A stretch of DNA of 64,000 bases from Zootoca vivipara (lineage: Eukaryota). Where the stretch lies: NCBI RefSeq assembly GCF_963506605.1, contig NC_083276.1, positions 22,568,001 through 22,632,000 of the forward strand, written 5' to 3'. Shown here one piece after another: positions 1 through 64,000 of this stretch (its first letter is position 1; every line of letters begins with the position of its first letter). The translations under genes were made by a program, and so were the position numbers. Under the pieces are notes generated by a model, which saw nothing but the letters and a program-made list of their open reading frames with translations, searched no databases and was not told where the DNA came from.

Positions 1-554
1 CTTCAGAGGTGTTCAGAGCGCTCTTCTTCCTTTTCCTGTGAGACCCCTGAACAGAGTCCTGGGTTGTGTCTGCTGCTCCAAGCCACAGTCTTAAGGCTTG
101 CACCAAGTCTGAATAACTTCCCCTCTTTCCTTGGAGTGTTTTCTGCCCACCTATCAGGGCTGGTCCAGTCAGATTGCCTACCCTCTTTCTGCCCAACATC
201 CCAACCGCTTAAGGAGTTTACATCAAATTGGGAATGATTAAGTTTCCCAGGATATTTTCATAGAATCAGAGAACAGGAGTATCAAATTGTAGAGTTGGAA
301 GGGGACCCCAAGGGTCATGTAGTCCAACCCCCTGCACTGCAGGAATCTCAACAGTCTTCTGTTGGAGGTGCCCTTTACTTGAAGAGCTGCCTAGTTTAAA
401 GGTGAAGAACTGTGTGGAGCAGGGATCCTGAACACAATTCATTTGATCACAGTTTCCCCACTATAGAGATATATTGTATTTCTATTTAAATTATAGTAAT
501 TGTTTTTAAATTTTTATCACAGGGAAGGTGTTTCAGATCCCTGCACCTTTTTTT

Positions 555-645
555 CTGGACCATTTCTAGTACTATCATGGGTTTTTTAAAGATGGCACGA
601 CCAGAACTGTACACAGCATTCCAAGAGTGGTCTAACCATAGAGTC
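555..645 (-). mobile_element. CR1 ORF2 fragment
   Basis: The - strand encodes VRPLLECCVQFW (CR1 motif VRPHLEYCVQFW). Confidence 0.7.
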
Positions 646-1824
646 ATATAATACTCAGGAGCCAGAAGGGTTGAAGAATAAAAATTTCCAGTGGAAGGGG
701 GTGAGGCATCAGTGCCCCAAGGTAGCTCCATGCGCTTCCCCAAAGACTACCAGAAGCAAAATGAATTGTGCAAAATACCACAACTGTGCACAGTAGTGCA
801 ATGGAAGATAAACCATGCAAATTTTCCTGATACAGGTCACATAATTCACACTTTCTTTGCACAGAGTTGTGATTTATGTTTCCAAAGGGCAGATTGCACC
901 CAGATTGTGGCATATTAATTACAAAGCGCTAGAATAAGAAATCATCTACACCCAAACCAGAGGTTGATCTGCCAACTGGGCTTTTGGGTCCTGCAGAGTA
1001 GAATGGCGATAGGTTTCAACCATAGCATGCAGAGCCTCAGAGAAGCCAATGATTTGTTTTTAGAGAGGGAAGTTTGACCGAGGTGAAATGAGTCTTCAAA
1101 ACTTCAACGTTATGTTTAAAGAAATTAAACTGTTATTTGTTTTTAATTTCCTCTGAATTGCCTACCCTTCATCCAAGGATTCCAGGGTCGTGCACAATAT
1201 GCATAAATAAAATTATATCCATACACAATAGAAGTACAATAAACATGACCTTCATGACAACAAAATATGAGACAAAAAAACCTCAAACACAGAACCACAA
1301 ACACTAAAGCAATGTAACTGTTTACAATGCTAAATTGGTGACCAAAATGTTTGCAGTTGTATACCAGTATATATTCTAAGTATTTGTAGAACAATGGGGT
1401 TTACACAAATCTTTAATTAGATAAGAAGTCTAGGAAGTACCTTCGGAGATTAACTGGCTGTACAATAGGATCCTATTGTGAAGCAGTTTATAGTGATTTT
1501 CCATTAGATTAGGTTATGTCACCATTAAATATGGCAAATAATGCTAATTCGGATTCACATACCAACAAGAACGGGCATTGATTCCATGAAGTCCTGATGA
1601 TATATACTGTACTTGATATGCTTGACAACTTGGAATACGTGAACTGGGTCAACCTGGGGTCTCCTGCTGTTTTTTGACTACAATTCCCATCATCCCTGAC
1701 CAGGTCCTGCTAGCTAGGGATGATGGGAGTTGTAGTCCAATAACAGCTGGAGACCCAAGTTTCGGCAAACACTGGCATACATGCTATATCAGCCTTGGGA
1801 AACCTTTCTCCTCTCAAATCCCAC

Positions 1825-1995
1825 AGGGAAGGGCTGCAGTTAAGCAGTAGAACACCTGCTTTGCATGCAGAAGCTTCCAAGTTCAATCCCCAGCATCTTC
1901 AGGTAGGTATGGGAGAGATCCCCTCCGTGAAATCCCAGTTCCAGTCAATAGGGAGCTAGGTGGACCAATGGTCCGACTCAGTAGAATGTGACTTC
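1825..1995 (+). mobile_element. tRNA-derived SINE (other copies near 33320-33460 -, 43290-43410 +, 53880-54010 -)
   Basis: Degenerate A/B boxes (gtagaacacctgctttgcatgcagaag...gttcaatccc) and ggaccaatggtccgactcagta body. Confidence 0.65.
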
Positions 1996-2662
1996 TCGTG
2001 TTATATCAGAGGGATTTTGTCGGGGCTGGAGCCAGGGATGGGCAGGATCCGAGCCAAAGGTCAGAGTGGCACCCCTCCTCTTTCTGCCAGCTCCCCCCCC
2101 CCAAAAAAATCTTGCCTCAATGACAAAATTAGGAGGTCTACATGCAGCTCACCCTTGGCTTACATGGTGGTGTGTAATTGCAAAAATAGCCCCGAGTGGC
2201 AGTGTTGCCAGGGTGCTGCATCTTGAAGCACTGGTTAATATAACTTTTAACTGTTCTTTTGTTTCAAAATAGTAATTAAGCAAGCATTAAACTTGGAGCC
2301 AGGCCTCTCCCAGAGGTCCTTGCTGGCCAGCAATTTGCAGTTCCAGTTAATGTGTAACATTAAATAGCCCTCTAGATCTTCTCTGAAACCAACCTCCTTA
2401 TCTTTTAGAAAAGAAAAAGATTAGCCATTCGGCAGATAATATGCCTTAAAAAAAAATCAGCACCTCATGATTTTCTTCTCAGATTACCTTTTAGTGGTCT
2501 GGGAGGTGTTTAACTTTTACTTCCCACTCTCCCCCCCCTTCCCGGTTCTATATTGTGGATATTTAGTTAATATGTAACATTAAAGTTGATGAGAATCAAT
2601 GATGTTCTCTTAAGAACTGAATGGAAGCTAGAAGAGACTTCATGGATCAAGTGACCAAGCAG

Positions 2663-2808
2663 CAGGCCTGGCTCTAGGTGTAGTCCCAGTGGTGCGGGGC
2701 AGCAGGGGGGACGCTCGCGGCAAAGCCGCGCGGAAGCTGTGCTGCGCGCTGGGAGGGCGCCGGACCGATCTCCGCACCAGGGCGCCCGACTTGCTTGAGA
2801 CGGCCCTG
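2663..2808. mobile_element. GC-rich hAT MITE
   Basis: CAGG...CCTG ends with a perfect 8-bp TSD CCAAGCAG. Confidence 0.82.
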
Positions 2809-2952
2809 CCAAGCAGTTATAAAATTTATGTTCTAGGGAACCCCAGAATTCCTTGGAAGGTTACTGGTTGTCTTAGCTAGGAAATTGGTGGAAATGGAAT
2901 TCTGAAACACTAGGTGCTCTTTTCTCCCAATTCTACTTAAAAGCACAGGGAG

Positions 2953-3592
2953 CAGGGCCGACTTAAGCCTATCTGACGCCGTGGTGTAGGGATCTCTTGG
3001 GCGCCCTCCACTCCCACCCTTCCCTCCCTTCCACCACCTCGATGGAGCGCAACAGGAGGTCCCCAGCCTGGGAATCTGGCCCGTCTCTTCCCTCTGGCCC
3101 CAAAGACGGGCTCGTGCACCCGCTTTGGGGAGCCGCCCCGCGCGCTCCTTGGAGAGGTTACCTGGCCTGGAGCGCAAATGGGGCCACCGCGCCGCTCCTC
3201 CTCCTGCGGCTCCTCCGCCCCCTGGGCAGACGAGGCGTCTCCACTTTACAAAAATCGCCGAGCCAGAGGCGGTAATGGTAGTGGCAGCAGCGGCAGCAGC
3301 AGAAAGGGAGGCAGGGATGCTGCCACCTGTGCTCTGCCTCTGCCTGTTGGCCAAAGCGGCTGTGCGGCACTGCCGCCCAGGGAGCCCTGGCTGCCACGCC
3401 AAAGGGAGACTCATGGCCGGCTTCCCCGCAACAGCGCCCACATCTCGATATGAGGCGGGTGAGAGCAGCGCTGCCAGCATGGCTTGAGGGCGGCTCCTCC
3501 CACAGGGCACGGCACGGCATGGCGGAGGCGCCCTCCAAAACGTGGCACCATGGCGCCTTGTGCCAGTAGCCTCTATGGCTAAGACACCCCTG
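2953..3592. mobile_element. GC-rich non-autonomous hAT element
   Basis: CAGGG...CCCTG imperfect TIR. 8-bp TSD ACAGGGAG/GCAGGGAG. Confidence 0.72.
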
Positions 3593-6500
3593 GCAGGGAG
3601 ACGCAGAAGAGAGTTGGGTGTGTTCACTGCTTCTCACTATCAGGCCTCATAAGCAGCAGAGGTCCCTTCAGGCATTGTGGAAAAACAGGGAAGACAACAA
3701 ATGAGAGGAGCCAGAGAGTTGACTACAGGACAGTGCTGTCCATGAGGCAGACTGAGGCACCTGCCTCAGGTGATGGAATCCAAGGAGCACCTCTGCAACA
3801 ATCTGGTCTGCTTTCGTATGTGCAACTGAGGAGAGTCCCACCTTGTCCTTCACTTCAAGCAACAAAAGGTCTAGGGGCGGCCCTGGCCAAGTTCCTTTCA
3901 CTTTAACCACTTTGTCCCGGTGCTTCAAAAGGCCGAAGGTCAGCCTTGCCATAAAGCTACTGTAAGATGTATAGAATACCCTGAACAAAGAGATTTGCGA
4001 AAGCTATTCACATGAGGAAATTGGGGGATTAAGTCCGAGTCTCAGCTTTCACAGCTCACAAAAGCTCTGACAAATAAACTCCTCCATACTACAAGTACTG
4101 TATATCAAGTTCCTTTTGTGTCATGTATTCTCGGATGGTTATTTACTGTTTTTCTTCCTTGTTAGGCCAGATGCCAAATAGCATTCATTACACGTTTTCC
4201 CGCCCTTAATCCCAACCATGAGTAAGGGAAAACTATATATAGTTTCTAATGCCACAGTCTTGAAATCACTGAAATAGGCCCATGGAGAATTGCAGTGTAA
4301 ACAGCTTCCAACTTCATTATACATTTCATGCACTCATACCTGTGAGCCATGGCTTTTTATGTGATTTTTTTTTAATGAATGGCACTTGTTTCCAAGGTAT
4401 CCAAGCAACTACAGTACAATCACACCTTACTCAGGAGTTTGGTTCCAAGGCATATGCCCAAACCCCTGGAACCAGTGAGTGGGAGAGAAATGGAGAGCAT
4501 GTTCTGCATGCCCAGAGCCCACATGACAAGTAGGTCTTGCCCAGCAAGCAAGGCTGAGAGGTTAAAAGCTCTTTCTGCACTGGGTAACCCAAGTGGACCT
4601 TACAAAGACAGCCTATATAGGCTGAGTTAGGGGATCTATTTTCACTTGCAGATCTGTTTTCCCCAAGCCCCACCCACCTGCCCCACCTTGAGCAGGTAAA
4701 GAGATCACTGGAACGACTGGGCTTCCAGACAGGTCGCGTTCCTGCCAAAAGCAGAGCTTGAAGGCAACACCGACCAGGTGGTTAGCAAGTCCTGCTATGT
4801 CTGACCTGCACTCAGGAGTTTCCCATCAGGAACGTCACAAGCACAGTTTTAATTCATTTAATTCATTTGTTCCTTTGCCACCTGGCTTGAACTCAAGGTG
4901 TATTGTGAAGGGAAAATGGGTTGACTGATGTCACAGCAATATCAGGTGACAGGCAGGTGTGTGGCACAACCCACCTGTTCAGTGGCATGTAGGGAGTGGG
5001 GAAGTTCGGGATCTGGCCCACCAGTTGGATCCTGTTCTACATCTATGATGTGTAGACTATCCAGAACTTGATAGAACAGTGGTCTGACTTTAAATGTAGA
5101 TGTTAAAAGTAGTTGTGGCAGCACTGGAGAATAACCCTGCAACTACCCCTCTCCATACAGGTGTTTTTATTATTAGAATCTTTCTCATAGGTATTTGCCC
5201 CATGTGCAGCTACTTGTATGCATCTCCATGTCATGTCTCATTTGAAAAGGACAAAAAGAAGCCTGCGATGGCTATGATTTTTTATATGCTCTTTTTTTCT
5301 TCTTTTTATTTTGAGCTAGTGGGAAGATAGTTTGGTTCCACATAACGGCAGTCTTTCAGGTCCCTTCAAAGTGGTCTCTCTCTGTGTGTGGATCAAGACT
5401 GACATCCAACCTGCAAATTTCTATATCCATGTACCTTTCAGAATCTTTATTGAATTCAGCACCCTGTGCAAGACTCTCCGCCCTAGGTGCAAAGTGGATT
5501 CTCTGTCTCCTGCGGTCTAAGCCTTAGAAAGCTTAATTTGAATTGGACTCCCCTCTGAGTTCTCATTTGCAAGGGACATGGGAGCATGCATCTTAAAAAT
5601 GAGATGCTAGGAAACTAAGATGGGTTTCTCAAATGCAGTCTGTAGTCGCTGTGATTGAGAATTACCCCGTATCACAGGGGAACGGAGGTCGTGCTTTCCC
5701 CTGACCTGAAGATCTTTTCCTACATCAAGTGAGACTGCAGTTGCTGGATTGTTGTCTTCCTGTTGGGTGTTTCTAGGGACGATTACTTTCAGTCCCCAGG
5801 CTTTGTTCTCTCAATTTCTGTGTGTTTTTGGACAATGGGTCTTTCTCTGTTCCGTCTCTCTATTGTTGATTTTTCTTTCCTATTATTTTGGTTTTCCGTT
5901 ATTCTTCGTCTTTAGACTAGTCTGACTTTTTTGGATTTTATGTTGAAAGCTTTTACTGTAATTTAAAAAAAATCTTTTTTTTTTTTAAAAAAAAGACAAT
6001 TGGTTCTACTAGCCCAAATACCTGCAATGTGAACCCAGACTTTAAAACATATCTTTGGCAACTGAATCATGTAACATAAATGCTGAGTTTTGTTTTGTTT
6101 TTGCCCTTCTTTATTAACAACAACATGAACAGATAAAATAACTAACTAGAAATATATAATTTATATCGAAGCTTGTTCTGCCTCTTTCTTTTTAAATAAA
6201 CCTGTTTTATTACATTTTGGATCTTAAAAGCCATTGGACCTAGAGGGACTGCCAGACCAGCTCGCTTTATGAAAAGAGCTCCATGCTAACCTAGGGCAGT
6301 TGATCCTATCTTGGATGGTAAACAAGAAACAGAGCAGGTCCATGACAGCTGGCCCAGACATAGCTATCCTGGCCAGAGTGATTTTCATCCACTTTGAATG
6401 GGCATCTATTACTGCCAGGGAGGGGAACTGATACAAGAAAAGAGCTCCAAACAAGTCAAAGGCCTGAACAATCAGGTTCAGGATTCCCATTGCCATTCCC

Positions 6501-6685
6501 ATGCCGGTGCTTCTGACCCATGGAATAACTTCTTCAGGTGTTGGAATAATGGACAAGCTCAGCCCTCGTTGTTCTACATCTGCATTTCATCAAGGCCACC
6601 AGAAGGAGAGGAACCCACACCCAAGCACCCTCTATCATGTCTGGAAGCAGCTTTGGCTGTGAGCTCTTTTCTCTCCCTCTGCCAC

Positions 6686-6848
6686 GCCAGTGCAAGTAGA
6701 TAAATAGGAGGTGGTACCGCTGCGGCGGTAAGGTAAACGGGGTTTCTGTGCACTCTGGTTGTGGTGCCCCGATGCACCAGAAGCGGATTAGTCTTGCTGG
6801 CCACATGACCCGGAAAGCAGCTCCCTCAGCCTGAAAGCGAGATGAGCT
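6686..6848 (+). mobile_element. Sauria SINE fragment
   Basis: gtgcaagtagataaatagg...ctggccacatgacccggaa core. Confidence 0.8.
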
Positions 6849-7789
6849 GGGTTTGGGCTAGGTGTTCACCAGTATGCGGATGATACCCAGCTCTACCTCT
6901 CTTTTACATCATAACCAGTGAAGGTCCTGTGTGAGTGCCTGGAGGAGGTTGGAGGATGGATGGCAGCTAACAGATTGAGGTTGAATCCTGACAAGACAGA
7001 AGTACTGTTTCTGGGGGACAGGGTGGGCGGGTGTGGAGGACTCTCTGCTCCTGAATGGGGTAACTGTGCCCCTGAAGGACCAGGTGCACAGCCTGGGAGT
7101 CCTTTTGGACTCACATCTGTCCATGGAGACGCAGGTCAATTCTGTGTCCAGGGCAGCTGTTTATCAGCTCCATCTGGTACGCAGGCTGAGACCTTACCTG
7201 CCCACAAACTGTCTCGCCAGAGGGGTGCATACTCTAGTTATCTCTTGATTGGATTACTGCAATGCGCTCTACATGGGGCTACCTTTGAAGGTGACCTGGA
7301 AACTACAACTAAGCCAGAATGCAGCAGCTAGACTAGTGACTGGGAGCAGCTGCCGAGACCACATAACCCCAGTCTTGAAAGACCTACATTGGCTCCCAGC
7401 ACATTTCTGAGCACAATTCAAAGTGTTGGTGCTGACCTTTAAAGCCCTAAACGGCCTCGGTCCAATATACCTGAAGGAGCGTCTCCACCCCCATCATTCT
7501 GCCCGGACACTGAGGTCCAGCGCTGAGGGCCTTCTGGCGGTTCCCTCGTTACGAGAAGCCAAGTTACAGGGAACCAGGCAGAGGGCCTTCTCGGTAGTGG
7601 CACCCGCCCTGTGGAACACCCTCCCACCAGATGTCAAAGAGAAAAACAACTACCAGACTTTTAGAAGACATCTGAAGGCAGCCCTGTTCAGGGAGGCTTT
7701 TAATGTTTAATAGATTATTGTATTTCAATGTTTTGTTGGAAACCGCCCAGAGTGGCTAGGGAAACCCAGCCAGATAGTCATGGTATAAA

Positions 7790-7832
<43 letters not shown>

Positions 7833-7875
7833 ACAGTATTATTATTATCAGGGTATAAATAATAAATTATTATTA
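6849..7875 (+). mobile_element. L2-clade LINE 3' fragment (from the RT YADD motif to the 3' UTR)
   Basis: QYADDTQLY, LNPDKTEVL, LGVLLD, LDYCNAL and LHWLP motifs. Microsatellite tail. Confidence 0.9.
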
Positions 7876-9633
7876 TACTGGATGAATTATTGTATTTTAA
7901 TATTCTGGTGGAAGCTGCCCAGGGTGGCTGGGGAAACCCAGCCAGATGGGTGGGTATAAATAAATTATTATTATTATTATTAATATTAATATTATTATCC
8001 CAGTCACCTTTGACAGGACTTAAGCGTCCAGGGGTCCTTCACCTTTTTACCTTTACTGTAATGAGCATTACAATGTTAGTTTGTAACAAATAACTGGAGC
8101 CTGGGTTTACTTTTTCCTCCTCCCTTCCAAACCCTTTTCCTTTTGTGTCGTATCTTCTAGGGGCTCATCCACATTTCTGCTTTTCCCACTGCTTTCCCCC
8201 AGGGAAAGCCCTCTGTTTACTGCTGAACCGGAGCAAACATGAACTGGGTTTTCTCTGGATTGACGTTTACTCTGATTTGGTGCCAAAGAGTGGGTTTTCT
8301 GCGGGGAAGCGGGAGGGCGAAATAAAAACTGCTTGGACCCATGCCTAGAAAGCACAGAGAAGCGGAAGTGTGGATGAGCCCTAAGATTGTGAGCCTGATG
8401 CCAGAGGCTTCTTTATCTAAGTTGCTCTGGAAGCCTTTTTTGCCTCTAGAAAGGGTCAAAATCAGAGATAGTTAAACTCTGCCCCAAGGCGACTGCTCCT
8501 CCTAGCCAATTTTTCTAGCCCTGCACCCCACCCCAAACCCAAGTGATTTTGATAGCAGTGGTGGCAAAAAAAAAACCCAACAGCAAAAAAAGAAAATCAA
8601 GCAGACATAATGCTGGGATTTAAACCTCTCTACCCAGCCCAGCACCTAGATGGGGATGCAAATTGCCCTCTCCCTGGCCATCACATTGATCATCTGATAT
8701 GTGGGGAGGGAGTAATACCCCTCCTCCTCTGATGATCTGTATAGTTCAGTGGAGAAGGGGAACTGCATGCCCGCCCGCCCCCCCCCCCCCCCGATGTATG
8801 CATGTGACAAAATGCATTCCACTGCTGGCGAAAGGACCCCCAAATGGCTGGCCAGGGATGAGCGTAGCCCTCTTGTCAGCAAAGGTTAGCCACCTTTGTT
8901 TTCACTAAAACAGTAATAAATAAATTGCATTCATACCTAGCAAATATGTCGCTCCTGCCCAGCAGTTTTATTCAAGCCAAACCGGGAACAGGCTTGCATC
9001 CAGCTTCTCCATTAACAGATTTCTTGCCAAAGGAGAACTCCGCTTTGGAGACTTAATTCCTCAGCACCTATGAATGTGTGTTCAAGTGTCCAGATGCTAC
9101 TTTGAGATTATCCATCTTGAACAACCTGCAAGGTCCTTGGCTAAAGCAGGGTGCTGCCGAATCCAGACAGCAATTTGCATAGGTGTTGGAGAGGCTTCTC
9201 CTGCTTTGTTTACAGTCAACACAATTTCCCGAGGCACCAGCGTTTTCTGGTGCCCTTCCCCTTGGTAAGAACTGTGGATGCATATAAACACACGTCTATC
9301 AGGACTCGGCATGTTTATTTTGCCGTCCCCTCATAATGCAAGCTTGCCTTTTCTTTCCAGCCACAGCTCCCCACATCCCTTGCATGCTACAAGCAGCAGA
9401 TCTGCCTCCAAAAATATTTTTTAATGATGCGCTACAGGCATTATATTAAATGTGCCTTTTTCAAAAAGTCTAACCAATTTTTTTTTTAACAAATGCTTAA
9501 TCTATTAAAATTTTACAATAAGCAACCTATGTCACGGGGCTCTTTTAATTTCCATTTGTCAAACAGAGAACAAATCTGGACATCCAGGCCAGCAGGTTCA
9601 TGGTATTAAGGAGGCCTCCCAAGATAAGGCCTA

Positions 9634-9854
9634 CCCTGTTTCTCAGAAAATAAGACGTAGCCATAAAATAAGCCATAGCAGGATTTTTAAGCATTCAAGT
9701 CATACCCCAAAAATAAGCCATAGTGGTATGGCTACAAGGTTAAACTGTACCATACTTAATAAAAAAATAAGACATCCCCTGAAAATAAGCCATAGTGTGT
9801 TTTTTGGAGGAAAAATAAATAGAAGACGGTGTCTTATTTTCAGAGAAACACGGG
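9634..9854. mobile_element. Tigger/pogo/Tc2-like MITE
   Basis: About 23-bp imperfect TIR CCC(G)TGTTTCTC.GAAAATAAGAC with TA flanks. Confidence 0.8.
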
Positions 9855-10609
9855 TATCTCCAAATTGAATATTGAGCAAATGGCAACTTGCTAATCCCTT
9901 TGCTCCTGTCTACATATGTAGGGATGGAAAGGCAGAATAGGCTTTTACAACTTTGAAAAATGGCTTTGGGGAGGAGAGGAGATGGTTTAGTGATGTCAGA
10001 CTGGTTTCTAGCCAATGATTGTTGTTAAAAGCCAGCTTCTGTTGTAAACACACATAGCTGGCTTTCCTGAGCTTGTTACAGGAAAGAGGTGCCTGTCCAA
10101 CTCTAAAATTCTATGATTCTAAGATGCAGGGCATGCAAAATTTTGCAAAACGTAAGAAGACAGTTTGGTTTCCTGGAGGAAGGCTTCTTGATCTAGCCAC
10201 AAGTTTTTGTTCTTCAATAATTAATGGAAAGACAACAATATAACTTCCAAACATTGCATTTAATAGTTTAAAAGCCTTGTGTGTCCTCAACTCCTTTTTA
10301 GAATAAGCTTTTATTTTTTATTTATTTTTTATTGTTTCCATATGTGATGGAAGCCACCCAGAGTGGCTGGGGCAACCCAGCTAGGTGGGCGGGGTATAAA
10401 TAATAAAATTGTTGTTATTTCACAAACCATACATTTGGGTTCCTCATGCAGGAACTCTACCTGGGAAACCTGGCATTCGGGAATCAAAAAATTCTTACCC
10501 TACAACACATATTTAGGGAGCATCTCAGCCTAACCTTTTACTCCAAAGGACCAGTGAGAATATTGCCAACTTTCTTTTTCTTTTTACATGGAATAAAAGA
10601 AAGTAGTAT

Positions 10610-10861
10610 CACAGAGTCTAGGGCTTGCTGATCAGAAGGTCGGCGGTTCGAATCCCTGCAATGGGGTGAGCTCCTGTTGCTCGGTCCCAGCTCCTGCCCA
10701 CCTAGCAGTTCGAAAGCACATCAAAGTGCAAGTAGATAAACCCGGAAGCTGTCTGCGGACAAACGCTGGCTCCCTCGGCCTATAGAGCGAGATGAGTGCC
10801 GCAACCCCAGAGTCGGACACGACTGGACCTGATGGCCAGGGGCCCCTTTACCTTCACCTTT
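10610..10861 (+). mobile_element. Sauria SINE (internally deleted)
   Basis: B box ggttcgaatccc, ctagcagttcgaaagcac core, ACCTTT tail. Confidence 0.9.
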
Positions 10862-10862
10862 A

Positions 10863-11096
10863 AAAGGTAAAGGGACCCCGATCATTAGGTCCAGTCATGA
10901 CCGACTCTGGGGTTGCGCGCTCATCTCGCATTATTGGCCGAGGGAGCTGGCGTATAGCTTCCAGGTCATGTGGCCAGCATGACAAAGCTGCTTCTGGCAA
11001 ACCAGAGCAGCACATGGAAATGCTGTTTACCTTCCCGCTGTAGCGGTTCCTATTTATCTACTTGCATTTTGACGTGCTTTTGAACTGCTAGGTTGG
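10863..11096 (-). mobile_element. Sauria SINE, tail-to-tail with the previous copy
   Basis: Near-identical to 63654-63885. Confidence 0.9.
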
Positions 11097-11681
11097 CCTT
11101 TGGTTCACCTTTAGTACAGTCATTTATAAAGCGGGAGCTGAGCTTGTTGAAGAAGTACCATGCTGGCTGGTTTCAATGGTTGAACAACCACCCACAGAAA
11201 AAGCAGGCAGGTGACTGGATGGTCACCCTTCTGGACTATCGGTATTTTGCAGGAGTAATTCAAGAGCACATTCGACATTTAGGATTGCATAACTGAGTGC
11301 ATAGAAACAGCACACAAGCAAACCAAGATGAATGTTCATTATCGTATAACCTCTTCGCAATACAAATCAGGATGAATGCTCAATAAATATAGCACGTAGT
11401 CTAACCTCTGTGTAAGCAAGCCACCATTAATGATCAATATATGGCTTGTCTGGAGGAGCCGGAAGAACAATGAGCTGTGGGTTTGCACACAAATTTCTTG
11501 CATTTTTGTTTTAAGAATTTTTATTAAGTGATGCTATTAATGGACAATTTCCTTCAGTTTTATCATCAAATTAGTTTCCTCATATTTTGTGATGGCTTTT
11601 AAAAATAGCTTACTGAACTAAGCAACAAACCCATTCAGTGCTCGGCTTATACAAGACTGATGTGAGTCAGTGGGATATATA

Positions 11682-12025
11682 CCGTATTTTCCCGTGTATA
11701 AGACAAGGGTTTTATATTTTAAAATAAGGGGGAAAATTGGGGTTGTCTTATAGATGAGTAGTGCAGAGGGGGGACGGGCAATTGTTGGCAGCCACAAGTA
11801 GGATATATACAGCGGCAATCGGGCAGACAATTGGTGTCTTCTGCGAGGCATGCGATTGGCTGCTGTGGTCAGGCGGGTGAGCGATTGTTGGCAATCCCCC
11901 CTAAAAAGCTCAACAACCCTGGGCAATCCCCCCCCCAAAAGCTTAACAACTCTGGGCAACCTCCCCCCATTTTCTTAATTTGGAGTCCCAAAAATAGGGG
12001 GCATGTTATACACGGAAAAATACGG
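11682..12025. mobile_element. Tigger/Tc2-like MITE
   Basis: TIR CCGTATTTT.CCGTGTATAA with TA flanks. Confidence 0.85.
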
Positions 12026-12979
12026 TATATCACTGATAGATATGGTATATCTATTTATCTCACTGGTTCATGTTCATGGCTTCCAGGAAGGTAATAAAAA
12101 ATATTTATTATCAGACTGCAGGTACCTGACTTTACACTTTGTACTATTAGATTTTGTATCCTCAGTATTATTCTGAAAGGACTAGAGGCCGAGTTAAAAA
12201 ACCAGCAGACCAAAGTGCTAAATCTTTCCCTGCATTGTACTACTTCAAGTTGCTGGTTGGTCATTATCATTTTATCATATATATACCCCGAAAGACTGTG
12301 ATAATCATACTAGCCCAGAAACAATAAACCTCAGTAATCAACAACAGAACTGTTTTATTTTTAACTTCCCAATATGGTTAGATCTTTAATTACTCTATTT
12401 TATGGGCATTTTTAAAAAAGCTTTTTAGGGGTCACTATTGCACTATCATTTGCCCTATGCACCATGAGGCTAAAAGGTGGGATACAAAATTCACAAACAA
12501 GTAGTCTCCCAAACACAGCTCCTCCCCATCCGTCTCCCCCCCCCCGTCCGGTTTTTATAAGGCTGAAACCAAGGAGACTAGACCTGGGTCCCGAATGCTA
12601 ACCCTAGGCAGGCTGAAGGAGCTGTGGGGCATCCATTATATTTCACGGAACTATGAGGTCTAGGAATAAGGGGACATTCTTCGCTCGAGGGGGATGGGGG
12701 TCAACACTTTTCTTCCCATCTTAGCGCTCTTCTCCACTTTCCCCCCAGGAGACCCAAATTGCTGCAGGAGCCCAAACCTCCCTTAAACATATCCGATAGG
12801 CATCCAAAGAAAAGAAAGCTTGCTGCAGAGTTTTTTAATGGATCTGCAAGAAAGGAAGTCTGTTGGATCTCTGTGTTTTCCCCCTTTTCTTTCTTTCTTT
12901 CTTTTTTACAATACGATCCCCCAATTTTCTGCTGCTTTGCCGCTACAAAAAAAAAAAAAGAGCCGCATTTGAAACGGTT

Positions 12980-14350
12980 GTAAAAGCGCGTTTCAACTTC
13001 CGATGCGCACAAAGGAGCCCGCCGTGGCGTTAGCTCCCCAAGACCAGATCTGTGCTCAGCAAAAGCGCCTGGGCTGTAGCAGGAGCGGCTTGCAAGGCGA
13101 GGCGAGGCGCGCGCTCAGCAGCAGCCGTGCAACGAATCCCCAAAGCGAGGCACGCACAGCGCCTGCCTCCGACGACGAGGCCAGCCCCGGGCAGCTGGAG
13201 CAAGAGCGGAGAACCGCTTGCATGCGAATTAATCGGGGAGGGAGGGATTACATCTCCTCGCGGAGGGTTACCAGCGCGCTCGATCTCTTGGCCCAGCCCC
13301 TTAACGCTCGGGATATGCCGAGGCGTCTTCGCCGGAGGTTTGTGAAGAGCTCTCCGATTGGCCGAAGGGACCCTGCAATGGTTGGCGGGCAAGAGCCGGG
13401 CGCCCGGATTGGCGGCCTTGTACCTGCAATGCGTCAAGCAGTGATGCTGGAGTGAATGTGCCGGAGAAGGGTTTTTGTATGAATGGCGGGGGGCGGGGGT
13501 GAGGGCGACTCCTTTGCGCGGGGTTTGCGCCGCCGCTCGCATCTGCTAGGGTGGCCCGGTGGGCGCAATCGGGCTTGCCTTTGCGATTTGCAGCAGGGGC
13601 GGCTGCAGCCCCGAGCAGGCGCGCGGGATTTGGATGGCCAAACGCGTGTCAGGGCTGCTGACTTTTTCCTGTCTCCCTCCCGCGTGGAAACGCGGTCGTG
13701 GGGAAGCTGTCAGAAGTGTGACCAGCGCGTCGCCACCCATCTCTCTCTATCTCTCTTTATTCCACCCTCCCTCCTGAGTAGGACACACACCCCAAGAGCA
13801 GATCCTGGGTGGGCAGGTGGTTTTGCAACACGCCCCAAAACCGGATCTCCCCCTCCGATTTTTGCAACACAGTCCCGCATCGTGGCAGCAGCGGCGACTG
13901 TCGGAACAGCGCCGTGCCCTCGCGGGCGCAGGCGATACAGAGTCGGGACAGAGGGGAAGCCGCGAGGGCGGGACGCGCAGTAACCGCATCCCCAAGTATC
14001 GATGTCGCTGGCCTCGCCCGGAGATCGTAGGGACGCGCTGCTCAGTTTCCAAGCAGGGCTGGGACCCAGTGACACTTGAGAGAGGACTCTGTAAAGAGCA
14101 AGCTTTAAATAGGTAGAAGTAGGGCGAAGGCTCTTTATCGTCCTTTCGCGCTCCAATGCGAAAGAGGCGCGTCGCTATAATATATATATGTGTGTATGTG
14201 TGTTTCATATGTCTCACCTATTATTTAAAGGGGGACGAGGAGAGAAAACTCGCGCTAGGGGAGGGTGCGGAAAGAGTCGGATTCTTCTCCGTATGTTTAA
14301 AAACGCTTGAATATCTGTTTATTGCTATCGCGGCTTTTTATTTTATTTTA
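12980..14350. promoter_or_regulatory. Orphan CpG island, promoter/enhancer-like
   Basis: Very CpG-dense with no TE termini seen. Inverted CCAAT boxes at 13357 and 13408, GC box at 13490-13498. Confidence 0.6.
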
Positions 14351-14895
14351 TTTCCCCCTTCAAGAGCTGCGTTAAGGGTGACTCAGCAATAAGCCAGTTC
14401 GATGAGGCTTCGACACCGAATAGCTTTTGGAAATAATAATACTTAATATTCGGAATACTTCTCATAAATAGTAGGAAAAGTTCGGGTGCAAAGCTGCCTG
14501 GGCCAGATGCCCTAAGTCTTTATAGAGTACGCTTTTAAAAAGATTTCCATAATTAGGTTTATTATATTAATTTTAAATAATTCCAGGTTTTGTTTGTTTA
14601 GCCTTTGATAAATGATGTTTGTACATTTTTTTTCTTCCAAACCAACGGTGACCATCCAGTTTTAAATATATCATCTTTTAAAAAGTAAACTTTTGCAATA
14701 CACTTAAGTCATTTGGCTTTTCCATGCCTGTATAATTCCATTTTTAGTATTTGTGAATTGAGGGTTTGTCATTTGTGTGAATTGAGCAAAGGAAGATTGG
14801 GTACTCCAGTTCCTTCCCCTCTTTCCTTGTTCTGTGGTGGGGATTGTTGTTGTTGTTGTTGTTTGGTAATTTAACCTAGAGTAACCTAAAAGCAA

Positions 14896-15202
14896 GAAGA
14901 TACCTACGGTATCCATTCTGAAGGAAATCAGCTCTGAGTGCTCACTGGAAGGACAGATCCCGAAGCTGAGGCTCCAATACTTTGGCCACCTCATGAGAAG
15001 AGAAGACTCCCTGGGAAAGACCCTGATGTTGGGAAAGATTGAGGGTACTAGGAGAAGGGGACGACAGAGGACGAGATGGTTGGACAGTGTTCTCAAAGCT
15101 ACGAACATGAGTTTGACCAAACTGCAGGAGGCAGTGCAAGACAGGAGTGCCAGGTGTGCTCTGGTCCATGGGATCACGAAGAGTCGGACACGACTAACCA
15201 AC
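14896..15202 (+). mobile_element. RTE/BovB LINE 3' end
   Basis: YFGHLMRREDSLGKTLMLGKIEG..RRGRQR.RWLD peptide, CAA-type tail, TSD AACCTAAAAGCAA. Confidence 0.9.
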
Positions 15203-17022
15203 AACCTAAAAGCAATGCCAAGTTTGAAAAGGTTAAGTGCAGCATTGTTGTGGCTTCTGACTATTTTGAGCAAATAATTTGAAGTACTGTATACCAAAAC
15301 ACATTTTAAACTGATAAAAAAGGGGTATTACATATTTCTTGTATATGTACGATTAACCAATAATGATTTAATACATGTATATTCAAAATGTAGTCTGCTG
15401 CAGTTTGTAGGAGGACCAAATGCAAACGAAAACAGAGCTCTTGTGCCTTTAGTAGTTGTGCACCAGAGGAAATTTCAGGAGATGCAGCTTATCTCATCCT
15501 TGGATGGCAAAGCTGCACATGCCCAAATTGCTTCTTTCTCACAGTATTAAAGCCCCTGTTTTTTCCTTTGTGTCTGGTCGCTTTAGTAATTTGCTTGCCA
15601 AAAACCCCCCCAAAGATCCTAATGAATTGAATCAGTACACATGCAAAAAAAAAAAAGTGTTTGTGCGTGTGTGCTTGGTAATTACTTGTGGGACCTGCAG
15701 TCAAATGTTGCAGTGTGAAGTGCTCCTGTTCAGTGTTTCAACTTGCCAGCTGAACCATTTTCCAGGACACTCCACTCAGTTTCCTTCCTCTGGGTTTTCT
15801 CCTCCCCATCCCCCAACAGGCATTCTGCATTCTGTAGCTACTGAGCATGCTCAGTTCTCATTGGCCTGTTTGGGAGTGTGCCCCCGCCCCAGTTCCCCTA
15901 TTTCCCCCAAAATACCTCTTTTGCAGTTTTGCAAACCTGAAAAACTTCCTCTTCTCAGAGGCCCTGTTTGGACTACAGATAAGAGTTCGCTATCATAGAA
16001 AGTGATAAAGTCCTAGAATGTACTTGAAAAGTAAATTACGTGTATTGCTTTGCTGTTTGTGTGGGACTCAAGGTAAACAGCATTTTTTTTTGTTACCACT
16101 TGTTACAGTAATGAAAACATTGTTTGTCCAAACTCTCTACTGTTAATAAAGAACTTGGTGTTTTGAAGCTGGATGGAACTGGAACTCATAATATTTGGCA
16201 TATAACAGTAGCCCGCTTACCTAGTTTATACTTTGTTAAGAATATATGTAAGTGTATACACAATGTTTTTGAAACAGGTTGTAAGTTGATTTTAGACTTG
16301 CTGTATTAATAATTACGGATGACATCCCACATTTGTTACACTGCAGTTCAATGCATTGAAATAAAGGACCTTCAGCAGTAAAATGCAACATAAGAATTAA
16401 AAGAAGCAATGGAAAATAAAGTTGAAAATCAAATTGAATATTTAATGCGATGGATGCACCATCTTCCAAGCACAAATCCACAGGCGCTCTGTAGACCCCC
16501 TGAATAAAGCGTGTAGACCACAATTTGGCAACTCTTGTTCTAGAGAAAAATGGAGCAGAATATTAAATAAATAATTGTGCATCTTTTTAATGGGTCACAG
16601 TTTAAAACCTTCAGATTCGTTTCTTGAAAAAGTAATATAATTAGACAAGTGGTGTGATAAAATAGCACTCATTTCAAAATATGCTGTACTAGCATATTTT
16701 TTAATAAAACGGCAAAATTACAGCTGAAATCAATTCAAAATATGCAGCTCTGCCATCTCATGGATCCTGGCTGGTATTACCAAAATAGAGAAAATGTAGA
16801 AGGTAGTCATTAGTATCAAGAGAATGATCTGCTTACATTTTCTTTTTTCTTTTATCATTCTTCCTCCTGGAGTTTACTTGCTTGCTTCCTCCCCTGCCCC
16901 CCAATTCCCCCCCCCCGAGAGAGACTCCCATTTTGCAATTCTAGCAATATAATATTTTATAGGATCAGAGCCTGAGTTTTTTAACAGATGTTTGGGAGGA
17001 ACGGTCTCCCTCTAAATAAATA

Positions 17023-17299
17023 CAGTGGTGCCTCACTTAACGAATGCCCTGCTTAACGAAATTTCCGCTTAACGAAAGGTTTTTTCTAGCGGAGGTTGCC
17101 TTGCTAGACGAATGCGTTTTACGAAAAATTTGTCTAGTGAATCGCAGTTTCCCATAGGAATGCATTGAAATTCAATTAATGCGTTCCTATGTGCAAAAAA
17201 AATAAAATCAATGCATTCCTATGGGATTTGCTAGACGAACTTTTCGTTATAAGAAAAGACCTGTGGAACGAATTAAATTTGTCTAGCGAAGCACCACTG
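17023..17299. mobile_element. Tc1/mariner-type MITE
   Basis: TIR CAGTGGTGC.TC with TA duplication. Confidence 0.85.
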
Positions 17300-19232
17300 T
17301 ACTCACATTGTTGCTTCTGTTTTGCATATGAGACTATGATGGTACTTCTTTAAATAAAATCAGTGTGAATTTTTGAAATTCAAACAATGTTTATTTGTCT
17401 CAGAAGAAATTGCTAAGCTCTTTGGAAGCTTTGGAATGACATTGTAGAATCAGTGTTTGCATGAAGTTGACAGTATTAGAGTCAGGCCCATTCTACAACA
17501 AGCCAGTTAACTGAAGTACTATAGTTTAATCCCATTACTTTTAGGGGGGGGCAGATAAGTGATTGGGTGGGCAGTTAACTGTGCTGAGCAGCACTTTATT
17601 ATAATTAATGACATCAGCATCTTTGTCACTTCAGAAAGTTGAAGCAAGGGCAATCTCTTTTCCCCCCTCCTACACTTGGGTTTAATTGACAAGCTTTTAG
17701 CTTCCAGCATTGGAAGACCTCTTTTTAATCATTTAATAACATAGCGAAATTGTTTGTGAGATGTTGACCCTGATCAGTGAATATATTTATTTTGTCCTTC
17801 TCTAGCTGAAGGGAAATCTTTTGAGCACCAAGGTTGTCAGGTGTGCCTTATTTTATAATGCAGTGCCTTGCAAATAAGCTCTCAAAATTTAGTAACCTGC
17901 CAAGTTTTGTTTTGTTTTTTCCACTAGTCTTCTGAACATTCTCTCTGCAGAGCACTTTCTCTCAACTCCCATCGCCTGCTAAACCACTGCATGCAGTTCC
18001 TTATCATCTGTGGTTACCAGAAAGAGTGCTTAAATACAGCCTGTGTTCCATATTCCAGAACATTATAACACCACAGAATATAAAGCATCCCTCCTTCCCC
18101 ACCCCCCCACAATTTTTAGAATGCTGCATACAGTTTTGAAGATCTGTTGCTGCAGAATGCTTCTGTCTTGCATGAGCAAGAGTCATGTTTTTTCAAATCA
18201 TTGCCCACAGCCGTTTGCCTGATGGCCAACTAGTTTTGAAACGGCTTTCAAAAGCAGGTTTTAAAGTGGCACTGGGTGCTTCCTGTTCAGAGAAATAAAA
18301 GTGTTGAAGGCGGCTACCTCTATTGAATCAACTTTTGTGGTTCAATATGATTTGCAGACATAGAAGAAAAACATAAAGAGGTTTTAAAGCAAATTGAAAA
18401 TAGGTTTAAAACTACAGAATGAACACCTGTGGCAGAGATTTTTTTTCATCCAGCTGGAAAGACTAGTAGAAGAAAAAAAAATTATTCGATTGTTGCAGAA
18501 AGTACAAATAGTGGACTGCTGTTGTATCTCAGTTGGGATGCTATTACATGGAGAACTAACCTTGCCTCTTAAATGTTTTGAAGTGGGACTTCCTGTAAGC
18601 TTACCCAGGCTTTTGGGACTAGCTCTACCTTTCAAGTCCTAGTACTGTACTTTCCCCTTCTGCAACAGAATTTGAACTCTGGTCTCCCAGGTCCTAGACC
18701 AAAACTATAACCACTTCACCACACTGTCACCCACAGCGTGAAGGAGACTGCCTGTCTCTTAAAGGGGAGCCATATCAGTAATGGTGTACGGTTACGGTAG
18801 TTCCTTTGTATGCAACCCACACAGAAACCAATTGGGATCTCTGTTTGAGAAGATGTGAGCTAGACCCTCGGGTGATTTTTGAGTGTTTCTTGCTTACACC
18901 TTCCTGGTTTTTTTGTGTGTAGTCCTTGAAATGTCTTGGCTTGAATAGTATAGTTCTACATTATTTTGTATATTCAGGAAGATTCTGGGCAGACTCGCAT
19001 TGTAATTTGACACACGTCCTTGACAAGCAGATTGAACTGTCTTCCACTTTGCTACAGCTATCTCTGCAAATTGGGTTTTGATTTTTAAAAAGTTGTTTAT
19101 ATGAAATAGGGTATGGCTTCCTGTATGGTTGGGGGTGAATTTTTTTATTTTTTTTGGAAGAAAGGTTTTTAAAGTACACATACTAACAGGACCTTGTATT
19201 CGGAATCATCTATCTATAGCTATCGTTTATCT

Positions 19233-19618
19233 AAAAAAATTCCTTCCAGTAACACCTTAGAGACCAACTAAGTTTGTCAATGGTATGAGCTTTCGTGTGC
19301 ATGCACACTTCTTCAGATACACTGAAACAGAAGTCACCAGACCCTTATATATACCGTAGTGAGAGGGTGGGGAGGGGTATTACTCAGAAGGGTGGTGGGA
19401 ATGGGTGATTGACTGATAGGTGTGGTAATACCCCTCCCCACCTTCTCACTATATATACCGTAAGGGTCTGGTGACTTCTGTTTCAGTGTATCTGAAGAAG
19501 TGTGCATGCACCCAAAATCTCATATCAATGACAAACTTAGTTGGTCTCTAAGGTGCTACTGGAAGGAATTTTTTAAATTTTGTTTCGACTACATCAGACC
19601 AACACGGCTACCTACCTG
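19233..19618 (+). mobile_element. Penelope-like fold-back element, older copy
   Basis: About 150-bp imperfect inverted arms (19233-19383 and 19425-19574) with the same terminus as the 56.6-kb copy. TSD TATCGTTTATCT/TATCTTTTATCT. Confidence 0.82.
19283..19320 (-). ncRNA. Minimal hammerhead ribozyme motif (intact); the + strand partner at 19488-19525 is decayed
   Basis: The - strand reads GUAUCUGAAGAAGUGUGCAUGCACACGAAAGCUCAUAC with an extendable stem I. The + arm has lost the G of GAAA and has other changes. Confidence 0.72.
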
Positions 19619-20619
19619 TATCTTTTATCTATCCATCTTAAGAATGCAAACAAGAAGAAAAACAGCAACTTAAGCTTCTGAATACTATAAATGACAAACA
19701 ACCCAGTGATGATGATCATTCCCTGAGGAGCTGGTTGTTCTTACCATCTTTTCAAAAACACAGTTGGGGAATATTCATAGTACAACAATTAAATTCGGGG
19801 GGGGGGGGAGGAGTGTGATTACTTTTGCTTGCAAGGCACTGCATCCTTGGTGCACAGGAATTAATTTATTCAGATAAGAGTAGGAAGCACTCAGTTCCCA
19901 TAAAAAATGGAAATGGATGTGATGGCTGAAAGTGTAAATGCCATTAATAATAATAAAAAGATTAGATGTGTTTGTGGAGGACAGATCTATCAGCAGCTCT
20001 TAGCCATGATAATGAAAATTCAGCAGCCTTCTCCAGCTTGGTGTCTTCAAATGCTGTATTTTATTGGAACGATCATCGCTGATCATTAGCAATGCTGGCT
20101 GGGGCAGATGGGATTTCAAAACCATCCCACAATAGGAACTTGTGGAAGAGCTAGGGTGTCCAAAACTGTGAATGAGTTGAGGAGAGGACTTCACCTTTAT
20201 TGCCCTAGACTAGGGATGAGGAGTCTGCGACCCTTCAACTCCCATGATCTTATATCTTTAGCAATACTGGCTGGAATGGATGGGAGTTGGAGTCTAACAT
20301 CGGGAGGGCACCATGAAGGTGCCTATGGGGAAGGGATGGGGAACCTAAGGCCTTCTAGATGTTGTGGGACTCCAAACTCCAGTCATCCCCAGCCAGCCTA
20401 GACAGTGGAGAGCTCTCTGCTATAGTCTTTAATGAAAACAAAAGCAAATAGCTTTCCTACTGTTTCCCTCAGCAGCTGTGTTTCAGATACAGTATTGTGA
20501 AAACATCAACACCTATGCTCCAGCAGCAAGTACTCCTATCTGCACAGCCAACAAGGTGGGAGTAAATACTCTTGTCCGTTTTAGTGTACTGATGCTGTTG
20601 TAAGAATTTTAAGGTTATA

Positions 20620-21608
20620 TCCTATATAATAAAGTCCCTGTGTCTCTGCATCCAGATTCCGTGTGTCCCGTTTTTCGCGCTACTGAGCATGTGCCCCACG
20701 GACACGGGGATTGGACGCAGAGACTGGATGCACACAGAGCCGGGGGGGGGAGGAATGCGGTTCTTTCTCCCTCAACGGCTTCCCTTCCAAACTGCCGTTC
20801 CGCGCCTCGCCTCCCGATTAATGGCGCGAGGGAAAGAGGGAAAGGGACCGTGAGGGATTGAGAAGCGAGTGCGCGTTCCCCGCCGCCGTTACCCATCCCC
20901 ACCCCGCCGCCGCATCCCAACCCCTCCCCCCACCCGGCGTGAGGCAGGCTGAGCCCTGGGTGGGTTGGGAAAGGCGAGGAGAAGGAGGCTGCTTTCCCCC
21001 CTTTTTTCCCTCTCCTACGCTCCCCCCCCCAACAACCAGCAGCAAGCAGGCGTCGCACACACACACGCACGCTCTCCCCCCCCCACCCCTCTGCCTACCG
21101 TTTCCCTCACGGTGCAGGATCAGAGGCAGACAGAAGCGGGGACAGCGCATGGGGGGGGGAGGAATAACAGCCTGGGGGGAGATGTTTGACAGGGAGCAGG
21201 GAAGGAGGGGCGGGCGGCAGCCGCCCGCCCCTCTTTCCCTGCTCCGTGAAGCATCTCCTCTGCTACCCCGCGCCTCCGCTGCGTTCAGCAAGAAGATGGT
21301 GGCAGCGGAGGGATGCTGCTCATTCTTCCCCGCTAACCCTTCGCAAAAGCAGGCTCGAGCCCAGGGGGAGGGTAGGAAGGAAAGAGGGCCCTGGCCGCCC
21401 CTACCTTCCCCCCTCCCCTGCCTAGGCATGGACTGCAGCAGCGGAGGAGGAGGAGGCGGAGCAGCGACAGAGGAGCAGCACCGGTGGCAGCCCAGGAGAG
21501 TCCCGGCACGTGTGGGTGGAGAAAAGAAGGGAGGGGGAGAGAGGGGGGAATGGGCGGGGGAATTGCATGTTCTAGCACCCGTTAATTTAACGGGCTTCAA
21601 GATACTAG
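20620..21608 (+). mobile_element. Non-autonomous Helitron
   Basis: 5' TCCTATATAATAAAG. 3' hairpin CCCGTTAATTTAACGGG (21578-21594) followed by CTAG (21605-21608). Inserted between A and T with no TSD. Confidence 0.88.
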
Positions 21609-24444
21609 TATATATATATTCATAAACATGTACATGAATGTACAGGCACATGTCTGAAGCAGCACAGGAAGACAGGCCTGACTGACACCATTTTGACTCT
21701 CTCTGACCAAGTGTTCCTCTGCAAGGAAGAAGGGGGGTGGGGGGAACCTTCTCATTGTCTCAGGAATTAAAGTGATAATCCCTGGCATCCTGATACCTGA
21801 GTGCCAGACAAAAGGGTGTGATTAACTTGGCTGGGAAACAGGGAAATGTAAATCTCTCTCTTTTTTTGTTGATTAGGTTTTGGGGGCAGGGGGCAGGGTC
21901 GAGGATGCTCAGATTACTGCCACCAGACCTCCCCTTTCATGATGTACCTATGATGAATCTAGGGAGGGCGGTCTTGGGCTACACCCCTTCTGTGACGTAT
22001 GGGTGATGCTTCTGGGGGGTGGGCTGAAACCAATTTCAAATTTCTATTTAAGGGCAGGACACCTTTGTTTGGGGTTCCTTCCTTGTTCTCCTGGGTGAGG
22101 GGAAGGACCCTGTTGCAACAGCAAAAATAAAGGCTTTGCTTCTCAAACTTCTCTGGTTGGCCTCTGTTATATCTCCGACCGATGGAGAACCCAATAAAGG
22201 GCTCTTGTGTACCCCATAAGGGAATAAGGGCAGATTTTTGCTTTTAACAATGCCCACCAAGGAAATTACTGCTACTGTATTTGAAAGACTAGGTGAAAAC
22301 ACACCGATCTCACTAATTTACAATGTGAAGTGTCTTCTGAGATATGGATCACATCTTTTATGTTTTGTAAGTATAAAGCATCAGTGGTTTATGAATGAAA
22401 TAATATTTTGATGTAATGTGACTCACAGTGATTTCTAAATGCATTAAGGTCACAACAACCTCTTTGTACATTAGCAAGATCATTCAATAGTTTACAACTG
22501 CAGTGTATTCCAGTTCAATGCACTGCAGAGGCTCTTTTACTGCATATGTATTGACTTCCTCCAAACTTCTGCCATATTGATTGTTCAAGAACTGCAGAGA
22601 GCTTTCTGCTGAGATATAACATCTAATTCCACCAACTGTCCAGTGTAATAATGAATCATTTTTATAATTTCATTACCAATAAAAGATACCTTGGTAATAT
22701 AATTTACTGAGGTTGGCTTCTTCAACATGTCAAATCCATCATCTTGTTTATATCTGCATTATCAGAATTTGGTAGGGCCAAAGACGAGGGAAGCGTTAAT
22801 CTTCTGCTTGCATTACATATCAAAGCGGAGAGGTGCTCTGATGGTGAATGAAATGAATGGGTGCCAGTCCTGATAGCTTTGGCAGTGTGACACTAGAGCA
22901 AGTGGCACTTAGGAGGTTTATCATTTTTACATTATTTATAGCTTGAAAAAAAACAACAACACATGACTCTGCAGTAAACTGAACTCTGTGCCAAAGAGAA
23001 AAGCAATTTACAACATATCCAAACAACATTTCAGTTCAAGTTTGTTAAAAACGATCACACTAAGAACTGAATCTTCTATTTTCAGTTAAGAACATAAGAA
23101 GCGCCCTGCTGGATCGAGCTTGCCTAGCATCCTATTCTCACAGTGGCCAATGGGCAGCCTGCAAACCGGACCGGAGGGCAAGAGCACTCTCCCCAAATGT
23201 GATTCTCAGCAACTGGCTCCATCATTTTTGTGCTGTGTGCTTTCTTTTGTCTGTCCTGAATCTTGTAACGTTCAGCTTCTTTGGCTGGCTCTGAGTTCTA
23301 GCATGACGAGCAGATCTGTGACACACATTTAAAACACATCCAACGGACATCACTTCTCCCAAATAATCCTGGGAACTGTAGTTCCCCCACAGTGGCATAA
23401 TTCCCACCATACTTAACAAACAACAGTCCCCTGGATTATTTGGGGGAAGTCATGTACGGTACTTTAAATGTGCGTTGGAATCGTATTTTGCTTACTCATT
23501 GGTCCCTCCTTTTTTCACAGCTGTTGCACACTGGGCTGACATCTTTATTGAACCATCTGTTACGACCCCAAAGTGTTGTTCCTGATCAGTCACTGGCAGT
23601 TCAGATCCCATTAGTGTGCATGCTAAATTGTGATTTTTTTGCCCCAGTGTGCATCACTGTACACTTGCTTTACATTAAATTGCATTTTCTATTCAGTATC
23701 TGGAGTCCCCCTGCATGTCTAGATGATTTATTTTTTTTGCTTGATGTATCTATAATACATTCGTCTAATAATAACTTTCAAATCTCCTTTCATCATTATA
23801 TTTTATAAGCATACATTTGAAATGCATCCAATTGACCAGTAAGTGAGACTGTGGACTCATTTAAAATCAAAATTTCAACAAACCATTACAAAATAGCTAT
23901 TTCATTACAAAATAGCTTGGGGGAAAATCCTTTATCAAATACATGTTCAAAGTGCTGTTAGGAGCGCTCTCTAGACTCTCTGTGATACTACTCATTACTA
24001 TACCGGAACGAAGTCTTTTGTCTGCATTATACCTTTCCATCACAAAAATATCGGCTGCATTTTATCTAAATAGGTCTAATGTGCTAAGGAATAAAGTTTT
24101 AGTGTAATTGAAAATGTAATCGATAGCACCCAGAGCAGTAAATAAATCACTGGGGTTGTTAATTCAAAGTACAGTTAAGTAATTTGTTGAGCACTGTAAC
24201 AGCAAGTGAAAAATCATATTAGCAATGGTAAACGAATGAAAGGGGGCTATCATTTCATTATTTCAGCTGCCTGCAGGAAATATTTTTGCATCCTTAAAAT
24301 ACATCTATATACTGTATATACTTGTTTTACTGAAAGGCTTATTAAGCCACTGTGGGTTTTTTTTAAAAAAGCATATTAAATGAAACTTATAAATGTATAA
24401 CAATATTGTACATAAAGCTATGAGTATGTACATAGAACATAGAA

Positions 24445-24773
24445 TGCGGGTGGCGCTGTGGTCTAAACCACAGAGCCTACTAGGGCTTGTCGATCAGAAG
24501 GTTGGTGGTTTGAATCCCCGCGACAGGCTGAGCTCCTGCCAACCTAGCAGTTCGAAAGCATGTCAAAGTGCAAGTAGATAAATAGGTACTGCTCCAGCGG
24601 GAAGGTAAATGGCGTTTCCATGCGCTGCTCTGGTTCCCAGAAGCGGCGTAGTCATGCTGGCCACATGACCCGGAAGCTGTCTGCGGACAAATGCCGGCTC
24701 CCTCGGCCTATAGCACTGCAACCCCAGAGTCGTCCGCGACTGGAACCAATGGTCAGGGGTACCTTTACCTTTT
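24445..24773 (+). mobile_element. Sauria SINE
   Basis: Near full length. Direct repeat TATGTACATAGAA at 24425-24437 and 24774-24786. Confidence 0.92.
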
Positions 24774-25832
24774 TATGTACATAGAAACGAGGAAACTATA
24801 TACAGTAGCTCAGAAGTGAACCCAAACAATAACAAAAATATGTTAGGATAAGATTTTTCCGATTTAGCAGGACTGGAGAGGTCTCCCAGAGACTAGCTGT
24901 GTTTCAAACCATTTGAGATTATTCTCCAGAAGCAGCTAAATAAATCTCTGTCCAACCCACCTGTTCCACACACAGAGGGCACATCTAGACTGTCGCTATT
25001 TTGGGGAGGAATTCAATCACATTCTGGCACATTCAGGTTACTCAATAAGAATTGATTCGGAGCTATTATGCAACAGATCCCTCCCCCAACTGGAGTTTTT
25101 GCTTTAAGAAAAGAGATGAGGAAATGCACTGGAAAGTGTGTTATAACATTTGCTTGGTGCAACATTCTCTCATCTTCCTGTAAACAAATCAGAATGAATG
25201 CTTAATAAATAGCTGGCTTCATCTAATCTCCTCACAAATTAGGAACACAATGCTCAAGAAACAAGTTTTCCGGAAGTGACCTGAATAACTATTGTTTTAA
25301 ACGAGGGTTGGGTAACCTGAGGCGTTCCAGATGTGGCTGGACTTCAACTCCCATCAGCCCCAGGCGGCATGGCTAATGGTCAGGGATAATGGGAGTTGTA
25401 GTCCTGCCGCATGTGGTTCCTCATCCATATCCCCCCCCCCAAAAAACTGTGTGCATGCCAAATGCCCAAATCTCTTTGAGAGGTACTCTGAAAATGTGCT
25501 GCTTTTTAGCAGTCTTTTTTTGAATCACATTTGTGGTTTTGAAGCATCTGACACCGACTGAAGGAGCTGGTGGTAATGTTCCCATTGCACATGGAACAAT
25601 GCGGTCAGAATGTTCTTAGAAAGGCAGGGAACTGAATCAAGAAGGAGTGTCCTCTGGGTCTCTTTCCACTGTCAGAGAGCCCTGACAGGTTTATCTAGCA
25701 TTGGAGGCATTCAAAACTGTGCTGGGTGGCTGTGTCTAGACACCCATTTAATTTCTCACAATGCCATGCCCTCCGACATTTCTCTGATTAAAATAGTGAT
25801 GTCCTATTCCATGATAATAATGATGTTAAAAT

Positions 25833-25833
25833 A

Positions 25834-25868
<35 letters not shown>

Positions 25869-26012
25869 ACCACCACCCTGGCAATCTGACTGGGTCACCC
25901 CAGCCACTCAGGGTAGCTTCCAACATATATAAAAACATAATAAAACATTAACCATTTGAAAACTTCCCCATACAGGGCTGCCTTCAGATATCTTCTAAAG
26001 GTTATATAGTTA
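25833..26012 (-). mobile_element. L2 3' end with (GAT)n tail
   Basis: Antisense L2 3' UTR. Confidence 0.7.
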
Positions 26013-27199
26013 CTGGGTGTTGTTGTTTTTCCATAACTCCATTCTTGCCAACATTGCTACGATGAAAATAGGATGAAAACCGGGACATTCTGGGGTCAAA
26101 TCAGAAACTGGGACAGCTTCTGTAAATCCAGGGTTGTCCCTGGAAAATAGGCACACTTGGAGGGTCTTCAGTGTCCTAGGTCAGGAGGATGCTACATCGG
26201 AGGCACTGTGGGAAATCAAAAGCTGACAACGATCAGTCACCTGGTGCTGATTATAAAAGGGGCTCCCACAACAGGCACCAACAGGGCTATAGCATCTGAT
26301 CAAGGATGCTAGGTGAAGACAAGTAGCAGCCCATGTGGAGCTGCCTTCCCAATCTCAGTGTTGATGTAGTTGGGTGGCACTGGCGGAGGAAGAGGAGTGC
26401 GGGGGGAGCCCCCAGGTTGAACGCCATGTCCCTGTGGGCAGCACACCACGCCCCCAGGATGTGTTCCAGCCCCACCCCCACCTGCTCTCTGCCACCCCCC
26501 CCCCCCGGTGCTGGAGCATGAAGCTCTGCCACTGGCTGGGTGAAGTCTGGGCTGCCTGCATGTTCTTGCAGGACCAATCCAATGCACCTGCTGGTATACC
26601 CACAAGACTCTGACCTTGCTGCCAAGCTGCCCTGCTCTGTTCTGGTACACTGCCTTGGTGTTAGGAAGGCCACTCCTCCCGCCACATGGCCCACTACTAC
26701 TAGTGAAAGCACTTGTCCTTGCTCTGACAGTACTTAAGAGTTAGAAAGGCAGGATGCTTTGGGAAGAAGCAGGAAGTGGGACAAACTAGATGGCAAAATA
26801 TAACAATGGGGTCTGCTGAGGACATGATAGTGTAGAACCGGAAGCAAACAGAAAGTGAGGACAGGAAGAAGAAAGGATCGATGTGGAATGTGCTCAATTA
26901 ACTCATTTTGTAATGTAAAGTAATAACTGGCAAATAAGTGAAAAGAAAAAGGAACCTAGAAACAAACCAAAAAAGGCAAACAAACAAGTTCGGCCTTGTT
27001 TTAAGTGGAGTGACTTTTCCCATTGTAAAATGGCTGAACAAAGCCAGTCATTGTTCACACAGTTTGAAGTGCATTGCCGGGGGGGGGGGGTATGGCTAGA
27101 AACTTTATTTCTGGCACTTGGTGTTATTGATAGTAACAGGAAAAGAGCTTTGCTCTTCATTCAAACAGGACAAGGAATTTGTGATATATCTGACACACA

Positions 27200-27452
27200 C
27201 CTAGTAGTCACAATGGATGGAAATGACTTTAAGAGGATTAGATAAATTCATGGAGGACAAAGCTATCAATGACTACTAGCCATAATGGCTATATTTTACC
27301 TCCATAGTCAAAGTTAGTATGCCTCTGAATATCAGGTGAGCAGTGCTATTGCATTCATGTCCTGCTCCCACAGACATCTGTGGGCCACTGTGATAACAGA
27401 ATGTTGGATTAGATGGGCGATTTGACCTGATCATCAGGCCTCTTCTTATGTA
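27200..27452 (+). mobile_element. CR1 3' end
   Basis: FKR.LDKFMED ORF end followed by a 3' UTR ending cttcttatgt. Confidence 0.65.
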
Positions 27453-27506
27453 TTGATTTTGGCAACCATCTTGGATTTTAACATTACTCTATTCTCAGCA
27501 TTCTAG

Positions 27507-27908
27507 TATTGCAGAAGACTGGTTTAGACACTGAAATATACTCAGAGTCGAGAGTGAATTTCATGCTCATAGTCATCAAGGAGAAGAAGAGAAGAATGGC
27601 TCTTTCCCCAAAACCATCTGCTTATATACATTATTTACACAATGGGTCTTGCGTGATTGGCTACTTCAGGGCTACAACTATGGGCCAATCAGGTTGTGGA
27701 TTGACTTCTGCCTGCAGCCTGATTGGCTGCTCCTACAGGCCAATCAGGTTGCAGATTCGCTTCTGCCAGCCTCCTGATTGGCTGCTCCTGCAGGCCAATC
27801 AGGTTGCGGATTCACTTCCACCTGGAGTTGGATTGGGTAGCTCCTGTGGACCAATCAGACTGCTGATTCTGAATCCTATTGTTCTAGGATTCAGCTCAGT
27901 ACATAACA
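27507..27908 (-). mobile_element. Probable solo LTR with CCAAT tandem array
   Basis: The - strand starts TGTTATGT and has four 55-65 bp units with paired ATTGG/CCAAT, then TATATAA at about 27622-27628. No clear TSD. Confidence 0.55.
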
Positions 27909-28386
27909 GACACCATCAAACTATGTTCATTTAACAACTAACACAGTTGATCTTATAACATATTTAGTGTAGAGTATGTGTGGTAGCAAAAAAAGAACAA
28001 AAGAAAACTCTCAATTGTCTATGATTTGTGAGTAATTTGTGAGTTTGGTGTCACCACACCAAAAAATGGGCAAAGTCTCATTTTGGTTATCCATCTTCTT
28101 CAATCAAAATGGCACCTGGCACTCAAACATCAACAAAGAGCATAGCTCCTACCTTGGGCACTCTCATTCTGAGTTTGGCAATGATATATCAAAAGGCGGC
28201 CAAACCTATGGTAAAATAAACGTGAAGTCATACCAAAGTCACGTTTTGGTTTGCCATTTTGATTCAAAACGGCATCCGGCATTGAAATGCCAACGCCAGT
28301 TGCCATTCTCAATTTGGGAACCCTCATGCGGAGTTTGGCAATGATGTATTAAGAGGTGGCTGAACCTACACATAACAGATGGACAA

Positions 28387-28412
<26 letters not shown>
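28387..28412. repeat. (CA)n microsatellite upstream of NRDE2
   Basis: Read directly from the sequence. Confidence 0.95.
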
Positions 28413-28417
<5 letters not shown>

Positions 28418-28559
28418 CACTTTCCAAAACATATACCTTATCACAGATATTTGGTAAGGTGGGGTGGAATTGGGAGGAGTGAAATCAAAGGAAAATAAAG
28501 ATGCATGGAGAAGAGACAGCGACAATAATAACTGCAGCAACACAATTGCAGCGACCAGG

Positions 28560-29010
28560 AACAAAGCGGTGTTTACTGAGACTGCAGCCATCTTAACCCT
28601 TGGCATTCGCCCACATTATAACCACTATGGCCTCTTCGCCTTAGCATCTTGTAGCCGGCGACATTTTGGAGCTGAAGCCGGGCGAAACTACATTTCCCGG
28701 CATGCTCGGGTAAGTCGCTGCCGCTGCCGCCATCTTGTTTCGGCCCACGCGATTTCTTCCGTGGGAACGGCATCCGGGAAGCGCCACCGGTGTTTCCGTG
28801 AGCAGGGACGGGATGGCTCTTTTTCCGGCTTTCGCGGGCGCTGCTAAACCCGGAGAGGCGCCAGCGGGCGAGACCGAGTGCTCCAAGAGAGGTAAATGGA
28901 CTCTTCCTCTCTCCCCCCCTTCGTCTGCCCTGATGGGCTCGTCCTGTTCCTGGAAGTCCCTCGCCCTTCAAAGCGGGTCCCTCCTTTACCTCCGCGCGCC
29001 GAGACCTAAA
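28560..29010 (+). promoter_or_regulatory. NRDE2 CpG-island promoter with ZNF143/THAP11-type and YY1 motifs
   Basis: CpG-dense. ACTACATTTCCCGGCATGC at 28687-28705, GCCGCCATCTTG at 28726-28737, and a second YY1-like GCAGCCATCTT at 28584-28594. Confidence 0.8.
28813..28891 (+). CDS. NRDE2: NRDE2 coding exon 1 (MALFPAFAG...)
   Basis: ATG 28813 in a CpG island. The N-terminus MALFPAFAG matches vertebrate NRDE2. Donor AG|GTAAAT, phase 1. Confidence 0.95.
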
Positions 29011-30290
29011 GTGGTTTCTGCAGGGATATCCTGCCCCTTCACCTCTGAAAAGTATGGGATCCTTGCATTTTGCGTATGCGCACACACAAAATAGGTTCAT
29101 TCCCCGTACAGGCATTTGCACATTTCCCTTAGTTTTGAGCAAAAGGGCGGGATGGACGGGTGGCTTGTAAAACGTGGGCAGCGGGGAACTACCGGTACCT
29201 CTAATCATCGCACTCTTTCCAAGCATCTCCTTTTTTCCCGTCTTCTCTGTGCTGATTTCTTGTGCTCGGAGCCTTGTTGGAGAAGTCCAGCAACATACTT
29301 CAGGACAGAACTGGGCCACAGGTTCTGTTGGTTTGTGCGGGATTTGCTTCTAATGAAGTTGGCTTAGATTGCTGTCCAGCTCTTATTCTTTTGACTGGTC
29401 TTCTGAGTCTCAAACTTTCTGGCCAAGTAACATGATAGGGAACTGTAGATAACATAGCTGATTAAAATGGACGACATGCGTTAACACCCCTTCTCCATGA
29501 CAGCCATACACCTCGGTCTGCTTACATGCATTTGATAGCCTGAACTGTCATGCAACTAATTGTTAAGAGGATTCATTCTCTCTGAGAGTTCCTAATATGG
29601 TGTAAAGGAGGAGATGGCCTTTTTAAAGGCATGTTGTGCTCAAGCAGTTTGAAATAATCCTGCTAAAATTTAGAAACTGGCAGAGAACTATGGGATCCAC
29701 ATTTGTATGAGATGCATGTGCTTGAGGTAACATTTTAGGGATGTCACACTATTAAAAATATTTAAGTTTCTAGCCCTCATGGTGGATCGTCCTAGCTGTG
29801 AGTCCTGAAAGACCAGCTCCCTGCCTGTCAGGTGGGGCCCTATCTGACTCCAGTTACAAAAGCTGAGGCTGCTAAACAGACTTCTGTATTGTTTAGGGGT
29901 TTGTGGGAGGCGGGGGGGGGGGGAAGGGGGTTGTTGCTATTATTGGTAAATTTTTTGTATACTGTATTTATTTTAGATCCTAAAATTTGGTTGTGTACTT
30001 TTTGATGTTTCATTGTTTATGACTACTTTTGCTAAGTTTGCAATTATGTAATTTTTAAATGTTCTAAGCCACCTTGAGTATGGTTTTAATTATGGAAAGG
30101 CAGCATACAAATAAAATTATGTACGTACTCAGCGCCTGGCAGCCTATGCTGAAGCGAATAATCATGTACAACAGTTAAAATACAATAAGAACAAGTGAGG
30201 ATATTACTCATAGCACTAGTGCCTGAGTGTTGAGGTACACTTATAGAGTCTTACTGTCTGATCACAGATCTGGAGGCAAGAATGGAACTA

Positions 30291-30532
30291 CAGTGGTACC
30301 TCTGGTTAAAAACTTAATTCGTTCCGGAGGTCTGTTCTTAACCTGAAACTGTTCTTAACCTGAGATACCACTTTAGCTAATGGGGCCTCCGGCTGTCACT
30401 GAGCCACCGCCGTGCGATTTCTGTTCTCATCCTGAAGTAAAGTACTTAACCCGAGGTACTACTTCTGGGTTAGCAGAGTCTGTAACCTGAAGCGTTTGTA
30501 ACCCGAAGCGTTTGTAACCCAAGGTACCACTG
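30291..30532. mobile_element. Tc1/mariner-type MITE
   Basis: TIR CAGTGGTACCT with TA duplication. Confidence 0.85.
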
Positions 30533-30785
30533 TACCCTAATTTGGTGCCTCCGGTACCTACCCCACTGAGTTGGTCTAAGAGGATAGTGTGGTTGGTAAA
30601 TGGTATCAAAAGCCCCTGAGAGATTCATCAAAAGTAGCATGATCACACTCCCCATGTCTCTTACAATAGAGGTCATCCATTAAGGCAACCAAACTGATTT
30701 AGTTCTGAACCCAGATTGTTGTGGATCTAGATAATCAGTCACAACTGATTATCATCTAGATAATTCCCCATATTGGGGGTTGAGT
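30533..30785 (-). mobile_element. Old L2 RT fragment
   Basis: DYLDPQQSGFR and NLSGAFDTI motifs, with frameshifts. Confidence 0.65.
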
Positions 30786-33518
30786 GATGGGGTTATGGCG
30801 GGGTGCCCACTACCCTCTTAATACTTTATGCCCTCACGTGTTACTTGAATTCTTGAACAGGATTACTATCTGTCTGATGTCTGGTTTCTCTAAACCCTCT
30901 CAGTTGCTATCAAAACGCTCCAAGTACATAGTTTCCTGTCAGGCATTTTTTGTGGGTGGGTTAAAAATGTAATTTTCTTTTAAATTCACAAAAATTCGTA
31001 CTTATGCATCTCTAGAGTGCTCCCCAAGACTTTTAGCTTTCAAGCAATAAGGTACCTCCGAAGTTGCTTTTTAAAGGAACGATACTTTTACATCTCTGCG
31101 TTGTGAACTATTTGGATTAAAACCATACAGTTTCTTTTCTGAAGCTCAACAGAGTTTGAGCCTGACCTACACCTGAATAGATAGCGTAATTTGGAAATCC
31201 CAAGTAGTGTTTAGAGTCTTAGAAGAAGAAAGGAGCACAAATATTAGCTAAAGAAAGAATGGCTCTGGAAATAAAATTTTGTATCCAAAGAAACGGAGCT
31301 CAGCAACACTTCCAAGCATCTGGTTGACCACTGTGAGAACAGGATACTACCAGCAGGATTCTTCCTATGTTGTCAAATGTTGTGATCCCATCAAAATTCA
31401 TTCAGATTATCACAAAATGGGCAACTAGCTCCTGCAGCAAATGGTATTGAGTGCTCTTTCTTTTGGGGGACTTTACTGAGTCTGCATTCCCCTCATAATT
31501 TTTGGGCCATAATGTTGCCAGTTACCCTGTTTTCAAATAAAAGCTACAATGGATACTATTGGTTTCATATATTTTCTTCTCAATTCATTTTCACATTCAC
31601 TGCATCATTCTTCCCGGTGTCTTTCAGGCAGGTGACTTCCTTGAGGCCACATAGTAGGTGGTGTTGGCTTTCAAAATTGTTTTCACTAGACCCTGATTAT
31701 CCCCGCACGAAATTTGTCTAAGCCGCTGTAATCATTTTAGAAAACAGATGGCGCTGACTGCTGCTGTCAGCTGAAGATCTCTTTTTGTGAAAACTGATTT
31801 AATTCTTGAGTCCTCATTTGATTCTACAAAGTTATACAATTTGCTCCGCAGACAAATTAAGGAGCTTTTTTACACAGCCAGTTATTTAGGAGTAATGACC
31901 CATGAACTCACTTTAGCTTCTGATTTGTTTACATTATGAGTTGTCAGCTGGCGGCATTAGCAGTGGGAATGGTTGGCATTCTTGAAATGCAGCATTCCCA
32001 TCATGCTACAAAATATATTCCAGATTCAATTCTGTAAGTTGCCCACAAATAACTTGGAAATCCATTCCCAGAAGCTGCTCGCTGTGTGGTACAATGGTGG
32101 CATAGTGCAAGTGCATGGCCAGGACTGCTGGATTGGCTCTGCTGGTGTGTTTGCTCCGCACTGACGTCCCTGCTGCCTTGCCTCTCTCCCTCCCAGTAAG
32201 CAACAGTGACCGTCCTGCCTGGAAGTTAGCATAGCAGCTCCAGCCTACCTGTCTGATCCTAAACCATTATTCCAGCCTTAAAGGTGGAATAATGCTGCCA
32301 GATTAAGGCTGCCAGATGAGATCCAAATGCCTAGGCAACTGTGCAATACAGAGATTGGAAACCTCAGGCCTGGGGGGATGAATATGGTTCTCCAGATATC
32401 TCTGTGTAGCCCCCAAGACTCTCCGTAGGCCTCATCACTCACCAGCCCCGTTTTGTACCCTCCTTGAGGGCTGGAATGTACCCTTGACCTCTGGTAATGC
32501 CTCTTGCTTGCCTATAGGAGGGTAGATAGGGATGTATGTGTGTGTGTAGAAATTAACCTACTGTTCAAAGGTAAATTTTACATTAATTGCTCCACCCGCT
32601 GGGCCTCCCCATCAGTAGAATATGGTTCTCATAAGAGAATGCAGATCCCGGGCAGAAAAAGTTCCCTACCCCAGATTTGATGTTCTGTACTAGAAAGGCC
32701 AAATGTCTTTCTCAGTTTTGAATAGATAAATGTGATACTGTTTCCCCCTTATAATTCTACATGAACCAGCTGGACAAACTGTTGGCCCTTGCTGTGGCTC
32801 AAGCTAGCTTTCCATAGAAAACGTGACAGTCTACTTCACCTCTGAAATGCAGCTCCCACACTATTATTCTTCCTACTGTGAAGGACAAAAGAAAAATTAC
32901 CAGAATGTTCCTGGTGATAATGCAAACATCATCTCTTAAACCTTCATAGGGCTTCTCAACGAGATGAGCAGATATTAAATCTTATCCAGTTGTAATTTAT
33001 AGGACTTCATGCTAAGTGCTGCGCAAAGATATATGGAAATAAATTCTTGGGGGATTTTTATGTCTTGGACAACTGATGGGGAAAGAGGAGGAATGGATTT
33101 AATTTAAAAAGCCAAAGTGATAACCATGAAATATGTGACTCATTTCAAATATTTTCTCCTGACCCACTGTGCAATGGCATTATAGCCAATTGCCTGTATA
33201 ATGAAAAATAATTTAGTTCTCTTAAAAGTAGATGAGCATGGCTTACAGGCAAGCTAAGCCACGTTTAAGCCCTCATAGTTTCAGTGGATCTTTCTTTCAT
33301 GTAGATATTTACATTGATAGTTGACTTATACCAAGTCGGATCATTGTAGCTTAGTATTGGCTACACTAATTGGCAATAGCTCTTCAGGGTTCCAGACACT
33401 ACCCAGAGATGCTAGCGATCAAGCCTAGGACCTTCTGTGTACTCTGCCATTGAGTTGGAGGCTGCTCTCCAACTAGAGCCTACAAACATTAAAGGTGGAA
33501 CTGGGGGTTCCTCTAGAC

Positions 33519-33645
33519 CAGCCTTTCTCAACCTTGGGTCCCCAGATGTTGCTGGACCACAACTCCCATCATCCCTAGCTCACAGGACCAGCGGTCAGGG
33601 ATGATGGGAGTTGTAGTCCAGCAACATCTGGGGAGCCAAGGCTGC
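33519..33645. mobile_element. Palindromic hAT/Charlie-like MITE (relatives near 1650-1770, 20210-20400, 25305-25410, 37045-37175, 48865-48960, 54480-54590)
   Basis: Internal hairpin caactcccatcatccct...agggatgatgggagttgtagt. TCTAGA-like target. Confidence 0.7.
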
Positions 33646-33724
33646 TCCAGGCACAGGCTTGCAACCCAACATCTCCTTCTCCCCCGTTAGTTCCAGAAGC
33701 ATCTAATGTGATGCTGTCATATCG

Positions 33725-33848
33725 TAGGGTTGCCAGAAAAGTTGTTGAGCCGACATGGGCTGCCATACATATGGACATTTTTCTGATGTCCACCTGAACA
33801 CTGCTAGAGTGGATATGTCTGGGAAATCCCAGATGTATGGCAACCCTA
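33725..33848. mobile_element. hAT (Tip100-like) MITE
   Basis: TIR TAGGGTTGCCA. 8-bp TSD TCATATCG/TCATATTG. Confidence 0.85.
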
Positions 33849-34432
33849 TCATATTGTATGCTTTTCTGCCCTTCCACCTTATTGGCTGTCGGGTGGGAAA
33901 GCACAAATTTGAAGACATCAGACATCATGTTTTTTGTTTCAGGAGTATTACAGGGAAAAGAAGGTTATTGGGACATGCCATGTGGAATTCCATCTAGTTC
34001 CCACTGTTATTTGTGCAGGTGGCAACCATTTGGCATGGACGTTCTGTTCCTGGCCCCCCCACATGTTGGTTGAGCATACATACACCCACCCCTGTTCCAC
34101 CCGCTCCTGTTCTGCCCTCTTCCGGGTCCAAAAAGACCCGTGTATTGGCGGTCGTGTGTCAATCGGCCACGTTCACAATGTTTGCCACCAGTCTAGGGTT
34201 GTCAAAGTGTTTTTTAGCACCATTCTTACAAATCCATTTTTATTATCAGGTGGAAGGCATTTACATTGGGATATTACACAATATGTGAAAGCCATGTCTT
34301 TACTTTATTAAACTTTCAAGGACCGTAATTGATGATGATTATTTATTTCCACATCGCGTCTGTTGTAAGCTGTATTGTCTGCTGACAAGGTAAACCCCCA
34401 GCTTAAAAAAACAACACAGTGAGGACTTTTCT

Positions 34433-35057
34433 GGCCTTTAAAGCCCTAAACGGCCTCAGTCCAGTATACTTGAAGGAGCGTCTCCACCCCCATCATTCTG
34501 CCCGGACACTGAGGTCCAGTGCTGAGGGCCTTCTGGCGGTTTCCTCGCTGTGAGAAGCCAAGTTACAGGGAACCAGGCAGAGGGCCTTCTCGGTAGTGGC
34601 ACCCGCCCTGTGGAACACCCTCCCACCAGATGTCAAAGAGAAAAACAACTACAGTGGTGCCTCTACTTACGAATAATTCTACTTACGAATGTTTCTACAG
34701 TACTTACGATTGGAGCTCCATCCGCCATCTTGGATGCGGTTTAGATACGATTTTTTCTACTTACGAATGTTTAGATAGGGTTGCTTCTACTTACGAATTT
34801 TTTCTCCCAACGCATTCCTATGGGATTCGACTTACAATTTTTTTCAACTTACGAATGTGCATTCGGAACGCATTAAAGTTGTAAGTAGAGGTACCACTGT
34901 ACCAGACTTTTAGAAGACATCTGAAGGCAACCCTCTTGAGGGAAGCTTTTAATGTTTAATATATTGTTGTATTTTCATATCCTTCTGGAAGCCGCCCAGA
35001 GTGGCTGGGGAGCCCCAGCAAGATGGGCGGGGTATAAATAAAAAAATATTATTACAT

Positions 35058-35090
<33 letters not shown>
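34433..35090 (+). mobile_element. L2 3' fragment interrupted by a mariner MITE
   Basis: Near-identical to 7437-7790 and ends in (ATT)n. Confidence 0.88.
34652..34899. mobile_element. Tc1/mariner-type MITE nested in L2
   Basis: TIR CAGTGGT.CCTCTACTTAC with TA duplication. The empty site aacaactaccagac is intact in the L2 copy at about 7645. Confidence 0.9.
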
Positions 35091-35091
<1 letters not shown>

Positions 35092-35124
35092 CTTGAAAAA
35101 TTGACCTGTCTTTTGTATCTGCAG

Positions 35125-35233
35125 AATTGAACTGGCTAACCAACCCGAGCTTCTGCAGTGAAGATGCTCTGAGACTACACCAGCATGCTTTAAAGGCCAC
35201 AGACCTTGCCTCGGACGAATCCCTGCTCCAAAG
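35125..35233 (+). CDS. NRDE2: NRDE2 coding exon 2 (ELNWLTNPSFC...)
   Basis: Acceptor ctgcag|, donor |gtagtg. Matches the human ELDWLSNPSFC motif. Phase 1 to 2. Confidence 0.93.
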
Positions 35234-35672
35234 GTAGTGTGTTCTTTGGGACCTTGCCTCCCCACAATACAGTTACTATTTTTGATTTCATTTAATTGCA
35301 AGAACAACATATAACTAAGGTAACTTGTCCAGTGGTACATTCTTATTTAGTCTCGCATGCAGTACATAGTACACAAGCAATATGATTATTTATATATTTA
35401 TCAAATCCAAGTAGCCTCTCGCCAGAGATTCTTGTTTTGAGGGTGAAATAAAAGTATCTCCCTTCCCATTTATACAGGAAAAGAAAGGAAGCCAAGTCTC
35501 ACCCAAAGTGTCCATCTTTGAAGGGCCTGTAATTACCTTTCTGTGGCGAGTAAAGTGTTCTGATAAAGCCATGTTCCAAATATTGTTTTACCCAACTCAA
35601 ATGGGGATTTCTGTAGATTGTTTTGAATACCAGGCTGCCGATAACAGGAAAAAATGCTAAAGAATAATAATA

Positions 35673-35674
<2 letters not shown>

Positions 35675-35703
<29 letters not shown>

Positions 35704-35845
35704 TGTATGTATAAATAAATAAATAAAACCCCGCCCATCTGGCTGGGTTTCACCAGCCACTCTGGGCGGCTTCCAATTTTAAATCCAAGATTAAAAATAC
35801 ATCAAAACATCAGTCATTAAAAACTTCTGTAAAGAGGGCTGCCTA
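35675..35845 (-). mobile_element. L2 3' end
   Basis: Reverse complement of the L2 3' UTR (cccgcccatctggctgggttt...), with a (TATG)n tail. Confidence 0.8.
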
Positions 35846-36770
35846 TCTTTGCATTTTAAGGTTCTTGTTTGAATTTGGGTCTAATGATAATAAGGTGTGT
35901 GTGGGGGGGTGCTGCTCAGGTGTTCCCCTCTCAGCTGTTTTTCTGCTGAAAATAACCTCCCAGCTACTTAACTCCCCTGTATCTTTTCCCTGTGGATGAG
36001 GATGTTGTTGTTGTTGGGTGGGAAAAAAGGCTGGCATAGGTGAGCAAGGAGCCCCTACCGAGCAACATCCTCTGCTCTGTTTTCATATTATTATTATTTT
36101 TTGGGGAGAATTTTAGGAGGAATAAGGCAAGTCCTGTACAGCCTGAGTTCAGATTACCTTAAGGACTGCTTTCTCCTGCACACACTTGTCTGGTTTTTAA
36201 GATCCTCCTCACATTCATTTCCTTCATGGGTTCCCATTCACCTGCTGATGTCTCAGCTCATCACATGGAATCCCTTTCCCAAGGAGGCTCACCGGGCTAT
36301 GAGCCTGACATTTTTTTTGCGCCTTATTTTCCCAGGCTTTTAAAGGTATGGAATTCCATATTGCTTTAATCTAGCCTTTTTAGTTTGCCTTTATAAACTC
36401 ATGCTGATGTTTTATATCGTTTTTATATTTTTAAAATCTTTTGTTAGCTGTTCTGAAATGTTGTAGCTGAAGAGCACTCTATGAATAAATAAATGAAGCT
36501 GCCCATTCTGTAGCTTTTGCCCTTCAACAACACACTAGCTACAAAGGGTGACTTTTTAAATGCCCTGGAATAAATTAACCTTTTGATTAATATCTCTTTA
36601 GTATTTTAAGTTTATGCATGTATTTCATACATATTTTTTTTAATTAAAAAAGAAGTTTTTCTAGCATTCCCTGCCAGCACTTTATGTTTTTGCATAGTTT
36701 GAAGTATTGGATTGTGAATATTATCAACAGTGCGGCTTTTGTTCTTAGATTTTGTACATTTTATAAACAG

Positions 36771-36977
36771 AACAACCTCCAGCTTAGAGACATTGCGAGA
36801 AAGTGAAGTCAGCGAAAGTGTCCAAAAGCCAGCTAAGAAAAGAAAGAAAAAGAAAAAACAGCGAGACCACAAGAAAGTAAAAAAGAGAAGTAGAAAGCAT
36901 CAGGGAACAAGTGAATCGGAATCAGATGCTGATGATGTGAAAGACAATAGAAATAATGAAAAAGAAGCAGAACTGAA
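36771..36977 (+). CDS. NRDE2: NRDE2 coding exon 3 (Lys-rich, NLS-like KKRKKKKKQR)
   Basis: Acceptor aaacag|. Donor |gtacgt at 36978 keeps frame with exon 4, whereas the alternative gtaagt donor 4 nt downstream does not. Confidence 0.85.
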
Positions 36978-37878
36978 GTACGTAAGTACCATTTATTTCT
37001 GAATTTATATGTGCTGTGATCACCTCTTTGTTCCATATACCAGGGAAGGGAATGGGGAACCTGTGCTCCCCCCAATTGTTGGAGTCTCATAACCCCCCCC
37101 CCACCAGCATGTTAATTGGTCAGGTATGATAAGAACTGTAATCCAGGAACACCTGCAAGTTCAAAGGTTCCCCATCTTCAATATATGCTAACACCAAACT
37201 CATTTCGTTGGTTGAGAATGACAACCCCTGCTTTAGGAAGCCTGTGGTTTATAAACCAGATGTTTAGAAAGGTGGTGCGAGTTTTAATTTGTTTTTAGTC
37301 CGTTGTTTTAACTTTCTGAAGGAATTAAATCATTGTTGTTCTTGGTTCTAATTTTATTGTTTTATCTTGCTGTAAACCACTTTGCGGTTTTTTTGTTTTT
37401 AAAAAACTGTCAAGCAGCGTATACTTTTTATGAAATAATAAACTGACTGTGGAATACTCTCGCTAAGGAGACTCACCTTGTGCTGACACAGGAAGTTTTT
37501 CAGCGCCAGGTGAACGCCTTCCTGTTTGCCCAGGCATATTAAAATATAAAATTTTAATTTAAAAAATTTAATTTAAAAATTTAAAAATATAAAATTTTAA
37601 GGAAAGTTAGCTCTGCCCCCAGCCCAATAGTGCAATGCTCCAAAAGAAAAAAATTAAGAAGGCAAAGTTGTATGTCCATTTGAAAATTAGGGAGAAATGG
37701 TTAAGCCCCGTTGCAGCTTAACCACCATCCATGATTCCCGAAATTGGCTTTGGGACTGTAAATGAAAACTAAATTTTTCATTCATAGCGGCATGCTGGCT
37801 TTCCTGGGATGTTTGGGAATATATTATGGAAACTAGAAATCTTAAATCTTTCTCCCCCCCCTTTTTCCCCCTTTGTAG

Positions 37879-38025
37879 TTTAGGAGAAAAAGCTTCAAAT
37901 GTGAGCATTCACTCCATCTGGCTGGATGATGTTCAGGGTGTGACAGCAGAAGTATTCAGAACAGATAAGAAACCAGATCCTGCCAACTGGCAGTATAAGT
38001 CTCTGTATCGAGGGAACATTGCAAG
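37879..38025 (+). CDS. NRDE2: NRDE2 coding exon 4 (FRTDKKPDPANWQYKSLYRGNIAR)
   Basis: Near-identical to the conserved human peptide. Boundaries ttgtag| and |gtaatg. Confidence 0.95.
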
Positions 38026-39632
38026 GTAATGAAATTTACAGGTATGAAATCTGATAGCAGTAACGGTTTTTGATAAATAAGTGAAAACTGAATATGTGGC
38101 AAGAGGAAATCTTTGGGCCCGATCCATATTTTTCTCTGTGTACAGTCTTCATGGAATCCTTGCTCAGGGGCTCTGTGCTAGAAACACCATTTTGCTGTTG
38201 CCCTTTTAGGTCTCAGGGTCTTGTCTTATGCTTGCTCTACATTGTGAAGCAAAATTGCATCGTTATTTAAGGAGTGCGAGATTAGGATTTGCAAACTTGC
38301 TTTGCATTCATGATTCCGTACCTAATTGGCTGTGCTGCCTCCGTACTTATTTGTTCTATTTATAGAGGAGAAAACATTTTGTCACATTGGTGTTGTGATC
38401 AGCTGCAACAAAGGAAAAATCCAAGATAAACTGCTGATTGCTTTTTTTACCATTAAAATAAAATGTGGCTTTTAATAGGCAACTCTTCTTGTACATAGCA
38501 CGATCCCCCGAGAATCTCTCATAATTTTTAATGTGTGCTACAAGGATGCTTTGAATCCAGCTGGCAAATGGAAGGAAATTTGCTCCCAAATGTCATACTT
38601 GCACTCAACGAGCTGCATTCACTATTCACCATCTGAGTCCCATTTTAATTCCTGAAGTTTCCACGGTGGCAGATCCAACAGCCTGATGGGATTGCGTCCG
38701 GTGATCGTGCCAACATAGAGTTTGTTGAGTTCAGTGAGCTTAAACTGTTCTTTCTCCCTGGTCTTAGCCTGGAAGAGTTAGTCATGTGCCATTTATCATT
38801 GCAAATAGACATGTTTGCTTAGTTGCCCAGAGATCTTGCTCTGTACCTTGAAAACTCCTGATTCATCGGCAGAGTGGTCAGTTACAGCTTTTCCCTGTTC
38901 CTATCCTTGCCTTGACGTCTGCCTTCTTCCCCTGCAGCATGGAAGGAGTCTGGCTTGTTAGAGCCGGCAAGGGAACAGGGCGCACGATTGGAGCCCGATG
39001 CATCTGGAATCTTAATGATCTGGGACAGATCTCCATTGGCAAGACAGATCAGCTTAGGCTGTGGTGCCCATTTGTAATAATTACTTTAAAAAACATTTTT
39101 GGTTGAGGATCTCTGCAGTGTACTCTTGCTCATTTGTTCTGTTCCAAACATAATTTTAAAAAATAAACACAGATGCCTCTCAGGTTGCGCTTTCCCCCCC
39201 CCCCCATTCTCAGACCTCAGTCTCTTCACCCATAACTTTTTAATGAGGCACATAAGGCGCTCAGAAAGGTTCAGGAACTGGCCTCTGGCAAAAATAAGCA
39301 CAAGGTCTCAGCTCTGACCTCTGAGACTGCAATCCCAAGATGCACTAATTTGGTCGCCAGCGTCCTTGAACTCTGTGGGACTTTCTCTTTGAGTTAGTAT
39401 TCTAGGAACATGCTGTGTGTCTGTGGGCTGCGAAGCAAGCAGTATCTATAGACTGCTATTCCAAACACTTATTGAAGCAAGTGCTAAGTAATACTGTATT
39501 TGCGCAGTTCAGGAAAAAGGTTTTGAAGCCTGTGATGATACCGTGATCCAGGGGTTTGGCTGAGAAAAGCTTGCCCCCCTTCCTCCTTTGCCCTTTGGAA
39601 AAGACTCACAGTTTCCACTATTGCTTTTAAAG

Positions 39633-40092
39633 ATACAGGAGAAGAAGCAACTTCTGTCTTGGCGTTGATCCAAGGAGGCAACATATTGCCTGGGAGAGTT
39701 CCTCAGCGGAGAAAAAGCCCTCCCATAAGCGGCCTGAGCGTTACTTTGCCAAAGGTGGCCGGAAGCTGTTGAATGCGGATGGCATCCCCGTCAGCACAAA
39801 AAGTCAAGGCTCTTTGTCTGGCCCAACTGCTTGGATACCCATTTCGGAGCAGGACTCAGCTGATGTTCTGGCCACAGGCTGGGCAAATCCTCTTGGGATT
39901 TATGATCCAGGGACCACGTTGTGGCTGCAAGGGAAGGGGCCCCCTGAGCACGATTCACGAAAGCCGCAGGAAGCGCAAGAGAGCTCTGAGAATGGGGATT
40001 CCCGCCTCCTGGCCAGAGTGGAGGACTATAACAGGAAGGTCAGAGAGGACCCTGGAGATATCAAAGCATGGATGGATTTTGTTTCTTTTCAG
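39633..40092 (+). CDS. NRDE2: NRDE2 coding exon 5 (...NPLGIYD...WMDFVSFQ)
   Basis: Boundaries ttaaag| and |gtacgt. Open frame with NRDE2-like peptide. Confidence 0.93.
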
Positions 40093-40532
40093 GTACGTGT
40101 CTCTTTTAAAAAATGTAAAGTTGCAGTATGATTTATTTTTAAAGACACTGGGATTCACCCAATGTGTTCCATTGGCAGAAGCCCTGAACAAGGACTTCCA
40201 GGTGTGCAGCAAGGCTTTCCGCTGCCCCTCCTGCTGCATGCCCCTCCATGTCCCCCCCCCCCAAATTGGCTCTGGGCAGATGAGTGGGTGTCAGGAGAAC
40301 AGCAGGGGGGAGGGAGGGGTGATCGTTTCGTCTGCCAAGCTGAAAATTTGGTGCAGATGGAGTATTTGTAGTAGTGTGATGTTGGATTTGACCCTGTGGA
40401 TGAAGACAGAAAGCTGGCGTTCAACAAAGTTTAACTCAAAAGTTGGTTAGACCAATGGTGCTTACATAATGCCAAGCTTGCAGGTTCCATCACTGTTTGG
40501 GACGGTTGCATGTTCCTGCATTGTAAGGGGGC

Positions 40533-40960
40533 ATTTATTTATTTATTTATTGCATTTATATACCACCCTATACCTGGGGGTCTTAGGGCGGCTCACAGAG
40601 AAAAACCAAGATACAAAACCACAAAATATACAATAAAAACAAAAACAACAACCCTATAGCCCCCCCTCAACCCACATTTTAAAAAGGCATAGGGTGTCAA
40701 TCAGATCAACCAAAGTCCTGGTTAAAAAGGAACGTTTTTGGCTGGCGCCTGAAGGTGTATAATGAAGGCGCCAGACAAACTTCCCTGGGGAGAGCATTCC
40801 ACAGACAGGAAGCCACTGCAGAGAAGGCCTGTTTTCATGTTGCCACCCTCCGGACCTCTTGAGGAGATGGCACACGAAGGAGGGCCTCAGAAGATGATCT
40901 CAGGGTCCGGGTAGGTTCATATGGAAAGAGGTGGTTTTGAGGTATTGCGGTCCTGAGCTG
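40533..40960 (-). mobile_element. L2-like 3' fragment (different subfamily) inserted into a SINE
   Basis: Antisense L2 3' ORF and UTR. It splits a tRNA-headed SINE (40430-40532 plus 40961-41013). Confidence 0.7.
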
Positions 40961-41218
40961 TTGGACTAGATGATCCTCAGGGTCCCTTCCAACTCTACAA
41001 TTCTGTGATTCTAAGTTAGGTCCAGTACCTTGTCCTCACAGTGGCCAACCACATGCCTAAGGGGAGTCCACAACAGACTCCATCCTGCTTTTATGGGATG
41101 CTTGAGTCCCCTTTAAGCCCTTTCTCCCATCCGAACTGCAACAGCAGAGATTTCTTGCTGTGCAAAGTAGCTGCCAGTTTGCTTTCTACCGCTCCTTTTA
41201 TTTTACTTTTTTTGAAAG

Positions 41219-41624
41219 GATGAAGTCATGAGAGGCCCCAGCTGCTATGCCATCAGCGAGGGAGAACGGGAAACGAGGAAGGTGTCCCTCAAGCTCATCT
41301 TGGAGAAGAAGCTGGCCATTCTGGAAAGAGCTATTGAGAGCAACCCAAACAACGCTGACCTGAAACTGGCCCGGCTGAAGCTTTGCACAGAGTTTTGGGA
41401 GCCGTCGGCTGTGATCAAGGAATGGCAGAAATTGGTGTTCTTGCATCCAAACAACCCGGCCCTGTGGCAGAAATATCTCCTGTTCTGCCAGAGTCAGTTC
41501 AGCACCTTTGCAGTTTCCAAAGTTCACAGTCTCTACGGGAAATGCCTGAGTACTTTGTCAGCGGTGCACGATGGCAGTATGGTGTCTCATCCAGCCCTGC
41601 CGCACACAGAGGAAGCCATGCTGG
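41219..41624 (+). CDS. NRDE2: NRDE2 coding exon 6 (DEVM...LEKKLAILERAIESN...)
   Basis: Highly conserved NRDE2 peptide. Boundaries tgaaag| and |gtgaga. Confidence 0.96.
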
Positions 41625-41636
41625 GTGAGAGCATCA

Positions 41637-41905
41637 TAACAACAACAACAACAGCAACAACAACAGCAACAACAACAACGATTTTATTATTTATACCTCG
41701 TCCATCTGGCTGGGTTTCCCCAGCCACTCTGGGCAGCTTACAGCACATAAAAATTGTAAAACATTAGACGTTAATTATTTTCTGATACAAGGTTGCCTTC
41801 AGATGTCTTCTAAAAGTCAGATAGTTGTTTATTTCCTTGACATCTGATGGGAAGGTGTTCCACAGGATGGGTGCCACTACCGGGGAGGCCCTCTGCCTGG
41901 TTCCC
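41637..41905 (-). mobile_element. L2 3' end abutting NRDE2 exon 6
   Basis: Antisense L2 3' UTR. Its (AAC)n tail starts 12 nt into the intron. Confidence 0.82.
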
Positions 41906-42206
41906 ATCTCTTGTCTTGCCCGTCCGTCATCTCTTAAAGACCACCACTTACTTCCCCTCTTTTTGACATGGAAACAGTGATATTCTTCAGCGACCTGTTA
42001 AAGCAAATAATGTTGTGGGAGGTACATTACGTGACAAAGAGAGAGAGAGCCTTCTCTGTGAATCTTTTCCAATCCAAGGTCACATGACAGTGAGGCCAGA
42101 AGCAAAAATGGGTGGATCAATGAATGTATCTATATGCAGTAGGTTTTGCTTCTGTATGCGCTCAACACAACCCTCTTTTGGGCTCCAACCTTCCTCCTGT
42201 TAACCT

Positions 42207-42390
42207 TAGAATCATAGAATTGTAGAGTTGGAAGGGATCCTGAGGGTCATTCAGTCCAACCCTCCAATGCAGGAATCTAAGCACACGGTGGTCTCCCATC
42301 CGCTTTGAAACCAGACCAGACCCTGCTTAGCTTTGCAAACATGCCAGCAGTTTTATTGCCGCACCACCAGAGTCTGCGGTGGTGCTAAAC
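42207..42390 (-). mobile_element. SINE with a 5S rRNA-derived segment and CR1-like tail
   Basis: 42287-42333 (- strand) matches the 5S internal control region at about 38/47 nt by hand. ATTCTATG-type tail. Confidence 0.7.
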
Positions 42391-42844
42391 GCTACAGTGT
42401 TTGCAAGCAGCGGAGCCAATTAGTTTTGACACGGCTGTAAAAAATAATGCCGCTGTGGGGAAAGATCGCCGTCGGTTTGAGGATTTGTGAATGCTCCTTC
42501 TTAACCACACTGCTAACTTCGACTAGATTTGACTTGACAGGGTCCCATTTACTTATTAAGGAAATTACACAATTGTCAGTCATTTATGGCTATATCAAAT
42601 GTCTAGCCCTGTTACGAAGATCCTGTTGGATTCAGCCAGCTTCAGATGACAGTCTCTGATCAGTGCTGGCAATGTCTGCAAACCAAGATATGCTGAAGGC
42701 CTCTGCCCCCTAGCGTTTGGCTCGTTGCACTGCTTGCCGCAACAAAACTTGCCAAACAAATGTGGAACCTGGTCATTTTAGACCCGTCTGTGCGCTCGCA
42801 GAGGGCCTTCAGCACCTAGAGGTTCTTAAGAGTTTAGTTTATGG

Positions 42845-43283
42845 ATAACACCGGTCCTGAGAGATCTACACTGGCTCCCAGTACGTTTTCGAGCACAATT
42901 CAAAGTGTTGGTGTTGACCTTTAAAGCCCTAAACAGCCTCGGTCCTGTATACCTGAAGGAGTGTCTCCACCCCCACCGTTCAGCCCGGACACAGATTCAG
43001 CGCCGAGGGCCTTCTGGCGGTTCCCTCATTGCGAGAAGTGAGGTTACAGGGAACCAGGCAGAGGGCCTTCTCGGTAGCAGTACCCGCCCTGTGGAACGCC
43101 CTTCCATCAGATTTCAAGGAAATAAGCAGCTATCCTAATTTTAAAAGACATCTGAATGCAGTCCTGTTTAGGGAAGCTTTTAATATTTGATGCTGTATTG
43201 TTTTAATATTCGATTGGGAGCCGCCCAGAGTGGCTGGGGAGACTCAGCCAGATGGGCGGGGTATAAATAATAAATTATTATTA
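42845..43283 (+). mobile_element. L2 3' fragment
   Basis: LHWLP..RAQFKVLVLTFKALN peptide followed by the 3' UTR. Confidence 0.88.
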
Positions 43284-43681
43284 TGGAGTGCGGTTACCTG
43301 TTGGCAAAGCACAGTGCAGAGCATGTGCATTGGATCCCCGGTTCAAGACAGCTGTCAGAAACCCTGGATTCCTGCTGCCAGTCAGAATAGACAGCTTTCT
43401 ACATCCCTAAGCTTTAATTCGTCCCACCTCCTGTCCAGAGATGAATAGTATTTTAGTTCAGTCCCTTGATTGTCAGTTGCTTCCTTTTCTGTTCCTAATG
43501 TGTAAGCTGAGTAGTTATCAAGCTTTTAAGGCCACAATATATTTTCATTTAAAAAAACCAATTATAAACCTCTTCCTCCTGAAACACATTTACGCACTCC
43601 TGCCATGTTCTTCCCTGTTTCTTATTCAGTTCCCAGTGACGCTTCCCTTGCTATTTCCTCCTTCATAAGGACACCTCTACT

Positions 43682-44037
43682 GGTGCTCCCAAGTGGCCTA
43701 AACCACTGAGCCTCTTGGGCTTGCCAATCAGAAGGTCGGTGGCTCATTTCCCCGCGACGGTGGTGAGCTGCCGATGCTCTGTCCCAGCTCCTGCCAACCT
43801 AGCAGTTCGAAAGCACACCAGTGCAAGTAGATATATAGGTACTGCTGCGGCGGGAAGGTAAACGGAATTTCTGTGCGCTCTGACTTCTGTCACGGTGTTC
43901 TTTTGCACCAGAAGCGGTTTAGACATGCTGGCCACATGACCCGGAAAGCTGTCTGTGGACAAACACCAGCTCCCGTTGCCTGAAAGCAAGATGAGCGCCA
44001 CACCCCATAGTCGCCTTTGGGGTCCTTTCCCTTTCCT
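43682..44037 (+). mobile_element. Sauria SINE
   Basis: Characteristic head, core and tail. Confidence 0.88.
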
Positions 44038-44368
44038 TGCTCCCAAGAGCAGCCAGCCAGCTGCCTCTGGGTGCCTCCAAGTTACAGTTCGTTTACCTAC
44101 ACTGAGATTTTGGTAAAATGCAGATTCGTTTAAATGATTGGTTAATCGCATTAATGGGAGGTTTACTTTTAATATGAAATTAAGACTTCAGTTGGCCCCA
44201 ACCTCTTATTTCTCCAAGCGGGGAGTATAAAAGGCACAACATTCATTCTCATTTAATGCGATCACCATAATGCAGCTTCTTGTGTGACTCGATGAAAGTG
44301 GCAAAGGGAAGGCAGACCCAAGTCTCTTGGCGCCCTCTGTGTGAAACGTTGCCTCTCTTTCCTTCCAG

Positions 44369-44502
44369 CCATCTTCCTTCAGCAGTGCCATTTCCTCCGG
44401 CAGGCCGGCCATTCGGAGAAAGCAATATCGTTGTTCCAGGCCCTGATTGACTTCACCTTCCTGAAACCAGATAGCGTAAGGGAACTGCCAACAAGGCGGC
44501 AG
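44369..44502 (+). CDS. NRDE2: NRDE2 coding exon 7 (FLQQCHFLRQAGHSEKAISLFQA)
   Basis: Conserved peptide. Boundaries ttccag| and |gtaaga. Confidence 0.96.
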
Positions 44503-46341
44503 GTAAGAGGAGGCAATTGTATTCTCCATCGCACGCTCTAACCCTGCTCTGTATCTTTTCATCTGCACTGCTTTGTTCCCCCATCTCCCCTCCCCCAGTT
44601 GTTTCCTCTTGTTCTCCTCCTTCCCTCCTACATAATAAAGCAAAATAGAGCAGCTCAGGGATAAATCTGGGTTTCTGTAACTGTAAAAAAAAAAAACTGC
44701 AGAATGTACAAATGTTCATGACCTGCTTGTATTATTTTAATAATAAAAACTTAACACTTGTGCAGTACTGCCTACTTGTCATCCCTTGCAACAATCCTGT
44801 AAGGTAATCCAGTATTATCATCTCCCATGCTGCATATGAGGGTACTGAGCCTGATAGAGAATGGCTTGCCTGCAGCTACCTAGTGAGTTCGTGGCAAAGG
44901 CAAGATTCGAATGGTGAACATGCTGATTCACAGCCCAGTCTCTTTAGTCAGTATGTTCTGGGATTATTTTGTGCCGAGATGCTTCTTTTGACCATGAGGC
45001 CTGAAACGCAGCATGATCAAGGAAATGATATTGCTTTCGGGGTTTGTTTGTTTTGCCATTCTTTTGCCTTCCTACAAAAGGAGGGGGGAAATAACAAAAC
45101 AGCAATACTACAATACTGCGGGTGCATAGGTGTTTAGAAGCAGAGAAACAGCTACTGGTTTGCAAGAAAAGAACTATTAGCTGGTTTATGGGAGATATTC
45201 CCCAAACTACCAAGGTTTCTGTCTGCAAACCCAAACGTTAGTGCTTGGTGGCAGAGCGACTTGGGAGTGGTGGGGGTTTCACTTGCGATATATATCACGA
45301 TATATATCACGGTCTGGCCATCATACCGGTCCTGGGTGATGTATTGATACACCGCCCAGGCCTAGTCCTATCAGTGCAAAGAAGAACCCCCTGGCTGTTT
45401 CAGCTCTGACCTCTTTACCGTGACTATTTGGGTTATTTAAAGGCCACCATGACTCCCATGCCTCCCAAAATAACACCATTTGCTTTGTTTTGTGTTCCCC
45501 CCTGTATCCTGATGGGATCAATGACCTGCCTAGGAAGCCATCAATCTTGCTGGAGATGACTATCTCTCTTTTGGCTTGCTTCAGTCTCTGACTCACCCTT
45601 TGAATGTGTGAATAAGCTAGAAGTTGAAATGAGTTCAGAGGTTGTTATCCCAGGGTAGTAACTCATTGTTCAGAGATGCCTTTTCTCTGCGACAGCCATT
45701 AGTTGCATGTGGCTTAGTGAGTGTTGCAGCAACACAGGCAGCCCATAGCATGTGGCCTCGCAGCTCACGAAGGGGTCGCGACTCCTAATTTCAAGGATTT
45801 GGAACAGTGTCCTAATCTGCAGCCCCTGAACACAGAGAAGGGAGGCTTTGCTTAGCAATAAATAGCATAATAATTGAATTCAGCTTGGAACATCTTTTGT
45901 GCATATTAGGACTGCTTTGTTATTTATAGTTTTGAATTCCAACGAGGCTAAATTTAAAATATATTGGTAGTAAGTATAGTTCCTCTCCAAGTTAGAGCAA
46001 CAAACTGGAGACCGAAAAAGGAAATGTCACAGGGATGCCTGCCTTTAACTAGATCCATCCCTACCATTTCATTACTGGTTTCCCAGCTTAGGTTGAACTT
46101 GATGTTTAGTGTGCCCATGCCACTGGGAATGAAAAGTAGAAGTATCGCCTTTTCTGTTTTGTGCTGCTATAGGCTAAGCAAGTTTACATATAATTCACCA
46201 CCACCACTAGTTGGCTCCAGCCTTCAGTTAAACCCACTAGTATTTTCCTTTCAGCAAGAAGAAATGGTGCAGCTATAACCCAGATTATGCCTCAGAATGA
46301 AAGGCTTCTTTCCTGTAATGAGTTTCTTAACAGGGTTGTGG

Positions 46342-46358
46342 TAATAGTAGTAGTAGTA

Positions 46359-46408
<50 letters not shown>

Positions 46409-47096
46409 TTATACCCCACCCATCTGGCTGGGTTTCCCCAGCCACTCTGGGAGGCTTACAGCATATTTAAAAAATTGTAAAACATCAGACATAAAAAAAT
46501 TCCCTATACAGGGCTGCCTTCAGGTGATTCTAAAAGTTAGATAGTTCTTTATTTCCTTGACATCTGATGGGAGGGTGTTCCGCAGGGTGGGTACCACTAC
46601 CAAAAAGGCCCTCTGCCTGGTTCCCTGTAACTTCACTTCTCGCAGTGATGGAACTGCTAGAATACTCTCAGAGCTGGACCTCAGTGTCCGGGCTGAACAA
46701 TGAGGGTGGAGACGCTCCTTCGGGTATACTGGGCCAAGGCAATTTAGGGCTTTAAAGGTCAGCACCAAACACTTTGAATTGTGCTCAGAAACGTAGTGGG
46801 AGCCAATGTAGGTCTTTCAAGACCGGTGTTATATGGTCTCGGCGACCACTCCCAGTCACCAGTCTAGCTGTCACATTCTGGATTAGTTGTAGTTTCTGGG
46901 TCACCTTCAAAGGTAGCCCCACATAGAGCACATTGCAGTTGTCCCAAGCGGGAGATAATCAGATCATGCACCACTCTGGTGAGACAACCTGCAGGCAGGT
47001 AGGGTCTCAGCCTGTGTAACAGATGGAGCTGGTAGACAGCTGCCCTGGACACAGAATTGACCTGCACCTCCATGGACAGCGGTGATTCCAAAATGG
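46342..47096 (-). mobile_element. L2 3' fragment
   Basis: Antisense copy of 7110-7790 with an (ATT)n tail. Confidence 0.88.
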
Positions 47097-47426
47097 CTCT
47101 TCAAATGCTGTGAAGTCCATGTTTTAAAGTTTGTTGTAGACATGAACTTGGCAGCTCAGCTTGGATGAAAAACTAGCCTTCTAGTAGACTCATGCTCCCC
47201 TCCTTTCCCTTTTAAAGAGGTACTTACCTTTAATTTTGTGACTTTTTTTTTTAAAAAAAAGTGGAACCATGAATTGGCAACACCTCTCTTAAGTCAACCA
47301 GATACTTGTAAAATTGACTTATCAGTTGAACTAGCGAAACACATCTCCAGATTCTTTTGCACATATAACGTTGCAGTTCTGTGTATCAGACTGAAGAATG
47401 TGTGTTTCTTTATCCTCAAACTTTAG

Positions 47427-47550
47427 GTGGAGTTCTTTGAGCCGTTTTGGGACAGTGGCGAGCCTCGGATTGGAGAAAAAGGAGCGAAAGGCTGGAAGGC
47501 CTGGATGCACCAACAAGAAAAGGGTGGCTGGGTTGCCATCATTCCACCTG
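47427..47550 (+). CDS. NRDE2: NRDE2 coding exon 8 (VEFFEPFWDSGEPRIGEKGAKGW)
   Basis: Conserved FWDSGEPR motif. Boundaries ctttag| and |gtaaga. Confidence 0.96.
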
Positions 47551-47551
47551 G

Positions 47552-47955
47552 TAAGAACATAAGGAGAGCTCTGCAGAATCAGGCCAGCGGCCCATCTCGT
47601 CTAGCATCTCTTCTTACGAGATGGGCCGCTGGCCTGATTCTGCTTGGCCAACCAGATGCTCATGGGGAGCCTGCAAGCTTGCTCCTTGCTTACAGTGCTC
47701 GGAAATGGGTATTCAGGGTCACACTGCTTCTGACAGTATGGAGGTAGACTATAGCTATCATGGCTCTCAGCCATTGATAGCCATTAACTTATCTGTGCCC
47801 ATTTTAAAGGCATCCAAGTTGGTGGCCATCAGTACATCTTATAGGAGATAATTCTATAGTTTCTGCTGTGCGAAGAAGTGCTTTCTTATTTTCTCTTTTC
47901 TGAATCTTCCGACATCTTCATTGGATGTCCTAGGCTCTAATATTGTGAGAGGAGC
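47552..47955 (-). mobile_element. CR1 3' end starting at the NRDE2 exon 8 donor
   Basis: taagaacataag tail followed by antisense CR1 3' UTR and ORF end. Confidence 0.65.
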
Positions 47956-48252
47956 AAGCAGGAGCTCACTTTATGCTCCTAGCTGTTTCTTTGTAGCTGC
48001 CTCCTCACATAGCCCCCATCATGGACTAGGAGTTCTCCACCTTTGCCTTACTGCAACTTAAGCTGAGATATGTGCAATTCACACAATCAGATACTGTTTC
48101 TCTCCATACTTCTGTGTCCCCCCCCACCCCACAACATCTCTGTAATTTTCTGGTGTCTGTTATAGATTAGGATCTCTGCCTTACCATATATTTGTTAAGC
48201 ATCACATACATAGATGGTGCTGTATTAAATTATAATATAATAATAAATTTGT

Positions 48253-48315
48253 AAGCCTTTGTGGCACCACAAGACTCCTTGTTGTCTTTGCTGCAACATG
48301 GTAACGCGGCTACCG
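48253..48315 (+). mobile_element. Penelope-like terminal fragment
   Basis: ccacaagactccttgttgtctttgctgcaaca...aacgcggctacc resembles the PLE terminus seen in the two fold-back copies. Confidence 0.45.
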
Positions 48316-48502
48316 CCACCCTGCAAAATTGCCACGTCGGCCTAAAGAAATTGGCAGGAATTCAATGAGGCTACTTGAATTTTATGAGCTTTTTTTGGGA
48401 GGGGGGAATTGCTGCCCTTTAGCAGCTTGAAAGCCTGGAGTTGATGGGATTGAATAGGCCAGATTTTGAAAACCTGCTGGTGTGTTTTTGGCTTCTTGGC
48501 AG

Positions 48503-48675
48503 ATGAAGATGAGGAAGAGGCGGAGGAGGAGGAAGAAATAAAGGATAGAACTTTACCCAAGTGGCAAAACTGGCTGCATGTTGAACGTTCTCGTGAAGGA
48601 AGGCACTGGCTGCCTTGGCGGCCGGACAAAACCAAGAAGGAGACAGTAGATGATTGTGAAGATCCAGAGAGACAG
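48503..48675 (+). CDS. NRDE2: NRDE2 coding exon 9 (acidic stretch, HWLPWRP, DCEDPERQ)
   Basis: Conserved peptide. Boundaries tggcag| and |gtgggt. Confidence 0.95.
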
Positions 48676-49232
48676 GTGGGTGTCCTAGGGGTGTTGTTCC
48701 GCCCCCTTGATCATTGTTGTTGGCCTGTTCTGTTGTGGAGCTCATGCTTTTCTCGGAGGCTTCCCACAGGCATCTGGAACAGGAAAATAGACTAGATAGG
48801 CCTTTGGCTTGATAGAAGTTTGTAAAATTATGCATAACACGGAGAGAAAGTGGTCCTGTGGCCCCTTCAGATGTGCTGGACTGCAACTCCTGCCATCCTC
48901 TTGACCATTGGTCCTGCTTACTGGGGCTGATGGGAATTGGAATCCAGCAACCTATTGAAGGCCAGTGGCCTATTGCTTTCCTTCTTAGCCCTGCTGCTAC
49001 TTCCACATCCTTCTCCTGTTCTTTTCCCCATTTTCAAATTTTAAATTGTAAGCTCCTCAGGACAGGGACCTGGCCTCTTCCACTCACCAAGTAACGTCGT
49101 AGGCTTGTTTTATGCTTGCATTTTTTCTTGTCCTCTGAATTCCACTTCTTGAATGGTTTCTAGGATTATTCCGTTTTCTGTCTAAAATTCCTTCCCTTCG
49201 TACCTAACTGCATTTTTATGTGTGCTTAACAG

Positions 49233-49619
49233 GTCCTGTTTGATGACCTTGGTCCATCGCTAATACAAATTTCCAGCCCAGATCTTCAGTTTCAGCTGCT
49301 CTGCTCGTTTCTGCAATTCTTAGGTGTCCCATGTAGCTGTGGCCTCCTTCCTTCCTTCCTCTACACAGCAATGGATGAGAACAACATCTTTGAGGATCAG
49401 CAGCATGGCCAACGACCTCTGACTTCTTTTGACCTGTCACTTCCTGGAGTCAGTAGAATTGGCCAGATGGGCTCGATGCTCCAAGGAGTTAGACGTATTG
49501 GCCACCCCAAAGAAGGGGAGGAGTTCATACAGAATTTCTTCCATATGATTCTGCCTCTGCTTTCAGGAAAAGAAAAATCCAATCTATCCAACTTTTGGCT
49601 TCAGTATGAAGTCTCTAAG
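49233..49619 (+). CDS. NRDE2: NRDE2 coding exon 10 (VLFDDLG...WLQYEVSK)
   Basis: Boundaries taacag| and |gtaagt. 387 nt, in frame. Confidence 0.94.
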
Positions 49620-50219
49620 GTAAGTTGGGATTTTATTTTTAAATTCTTCTGTCGCCTTGTACGAACAGCAAATGTACAAATATTAGCAAGGCTCCCCCTT
49701 GGCTGCAGCTAAGCCTGGTGAGTGCCTGATTCGGTGACCATCCGGGAACTGTCTTGGGTTCTGTGATGGAACAAGGCAGGATACACTCGTAAAATAATGA
49801 ATCATCTCTGTAACAAACACCAGACACTCTGGGGTGGTTTGCCCTGGCTAGCTGAGGATCCCCTAGAAATTCTAGGATCTAGGCAATAATAGCAAAATAC
49901 ATTTGGGTAAAATTATCCCTAAAGCACTCCAAAAACACGAAGCCATTGAGGTTAACCCTTCCTTTCCTGCCCCCACCCCATAGTTTTGTTTTCCTGCTCT
50001 CCACAATCTTTCCCATCTAGTCAACTGAATTGTCTGGCCTATATCTTGCGACCATTTTATGGTCCTTTCTTTTAGGATCTCTCCTTTCAGTTCCCATTCA
50101 AGAAGTAAATTTTACATTCTTGAGATGATTTTCTTACTTGGTTGAATAAGTTCACTTTGCAGTTTTGAGGTTTTTTTGTTCAAATCCTATTTTCTTATTG
50201 TGGCTAAAGATATGCACTA

Positions 50220-50445
50220 CAGTGGTACCTCTACTTACGAATGTTTCTACTTACGAATGGAGCTCTGTCCGCCATCTTGGATGTGGTTTAGATAGGATTT
50301 TTTCTACTTACGAATTTTTAGATAGGGTTGCTTCTACTTACGAATTTTTTCTCCCAATGCATTCCTATGGGATTCGACATACAATTTTTTTGACTTACAA
50401 ATGTGCATTCGGAACGCATTAAATTCATAAGTAGAGGTACCACTG
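50220..50445. mobile_element. Tc1/mariner-type MITE nested in L1 (sister of 34652-34899)
   Basis: Same TIR and body, TA duplication. Confidence 0.9.
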
Positions 50446-50494
50446 TATCTGATAATATTGTAACCAGCTGTTGCAAAAGGTTTTTATTGCCTCA

Positions 50495-51266
50495 CTAGTA
50501 TCATGAAGTCCGTTAAATTAACGGGTGCTAAAATTAATTAGCGGGGTTTCCCCCCCCCCGGTGACTCACCCACCGCCACCACCTCAGCCCCTCACTCAGT
50601 CCCATCCCTGCCCCCCGCCCCAGCCAGCTGCCTCCTCAGCTTCCTCTCTCCCTCCCCATTTCCCACCNNNNNNNNNNNNNNNNNNNNNNNNNNNNNNNNN
50701 NNNNNNNNNNNNNNNNNNNNNNNNNNNNNNNNNNNNNNNNNNNNNNNNNNNNNNNNNNNNNNNNNNNNNNNNNNNNNNNNNNNNNNNNNNNNNNNNNNNC
50801 AGAAGCCCTTCCAACCCCCCCCCCCAAATCCACACACACTTCCAGGGACTAATTCCCCCTTCCCCCGCAGGTGCGCCCGCCCACTCTCCTGCTTTCGCCC
50901 CTCAGTAACGGCTAAACGATCCTTCAGCCCAGCAGCCGCATCACTCGTGGCTTGCACTCTCTCTCTATCCACACCCACCTACCCTCCCTTTCCCTTTCAC
51001 CGGCACACGCCTGCCTCCTCTCCTTCCCCTCTAACGGAGAAGAAACCAGGAGGAAAGAGCGAGATCCTTCCGTAGCACAGCAGAGGCAAGGGGAAGCTGC
51101 ACACTTTTTTTTGTATGGTTGTGTATATGCAAGCATGTAATCTCTCTCACGGTCCTGGTTTATCCCGTCCAAGTCCCAACGGCTGTCCGTGGGGCACATG
51201 CGCAGTAGCGCAATCCCACGGACACAGGGACTGGACGCAGAGACACTTGCACTTTATTATATAGGA
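50495..51266 (-). mobile_element. Non-autonomous Helitron, same family (contains the N gap)
   Basis: Same 5' TCCTATATAATAAAG and 3' hairpin plus CTAG on the - strand. Removing it restores the surrounding L1 frame at an A|T site. Confidence 0.88.
50668..50799. other. Assembly gap (N run) inside the GC-rich Helitron interior
   Basis: Run of n. Confidence 1.
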
Positions 51267-52561
51267 TATTATCTTAATCTCACATTACCATGCTCTCTTG
51301 TTACTAAATCCTGGTATGTTGGCCATTCATTTTCTGTATTTAATCTGTTGACCGCTATTACTTCTAATGGTGATACCCACTAGGGTATCTTAGGTTCCAC
51401 GAGCCATCGATAACTTTTCCAAACCTTATATAGTGACTTCCTGATTATGTGATTCAGGAAGTCCATGTGAACTGTTACTTTATCATATATTAGATAGGCG
51501 TGCCATCCGTAGCGATTGTTCCACCCTTCCAGATCTAGAATTTCTGTATTCCTTAGCGTAACCCAGTCCTTAATCCATTCGAAACAAGCTGCTTGGAAGT
51601 GCAGCTTCAAATCTGGGAGACCGAACATAAAAATATCAGTTTTGTGGAAAACTGATATAAATTTTACAGCTTGCTACTGAGTAAAAGAACACATTTTCAT
51701 TATATTTTATCGATGGTATCTCACCCCAGTAAAATTAGCAAAAATTTACAAAAAACATTCAAATCTCTGCTGGAAATGCAAGAAAGAGGTGGGGACATTA
51801 TACCATATGTGGTGGGGATGTAAGGTTGTTAGACAATTCTGGAATGAGATACATGAGGAGATCAAAAAGATCTTCAGGAGCTCTATATCAAAAAAATGAG
51901 AGTCATATTTATTGAGTTTATTAACAAACGACATCTCCAAGGATAAAAGGAATATATTTCTTTATACAACGGCAGCGGCAAGAATTTTAGTGGCAAAATA
52001 TTGGAAAACAGAAAAAGTACCACAAATGACAGAATGGCAAGTTAAGATCTGTGAGTTTGCCGAGATGGCAAAAATGACTGCAGCAATTAGGGGCAGCTCT
52101 ATCCAAAAAACCTATACAGAATGGGAATGCATAGGGGAATACATGAAAAAATATGGTGTTGAAGCAGAACTCTTAATAGGCAATTGTTAATTGAATAAAG
52201 ATAAAAGAAGTAATCATAACTCATTAGACATTTTAGAAATAAGCTTTCATGTTAGTTTAGTGTATTAAAGCAACTATAAATAATTTAGTGACGGGAAGAT
52301 CTCACACTGGTGAAGGGAAGCAACGAGGAAGAGGGGAGGGATAGGTAGCGTTTGGGAAATAAAATAATACATGTGACAGAAAAGGACATAACAGATTCTT
52401 ATAGAATAGCAACATAAAGTAACCAGAGTAGAAGTTTAAAGGAGGAAGTGAATGTATTTTTATTATTGTAATTATTATTATTATTATTCCTTATTGGTAG
52501 AAGGCATTGTTGATTTAGGTTTTTTCATGTTTGTTGGTGTAATTTTCTTAAGATAATAATA

Positions 52562-52604
<43 letters not shown>

Positions 52605-52763
52605 TTTTTTTTTCCTGCTCCAGTTCCACCCCCCAGGGGCTTCTACTTGCCAAATGGGGTAAAAGTCCCTAGGCCATGTGAAACTGCTAACAAATAAGCA
52701 AAACAATGAACCTGGTTGTGTTTTTTCTTGGCTGCCTCATTATTATTATTGATTAACATGCAG

Positions 52764-53665
52764 GTTATTCAGTGTTTGGAAACAGGCAACAAAAAGAAAC
52801 TGAAATGGCAAGGGAAGAGAAGTAAGAAATTAGCCAAGAACCTTCTTAAGACCCATGAGAACAGAAACGATGTCTCCCTTTGGCGACTCTACGCCTACCT
52901 GGAGTGGTTGCTTGGCAACGTGGAAGATGCTAGGAAAGTTTTTGATATGTCTCTGAGCACGGCGGGAACAGCTGGGATCCAGAACCCCCAGCTCTGTAAC
53001 CTGGGCCTGCTTTATGCCGAACTGGAAGCAGAGTCGCTGGGGAGCCTGGAGGGAACGCTCGAGTCTCGCGCTGTTCACATATTGACCAGGCTGGCCGAGC
53101 AAGGACCTTACGCGCCTTACAGTGGACAGACATTATCCGTGAACATTTTGAGAGCTCGGAAAACATACGAGCATCTTCTCCAGGATTACTTGAGCAAGAG
53201 AGGCGCCTCTGAACAAGAACAGATCCACGACTACTCCGACCACCTCGTTGGCTTGGTTGGTTGTTACACCCTTTTCCAGTATTTGACTCTTGGGATTGAT
53301 TCTGCAGTGTCAGTATACAGGCAGGTTTTTGAGAAGCTGGAAGGCGAAAGCCCTGGCGGTCAGAACTGTGCCGCCACCCTTGAAGCTGTCGCCCTGATGC
53401 ATGTGCATTTGCTCAGATACCACATGAGAACGAGCGTCTATCCTTTGGCTCCCCTCCGCGAAGCACTGCTGGGGGCTTTGAAGAGGTATCCTAGCAACCA
53501 GCCTCTCTGGAGGGCATATATCCAGATCCAAAGCAAGTCGCACAACGCTAGCAAAGCGCGGCGGTTTTTTGACAGCGTTGCAAGGGCCGCGAAGTCACTG
53601 GAGCCGTGGCTGTTTGCAATCAAAGCTGAGCAGATGAGGAAAAAGCTTGTGGAAAGTGTGCAAAG
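52764..53665 (+). CDS. NRDE2: NRDE2 coding exon 11 (902 nt, HAT/TPR-like helical region)
   Basis: Long open frame (ORF 52716-53669) with NRDE2-like peptide. Boundaries atgcag| and |gtaaca. Confidence 0.93.
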
Positions 53666-54628
53666 GTAACACTGCATCTTACAGATGATGCATTTCTCTC
53701 TCTCTCTTGCTTCTTAATTGGCACAGGCCTGTTCCCCTTTGCAAAAGTTAATTTCATTTCTACGTGACATTTGTATCCTGCCCCTCCTTCAAGGAGCTCT
53801 GGCTAGTCTTTTAAATCTCCTCTGAGATTTGATTTGCTTCATGGCGAAGTGGAGATTCAGGCACAGATTTTCCACGTCAAACATAGGCTGTTGCCTTATA
53901 TTGAGTCTGACCTCTAACTGGTAGCAACTTTCCAGGGTTCTAGGCAAGAGAAATTATCAGCCCTTCTTGGAGCTGCTTGGTTTTGAACCTGGGATGCCAT
54001 ACCCCTTCCCCAGTGCTTAAAGCATTTCTATATTGCATTGTTGATTTCTGCAGGGTTACATCCACTTGCATTTATTCTGTTGTCACAAACATGTCCTCCA
54101 ACAGCCTTCCCCAGCCGTCCAGATTATTTATTTTGCATTCCTCTACATCACCTTTTGCAAAAAAAACCCAAACAAAAAAACCCTGACTTCCCAACAGGTT
54201 GCACCAGAACAAAACATATTAATAGGAATTACAGAAAGCAGATAAAAATGCAATTAAAATCCAGTTTCATACTGGCAGTCGGTATAAAATATAGAAGGAC
54301 TAAAGCCTGGGAAAAGTGAAATTAAACTAAAAAGGACCTCAGAAAGGTTGGGAGCGCAAGTAAGTCTTCACCATGTGACAGAAATCAATCAGGGTTATGG
54401 CTATCTGCATATCCATGGGAAGGGAGTTCCATGACTGGGTGCCACCACGAAGAATGCCTCGCTGTGTGTTACCACACAACCAAGGTTGTCGGACTACAGT
54501 TCTCGTTATTTATGACCATTGGCCAACCTGGATGGGGCTAATGGAAGTTGGGAGGCCAGAATAATCTGGTGAGCCTGAGGCTGGGGAGGCCTGCTCTACA
54601 GTATAACAATAATTTAAGAGAGCACTAT

Positions 54629-54979
54629 GGGACGCAGGTGGGGCTGTGGTCTAAACCACAGAGCCTAGGGCTTGCTGAACAGAAGGTTGGTGGTTTGAAT
54701 CCCCACGGCGGGGTGAGCGCCCGTTGCTCGGTCCCTGCTCCTGCCAACCTAGCAGTTCGAAAGCACGTCAAAGTGCAAGTAGATAAATAGGTACTGCTCC
54801 AGCAGGAAGGTAAACGGCGTTTCCGTGCGCTGCTCTGGTTCGCCAGAAGCGGCTTTTCATGCTGGCCACATGACCTGGAAGCTATACACCGGCTCCCTCG
54901 GCCAGTAAAGCGAGATGAGCGCCGTAACCCCAGAGTCATTCACGACTGGACCTAACGGTCAGGGGTCCCTTTACCTTTT
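54629..54979 (+). mobile_element. Sauria SINE, full length
   Basis: Runs from the gggacgc head to the ctttaccttt tail. Confidence 0.92.
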
Positions 54980-55473
54980 TATGGCAGGGTGTGAGCTTGG
55001 ACTGGAAACTTGTTGGCCAACCTTGGCCCAGTTACCTCCTCAGCCTAACCTAACCTAACATGTAGGGATGTTGAGACGACAACATGCAGAGGAGGAGGAT
55101 GCTCTATGCTGCTCTGAGCTTGCTGGAGGATTAAAGCAGCAGCATAGGATTGCATGCAAAGATTAACATGTGTGTTCATGCCCCATGACGTTCCTATCCT
55201 CTTCTCCCCGGTGGTCTTCCGCTCATACATTTGGATGCAACCAAGGGGCCACCACTCGGTTGGGTAGAGCACATCCTTTGTATGCTGAGGATCCAGAGGG
55301 CATCTCCACCTCCACCAGGTGACAGGAAAGACTCAGCACCTCATGTAGCTCTTGGGGGCAAAAAGGTTGCCCACCTCTGCTCTCAAAATCTCCAGTGTGA
55401 GTTTGTACTGGAAGGAAGAACCATGTTCATGACCACCGAAAACACTGTTTGTTCTCGTTTTTCTTTGTTTCAG

Positions 55474-55612
55474 AGTAGCCACTGGCGATGTGTATGCAAC
55501 CATCCCCGAAACTGGGTTAACCAATCGAATCAAGGCTTTATTTGAACATGCCATTGAGACTGAAAACGGTGCTCATTGTCCATTGCTTTGGAGGCTATAT
55601 ATATACTTTATG
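55474..55612 (+). CDS. NRDE2: NRDE2 coding exon 12 (IPETGLTNRIKALFEHA...CPLLWR)
   Basis: Boundaries tttcag| and |gtgaga. Phase 2 to 0. Confidence 0.94.
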
Positions 55613-56091
55613 GTGAGAGACTGCAGCCCCCCCCCCCTGCACTTAATTTTATTAAGTGATTCTTGGATGCTGTTGTGTAGATTAGAAGCTATAGAAAAGT
55701 AACATTTAAAAATGCACCGTAGGGATGTTAATGCAAATCCTTAACATTGTTAGATTATTAGAAAACCTTTTTGTGTAAAAAAAATATATGGCTCAGCTCC
55801 CTATCTTCATGTAAGGAGGGCAGTAATTTTTGACAGCTCCCCCTCCTGACCATTCCCAGTTGAGTTAGGATATAGACAGCCTAAATATTCATAGATGTTG
55901 TATCACATCATATAATATTAATATACAGTTCTCCCTAGAGAAGATGTCTCCCTAGAGAAATTCTCAGTCTGAATATTTAATGGTTCCTTCTTCAATTCTA
56001 AATGAAAATAATGTTTATGTACATAGAGTTCTGCATTAAAATTTTTTTAAAGTATGCTTGAAATGCAAAACTTTTGTCTCATTCTTTTCAG

Positions 56092-56163
56092 GTTTCTTTA
56101 GGAGATAAAGGAAAAAGTAAAGGAGTGTTTTATAGAGCGCTTCAAAACTGCCCCTGGACAAAA
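56092..56163 (+). CDS. NRDE2: NRDE2 coding exon 13 (SKGVFYRALQNCPWTK)
   Basis: Boundaries tttcag| and |gtaggt. Conserved ALQNCPW motif. Confidence 0.94.
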
Positions 56164-56673
56164 GTAGGTTTCTTTTTTAAGCAACAACAACAGCAATAAT
56201 ATTTATAATTGTTCAAGAATACAGTGACAATGCAATAGAACATGTGTCTCTGCTAGGGTCAGACCAGATTCCTGATTATTTGCATAGCTGGTAAAATGGA
56301 ACTATTGTTTATAATGGACAGTAGGTTGCAACAGGTTTCTGCAACAGTATGGTGTTTTTTTTTTTATATAAAAAGAAACTGCCCAGAAAGCAGAGAAACT
56401 GAAGAGTAAATCTATGAAATATATAGTCAAAGGAACAGAGATTTAAAAGTTTACATGACCAGTGTCTAATATACAGTCATACCTCGGGTTTAGTATGCTT
56501 CAGGTTGAGTACTTTCAAGTTAAGTACTCCGCGACCCGTCTGGAACGGATTAATCTACTTTCCATTACTTTCAATGGGAAAGTTACAGGTAGGTAGCCGT
56601 GTTGGTCTGAGTCGAAGCAAAATAAAAAAATTCCTTCAGTAGCACCTTAAAGACCAACTAAGTTTATATTTTG

Positions 56674-56711
56674 GTATGAGCTTTCGTGTGCATGCACACT
56701 TCTTCAGATAC
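56674..56711 (-). ncRNA. Minimal type I hammerhead ribozyme motif (antisense arm)
   Basis: Exact reverse complement of 56751-56788. Confidence 0.75.
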
Positions 56712-56750
56712 CCCTTCTCTACATAAGTGCCTGGGGACTCCTATTTCACT

Positions 56751-56788
56751 GTATCTGAAGAAGTGTGCATGCACACGAAAGCTCATAC
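56751..56788 (+). ncRNA. Minimal type I hammerhead ribozyme motif (sense to NRDE2 intron 13)
   Basis: GUAU-CUGAAGA-A-GUGUG(CAUG)CACAC-GAAA-GCUC^AUAC: intact CUGANGA/GAAA core, stems I and II, and a palindromic AGCU stem III. Confidence 0.75.
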
Positions 56789-57398
56789 CAAAATATAAAC
56801 TTAGTTGGTCTTTAAGGTGCTACTGAAGGAATTTTTTTATTTTGTTTCAATGGGAAAGTTCGCTTGAGGTTAAGTACGCTTGAGGTTAAGTACAGACTTC
56901 CAGAACCAATTAAGTACTTAACCTGAGGTACCACTTTACTGTGAATTATTCCTGATTCTTGACAAGTTTGGTTTTAATTGGACTTGGTGGGGATTTTCCC
57001 AAGCATTTCTTCATGACCTATAACACAGCAAATTCTTATGTTTAATTTCTTTCGATGCAAAACTTTGGGCATACAGAATTGGAATTATTTTTTATTTAGT
57101 TTTTTATGGTCCAGACTCGAGAGGCTTGGAGGGTGGGAGCACCAGAAGGCATAGGAGCAAGGACGCGAGATCTGCAGCACCGTGGAAGGGAGCTGTACCC
57201 ACCTATCCTAAAAAAGCTTAGTTACCTTGATCGCTTTTTATTTCATTAGAGCTAGGGTGTGTCTTTTTCTTTTTCTTCTCTGCATTTTTTGCTGACCACT
57301 CTGTGGCCCTGAATTTGTTCTCTTGTCAAATGGATTCCTGGCCTGACTTGTGCTGTTCCATAAGCATGGCGGATTGATTATTTTCAATGTATTTGTAG

Positions 57399-57524
57399 GT
57401 GCTGTATATGGATGCTATAAGCTATTTTCCAGATGAGCTGCAAGAGATCCTTGATCTAATGACCGAGAAGGAGCTGAGAGTGCGGGTACCAATTGAAGAG
57501 CTGGAGCTGCTCTTGGAAGACTAG
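57399..57524 (+). CDS. NRDE2: NRDE2 last coding exon 14 (VLYMDA...EKELRVRVPIEELELLLED*)
   Basis: Acceptor ttgtag|. Conserved C-terminus. TAG at 57522-57524. Confidence 0.95.
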   Translation: MLYMDAISYFPDELQEILDLMTEKELRVRVPIEELELLLED

Positions 57525-58319
57525 AGAATGATGTGAAGACAGCAAGTGGACCTTGGCTTGAGCCTTCAGTCTCTGCCCCTGGAGAGAAAATAATTATACA
57601 CTTCCTTTAACAGATGAGAAACTATTTTTCAGCACAGCTTTCTTGTGGTTGGTTTCCCCAGTGCTGTTAAGTGCTCTTGTGCAGCAAACTGCCAATATGG
57701 GTGACTCGATCTGTTGCTGTCGTCGGACATCGTCACATGCATTTGTGTGATTATACAGTAGCCAAAGGACAAGCCATTCTCTCTCAGCTGATAGATGCAT
57801 GAACACATGATCAGAATAGTTTTATAGGTTGTACAGAACATGAAAATGTGCCCTTGCGTGATGACTCACGTGATGTTTTAGGCAGCAAAGCCTTGTGTAA
57901 CCAAATTTTTATTGGTTTGTAAATGGCAGAGGATGTAAATATGCTTGTAAAGGTACATAAAATATTTTTGAAATGGATTTTATTTCTATATCTCCCCCCC
58001 CCCCAAAAGGCGGAAACACTTAAGCTCTGCTTTTAGTGAATCTTTCCTTGTTGCACCTGTGGAATTTAACATGGTCACACAGCTGCCAATTCACATGCCA
58101 CACTCAACAGTAATTTTGAACCCTCCCAGCATATGTATTGTATGAAATTGTTTCCTATTCATTTCAGAAGTTTGGGCTACCCACTACTGAAATCAGGTGG
58201 GATGTTAAGAATTGCGAATGAGGATGCACACAGGTTGGCAGGTAAGATTTTGAAAAAGTAAATGCTAAGCCAGGCTTGTGGAATAGAGCTGCATATCCGA
58301 GCGTTGTTGGTTGTAAAAG

Positions 58320-59125
58320 AAGTGAGCTGTGTGTGCTCTCTAGGGCACTCTCCTGTGATGCTGTGAGGGCATCCTAAATCCAGAGCAGTTTGTGGATCTG
58401 CCCCTCTGATTAGGGGAGATTTCTCCTGGGGCAGCCCCATCCCAGCTGACATTACTGCTCCTCTGGCCAGGGACAGCTTTGGATTCAGCAGATGCTCTCC
58501 CATCTTGAGGGAACGGGGAAGATAGAGATGACTTGGCTGTTGAAGCCTTGATTGCTTCAAGATTAGATTATTGCAATGCACTCTAGGTGGGGCTGCCCTT
58601 GAAGACAACTCAGAAACTTCAGTTGGTCCAAAACACAGCAGACCCAGATACTGGCCTGCGTTCAGTTTAGCTCGCATATAAATCCCGTTTTAAAACAGCT
58701 GCACAGGTTGCCAGTTTGTTTTCGGGCCCAATTCAAGGTGCTCACATTGGTGTTTAAAGCCCTAAACAACTCAGGCCCCAAATATCTGAAAGACTACCTC
58801 CTCCCACACAGACCTTCTCAGGTGCAAAGGGGGGTCTTTCTGGTATTTCCTGCATCCTCAGAGGTTTGGGGAGAGACGGAGGTGGCCTCGGTAGTGGCCC
58901 CTAAACTGTGGAATCCCTTCCTCACTGAGGTGCATCTTGCACCATTGTGATACAGCTTCCAGATAATGCTGAAGACGCACCTCTTTACCCTGGCTTTTGA
59001 CACTTGACATGTATTATTTCAGGGCCCCGTATTTTTATGGTTGTAAATTGTTTTTAGTACTGTGTTTTAATGCTGCAACCCACCTTGGAACCTTATAAAG
59101 GGCAGACAATAAATGAGTAAATAAC
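58320..59125 (+). mobile_element. Older L2 fragment downstream of the NRDE2 stop
   Basis: RLDYCNAL and FRAQFKVLTLVFKALN remnants. Confidence 0.75.
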
Positions 59126-62100
59126 AAAAACACAGCAAGCACTCTGGGATTGAAAGCAAGGAGTGAACAGCAGCTTACTTTGTTTGCACTGGGACTTCTA
59201 TTGCTATTACTGGAAGTGTTTTAACAAGAGAGGGACGTGAAGCCTCTGTTTATAGGATTGGAAACCTAGTAACAATTACAGGGATGCCTCTGGATATCAC
59301 AATACACCCCCTTCGGGCAAAACAGCTAGTGTTTCCTATAGGAAGCAGAGAGGGCAGTTGCTTTCATGCTGCTAGAATCCGAATGGAAGCAGCAGAGAGC
59401 ACAACTCAGCTATGAAAGCTTTTAATTAATTATCCTTTATTCCATAAGCAATGCCTTGCGACACTTGCTGCAAGGTGCAATTAACTAAATAAAGCTTTGG
59501 ACTGTCCTGAAATCTAATATAGGCTGTCAACAACCAGGCCGCTCAAGTATTCAGCAGGGGTGTTACGAGCTCTGGCCACAAATCATGCCATTAACCAGAT
59601 CTCAGAGGAGCCAAAATAGTATTCTCAGAGGTATGTTCTCTTCAGCAGAGGTAATTCAGTGGTGGGCAGAGAATTTTGTTTCACCGCCTTATTCCAAAGG
59701 GAGTGTGGTGCAAAGCAGCCTCTTAAGAGTAGCTGCAAAAGTTTTACCGCATTTACTTTTCTGAAACTCTTCTTCAGATAACAAGGTGGGGACAAAAAAA
59801 AGTATTTGCATAATTGAATTCCTGGTCTGTGCTGGTAGCCACATATATTTGAAAATAAATCCCACCATAATCAATGGGACATACCATCAAACCTAAGATC
59901 AAGTCCACAATTAAGGTATATTGGGCATCTAAATGTTTTTGGCTTTATGGGTTGGGGGCATCTGCCTATGTCAAAAACCTGAAACCTGTTAAATTGTCCT
60001 GGCTGCAAGCCATGGAAATCTGGCCACTGGCCACCTGGATAAGTGAAGACTTGGGCATTACTTTAAAAAGCCAATATTCTTTGGGGAAAGACAAGGCATT
60101 TAACCCATTTTCCAAACTGACTTAAACTTGCAGTGAAAAAAAAATATACCCAACTGTGTAGACATGCAAAATTAGGGCTTCCACTCAGGAGAGTTGCCCC
60201 TATTGGCTATTAGCTTTCCTGTTATGTGAGTTTCTAAACAAGAGCATATGGAGCTTTAGACAGGAAAAGACATAGGCTGTTCTTCTGTGGAGCAGGACAG
60301 TGTGCCTTCCTCTTAGAAAGTCCTCCTACCCCCTTACCTGGTTAAAGTTTCCACTGGCAGAAACCTTAACCCACATTTGCTGTTAACCAGCATTTGGATA
60401 CGGGTTCCAAATACTGCTGAATGGTAAAATCTGGTTCACATCTATCATGGCCAAGATCAGTACCTTAACCACAGCTGACGTAACCACTGAGAATTTCTAC
60501 AGGGGCATGCAACTGCAGTTAAGTTCCTGGGAGTATTTATGGGGGGAAACCCAGTGGTGTCCCACCAGCAGAACTACTTCCCTTCCCTCTGCCCCACTTT
60601 GGTCCAGAGGACTGGGGGATCCTCTAGAGCAGAATGGCTGGGGGAGGAGGGAATTGCAAGGAAGAGGAGAGGAAGGAGAAGTTGCATTCATAAGAAGTCC
60701 ACTCACACAACACTGGATGTCCCCTTAAGTGTTCTCATCATAGCCACAGAATGACACGTATAAAGAACGGTGGTTGCTCTGGCAACAGGGCAAACAAGCT
60801 TAATTAATCCACACCGTTGTCAAACTGAATAAACAGTACATGGATGGACGGAGAAATCTGTTGGTCATGAGTGTCCCAACTATTTGTAAGCGCAGCTCAC
60901 CTACAACTAGTGACGAAGAGATGAGATGGCTCTGTCAGTGAAATACAATCTGCAGGCGGCCACCTGCTCATGGCAGCTCCTCTTTGTGATTATACTCCTC
61001 TAGCAACATCTATTTCTAGCGCTTAGCATTGTCACAGCCTGTCTTGTTCAGCTTGAGATAATACAAGAGCAATTTGCTTTCGACGTGGTTTAAATTGTTC
61101 ACCGAAGCCATGAGAAACCCCCTCAGGCTCAGAACACATGCTTCATAATTCAGAAGTAGAGGGAATCTGCTAGCAGTTAATGATGCGCCTTGTAGTGCAG
61201 CAGAGAGGTAAAATACGCCCCCAGTTGTTTTGACTAATACACATATACATAAACACAATTCAAACCCCTTTCAGTTTTGGTGCTGCTTTTTGCTTTCTCA
61301 GGAGGAAATAAGTGCCTGGAGGCTTGTTACCTGTAGGAACTCTCCCCATACCTAGATGCCAACAACAGCTGTGGGTTAAGTTCCCTCGCTCCATGAATGC
61401 ACAACCCAACCTGGAGAATCTCTGTAGGACCCCAAAGCCTGGAATTCCAACAGTGGTTTGACCATGGAAGTTATGTTTATGTCTCTGTGATCGACAGAGT
61501 TATTTAGACTCTGACTGCCCTTTACCCACAGACAGCCTTGGCCGTGACATCTGACCCTCAATCCATATTAACATTTTGTGAATTTGGCATGTTCTTGGAG
61601 CCAGGCAGGAATTGATGAAAGATGCAGGGTTCTGTTCAGCCTTCCAAGTCATTTTTGCTTCTTCTAGTCCATCTCATTTCCACTGAGCATCTGTTACCAC
61701 ACGTTGTCTAACTGCTTATCTGGATGGATTTTCCAATAATGTGGGCTTTTGAAAGCATTCCCAGCAAAATGTTTTTCAACATTATTTCGGCATTCTTTCT
61801 CAGTCGCTGTGCAATCATATAAATGTCTGCGCAGCTAGGCTGGAGTTTTGGCAGGCTTCCCACAACCACCCTTAAGGGACATGGCTCCTTTTCCCCCACT
61901 CAGTTCTTTCCACTACAGTGGTAGCCTCCAAGCCTTGTTTTTTTTATTATCGAATTTCCTTCAGATTCTCTTGCTAGTGTTTTTTTCTGTTGCAATTACT
62001 ACACTTAAGTACCCATTTCTTCAGCTTTTATCCTCCCTTTCTCTTTTACAGTTTTATCTGCCCCTCTCTTTTTGTACATTTAGTGCTGTATCTTTCCTCA

Positions 62101-62380
62101 ATCGCCTTTTTGTGCATCCCCACCTAGATTGGGTTTATGGCTCGACTTGGGGATTTCCCCATAAGTGCCTGTCCTATGACAGCAAAAAACTTAACACCTG
62201 AAATTCTGGAGATTCATATTTGTTACTTTAGCTATTTACTTCTAGTTGCACCCAGGTCTAAATGTAACAACCAGCCATGGAAAAGTTATGGAGTCAATCG
62301 GTTTGGCCGAGATACACATAAGAAACCATCATTGCTTAAAATCCTAACCCATTCATTCCAATCCATTTGGAAACCAAGGT

Positions 62381-62386
62381 TTTAAT
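62381..62386 (-). terminator. Probable PSMC1 polyadenylation signal (ATTAAA)
   Basis: ATTAAA on the - strand about 175 nt after the PSMC1 stop, followed by GT/T-rich sequence. Confidence 0.5.
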
Positions 62387-62561
62387 GGCAAATAAAGTGT
62401 TTAAAACTACAATGTAGAGGAATTCACTTAAACAATGCTTCAAGCAGCAAAAGCTTTTTCTTTCTGCCCAAGGCATTAATTTCTCATGCTTTTCTTGTAT
62501 TCCAAAAGGAAGGTTCCAATCATTTCTCTTGCCCCAGGAGAAACAAACAAAAGGTAAAAAG

Positions 62562-62813
<252 letters not shown>

Positions 62814-63653
62814 CTATGCATACTTACTTAGGAGTAAGCAGCACAGCACTGGTTCAGACTTACTTTTAAATAAACCTGCACAAGATTGGGGCATACGTCT
62901 GTTAAGGGTGGTTCATAGTTTAACTAAACAAAAAGGCAATTGGACTGTAAAACACAGTAATCATTACATACTGCTTGGTTCTTTCCCTCTCCATACTCTG
63001 CTCTCACAGAAGCAGAGCCCAGCGAATCTTTTCAGCATTTGAATGAAATGCCAAAATTGAAGTTTTTATAATGAAGTGTCATTAGGTTTAAGCAAGAAAA
63101 TGGAGATCTTGTGAGTCAGTCATGGTGCACCTACCAGTGAAAGACAAGGAAGCAAAACAGGCCAGAGCCTGTTTTCAACTCTGCAACTCATCTCTTATCA
63201 AGGCATATGAGCAAGTGTCTCTGTAGTTCCCTGTCTGAGAATCATGCTCAACTGCAGAGGTCCTCTTAGTTTTGCTGCATTCAGGGTTAGTCCCCTTCCT
63301 ATCAATTCCCCCAACCCATGCCAATGCTGGCAATATTTCAGCTCTTGTTAAAGCATGCCTCTTGAAACACACTCAAACCTTTTCTGGTGGTTAATGTTAG
63401 GAATTAATTAATGGGGCCCTTTTGATTATCAGTTGCATTTATCGTATTGTGATTTTAAAGTTCTATCATTTTAACTTGAACACTTGAGATGGATAACGAT
63501 GAAAGCAAGGCCTTAGCTGCTCCCTCCTTCCCTGCAAAAGGCATTCTCCAAGTGTCACTGATTCCTACAAACTTCTAGCAAAATATTTGGCAAAACATTC
63601 AAGCATTTCTTACCCTTGTTCCATGAGTTTCGGCCCCTCATACCAAAGACAGG

Positions 63654-63985
63654 TAAAGGACCCCTGACCATTAGATCCAGTCATGACCGACTCTGGGGTT
63701 GCGCGCTCATCTCGCATTATTGGCCGAGGGAGCCGGCGTATAGCTTCCAGGTCATGTGGCCAGCATGACAAAGCCGCTTCTGGCAAACCAGAGCAGCACA
63801 TGGAAACACTGTTTACCTTCCCGCTGTAGCGGTTCCTATTTATCTACTTGCATTTTGACGTGCTTTCGAACTGCTAGGTTGGCAGGAGCTGGGACCAAGC
63901 AACGGGAGCTCACCCCGTCACAGGGATTCGAACCGCCGACCTTCTGATCAGCAAGCCCTAGGCTCAGTGGTTTAACCACAGCGCC
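63654..63985 (-). mobile_element. Sauria SINE in a PSMC1 intron
   Basis: 13-bp TSD TACCAAAGACAGG at 63641-63653 and 63986-63998. Confidence 0.92.
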
Positions 63986-64000
63986 TACCAAAGACAGGCC

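Follow-up and report, generated by a model that had tools for sequence, protein, structure and literature searches.

Capture of promoter and first-exon DNA by a Helitron family, probably a known and horizontally transferred one, in the lizard Zootoca vivipara

Promoter and first-exon DNA has been captured in the lizard Zootoca vivipara by what is most likely a known, horizontally transferred Helitron family, with donors that can be named and a master element that is probably still living. Promoter capture is known from bats; what is new is the lizard case, the named donors and the probable living partner, and our searches of the open-access literature turned up no report of lacertid Helitrons capturing promoters. 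The evidence presented here comes from two non-autonomous elements in one 64-kb stretch of DNA (the window; Table 1), their relatives across the genome, an intact autonomous partner and seven host donor loci.

Two window Helitrons with common ends and unlike interiors

The element at 20620-21608 has the canonical Helitron features, namely a 5' TC, a 3' CTRR and a short hairpin before the 3' end. Its borders are exact (A/TC at 20619/20620 and CTAG/T at 21608/21609), and the 3' stem, whose fold z is -3.5 in both window elements, closes 10 nt before CTAG. GC content and CpG observed/expected ratio (o/e) are 0.64 and 0.62, versus 0.44 and 0.38 for the whole window. Among the 40 candidates scored for its subfamily (A), 36 span at least 966 of 988 bases; both ends are present in 29 of 30 fetched copies, and 28 of these 29 sit at A/T with differing flanks, which bears out the preliminary description of a 989-bp Helitron inserted at A/T without target duplication. 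The median subfamily-A copy departs from the consensus by 1.4% at non-CpG sites and by 9.9% at CpG sites (the copies dated are those most similar to the query, and age is possibly understated). A 267-codon frame inside the element was rejected as a gene, as it matches no Pfam family.

The second element lies where it had been placed earlier, on a strand then left unstated and now seen to be minus; 132 of its bases are N in the window. As proposed, the two elements have common ends and unlike interiors: the 5' ends are alike over ~100 bp at 80% (E 9e-18) and the 3' ends over 39 bp at 92% (E 4e-10), and no interior alignment was found between the two. Both ends occur in 22 of 30 fetched copies of its subfamily (B), all 22 at A/T. 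The search for a donor of its interior found none: among the loci examined, its two readable arms match 43 and 24, and every one of these has Helitron ends.

Table 1. Features of the window (window coordinates).
Feature	Span	Strand	Remarks
Non-autonomous Helitron, subfamily A, 989 bp	20620-21608	+	inserted at A/T
Helitron 5' terminal region	20620-20736	+	TC start, long imperfect stem; fold z -3.1
RAN intron 1 piece, antisense to RAN	20743-20944	+	79% to L315, E 6e-51
RAN promoter piece	20942-20976	+	joined to intron piece across a 315-bp deletion removing inferred exon 1
Helitron-own module	20976-21105	+	common to 5' region of autonomous copies; 73% to L194; shorter stretches match L184 at 87-92%
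Interior piece of older TIR MITE	21116-21355	+	77-82% to MITE copies; includes 21178-21258 palindrome and AAGATGG
Inferred first-exon piece of host gene (unnamed), sense	21352-21507	+	95% to L320; ends 4 nt before GT donor site
Purine-rich module	21508-21566 (59 bases)	+	also in another subfamily (L080)
Helitron 3' end	21567-21608	+	7-bp stem at 21578-21594, then CTAG; 90% to autonomous 3' end
NRDE2 own CpG island	28500-29250	+	o/e 0.86-0.94; likely start codon 28813 (by eye)
Non-autonomous Helitron, subfamily B, 772 bp	50495-51266	-	in NRDE2 intron, antisense

Origin of the 20620-21608 interior

Whole-element and 241-bp DNA searches were dominated by subfamily copies (40 candidates scored). 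Three interior modules were also probed with 22-23-base patterns, two mismatches allowed, and every listed place not known as a family copy was fetched. Judged by these matches, the interior is a patchwork in which two pieces come from host CpG islands, one comes from a MITE and one is Helitron-own. It had been described as stitched CpG-island and first-exon DNA, and this holds for the RAN and L320 pieces but not for the ~370 of 830 interior bases (~40%) that trace to transposons, ~130 of them Helitron-own.

The first module gave 92 matches, 46 of them outside the subfamily: 42 with Helitron ends, three without further homology, and L315, which has no Helitron end and is homologous at 81% over 231 bases and again in a second piece. 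RAN begins in L315, a CpG island of 1.5 kb; further along the gene, L347 contains six coding exons, one of which matches Ran in PDB (E 1e-38). In total ~235 bp of the element derive from this intron-1/promoter island, and other subfamilies carry up to ~900 bp of the same RAN span with smaller deletions. Matches to the third module numbered 74, 25 of them outside the subfamily, comprising 17 Helitrons (6 with the piece reversed), seven places without further homology, and L320, a 1-kb CpG island at G000:C13 ~19.53 Mb; the subfamily consensus of the 156-bp first-exon piece matches L320 at 151 of 156 positions. Of the 46 and 25 non-subfamily probe matches, L315 and L320 alone combine extended homology with the absence of a Helitron end; the hits sought at host gene 5' ends are thereby found at RAN and probably at L320.

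The middle module, with 101 matches (100 listed), fell at 56 non-subfamily places, 10 in Helitrons and 46 without Helitron ends around the probe. The latter belong to a MITE family with CCGT-starting inverted ends and a TA target, the source of ~240 bp of the interior: a left terminal inverted repeat (TIR) was found at 35 of the 46 loci (33 after TA, a few of the left matches being distant from the probe), a right one at 27 (20 before TA) and both at 19. From the likeness of its TIRs and TA target to TcMar-N, the MITE donor may be labeled Tc1/mariner-type; TcMar-N MITEs of Anolis, as given in the available part of PMC3014272, likewise have TA targets and CCGT-like ends. The interiors of several of these MITEs (L217, L237, L256, L258, L213 and L273) are also GC-rich mosaics, with modules shared with Helitrons and with one another, and the TIR MITEs may be Pack-type elements with host cargo of their own. 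AAGATGG at 21293-21299, earlier read as a first-exon sign, is instead a private mutation inside MITE-derived DNA, present in 1 of 21 readable subfamily-A copies (8 more are unreadable with the anchor).

The family across the genome and its autonomous partner

Exact 5' ends number 1,280 in the genome versus 2 for a reversed control, and exact 3' ends 147 versus 0. The family sample comprises 70 5' ends, drawn from the first 78 listed for contig C1 by leaving out the window's two, five already in hand and one tandem neighbor; for the first 30, only 1.5 kb downstream was examined. The family 3' end was present for 56 of the 70 and absent within reach for 14, and the 56 sampled elements are defined by this hairpin end. 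They range from 325 to 3,171 bp and are mosaic, with internal direct and inverted duplications common by eye. Their interiors fall into 28 clusters, and shared modules link 43 of 58 rows (the 56 elements plus two consensus rows). All 56 have the 3' T, the 5' A being part of the search pattern. These counts support the earlier expectation that the termini co-occur genome-wide with differing interiors. An interior with GC of at least 0.55 and CpG o/e of at least 0.6 was found in 42 of the 56, versus 0 of 53 downstream flanks; 14 of 198 and 4 of 122 background windows pass the same thresholds.

The genome also holds an autonomous RepHel partner of the kind that had been predicted, an intact element of 6,580 bp with the family's ends. 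Pfam Helitron_like_N matches 24 places, eight of them within a 1,658-codon open frame, and substitutions among seven aligned autonomous copies number 0-8; three of these copies, each on a separate contig, are identical over 6,580 bp. The eight intact-frame copies (L176-L191; G000:C1, C2, C3, C6, C10) represent seven independent sites: L176 and L178 have 1,111 bp of 3' flank in common, with no CTRR where it stops, pointing to a local inverted duplication, and are therefore counted as one insertion. These copies are, on their sequence, a candidate natural active vertebrate Helitron. The frame contains what we take to be the Rep and helicase motifs. RepHel aligns to Helraiser over the whole core (PDB 7lcc, 1,749 bits), and its matches in a protein search include one at 100%, named Zootoca vivipara, as well as relatives at 77-82% from Hemicordylus and polypterid fish. 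RNA reads on the frame are almost absent in the 6% of one run that was covered, and decayed RepHel copies are also present. In a run from another organism (X15), reads on L185:3501-3640 reach a summed depth of ~18,000 at the 3' end versus ~18 on the frame, a contrast that would reflect non-autonomous copies sharing this end in very large numbers in that organism.

The multi-copy subfamily A and the near-identical autonomous copies uphold the view of a young lizard Helitron family. The 5' end of the young partner is only 79% like 20620-20736, and that of an older autonomous copy is 87% like it (bases 1-105); an older master may have moved subfamily A. One older autonomous copy, L194 (G000:C3 ~51.57 Mb), has a 41-bp RAN-derived piece in its 5' region. 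Upstream of its frame are ACTACA-type motifs, presumably like ZNF143 sites. From this 5' region, it appears that masters, too, may borrow host promoter DNA.

A very young non-autonomous subfamily of 1.78-kb elements (L371-L383) is represented by 11 copies, which fall into two groups of near-identical members. Three of the copies lie together at C1 43.07-43.09 Mb, and another is next to an autonomous copy on C2. These eleven cargo-bearing copies show 0-1 and 0-3 differences within the two groups over ~1,670 bases, with differing flanks, from which we infer that movement in trans was very recent. Elsewhere, four near-identical 2.06-kb Helitrons (L385-L388) lie within 16 kb at G000:C1 47.636-47.652 Mb, one head-to-tail with another element; this is local tandem amplification.

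Further host donors and the direction of transfer

Two further subfamilies, L108 and L137, chosen by eye as promoter-like, led to five more host donors, four of them CpG-island-like (23 of 23 candidates scored for L108; 35 of 35 scored for L137, with 30 of 45 matches fetched). L108 traces to L358, a bidirectional-looking island with an ATG/GT exon, and to a duplicated island, L361/L366. L137 traces to L404 and L407, both CpG-rich, and to the CpG-poor L403, so that a single element can carry DNA from as many as three host donors; L403 also contributed to the 5' region of the master. Together with the RAN and L320 pieces, these donors substantiate the proposal that the family captures promoter, first-exon and first-intron DNA. 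L409 was rejected as a donor, having a decayed 5' end. The interior of L106 was likewise rejected as host cargo, as it traced to other dispersed repeats: of the 24 loci examined, 10 have no Helitron ends, yet these are repeats in their own right, and one of them has a TA/CCGT end. In that trace L210 lies near an exon that we take to be PGGHG, and it is not claimed as a donor.

Six of the seven donors are GC- and CpG-rich with non-repeated surroundings and no Helitron ends, the exception being the CpG-poor L403; L361 has a second copy, L366, and "non-repeated" here means no match among the loci examined and the probe matches. No Helitron end was found beside any of the seven within the 1.5-2 kb examined on each side. 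Attachment to a gene start is established for RAN, and for L320 and L358 it is suggested by the island and GT donor site only. Over the six CpG-rich donors, CpG was lost 24 times on the Helitron side versus 5 times on the donor side (p 5e-4), which sets the direction of transfer from host to Helitron. A Helitron at G000:C17 ~3.52 Mb (L357) carries the full 805-bp L358 island, with the ATG/GT exon and promoter center, at 92%, and is by its sequence the best candidate for a functional captured promoter.

CpG decay and the neighborhood of NRDE2

In subfamily A, 421 of 4,453 CpG sites have changed (9.5%) versus 385 of 24,585 other sites (1.6%), a decay six times faster at CpG. The copy at 20620-21608 is not protected: 16 of its 141 CpG sites have changed, which is the family rate (p 0.47), and its CpG-rich insert is probably methylated. 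NRDE2 itself is real, with Pfam NRDE-2 matching 4 of 6 frames scanned (best E 5e-29), and its likely start codon lies 7.2 kb from the element. The idea of an artificial CpG island 7 kb upstream of NRDE2 therefore keeps its gene and its distance, but the CpGs decay like methylated DNA and there is no sign of a role in NRDE2.

A silenced passenger, and not a working switch, is what the copy near NRDE2 most likely represents. We regard it as quite improbable that it serves as a CpG-island promoter or enhancer for NRDE2 or a neighbor, even though it has GC of 0.64 and CpG o/e of 0.62, carries promoter-region DNA from two genes and has counterparts in bats, where Helitrons with a captured NUBPL promoter drive transcripts according to the available text of PMC4778049. 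Against such a role are the family-rate CpG decay, the deletion of RAN exon 1 and the start region with the rest lying antisense, a second exon piece that has neither upstream promoter nor splice donor, and NRDE2's possession of its own island (o/e 0.94).

Elsewhere in the window, a strong CpG island with o/e 0.9 lies at 13000-14250; no EF-hand exon was found in the 64-kb window by which its gene could be named. A GC-rich stretch at 2700-3600 resembles another mosaic non-autonomous transposon.

Discussion

We consider it likely that 20620-21608 is a non-autonomous Helitron whose cargo was gathered stepwise by template switching, that it was moved in trans by the 6.58-kb RepHel element, and that the copy near NRDE2 is a passenger. 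In this model, drawn from sequence comparison, the RepHel protein would nick the shared ends and copy the element by rolling circle. While copying or gap repair is under way, the new strand would jump, at a few homologous bases, to an unlinked open (unmethylated) stretch and back, a step to which we give a slight preference over read-through or composite transposition. Foreign DNA would thus be placed between unchanged ends in either orientation, and short-homology deletions and fold-back duplications would reshuffle the cargo afterwards. Once inserted, the cargo would be methylated in the germ line and decay, leaving the copy near NRDE2 as a passenger.

Template switching is favored because no Helitron lies beside the donors, cargo occurs in both orientations and junction overlaps are short. 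One element (L336) even holds two opposite-orientation pieces of one donor, and seven junctions, counted by eye and partly nested, overlap by 2, 5, 3, 2, 1, 0 and 4 bases (mean 2.4, versus a chance estimate below 1). Alternatively, a Helitron may have inserted beside each donor, missed its terminator, read into the island and gained another Helitron's 3' end, with the parental insertions since lost. Bypass of the end has been shown experimentally for Helraiser (PMC4778049) and a composite case is reported in bats (PMC4224331), as far as the available portions of both papers go. The lizard family itself has internal 3' end relics cut just before the hairpin (L108, L137, L150 and L371, by eye) and head-to-tail copies, which fit read-through or composite transposition, and parental insertions that never became fixed would not be visible today, a situation met in 26 bat cases in the accessible text of PMC4224331. 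We nevertheless find this route doubtful, given that a Helitron end was found near none of the seven donors, that the family hairpin end is kept in all 56 elements (which are defined by it, 14 of 70 having none within reach), and that the opposite-orientation pieces in L336 need an extra strand switch.

A different objection is that the interiors are transposon-born GC-rich DNA, from the autonomous 5' region and the MITE, and that the gene-start matches are old transposon relics in promoters. The ~370 transposon-derived bases of the 830 in the interior, and the tracing of L106 to other repeats, would suit this reading, but we hold it to be very improbable, the least probable of those weighed here: the RAN pieces are colinear around non-repeated exon-1 sequence, the donors retain CpGs that the Helitron copies have lost (24 versus 5), and the matched donor pieces lie within wider islands without ends. 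Capture from the host by template switching remains the preferred reading. Because the cargo includes both promoter and intron DNA, and in either orientation, these cases cannot have come by way of mRNA; they point to open chromatin as the source, with capture at the DNA level.

More tentatively, and with rather less than even confidence, we suggest that the family preferentially captures unmethylated CpG islands by open-chromatin template switching, that most of its at least 1,300 copies are promoter patchworks, that spreading lineages have lost the start-site core, and that capture could be watched with a natural, unreconstructed master. That most copies carry host islands is judged from composition, since a donor-traced host piece was found in only 6 of the 56 sampled elements. 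The CpG-rich center of RAN was never seen in the 90 loci matched, and for L358 and L404 it is kept at one place each, deleted forms outnumbering full ones; with the start sites of these three cores being inferred and the deletions perhaps nested, loss of the CpG-rich start-site center in spreading lineages is a lead from three donors.

The family is most likely Heli1Xen1, which the available text of PMC12001565 describes as having moved horizontally between frogs, lacertids and polypterids; it places Zootoca, along with Xenopus and Lacerta, in a group a that is ~95% identical within itself. The Xenopus non-autonomous 5' end in that source agrees with the 50495-51266 element at 80 of 82 bases, with the same hairpin (by eye). 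Heli1Xen1 is a closer family than bat Helibat/Helraiser, to whose ends the 5' terminus had been likened. Contigs 94-96% like the master occur in non-host runs (organism-coded): contigs of another organism differ from it by ~5.5%, and RNA contigs from amphibian samples differ at 85 of 2,098 bases. The best protein relatives come from taxa listed in the same available text of PMC12001565. Organism B contigs matching the master at 0-1 differences were not used, as their depth is 2 and carry-over is possible.

In the portion of PMC12001565 at hand, Heli1Xen1 captures are studied only in X. laevis and are coding pieces, 17 of 19 5'-biased and called rare (64 insertions, mean element 152 bp); the lizard elements, in contrast, hold promoter and intron DNA in both orientations. 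The reason why Helitrons capture gene 5' ends is stated there as open. The same text dates the Zootoca invasion to <1 My from full-length copies. At its rate, the 1.4% divergence of subfamily A corresponds to ~5.6 My, which, with the decayed RepHel copies, suggests a residence older than <1 My. The family may have been present before the dated invasion, with one master bursting again recently.

Among other systems, bat Helibat resembles the lizard elements in its TC and CTAG ends with a hairpin. According to the accessible text of PMC4224331, capture in bats is biased to promoters, 5' UTRs and first exons and introns (15 promoters in 4,690 copies), the cargo also includes DNA transposons, and donors mostly have no Helitron nearby, as in the lizard. 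Bat elements carry 1-2 gene fragments there, whereas one lizard element (L137) has up to three host donors. Helraiser was reconstructed, with no intact natural master at hand in bats in the part of PMC4778049 available, while the lizard genome has identical intact masters. Helitron-1/2_AC of Anolis carolinensis are young, with few autonomous and many non-autonomous copies, like those of Zootoca; as described in the accessible sections of PMC3014272, however, the Anolis non-autonomous elements are mostly deletion derivatives in which capture is rare (one composite family), whereas the 28 interior types of Zootoca share little with the master beyond the ends.

For the study of capture, the lizard offers donors in the same genome that are often >90% alike, making junctions readable by the hundred, and an intact natural master that is a ready assay. 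For the biology of the lizard itself, the many dispersed, partly methylated copies of housekeeping islands such as that of RAN provide a test case for epigenetic conflict, and they can also mislead the mapping of CpG islands and methylation in lacertids.

What the first reader, a model, noticed from the sequence alone, without database searches (positions are those of the whole stretch)
56569..56860. Self-masked hammerhead ribozyme hairpin freshly inserted in the last NRDE2 intron
Seen: a 260-bp insert with a perfect 16-bp TSD and two perfectly complementary 94-bp arms around a 39-nt spacer. Each strand carries one intact minimal hammerhead (CUGAAGA-A, stem II GUGUG/CACAC, GAAA, GCUC^AUAC; predicted cut after 56784 on +). 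Known: Penelope-like elements carry minimal type I hammerheads whose stem III shrinks to a palindrome (here AGCU) and which cleave efficiently as dimers. Inference: in either transcription direction the antisense arm is made first, so it should sequester the ribozyme. The NRDE2 pre-mRNA would then carry a latent ribozyme inside a 94-bp perfect dsRNA that could be an ADAR or Dicer substrate, in a gene itself linked to nuclear RNAi and RNA surveillance. Zero divergence between arms and between TSDs suggests a very recent, possibly polymorphic insertion.
Basis: partly seen in the sequence, partly recalled or inferred. Interest (0 to 1): 0.8.

Follow-up and report, generated by a model that had tools for sequence, protein, structure and literature searches.

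The report
Ordinary Penelope-like retrotransposon hairpin insertion
The 260-bp hairpin with a hammerhead motif in the last NRDE2 intron is real, but it is a standard miniature insertion of a very abundant Penelope-like retrotransposon, and its head-to-head shape comes from how these elements integrate, not from any design to mask the ribozyme.

Summary
There is a 260-bp insert (56585-56844) between perfect 16-bp target-site duplications. It has two perfectly complementary 94-nt arms, and each strand carries one minimal type I hammerhead motif (cut after 56784 on +). It lies in the last coding intron of NRDE2, a + strand gene.

It is a textbook Penelope-like element (PLE) mini-insertion. Two 5'-truncated copies of the element's 3' region are joined head to head. 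A 29-33-nt "tail" is present at the left end only. An older copy of the same family at 19234-19619 has the same layout. Published work describes this layout and explains it by priming on both nicked DNA strands from two reverse-transcription start sites.

- The PLE sits inside a very high-copy SINE-like repeat. RNA reads from other copies of that repeat give the exact empty site.
- Rfam finds no hammerhead.
- No read ends pile up at the cut site, and there is no A-to-G excess.
- Presence/absence among individuals could not be resolved.
- Zero divergence only bounds the age to under about 5-14 Myr.
- Masking by the hairpin is thermodynamically certain but trivial.
- The NRDE2 link is most likely coincidence.

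Unchecked first-reader notes from this scan report similar PLE hairpins elsewhere in this genome.

The parts
56569..56584 (.). Left target-site duplication, TTTCAATGGGAAAGTT
   Evidence: It is identical to 56845-56860. RNA reads from uninterrupted copies of the host repeat join 56568 directly to 56845, with 16 nt fitting either side (table 5).
56585..56711 (-). 5'-truncated PLE copy, sense on the - strand (127 nt), running from the first base of hammerhead helix I to the element's full 3' end including the tail
   Evidence: Alignment A1 with the 19-kb copy. The terminal 25 nt are identical to 19595-19619.
56585..56613 (-). PLE 'tail': a 29-nt AC-rich extension (33 nt if counted up to 56617), present at this end of the insert only
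   Evidence: It is absent from the right arm. It matches the 30-40-bp one-sided tail described for PLEs (PMC8557442; PMC11167929).
56674..56711 (-). Minimal type I hammerhead motif on the - strand (predicted cut after 56678, reading 5'->3' on -)
   Evidence: Descriptor hit and exact match.
56712..56844 (+). Second 5'-truncated PLE copy, sense on the + strand (133 nt), without a tail
   Evidence: Alignment A1.
56712..56750 (+). It is element sequence upstream of the hammerhead, belonging to the + copy
   Evidence: It aligns with 19425-19480 of the other copy. In the DNA runs the commonest letters at 56740 and 56749 equal the 19-kb copy's letters (table 3).
56751..56788 (+). Minimal type I hammerhead motif: helix I GUAU/AUAC, CUGAAGA, bulged A, helix II GUGUG(CAUG)CACAC, GAAA, AGCU palindrome, C17. 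Predicted cut after 56784
   Evidence: No Rfam hammerhead hit.
56845..56860 (.). Right target-site duplication
56420..56955 (.). Host repeat: a very high-copy, transcribed SINE-like element into which the PLE inserted (approximate borders)
   Evidence: Summed contig depth jumps from about 30-50 to 10^5-10^6 between these places. Unique contigs stop at 56513-56521 and resume at 56909-56910 (tables 2 and 8).
56086..56175 (+). Penultimate NRDE2 coding exon (approximate; tblastn extent)
57399..57524 (+). Last NRDE2 coding exon, ending in a stop codon
19234..19619 (+). Older insertion of the same PLE family with the same head-to-head layout: arms of about 150 nt, 139 identical positions over 153 aligned columns, tail at the right end only, TSD 11/12 (19222-19233 and 19620-19631). 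The left-arm hammerhead is intact and the right-arm one is decayed

Best explanation
This is a miniature insertion of a Penelope-like retrotransposon, or of a short non-autonomous derivative that uses the PLE machinery.

Inferred origin: the element's endonuclease made two nicks 16 bp apart in an intronic SINE-like repeat. Reverse transcription was then primed from both nicked strands. One start was at the site that includes the 29-33-nt tail (left end). The other was at the internal, tail-less site in the U-rich stretch (right end). Both cDNAs stopped after about 130 nt and were joined 5' end to 5' end.

The result is a 260-bp head-to-head pair flanked by a 16-bp TSD. Each copy carries the hammerhead that sits in the PLE terminal repeat, so each DNA strand encodes one ribozyme motif.

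In the NRDE2 pre-mRNA the insert would fold into a 94-bp perfect hairpin. The single minimal hammerhead is expected to be inert there, both because it is buried in the hairpin and because such ribozymes do not cleave as monomers. The insertion lies about 420 nt from the donor and about 555 nt from the acceptor. It is most likely a neutral intronic passenger.

Shown here: the anatomy, family membership by architecture, the empty site, the gene context and the energetics. Inferred: the two-strand priming mechanism (from the published in vitro work) and neutrality.
For: - Perfect arms and TSD.
- The spacer aligns to element sequence, and the tail is present at one end only, with 25/25 identity to the other copy's end.
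- The second family copy at 19234-19619 has the same head-to-head layout, a one-sided tail and a 12-bp TSD.
- Among the 15 joints listed of 696 (table 5), twelve lead from the left arm into the right arm at other positions in the DNA runs. This indicates that head-to-head copies are common in the genome.
- The exact empty-site joint 56568->56845, with 16 shared letters, appears in 561 RNA reads from other copies of the host repeat. Loose ends at 56584 and 56845 continue with the host-repeat sequence (tables 5 and 7).
- Literature on layout: PLE insertions are highly 5'-truncated, often have an inverted 5'-truncated copy next to them, and carry a 30-40-bp tail at one end only, with the hammerhead in the pLTR (PMC8557442).
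- Literature on mechanism: the Anolis PLE protein cleaves and extends both DNA strands. It starts reverse transcription at two adjacent internal sites, and the sequence between them is the tail (PMC11167929).
- Literature on the ribozyme: minimal PLE hammerheads have a 4-5-bp helix I, an unpaired base 5' of helix II and no helix III loop. They are inactive as monomers (PMC4209133).
- Energetics: hairpin -168.3 kcal/mol against -6.8 to -7.6 kcal/mol for the ribozyme fold.
Against: - No full-length copy with a reverse transcriptase and GIY-YIG endonuclease ORF of this family was seen, so the link to an autonomous PLE rests on architecture and the hammerhead type.
- The sequence differs from the one lizard PLE whose sequence I could read, Poseidon_Ac.
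- Rfam's hammerhead models do not score the motif.
- Two-strand priming has been shown only in vitro, and for another family.
- Neutrality is assumed, not measured. The sampled RNA run had no reads on the unique intron flanks.
Confidence: 0.9

Rival explanations
1. The hairpin is a latent, self-masked ribozyme that matters for NRDE2: its 94-bp dsRNA is edited by ADAR or diced, or the ribozyme cuts the pre-mRNA when unmasked.
For: The hairpin would certainly form if the intron is transcribed. By general knowledge, long perfect intronic inverted repeats are ADAR substrates. Family RNA is abundant in the RNA run (table 2).
Against: - Each transcript holds only one minimal hammerhead, and monomers are reported to be inactive (PMC4209133).
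- No read-end pile appears at 56784/56785 or 56678/56677 in the RNA run. Changes are symmetric (A>G 15 and T>C 17 against G>A 16 and C>T 16 places), so there is no editing signature.
- Depth on the unique intron flanks was zero, so nothing locus-specific is known.
- The layout is a by-product of integration and recurs at unrelated sites.
- The family's very high copy number makes a hit in NRDE2 unremarkable.
Confidence: 0.06
2. It is not a truncated autonomous PLE but a copy of a short non-autonomous, retrozyme-like or SINE-like element. Such an element would consist only of the hammerhead-bearing terminal module and would be mobilised in trans by PLE proteins.
For: Both copies in the window are short (260 and 386 bp) and no ORF is attached. 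The frame opened by the ATG in loop II closes after 9 codons (read). A 2026 preprint argues that animal retrozymes are non-autonomous PLE derivatives. An unchecked note from this scan reports tandem 138-nt hammerhead units in this genome.
Against: Extreme 5' truncation of autonomous PLEs gives the same picture (PMC8557442). No tandem units occur at this locus. The 19-kb copy extends at least 170 nt upstream of the hammerhead without repeating. The rival changes the name of the source RNA, not the mechanism.
Confidence: 0.3
3. It is a foldback or MITE-type DNA transposon, or an assembly palindrome artefact.
For: The long perfect inverted arms look superficially like a foldback element or a chimeric-read artefact.
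Against: - The ends are not inverted repeats of each other. The left end carries 29-33 extra nt, and the arms start inside the insert.
- TSD length differs between copies (16 against 12).
- The outward-facing ends are the element's 3' ends, as expected for target-primed reverse transcription.
- An artefact would not create a TSD or reproduce the family's exact terminus.
- The older copy with diverged arms shows that such structures exist and age in the genome.
Confidence: 0.02

Closest known systems
Penelope-like element insertions with an adjacent inverted 5'-truncated copy and a one-sided 30-40-bp tail (Evgen'ev & Arkhipova 2005 and Arkhipova 2006, as summarised in Craig et al. 2021, PMC8557442)
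   Same: Strong 5' truncation, head-to-head inverted copy, tail at one end only, hammerhead in the terminal repeat, and TSDs that differ between the two copies (16 and 12 bp).
   Different: This copy is an extreme miniature (127 + 133 nt) with no ORF or direct pLTR. No autonomous parent was identified here.
Poseidon_Ac (PAc) of Anolis carolinensis, characterised in vitro (PMC11167929)
   Same: It is a lizard PLE. Its protein nicks and extends both DNA strands. Reverse transcription starts at two adjacent internal sites whose interval is the tail. The AC-rich start region lies 111-118 nt after the start of helix II. Here the tail-bearing end lies 115 nt after the start of helix II, by my count. 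Its hammerhead has a short palindromic helix III (ACGU there, AGCU here).
   Different: The sequence is unrelated at the level I could check. Three 10-12-nt motifs of this element were not found in a search of the paper's supplementary files (the GenBank file prints sequence in spaced blocks of 10, so that blank is weak). Reading the Poseidon_Ac record shows a different hammerhead sequence. In PAc the ORF starts at helix II. Here that frame closes after 9 codons.
Minimal PLE hammerheads (min-HHR; Cervera & de la Pena 2014, PMC4209133; Lunse et al. 2017, cited in PMC6765202)
   Same: Type I topology, an intact core (CUGANGA ... GAAA ... H), a 4-5-bp helix I, an unpaired base 5' of helix II, and helix III reduced to a palindrome that can pair only between two ribozymes.
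   Different: Helix II is 5-6 bp here, against 7-8 bp in the Schistosoma examples. In a head-to-head pair the two motifs lie on opposite strands, so unlike tandem pLTRs they cannot dimerise within one transcript.
L1 twin-priming inversions (recalled from general knowledge, not checked here)
   Same: The second nick primes reverse transcription, giving an inverted 5' part within one TSD-flanked insertion.
   Different: Twin priming yields adjacent, non-overlapping parts of one RNA. Here both arms copy the same region, so the product is a true hairpin.
Intronic inverted-repeat transposon pairs as dsRNA sources, for example inverted Alu pairs edited by ADAR (general knowledge)
   Same: A long intramolecular duplex within a pre-mRNA intron.
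   Different: It is formed in a single insertion event, not by two independent insertions. No editing evidence was obtained.

Membership tests
Penelope-like element (PLE) insertion | Hammerhead ribozyme motif in the terminal (pLTR) region | tested here: met
   Descriptor hits at 56755-56784 (+), 56707-56678 (-) and 19316-19287 (-), against 0.005 expected.
Penelope-like element (PLE) insertion | Frequent 5' truncation with an inverted 5'-truncated copy directly adjacent | tested here: met
   Both family copies in the window are head-to-head pairs. Many arm-to-arm joints appear in three DNA runs.
Penelope-like element (PLE) insertion | A 30-40-bp tail extension present at one end only | tested here: met
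   A 29-33-nt extension at 56585-56613/17 only. The same terminus occurs at 19595-19619 only.
Penelope-like element (PLE) insertion | Target-site duplication of variable length | tested here: met
   16/16 at this locus and 11/12 at the 19-kb locus. The empty site is confirmed by reads from paralogous host repeats.
Penelope-like element (PLE) insertion | Full-length members encode a reverse transcriptase plus a GIY-YIG endonuclease | not tested
   I did not look for such an ORF. Neither family copy has one attached. The rest of the genome is not readable with these tools.
Poseidon_Ac family (Anolis carolinensis) | Sequence similarity of the hammerhead/terminal region | tested here: not met
   The Poseidon_Ac record read has a different hammerhead (…CUGAGGAUGCC…GGGCGAAACGUC). 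Motif look-ups in the supplementary files were blank. It is the same kind of element but not this family.
Hammerhead ribozyme, type I (Rfam models) | Scores against a curated covariance model | tested here: not met
   No hammerhead family is listed at the gathering score or at E<=10, even for the 56-nt arm alone. I expect this for motifs that lack a helix III hairpin (my reasoning, not tested), but it remains a failed test.
Hammerhead ribozyme, type I (Rfam models) | Conserved core C3 U4 G5 A6 N7 G8 A9 / G12 A13 A14 / A15.1-U16.1 / H17 | tested here: met
   Read directly from 56755-56784. One extra A lies between A9 and helix II.
Hammerhead ribozyme, type I (Rfam models) | Self-cleavage at H17 | not testable with these tools
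   In the one RNA run laid there is no pile of read starts or ends at the predicted site (table 6). That is weak negative evidence only.
Minimal PLE hammerhead (Cervera & de la Pena 2014) | Helix I of 4-5 bp, an unpaired base 5' of helix II, and helix III replaced by a short palindrome | tested here: met
   GUAU/AUAC (5 bp on the - copy), bulged A56762 and the AGCU palindrome. Features as listed in PMC4209133.
Minimal PLE hammerhead (Cervera & de la Pena 2014) | Core better conserved than flanks across family copies | tested here: inconclusive
   Of four arms in the window, three have identical intact motifs and one has decayed. None of the 41 variable places listed for the DNA and RNA runs falls in 56674-56711 or 56751-56788, but 57 further places were not shown, and reads were selected at 90% likeness or more.

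The most novel reading that the evidence does not exclude
Head-to-head PLE mini-insertions, created in one step as perfect hairpins, could be a systematic source of intronic dsRNA in this lizard. They might yield endo-siRNA, be edited by ADAR, or seed miRNA-like loci. The obligatory 'antisense arm first' geometry of two-strand priming might let hammerhead-bearing copies persist inside genes without cutting host transcripts. Nothing here shows this. It is only not excluded.
Probability: 0.06. Interest if true: 0.45.

Novelty: already known. Interest (0 to 1): 0.15.

Why it matters
It matters little as a discovery. Both the hammerhead type and the inverted, one-tailed layout are published hallmarks of Penelope-like elements, and the element is very abundant in this genome.

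The locus does have modest value as a clean, undecayed natural example. Its two outer ends correspond to the tail-bearing and tail-less termini expected from the two reverse-transcription start sites found in vitro for an Anolis PLE. The exact empty site is recoverable from paralogous host repeats.

It is also a warning for annotation. Such hairpins draw miRNA-precursor hits from covariance models (61.9 bits to MIR1222, below its cut-off of 90), while the real ribozyme motif goes unreported.

Tried and rejected
- **Rfam.** I ran it on the whole window at the gathering score, on 601 nt at E<=10, and on the 56-nt arm alone. No hammerhead was listed, only generic miRNA-hairpin matches below their cut-offs.
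- **Pattern scan of metagenome contigs.** I anchored it outside the ribozyme to collect independent family copies. It gave one 22-nt match (L001) with no hammerhead upstream, which I judged to be chance. No family census was possible.
- **Presence/absence among individuals.** Logan contigs of three DNA runs all break inside the host repeat, at 56513-56521 and 56909-56910. No record bridges the insert or the empty site at this locus. The 'skips 276' joint comes from other copies of the host repeat, not from an empty allele.
- **Locus-specific RNA evidence (editing, expression).** Depth on the unique intron flanks was zero in the sampled 6% of the RNA run.
- **Search for a paralogous empty site inside the window.** None was found at 3 mismatches or fewer.
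- **Identity with Poseidon_Ac.** Rejected after reading the record.
- **Lunse et al. 2017 (PMC5785218).**
- **Spliced NRDE2 model.** I did not build one. Exons were searched one by one by reference, and homologues were mapped onto the window by tblastn. The joined step was left out.
- **N run near 50.7 kb.** It was left untouched.

Full report
**What is there**

A 260-bp insert (56585-56844) lies between two identical 16-bp copies of TTTCAATGGGAAAGTT (56569-56584 and 56845-56860). It contains two arms, 56618-56711 and 56751-56844, that are 94/94 complementary, with 39 nt between them. The repeat finder extends the arms to 98 nt with one mismatch. The first four letters of the right TSD (TTTC) resemble the element's next letters, which are GCTTC in the left copy and GTTTC in the other family copy. 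About a quarter of the family depth in the runs carries the T form.

**The hammerhead**

On the + strand, 56751-56788 reads GUAU-CUGAAGA-A-GUGUG(CAUG)CACAC-GAAA-GCUC^AUAC.
- All core positions are present.
- Helix I has 4 bp, or 5 bp on the - strand copy.
- There is an extra unpaired A before helix II.
- Helix III is reduced to the palindrome AGCU.

A descriptor I wrote for this minimal type finds exactly three hits in the 64-kb window: both arms here, and one arm of a second copy at 19 kb. Shuffles give 0.005.

Cervera & de la Pena list the same features for the minimal hammerheads of Penelope-like elements (PMC4209133). Rfam's covariance models do not report any hammerhead, even at E<=10 on the isolated arm. 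I think this reflects the missing helix III hairpin, but it stands as a failed test. What Rfam does report are miRNA-precursor models matching the generic hairpin, below their cut-offs.

**What the insert really is**

A second insertion of the same family lies at 19234-19619. It is also a head-to-head pair, and older. Its arms share 139 identical positions over 153 aligned columns, and its TSD is 11/12. Aligning the four half-copies (A1) shows three things.
1. The commonest letters in the DNA runs at 56740 and 56749 are those of the 19-kb copy.
2. The left 29-33 nt of the insert (56585-56613/17) is the element's true 3' end. Its last 25 nt are identical to 19595-19619.
3. In both loci this end piece occurs at one end only.

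The insert is therefore two 5'-truncated copies of the same 3' region joined 5' to 5'. One is a - strand copy of 127 nt with the tail. The other is a + strand copy of 133 nt without it.

**Match to the literature**

Craig et al. describe PLE insertions as highly 5'-truncated. They often have an inverted 5'-truncated copy next to them and a 30-40-bp tail at only one end, with the hammerhead in the pLTR (PMC8557442). The in vitro study of the Anolis element Poseidon_Ac reports the following (PMC11167929).
- The protein nicks and extends both DNA strands.
- Reverse transcription starts at two adjacent internal sites, and the interval between them is the tail.
- The start region is AC-rich and lies 111-118 nt after the start of helix II.
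- The ribozyme cleaved only with protein present, and was not needed for insertion.
- No RNA-seq read ends were seen at its cut site.

At this locus the tail-bearing end lies 115 nt after the start of helix II and is AC-rich. The tail-less end lies in the U-rich stretch 33 nt upstream. The family itself is not Poseidon_Ac, because the published record has a different hammerhead sequence.

My reading is that both nicks primed reverse transcription, one from each start site, and that the two short cDNAs were joined in the middle. This also explains why the antisense arm always comes first in either transcription direction: 3' ends face outward by construction.

**Context**

The gene is NRDE2. 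The 317-aa exon at 52716-53666 matches NRDE2 proteins at E 1e-132 to 1e-143, and Atlas leads agree. Homologues map to exons at 49371-49691, 52761-53666, 55472-55615, 56086-56175 and 57399-57494, with the stop at 57522-57524. The insert is thus in the last coding intron. It lies about 420 nt from the donor and about 555 nt from the acceptor. I searched exons singly by reference and built no joined model.

The PLE did not land in unique DNA. It sits inside a SINE-like repeat of very high copy number (about 56420-56955).

**Reads**

One RNA run (raw reads) and three DNA runs (contigs) of the same organism were laid on 55750-57750.
- Summed contig depth rises from about 5-50 on the unique flanks to 10^5-10^6 over the repeat and the PLE, so both are very abundant. 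The tool warns that this is not a copy number.
- 561 RNA reads join 56568 directly to 56845, with 16 letters fitting either side. Loose ends at 56584 and 56845 continue with host-repeat sequence. These reads come from other, uninterrupted copies of the host repeat. They give the exact empty site, confirming the borders and the 16-bp TSD.
- Twelve of the fifteen listed contig joints lead from the left arm into the right arm at other positions, and 681 further joints were not shown. Head-to-head copies therefore appear to be common in the genome.
- Unique contigs of all three DNA runs end at 56513-56521 and resume at 56909-56910. Presence or absence at this locus cannot be judged.
- The RNA run has no reads on the unique intron flanks. 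It shows no pile of read ends at either predicted cut site, and transitions are symmetric (A>G 15 and T>C 17, against G>A 16 and C>T 16 places). There is therefore no sign of cleavage or of A-to-I editing, but also no locus-specific power.

**Energetics and masking**

The + strand insert folds at -168.3 kcal/mol, and the - strand at -165.8. The hammerhead fold of the isolated arm is worth -6.8 to -7.6 kcal/mol. Masking is therefore certain on thermodynamic grounds, but it adds little.
- A lone minimal hammerhead showed no detectable cleavage in vitro (PMC4209133).
- Dimer activity is described as low (PMC4209133, PMC6765202).
- In a head-to-head pair the two motifs lie on opposite strands, so no transcript holds two.

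**Age**

Zero differences over 94 + 16 compared positions give a 95% upper bound of about 4.5-14 Myr for assumed rates of 1-3e-9 per site per year. These rates are my assumption. The insertion is younger than the 19-kb copy, but 'very recent' and 'polymorphic' are not shown.

**Verdict**

The thing is a known kind of object, a Penelope-like element mini-insertion in its usual hairpin form, and it most likely landed in NRDE2 by chance. Two unchecked first-reader notes from this scan report similar PLE hairpins or modules elsewhere in the same genome. Interest is low.

Noticed in passing
window 19234-19619: A second, older head-to-head insertion of the same PLE family, with the tail at the right end and a TSD of 11/12. 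Five of the eight substitutions between its arms fall within 17 nt of the right-arm hammerhead (CACACGAAAGCTCATACCA became CACCCAAAATCTCATATCA), including the CpG at G12.
   Followed up: yes
window 56420-56955: The host of the PLE is a very high-copy SINE-like repeat with short internal direct repeats (TTCAGGTTAAGTAC-like units). It is well represented in the RNA run, with about an 8:1 strand bias. I did not name the family.
   Followed up: partly
window 56763-56776 (and 56686-56699): Helix II plus its loop (GUGUGCAUGCACAC) is a perfect 14-nt palindrome. In a two-molecule fold the minimum-energy dimer (-32.2 kcal/mol) pairs helix II between the molecules rather than the AGCU stub. Whether this helps or hinders the productive dimer is unknown.
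   Followed up: no
window 56621-56821, RNA run X21: Family RNA shows a consistent strand bias of about 3.5-4:1 that flips between the two arms. Transcripts are therefore mostly of one element strand. Which strand depends on the library type, which is not on record (table 2).
   Followed up: no
window 62562-62789 (- strand): This ORF ends in ...[24 protein letters not shown] and has a weak AAA+ lid hit. It looks like the last exon of a proteasome AAA-ATPase gene converging on NRDE2 tail to tail. From memory it is PSMC1, the neighbour of NRDE2 in human; I did not check this.
   Followed up: partly
window about 50690-50830: A run of N (seen as X in the ORF translations) inside a proline-rich, GC-rich stretch.
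   Followed up: no
L001 1470-1530 (metagenome contig Ga0181537_10089593): A 22-nt exact match to the element's AACTTAGTTGGTCTCTAAGGTG, with CGAAA about 25 nt upstream but no CUGANGA. I judged it to be chance.
   Followed up: partly
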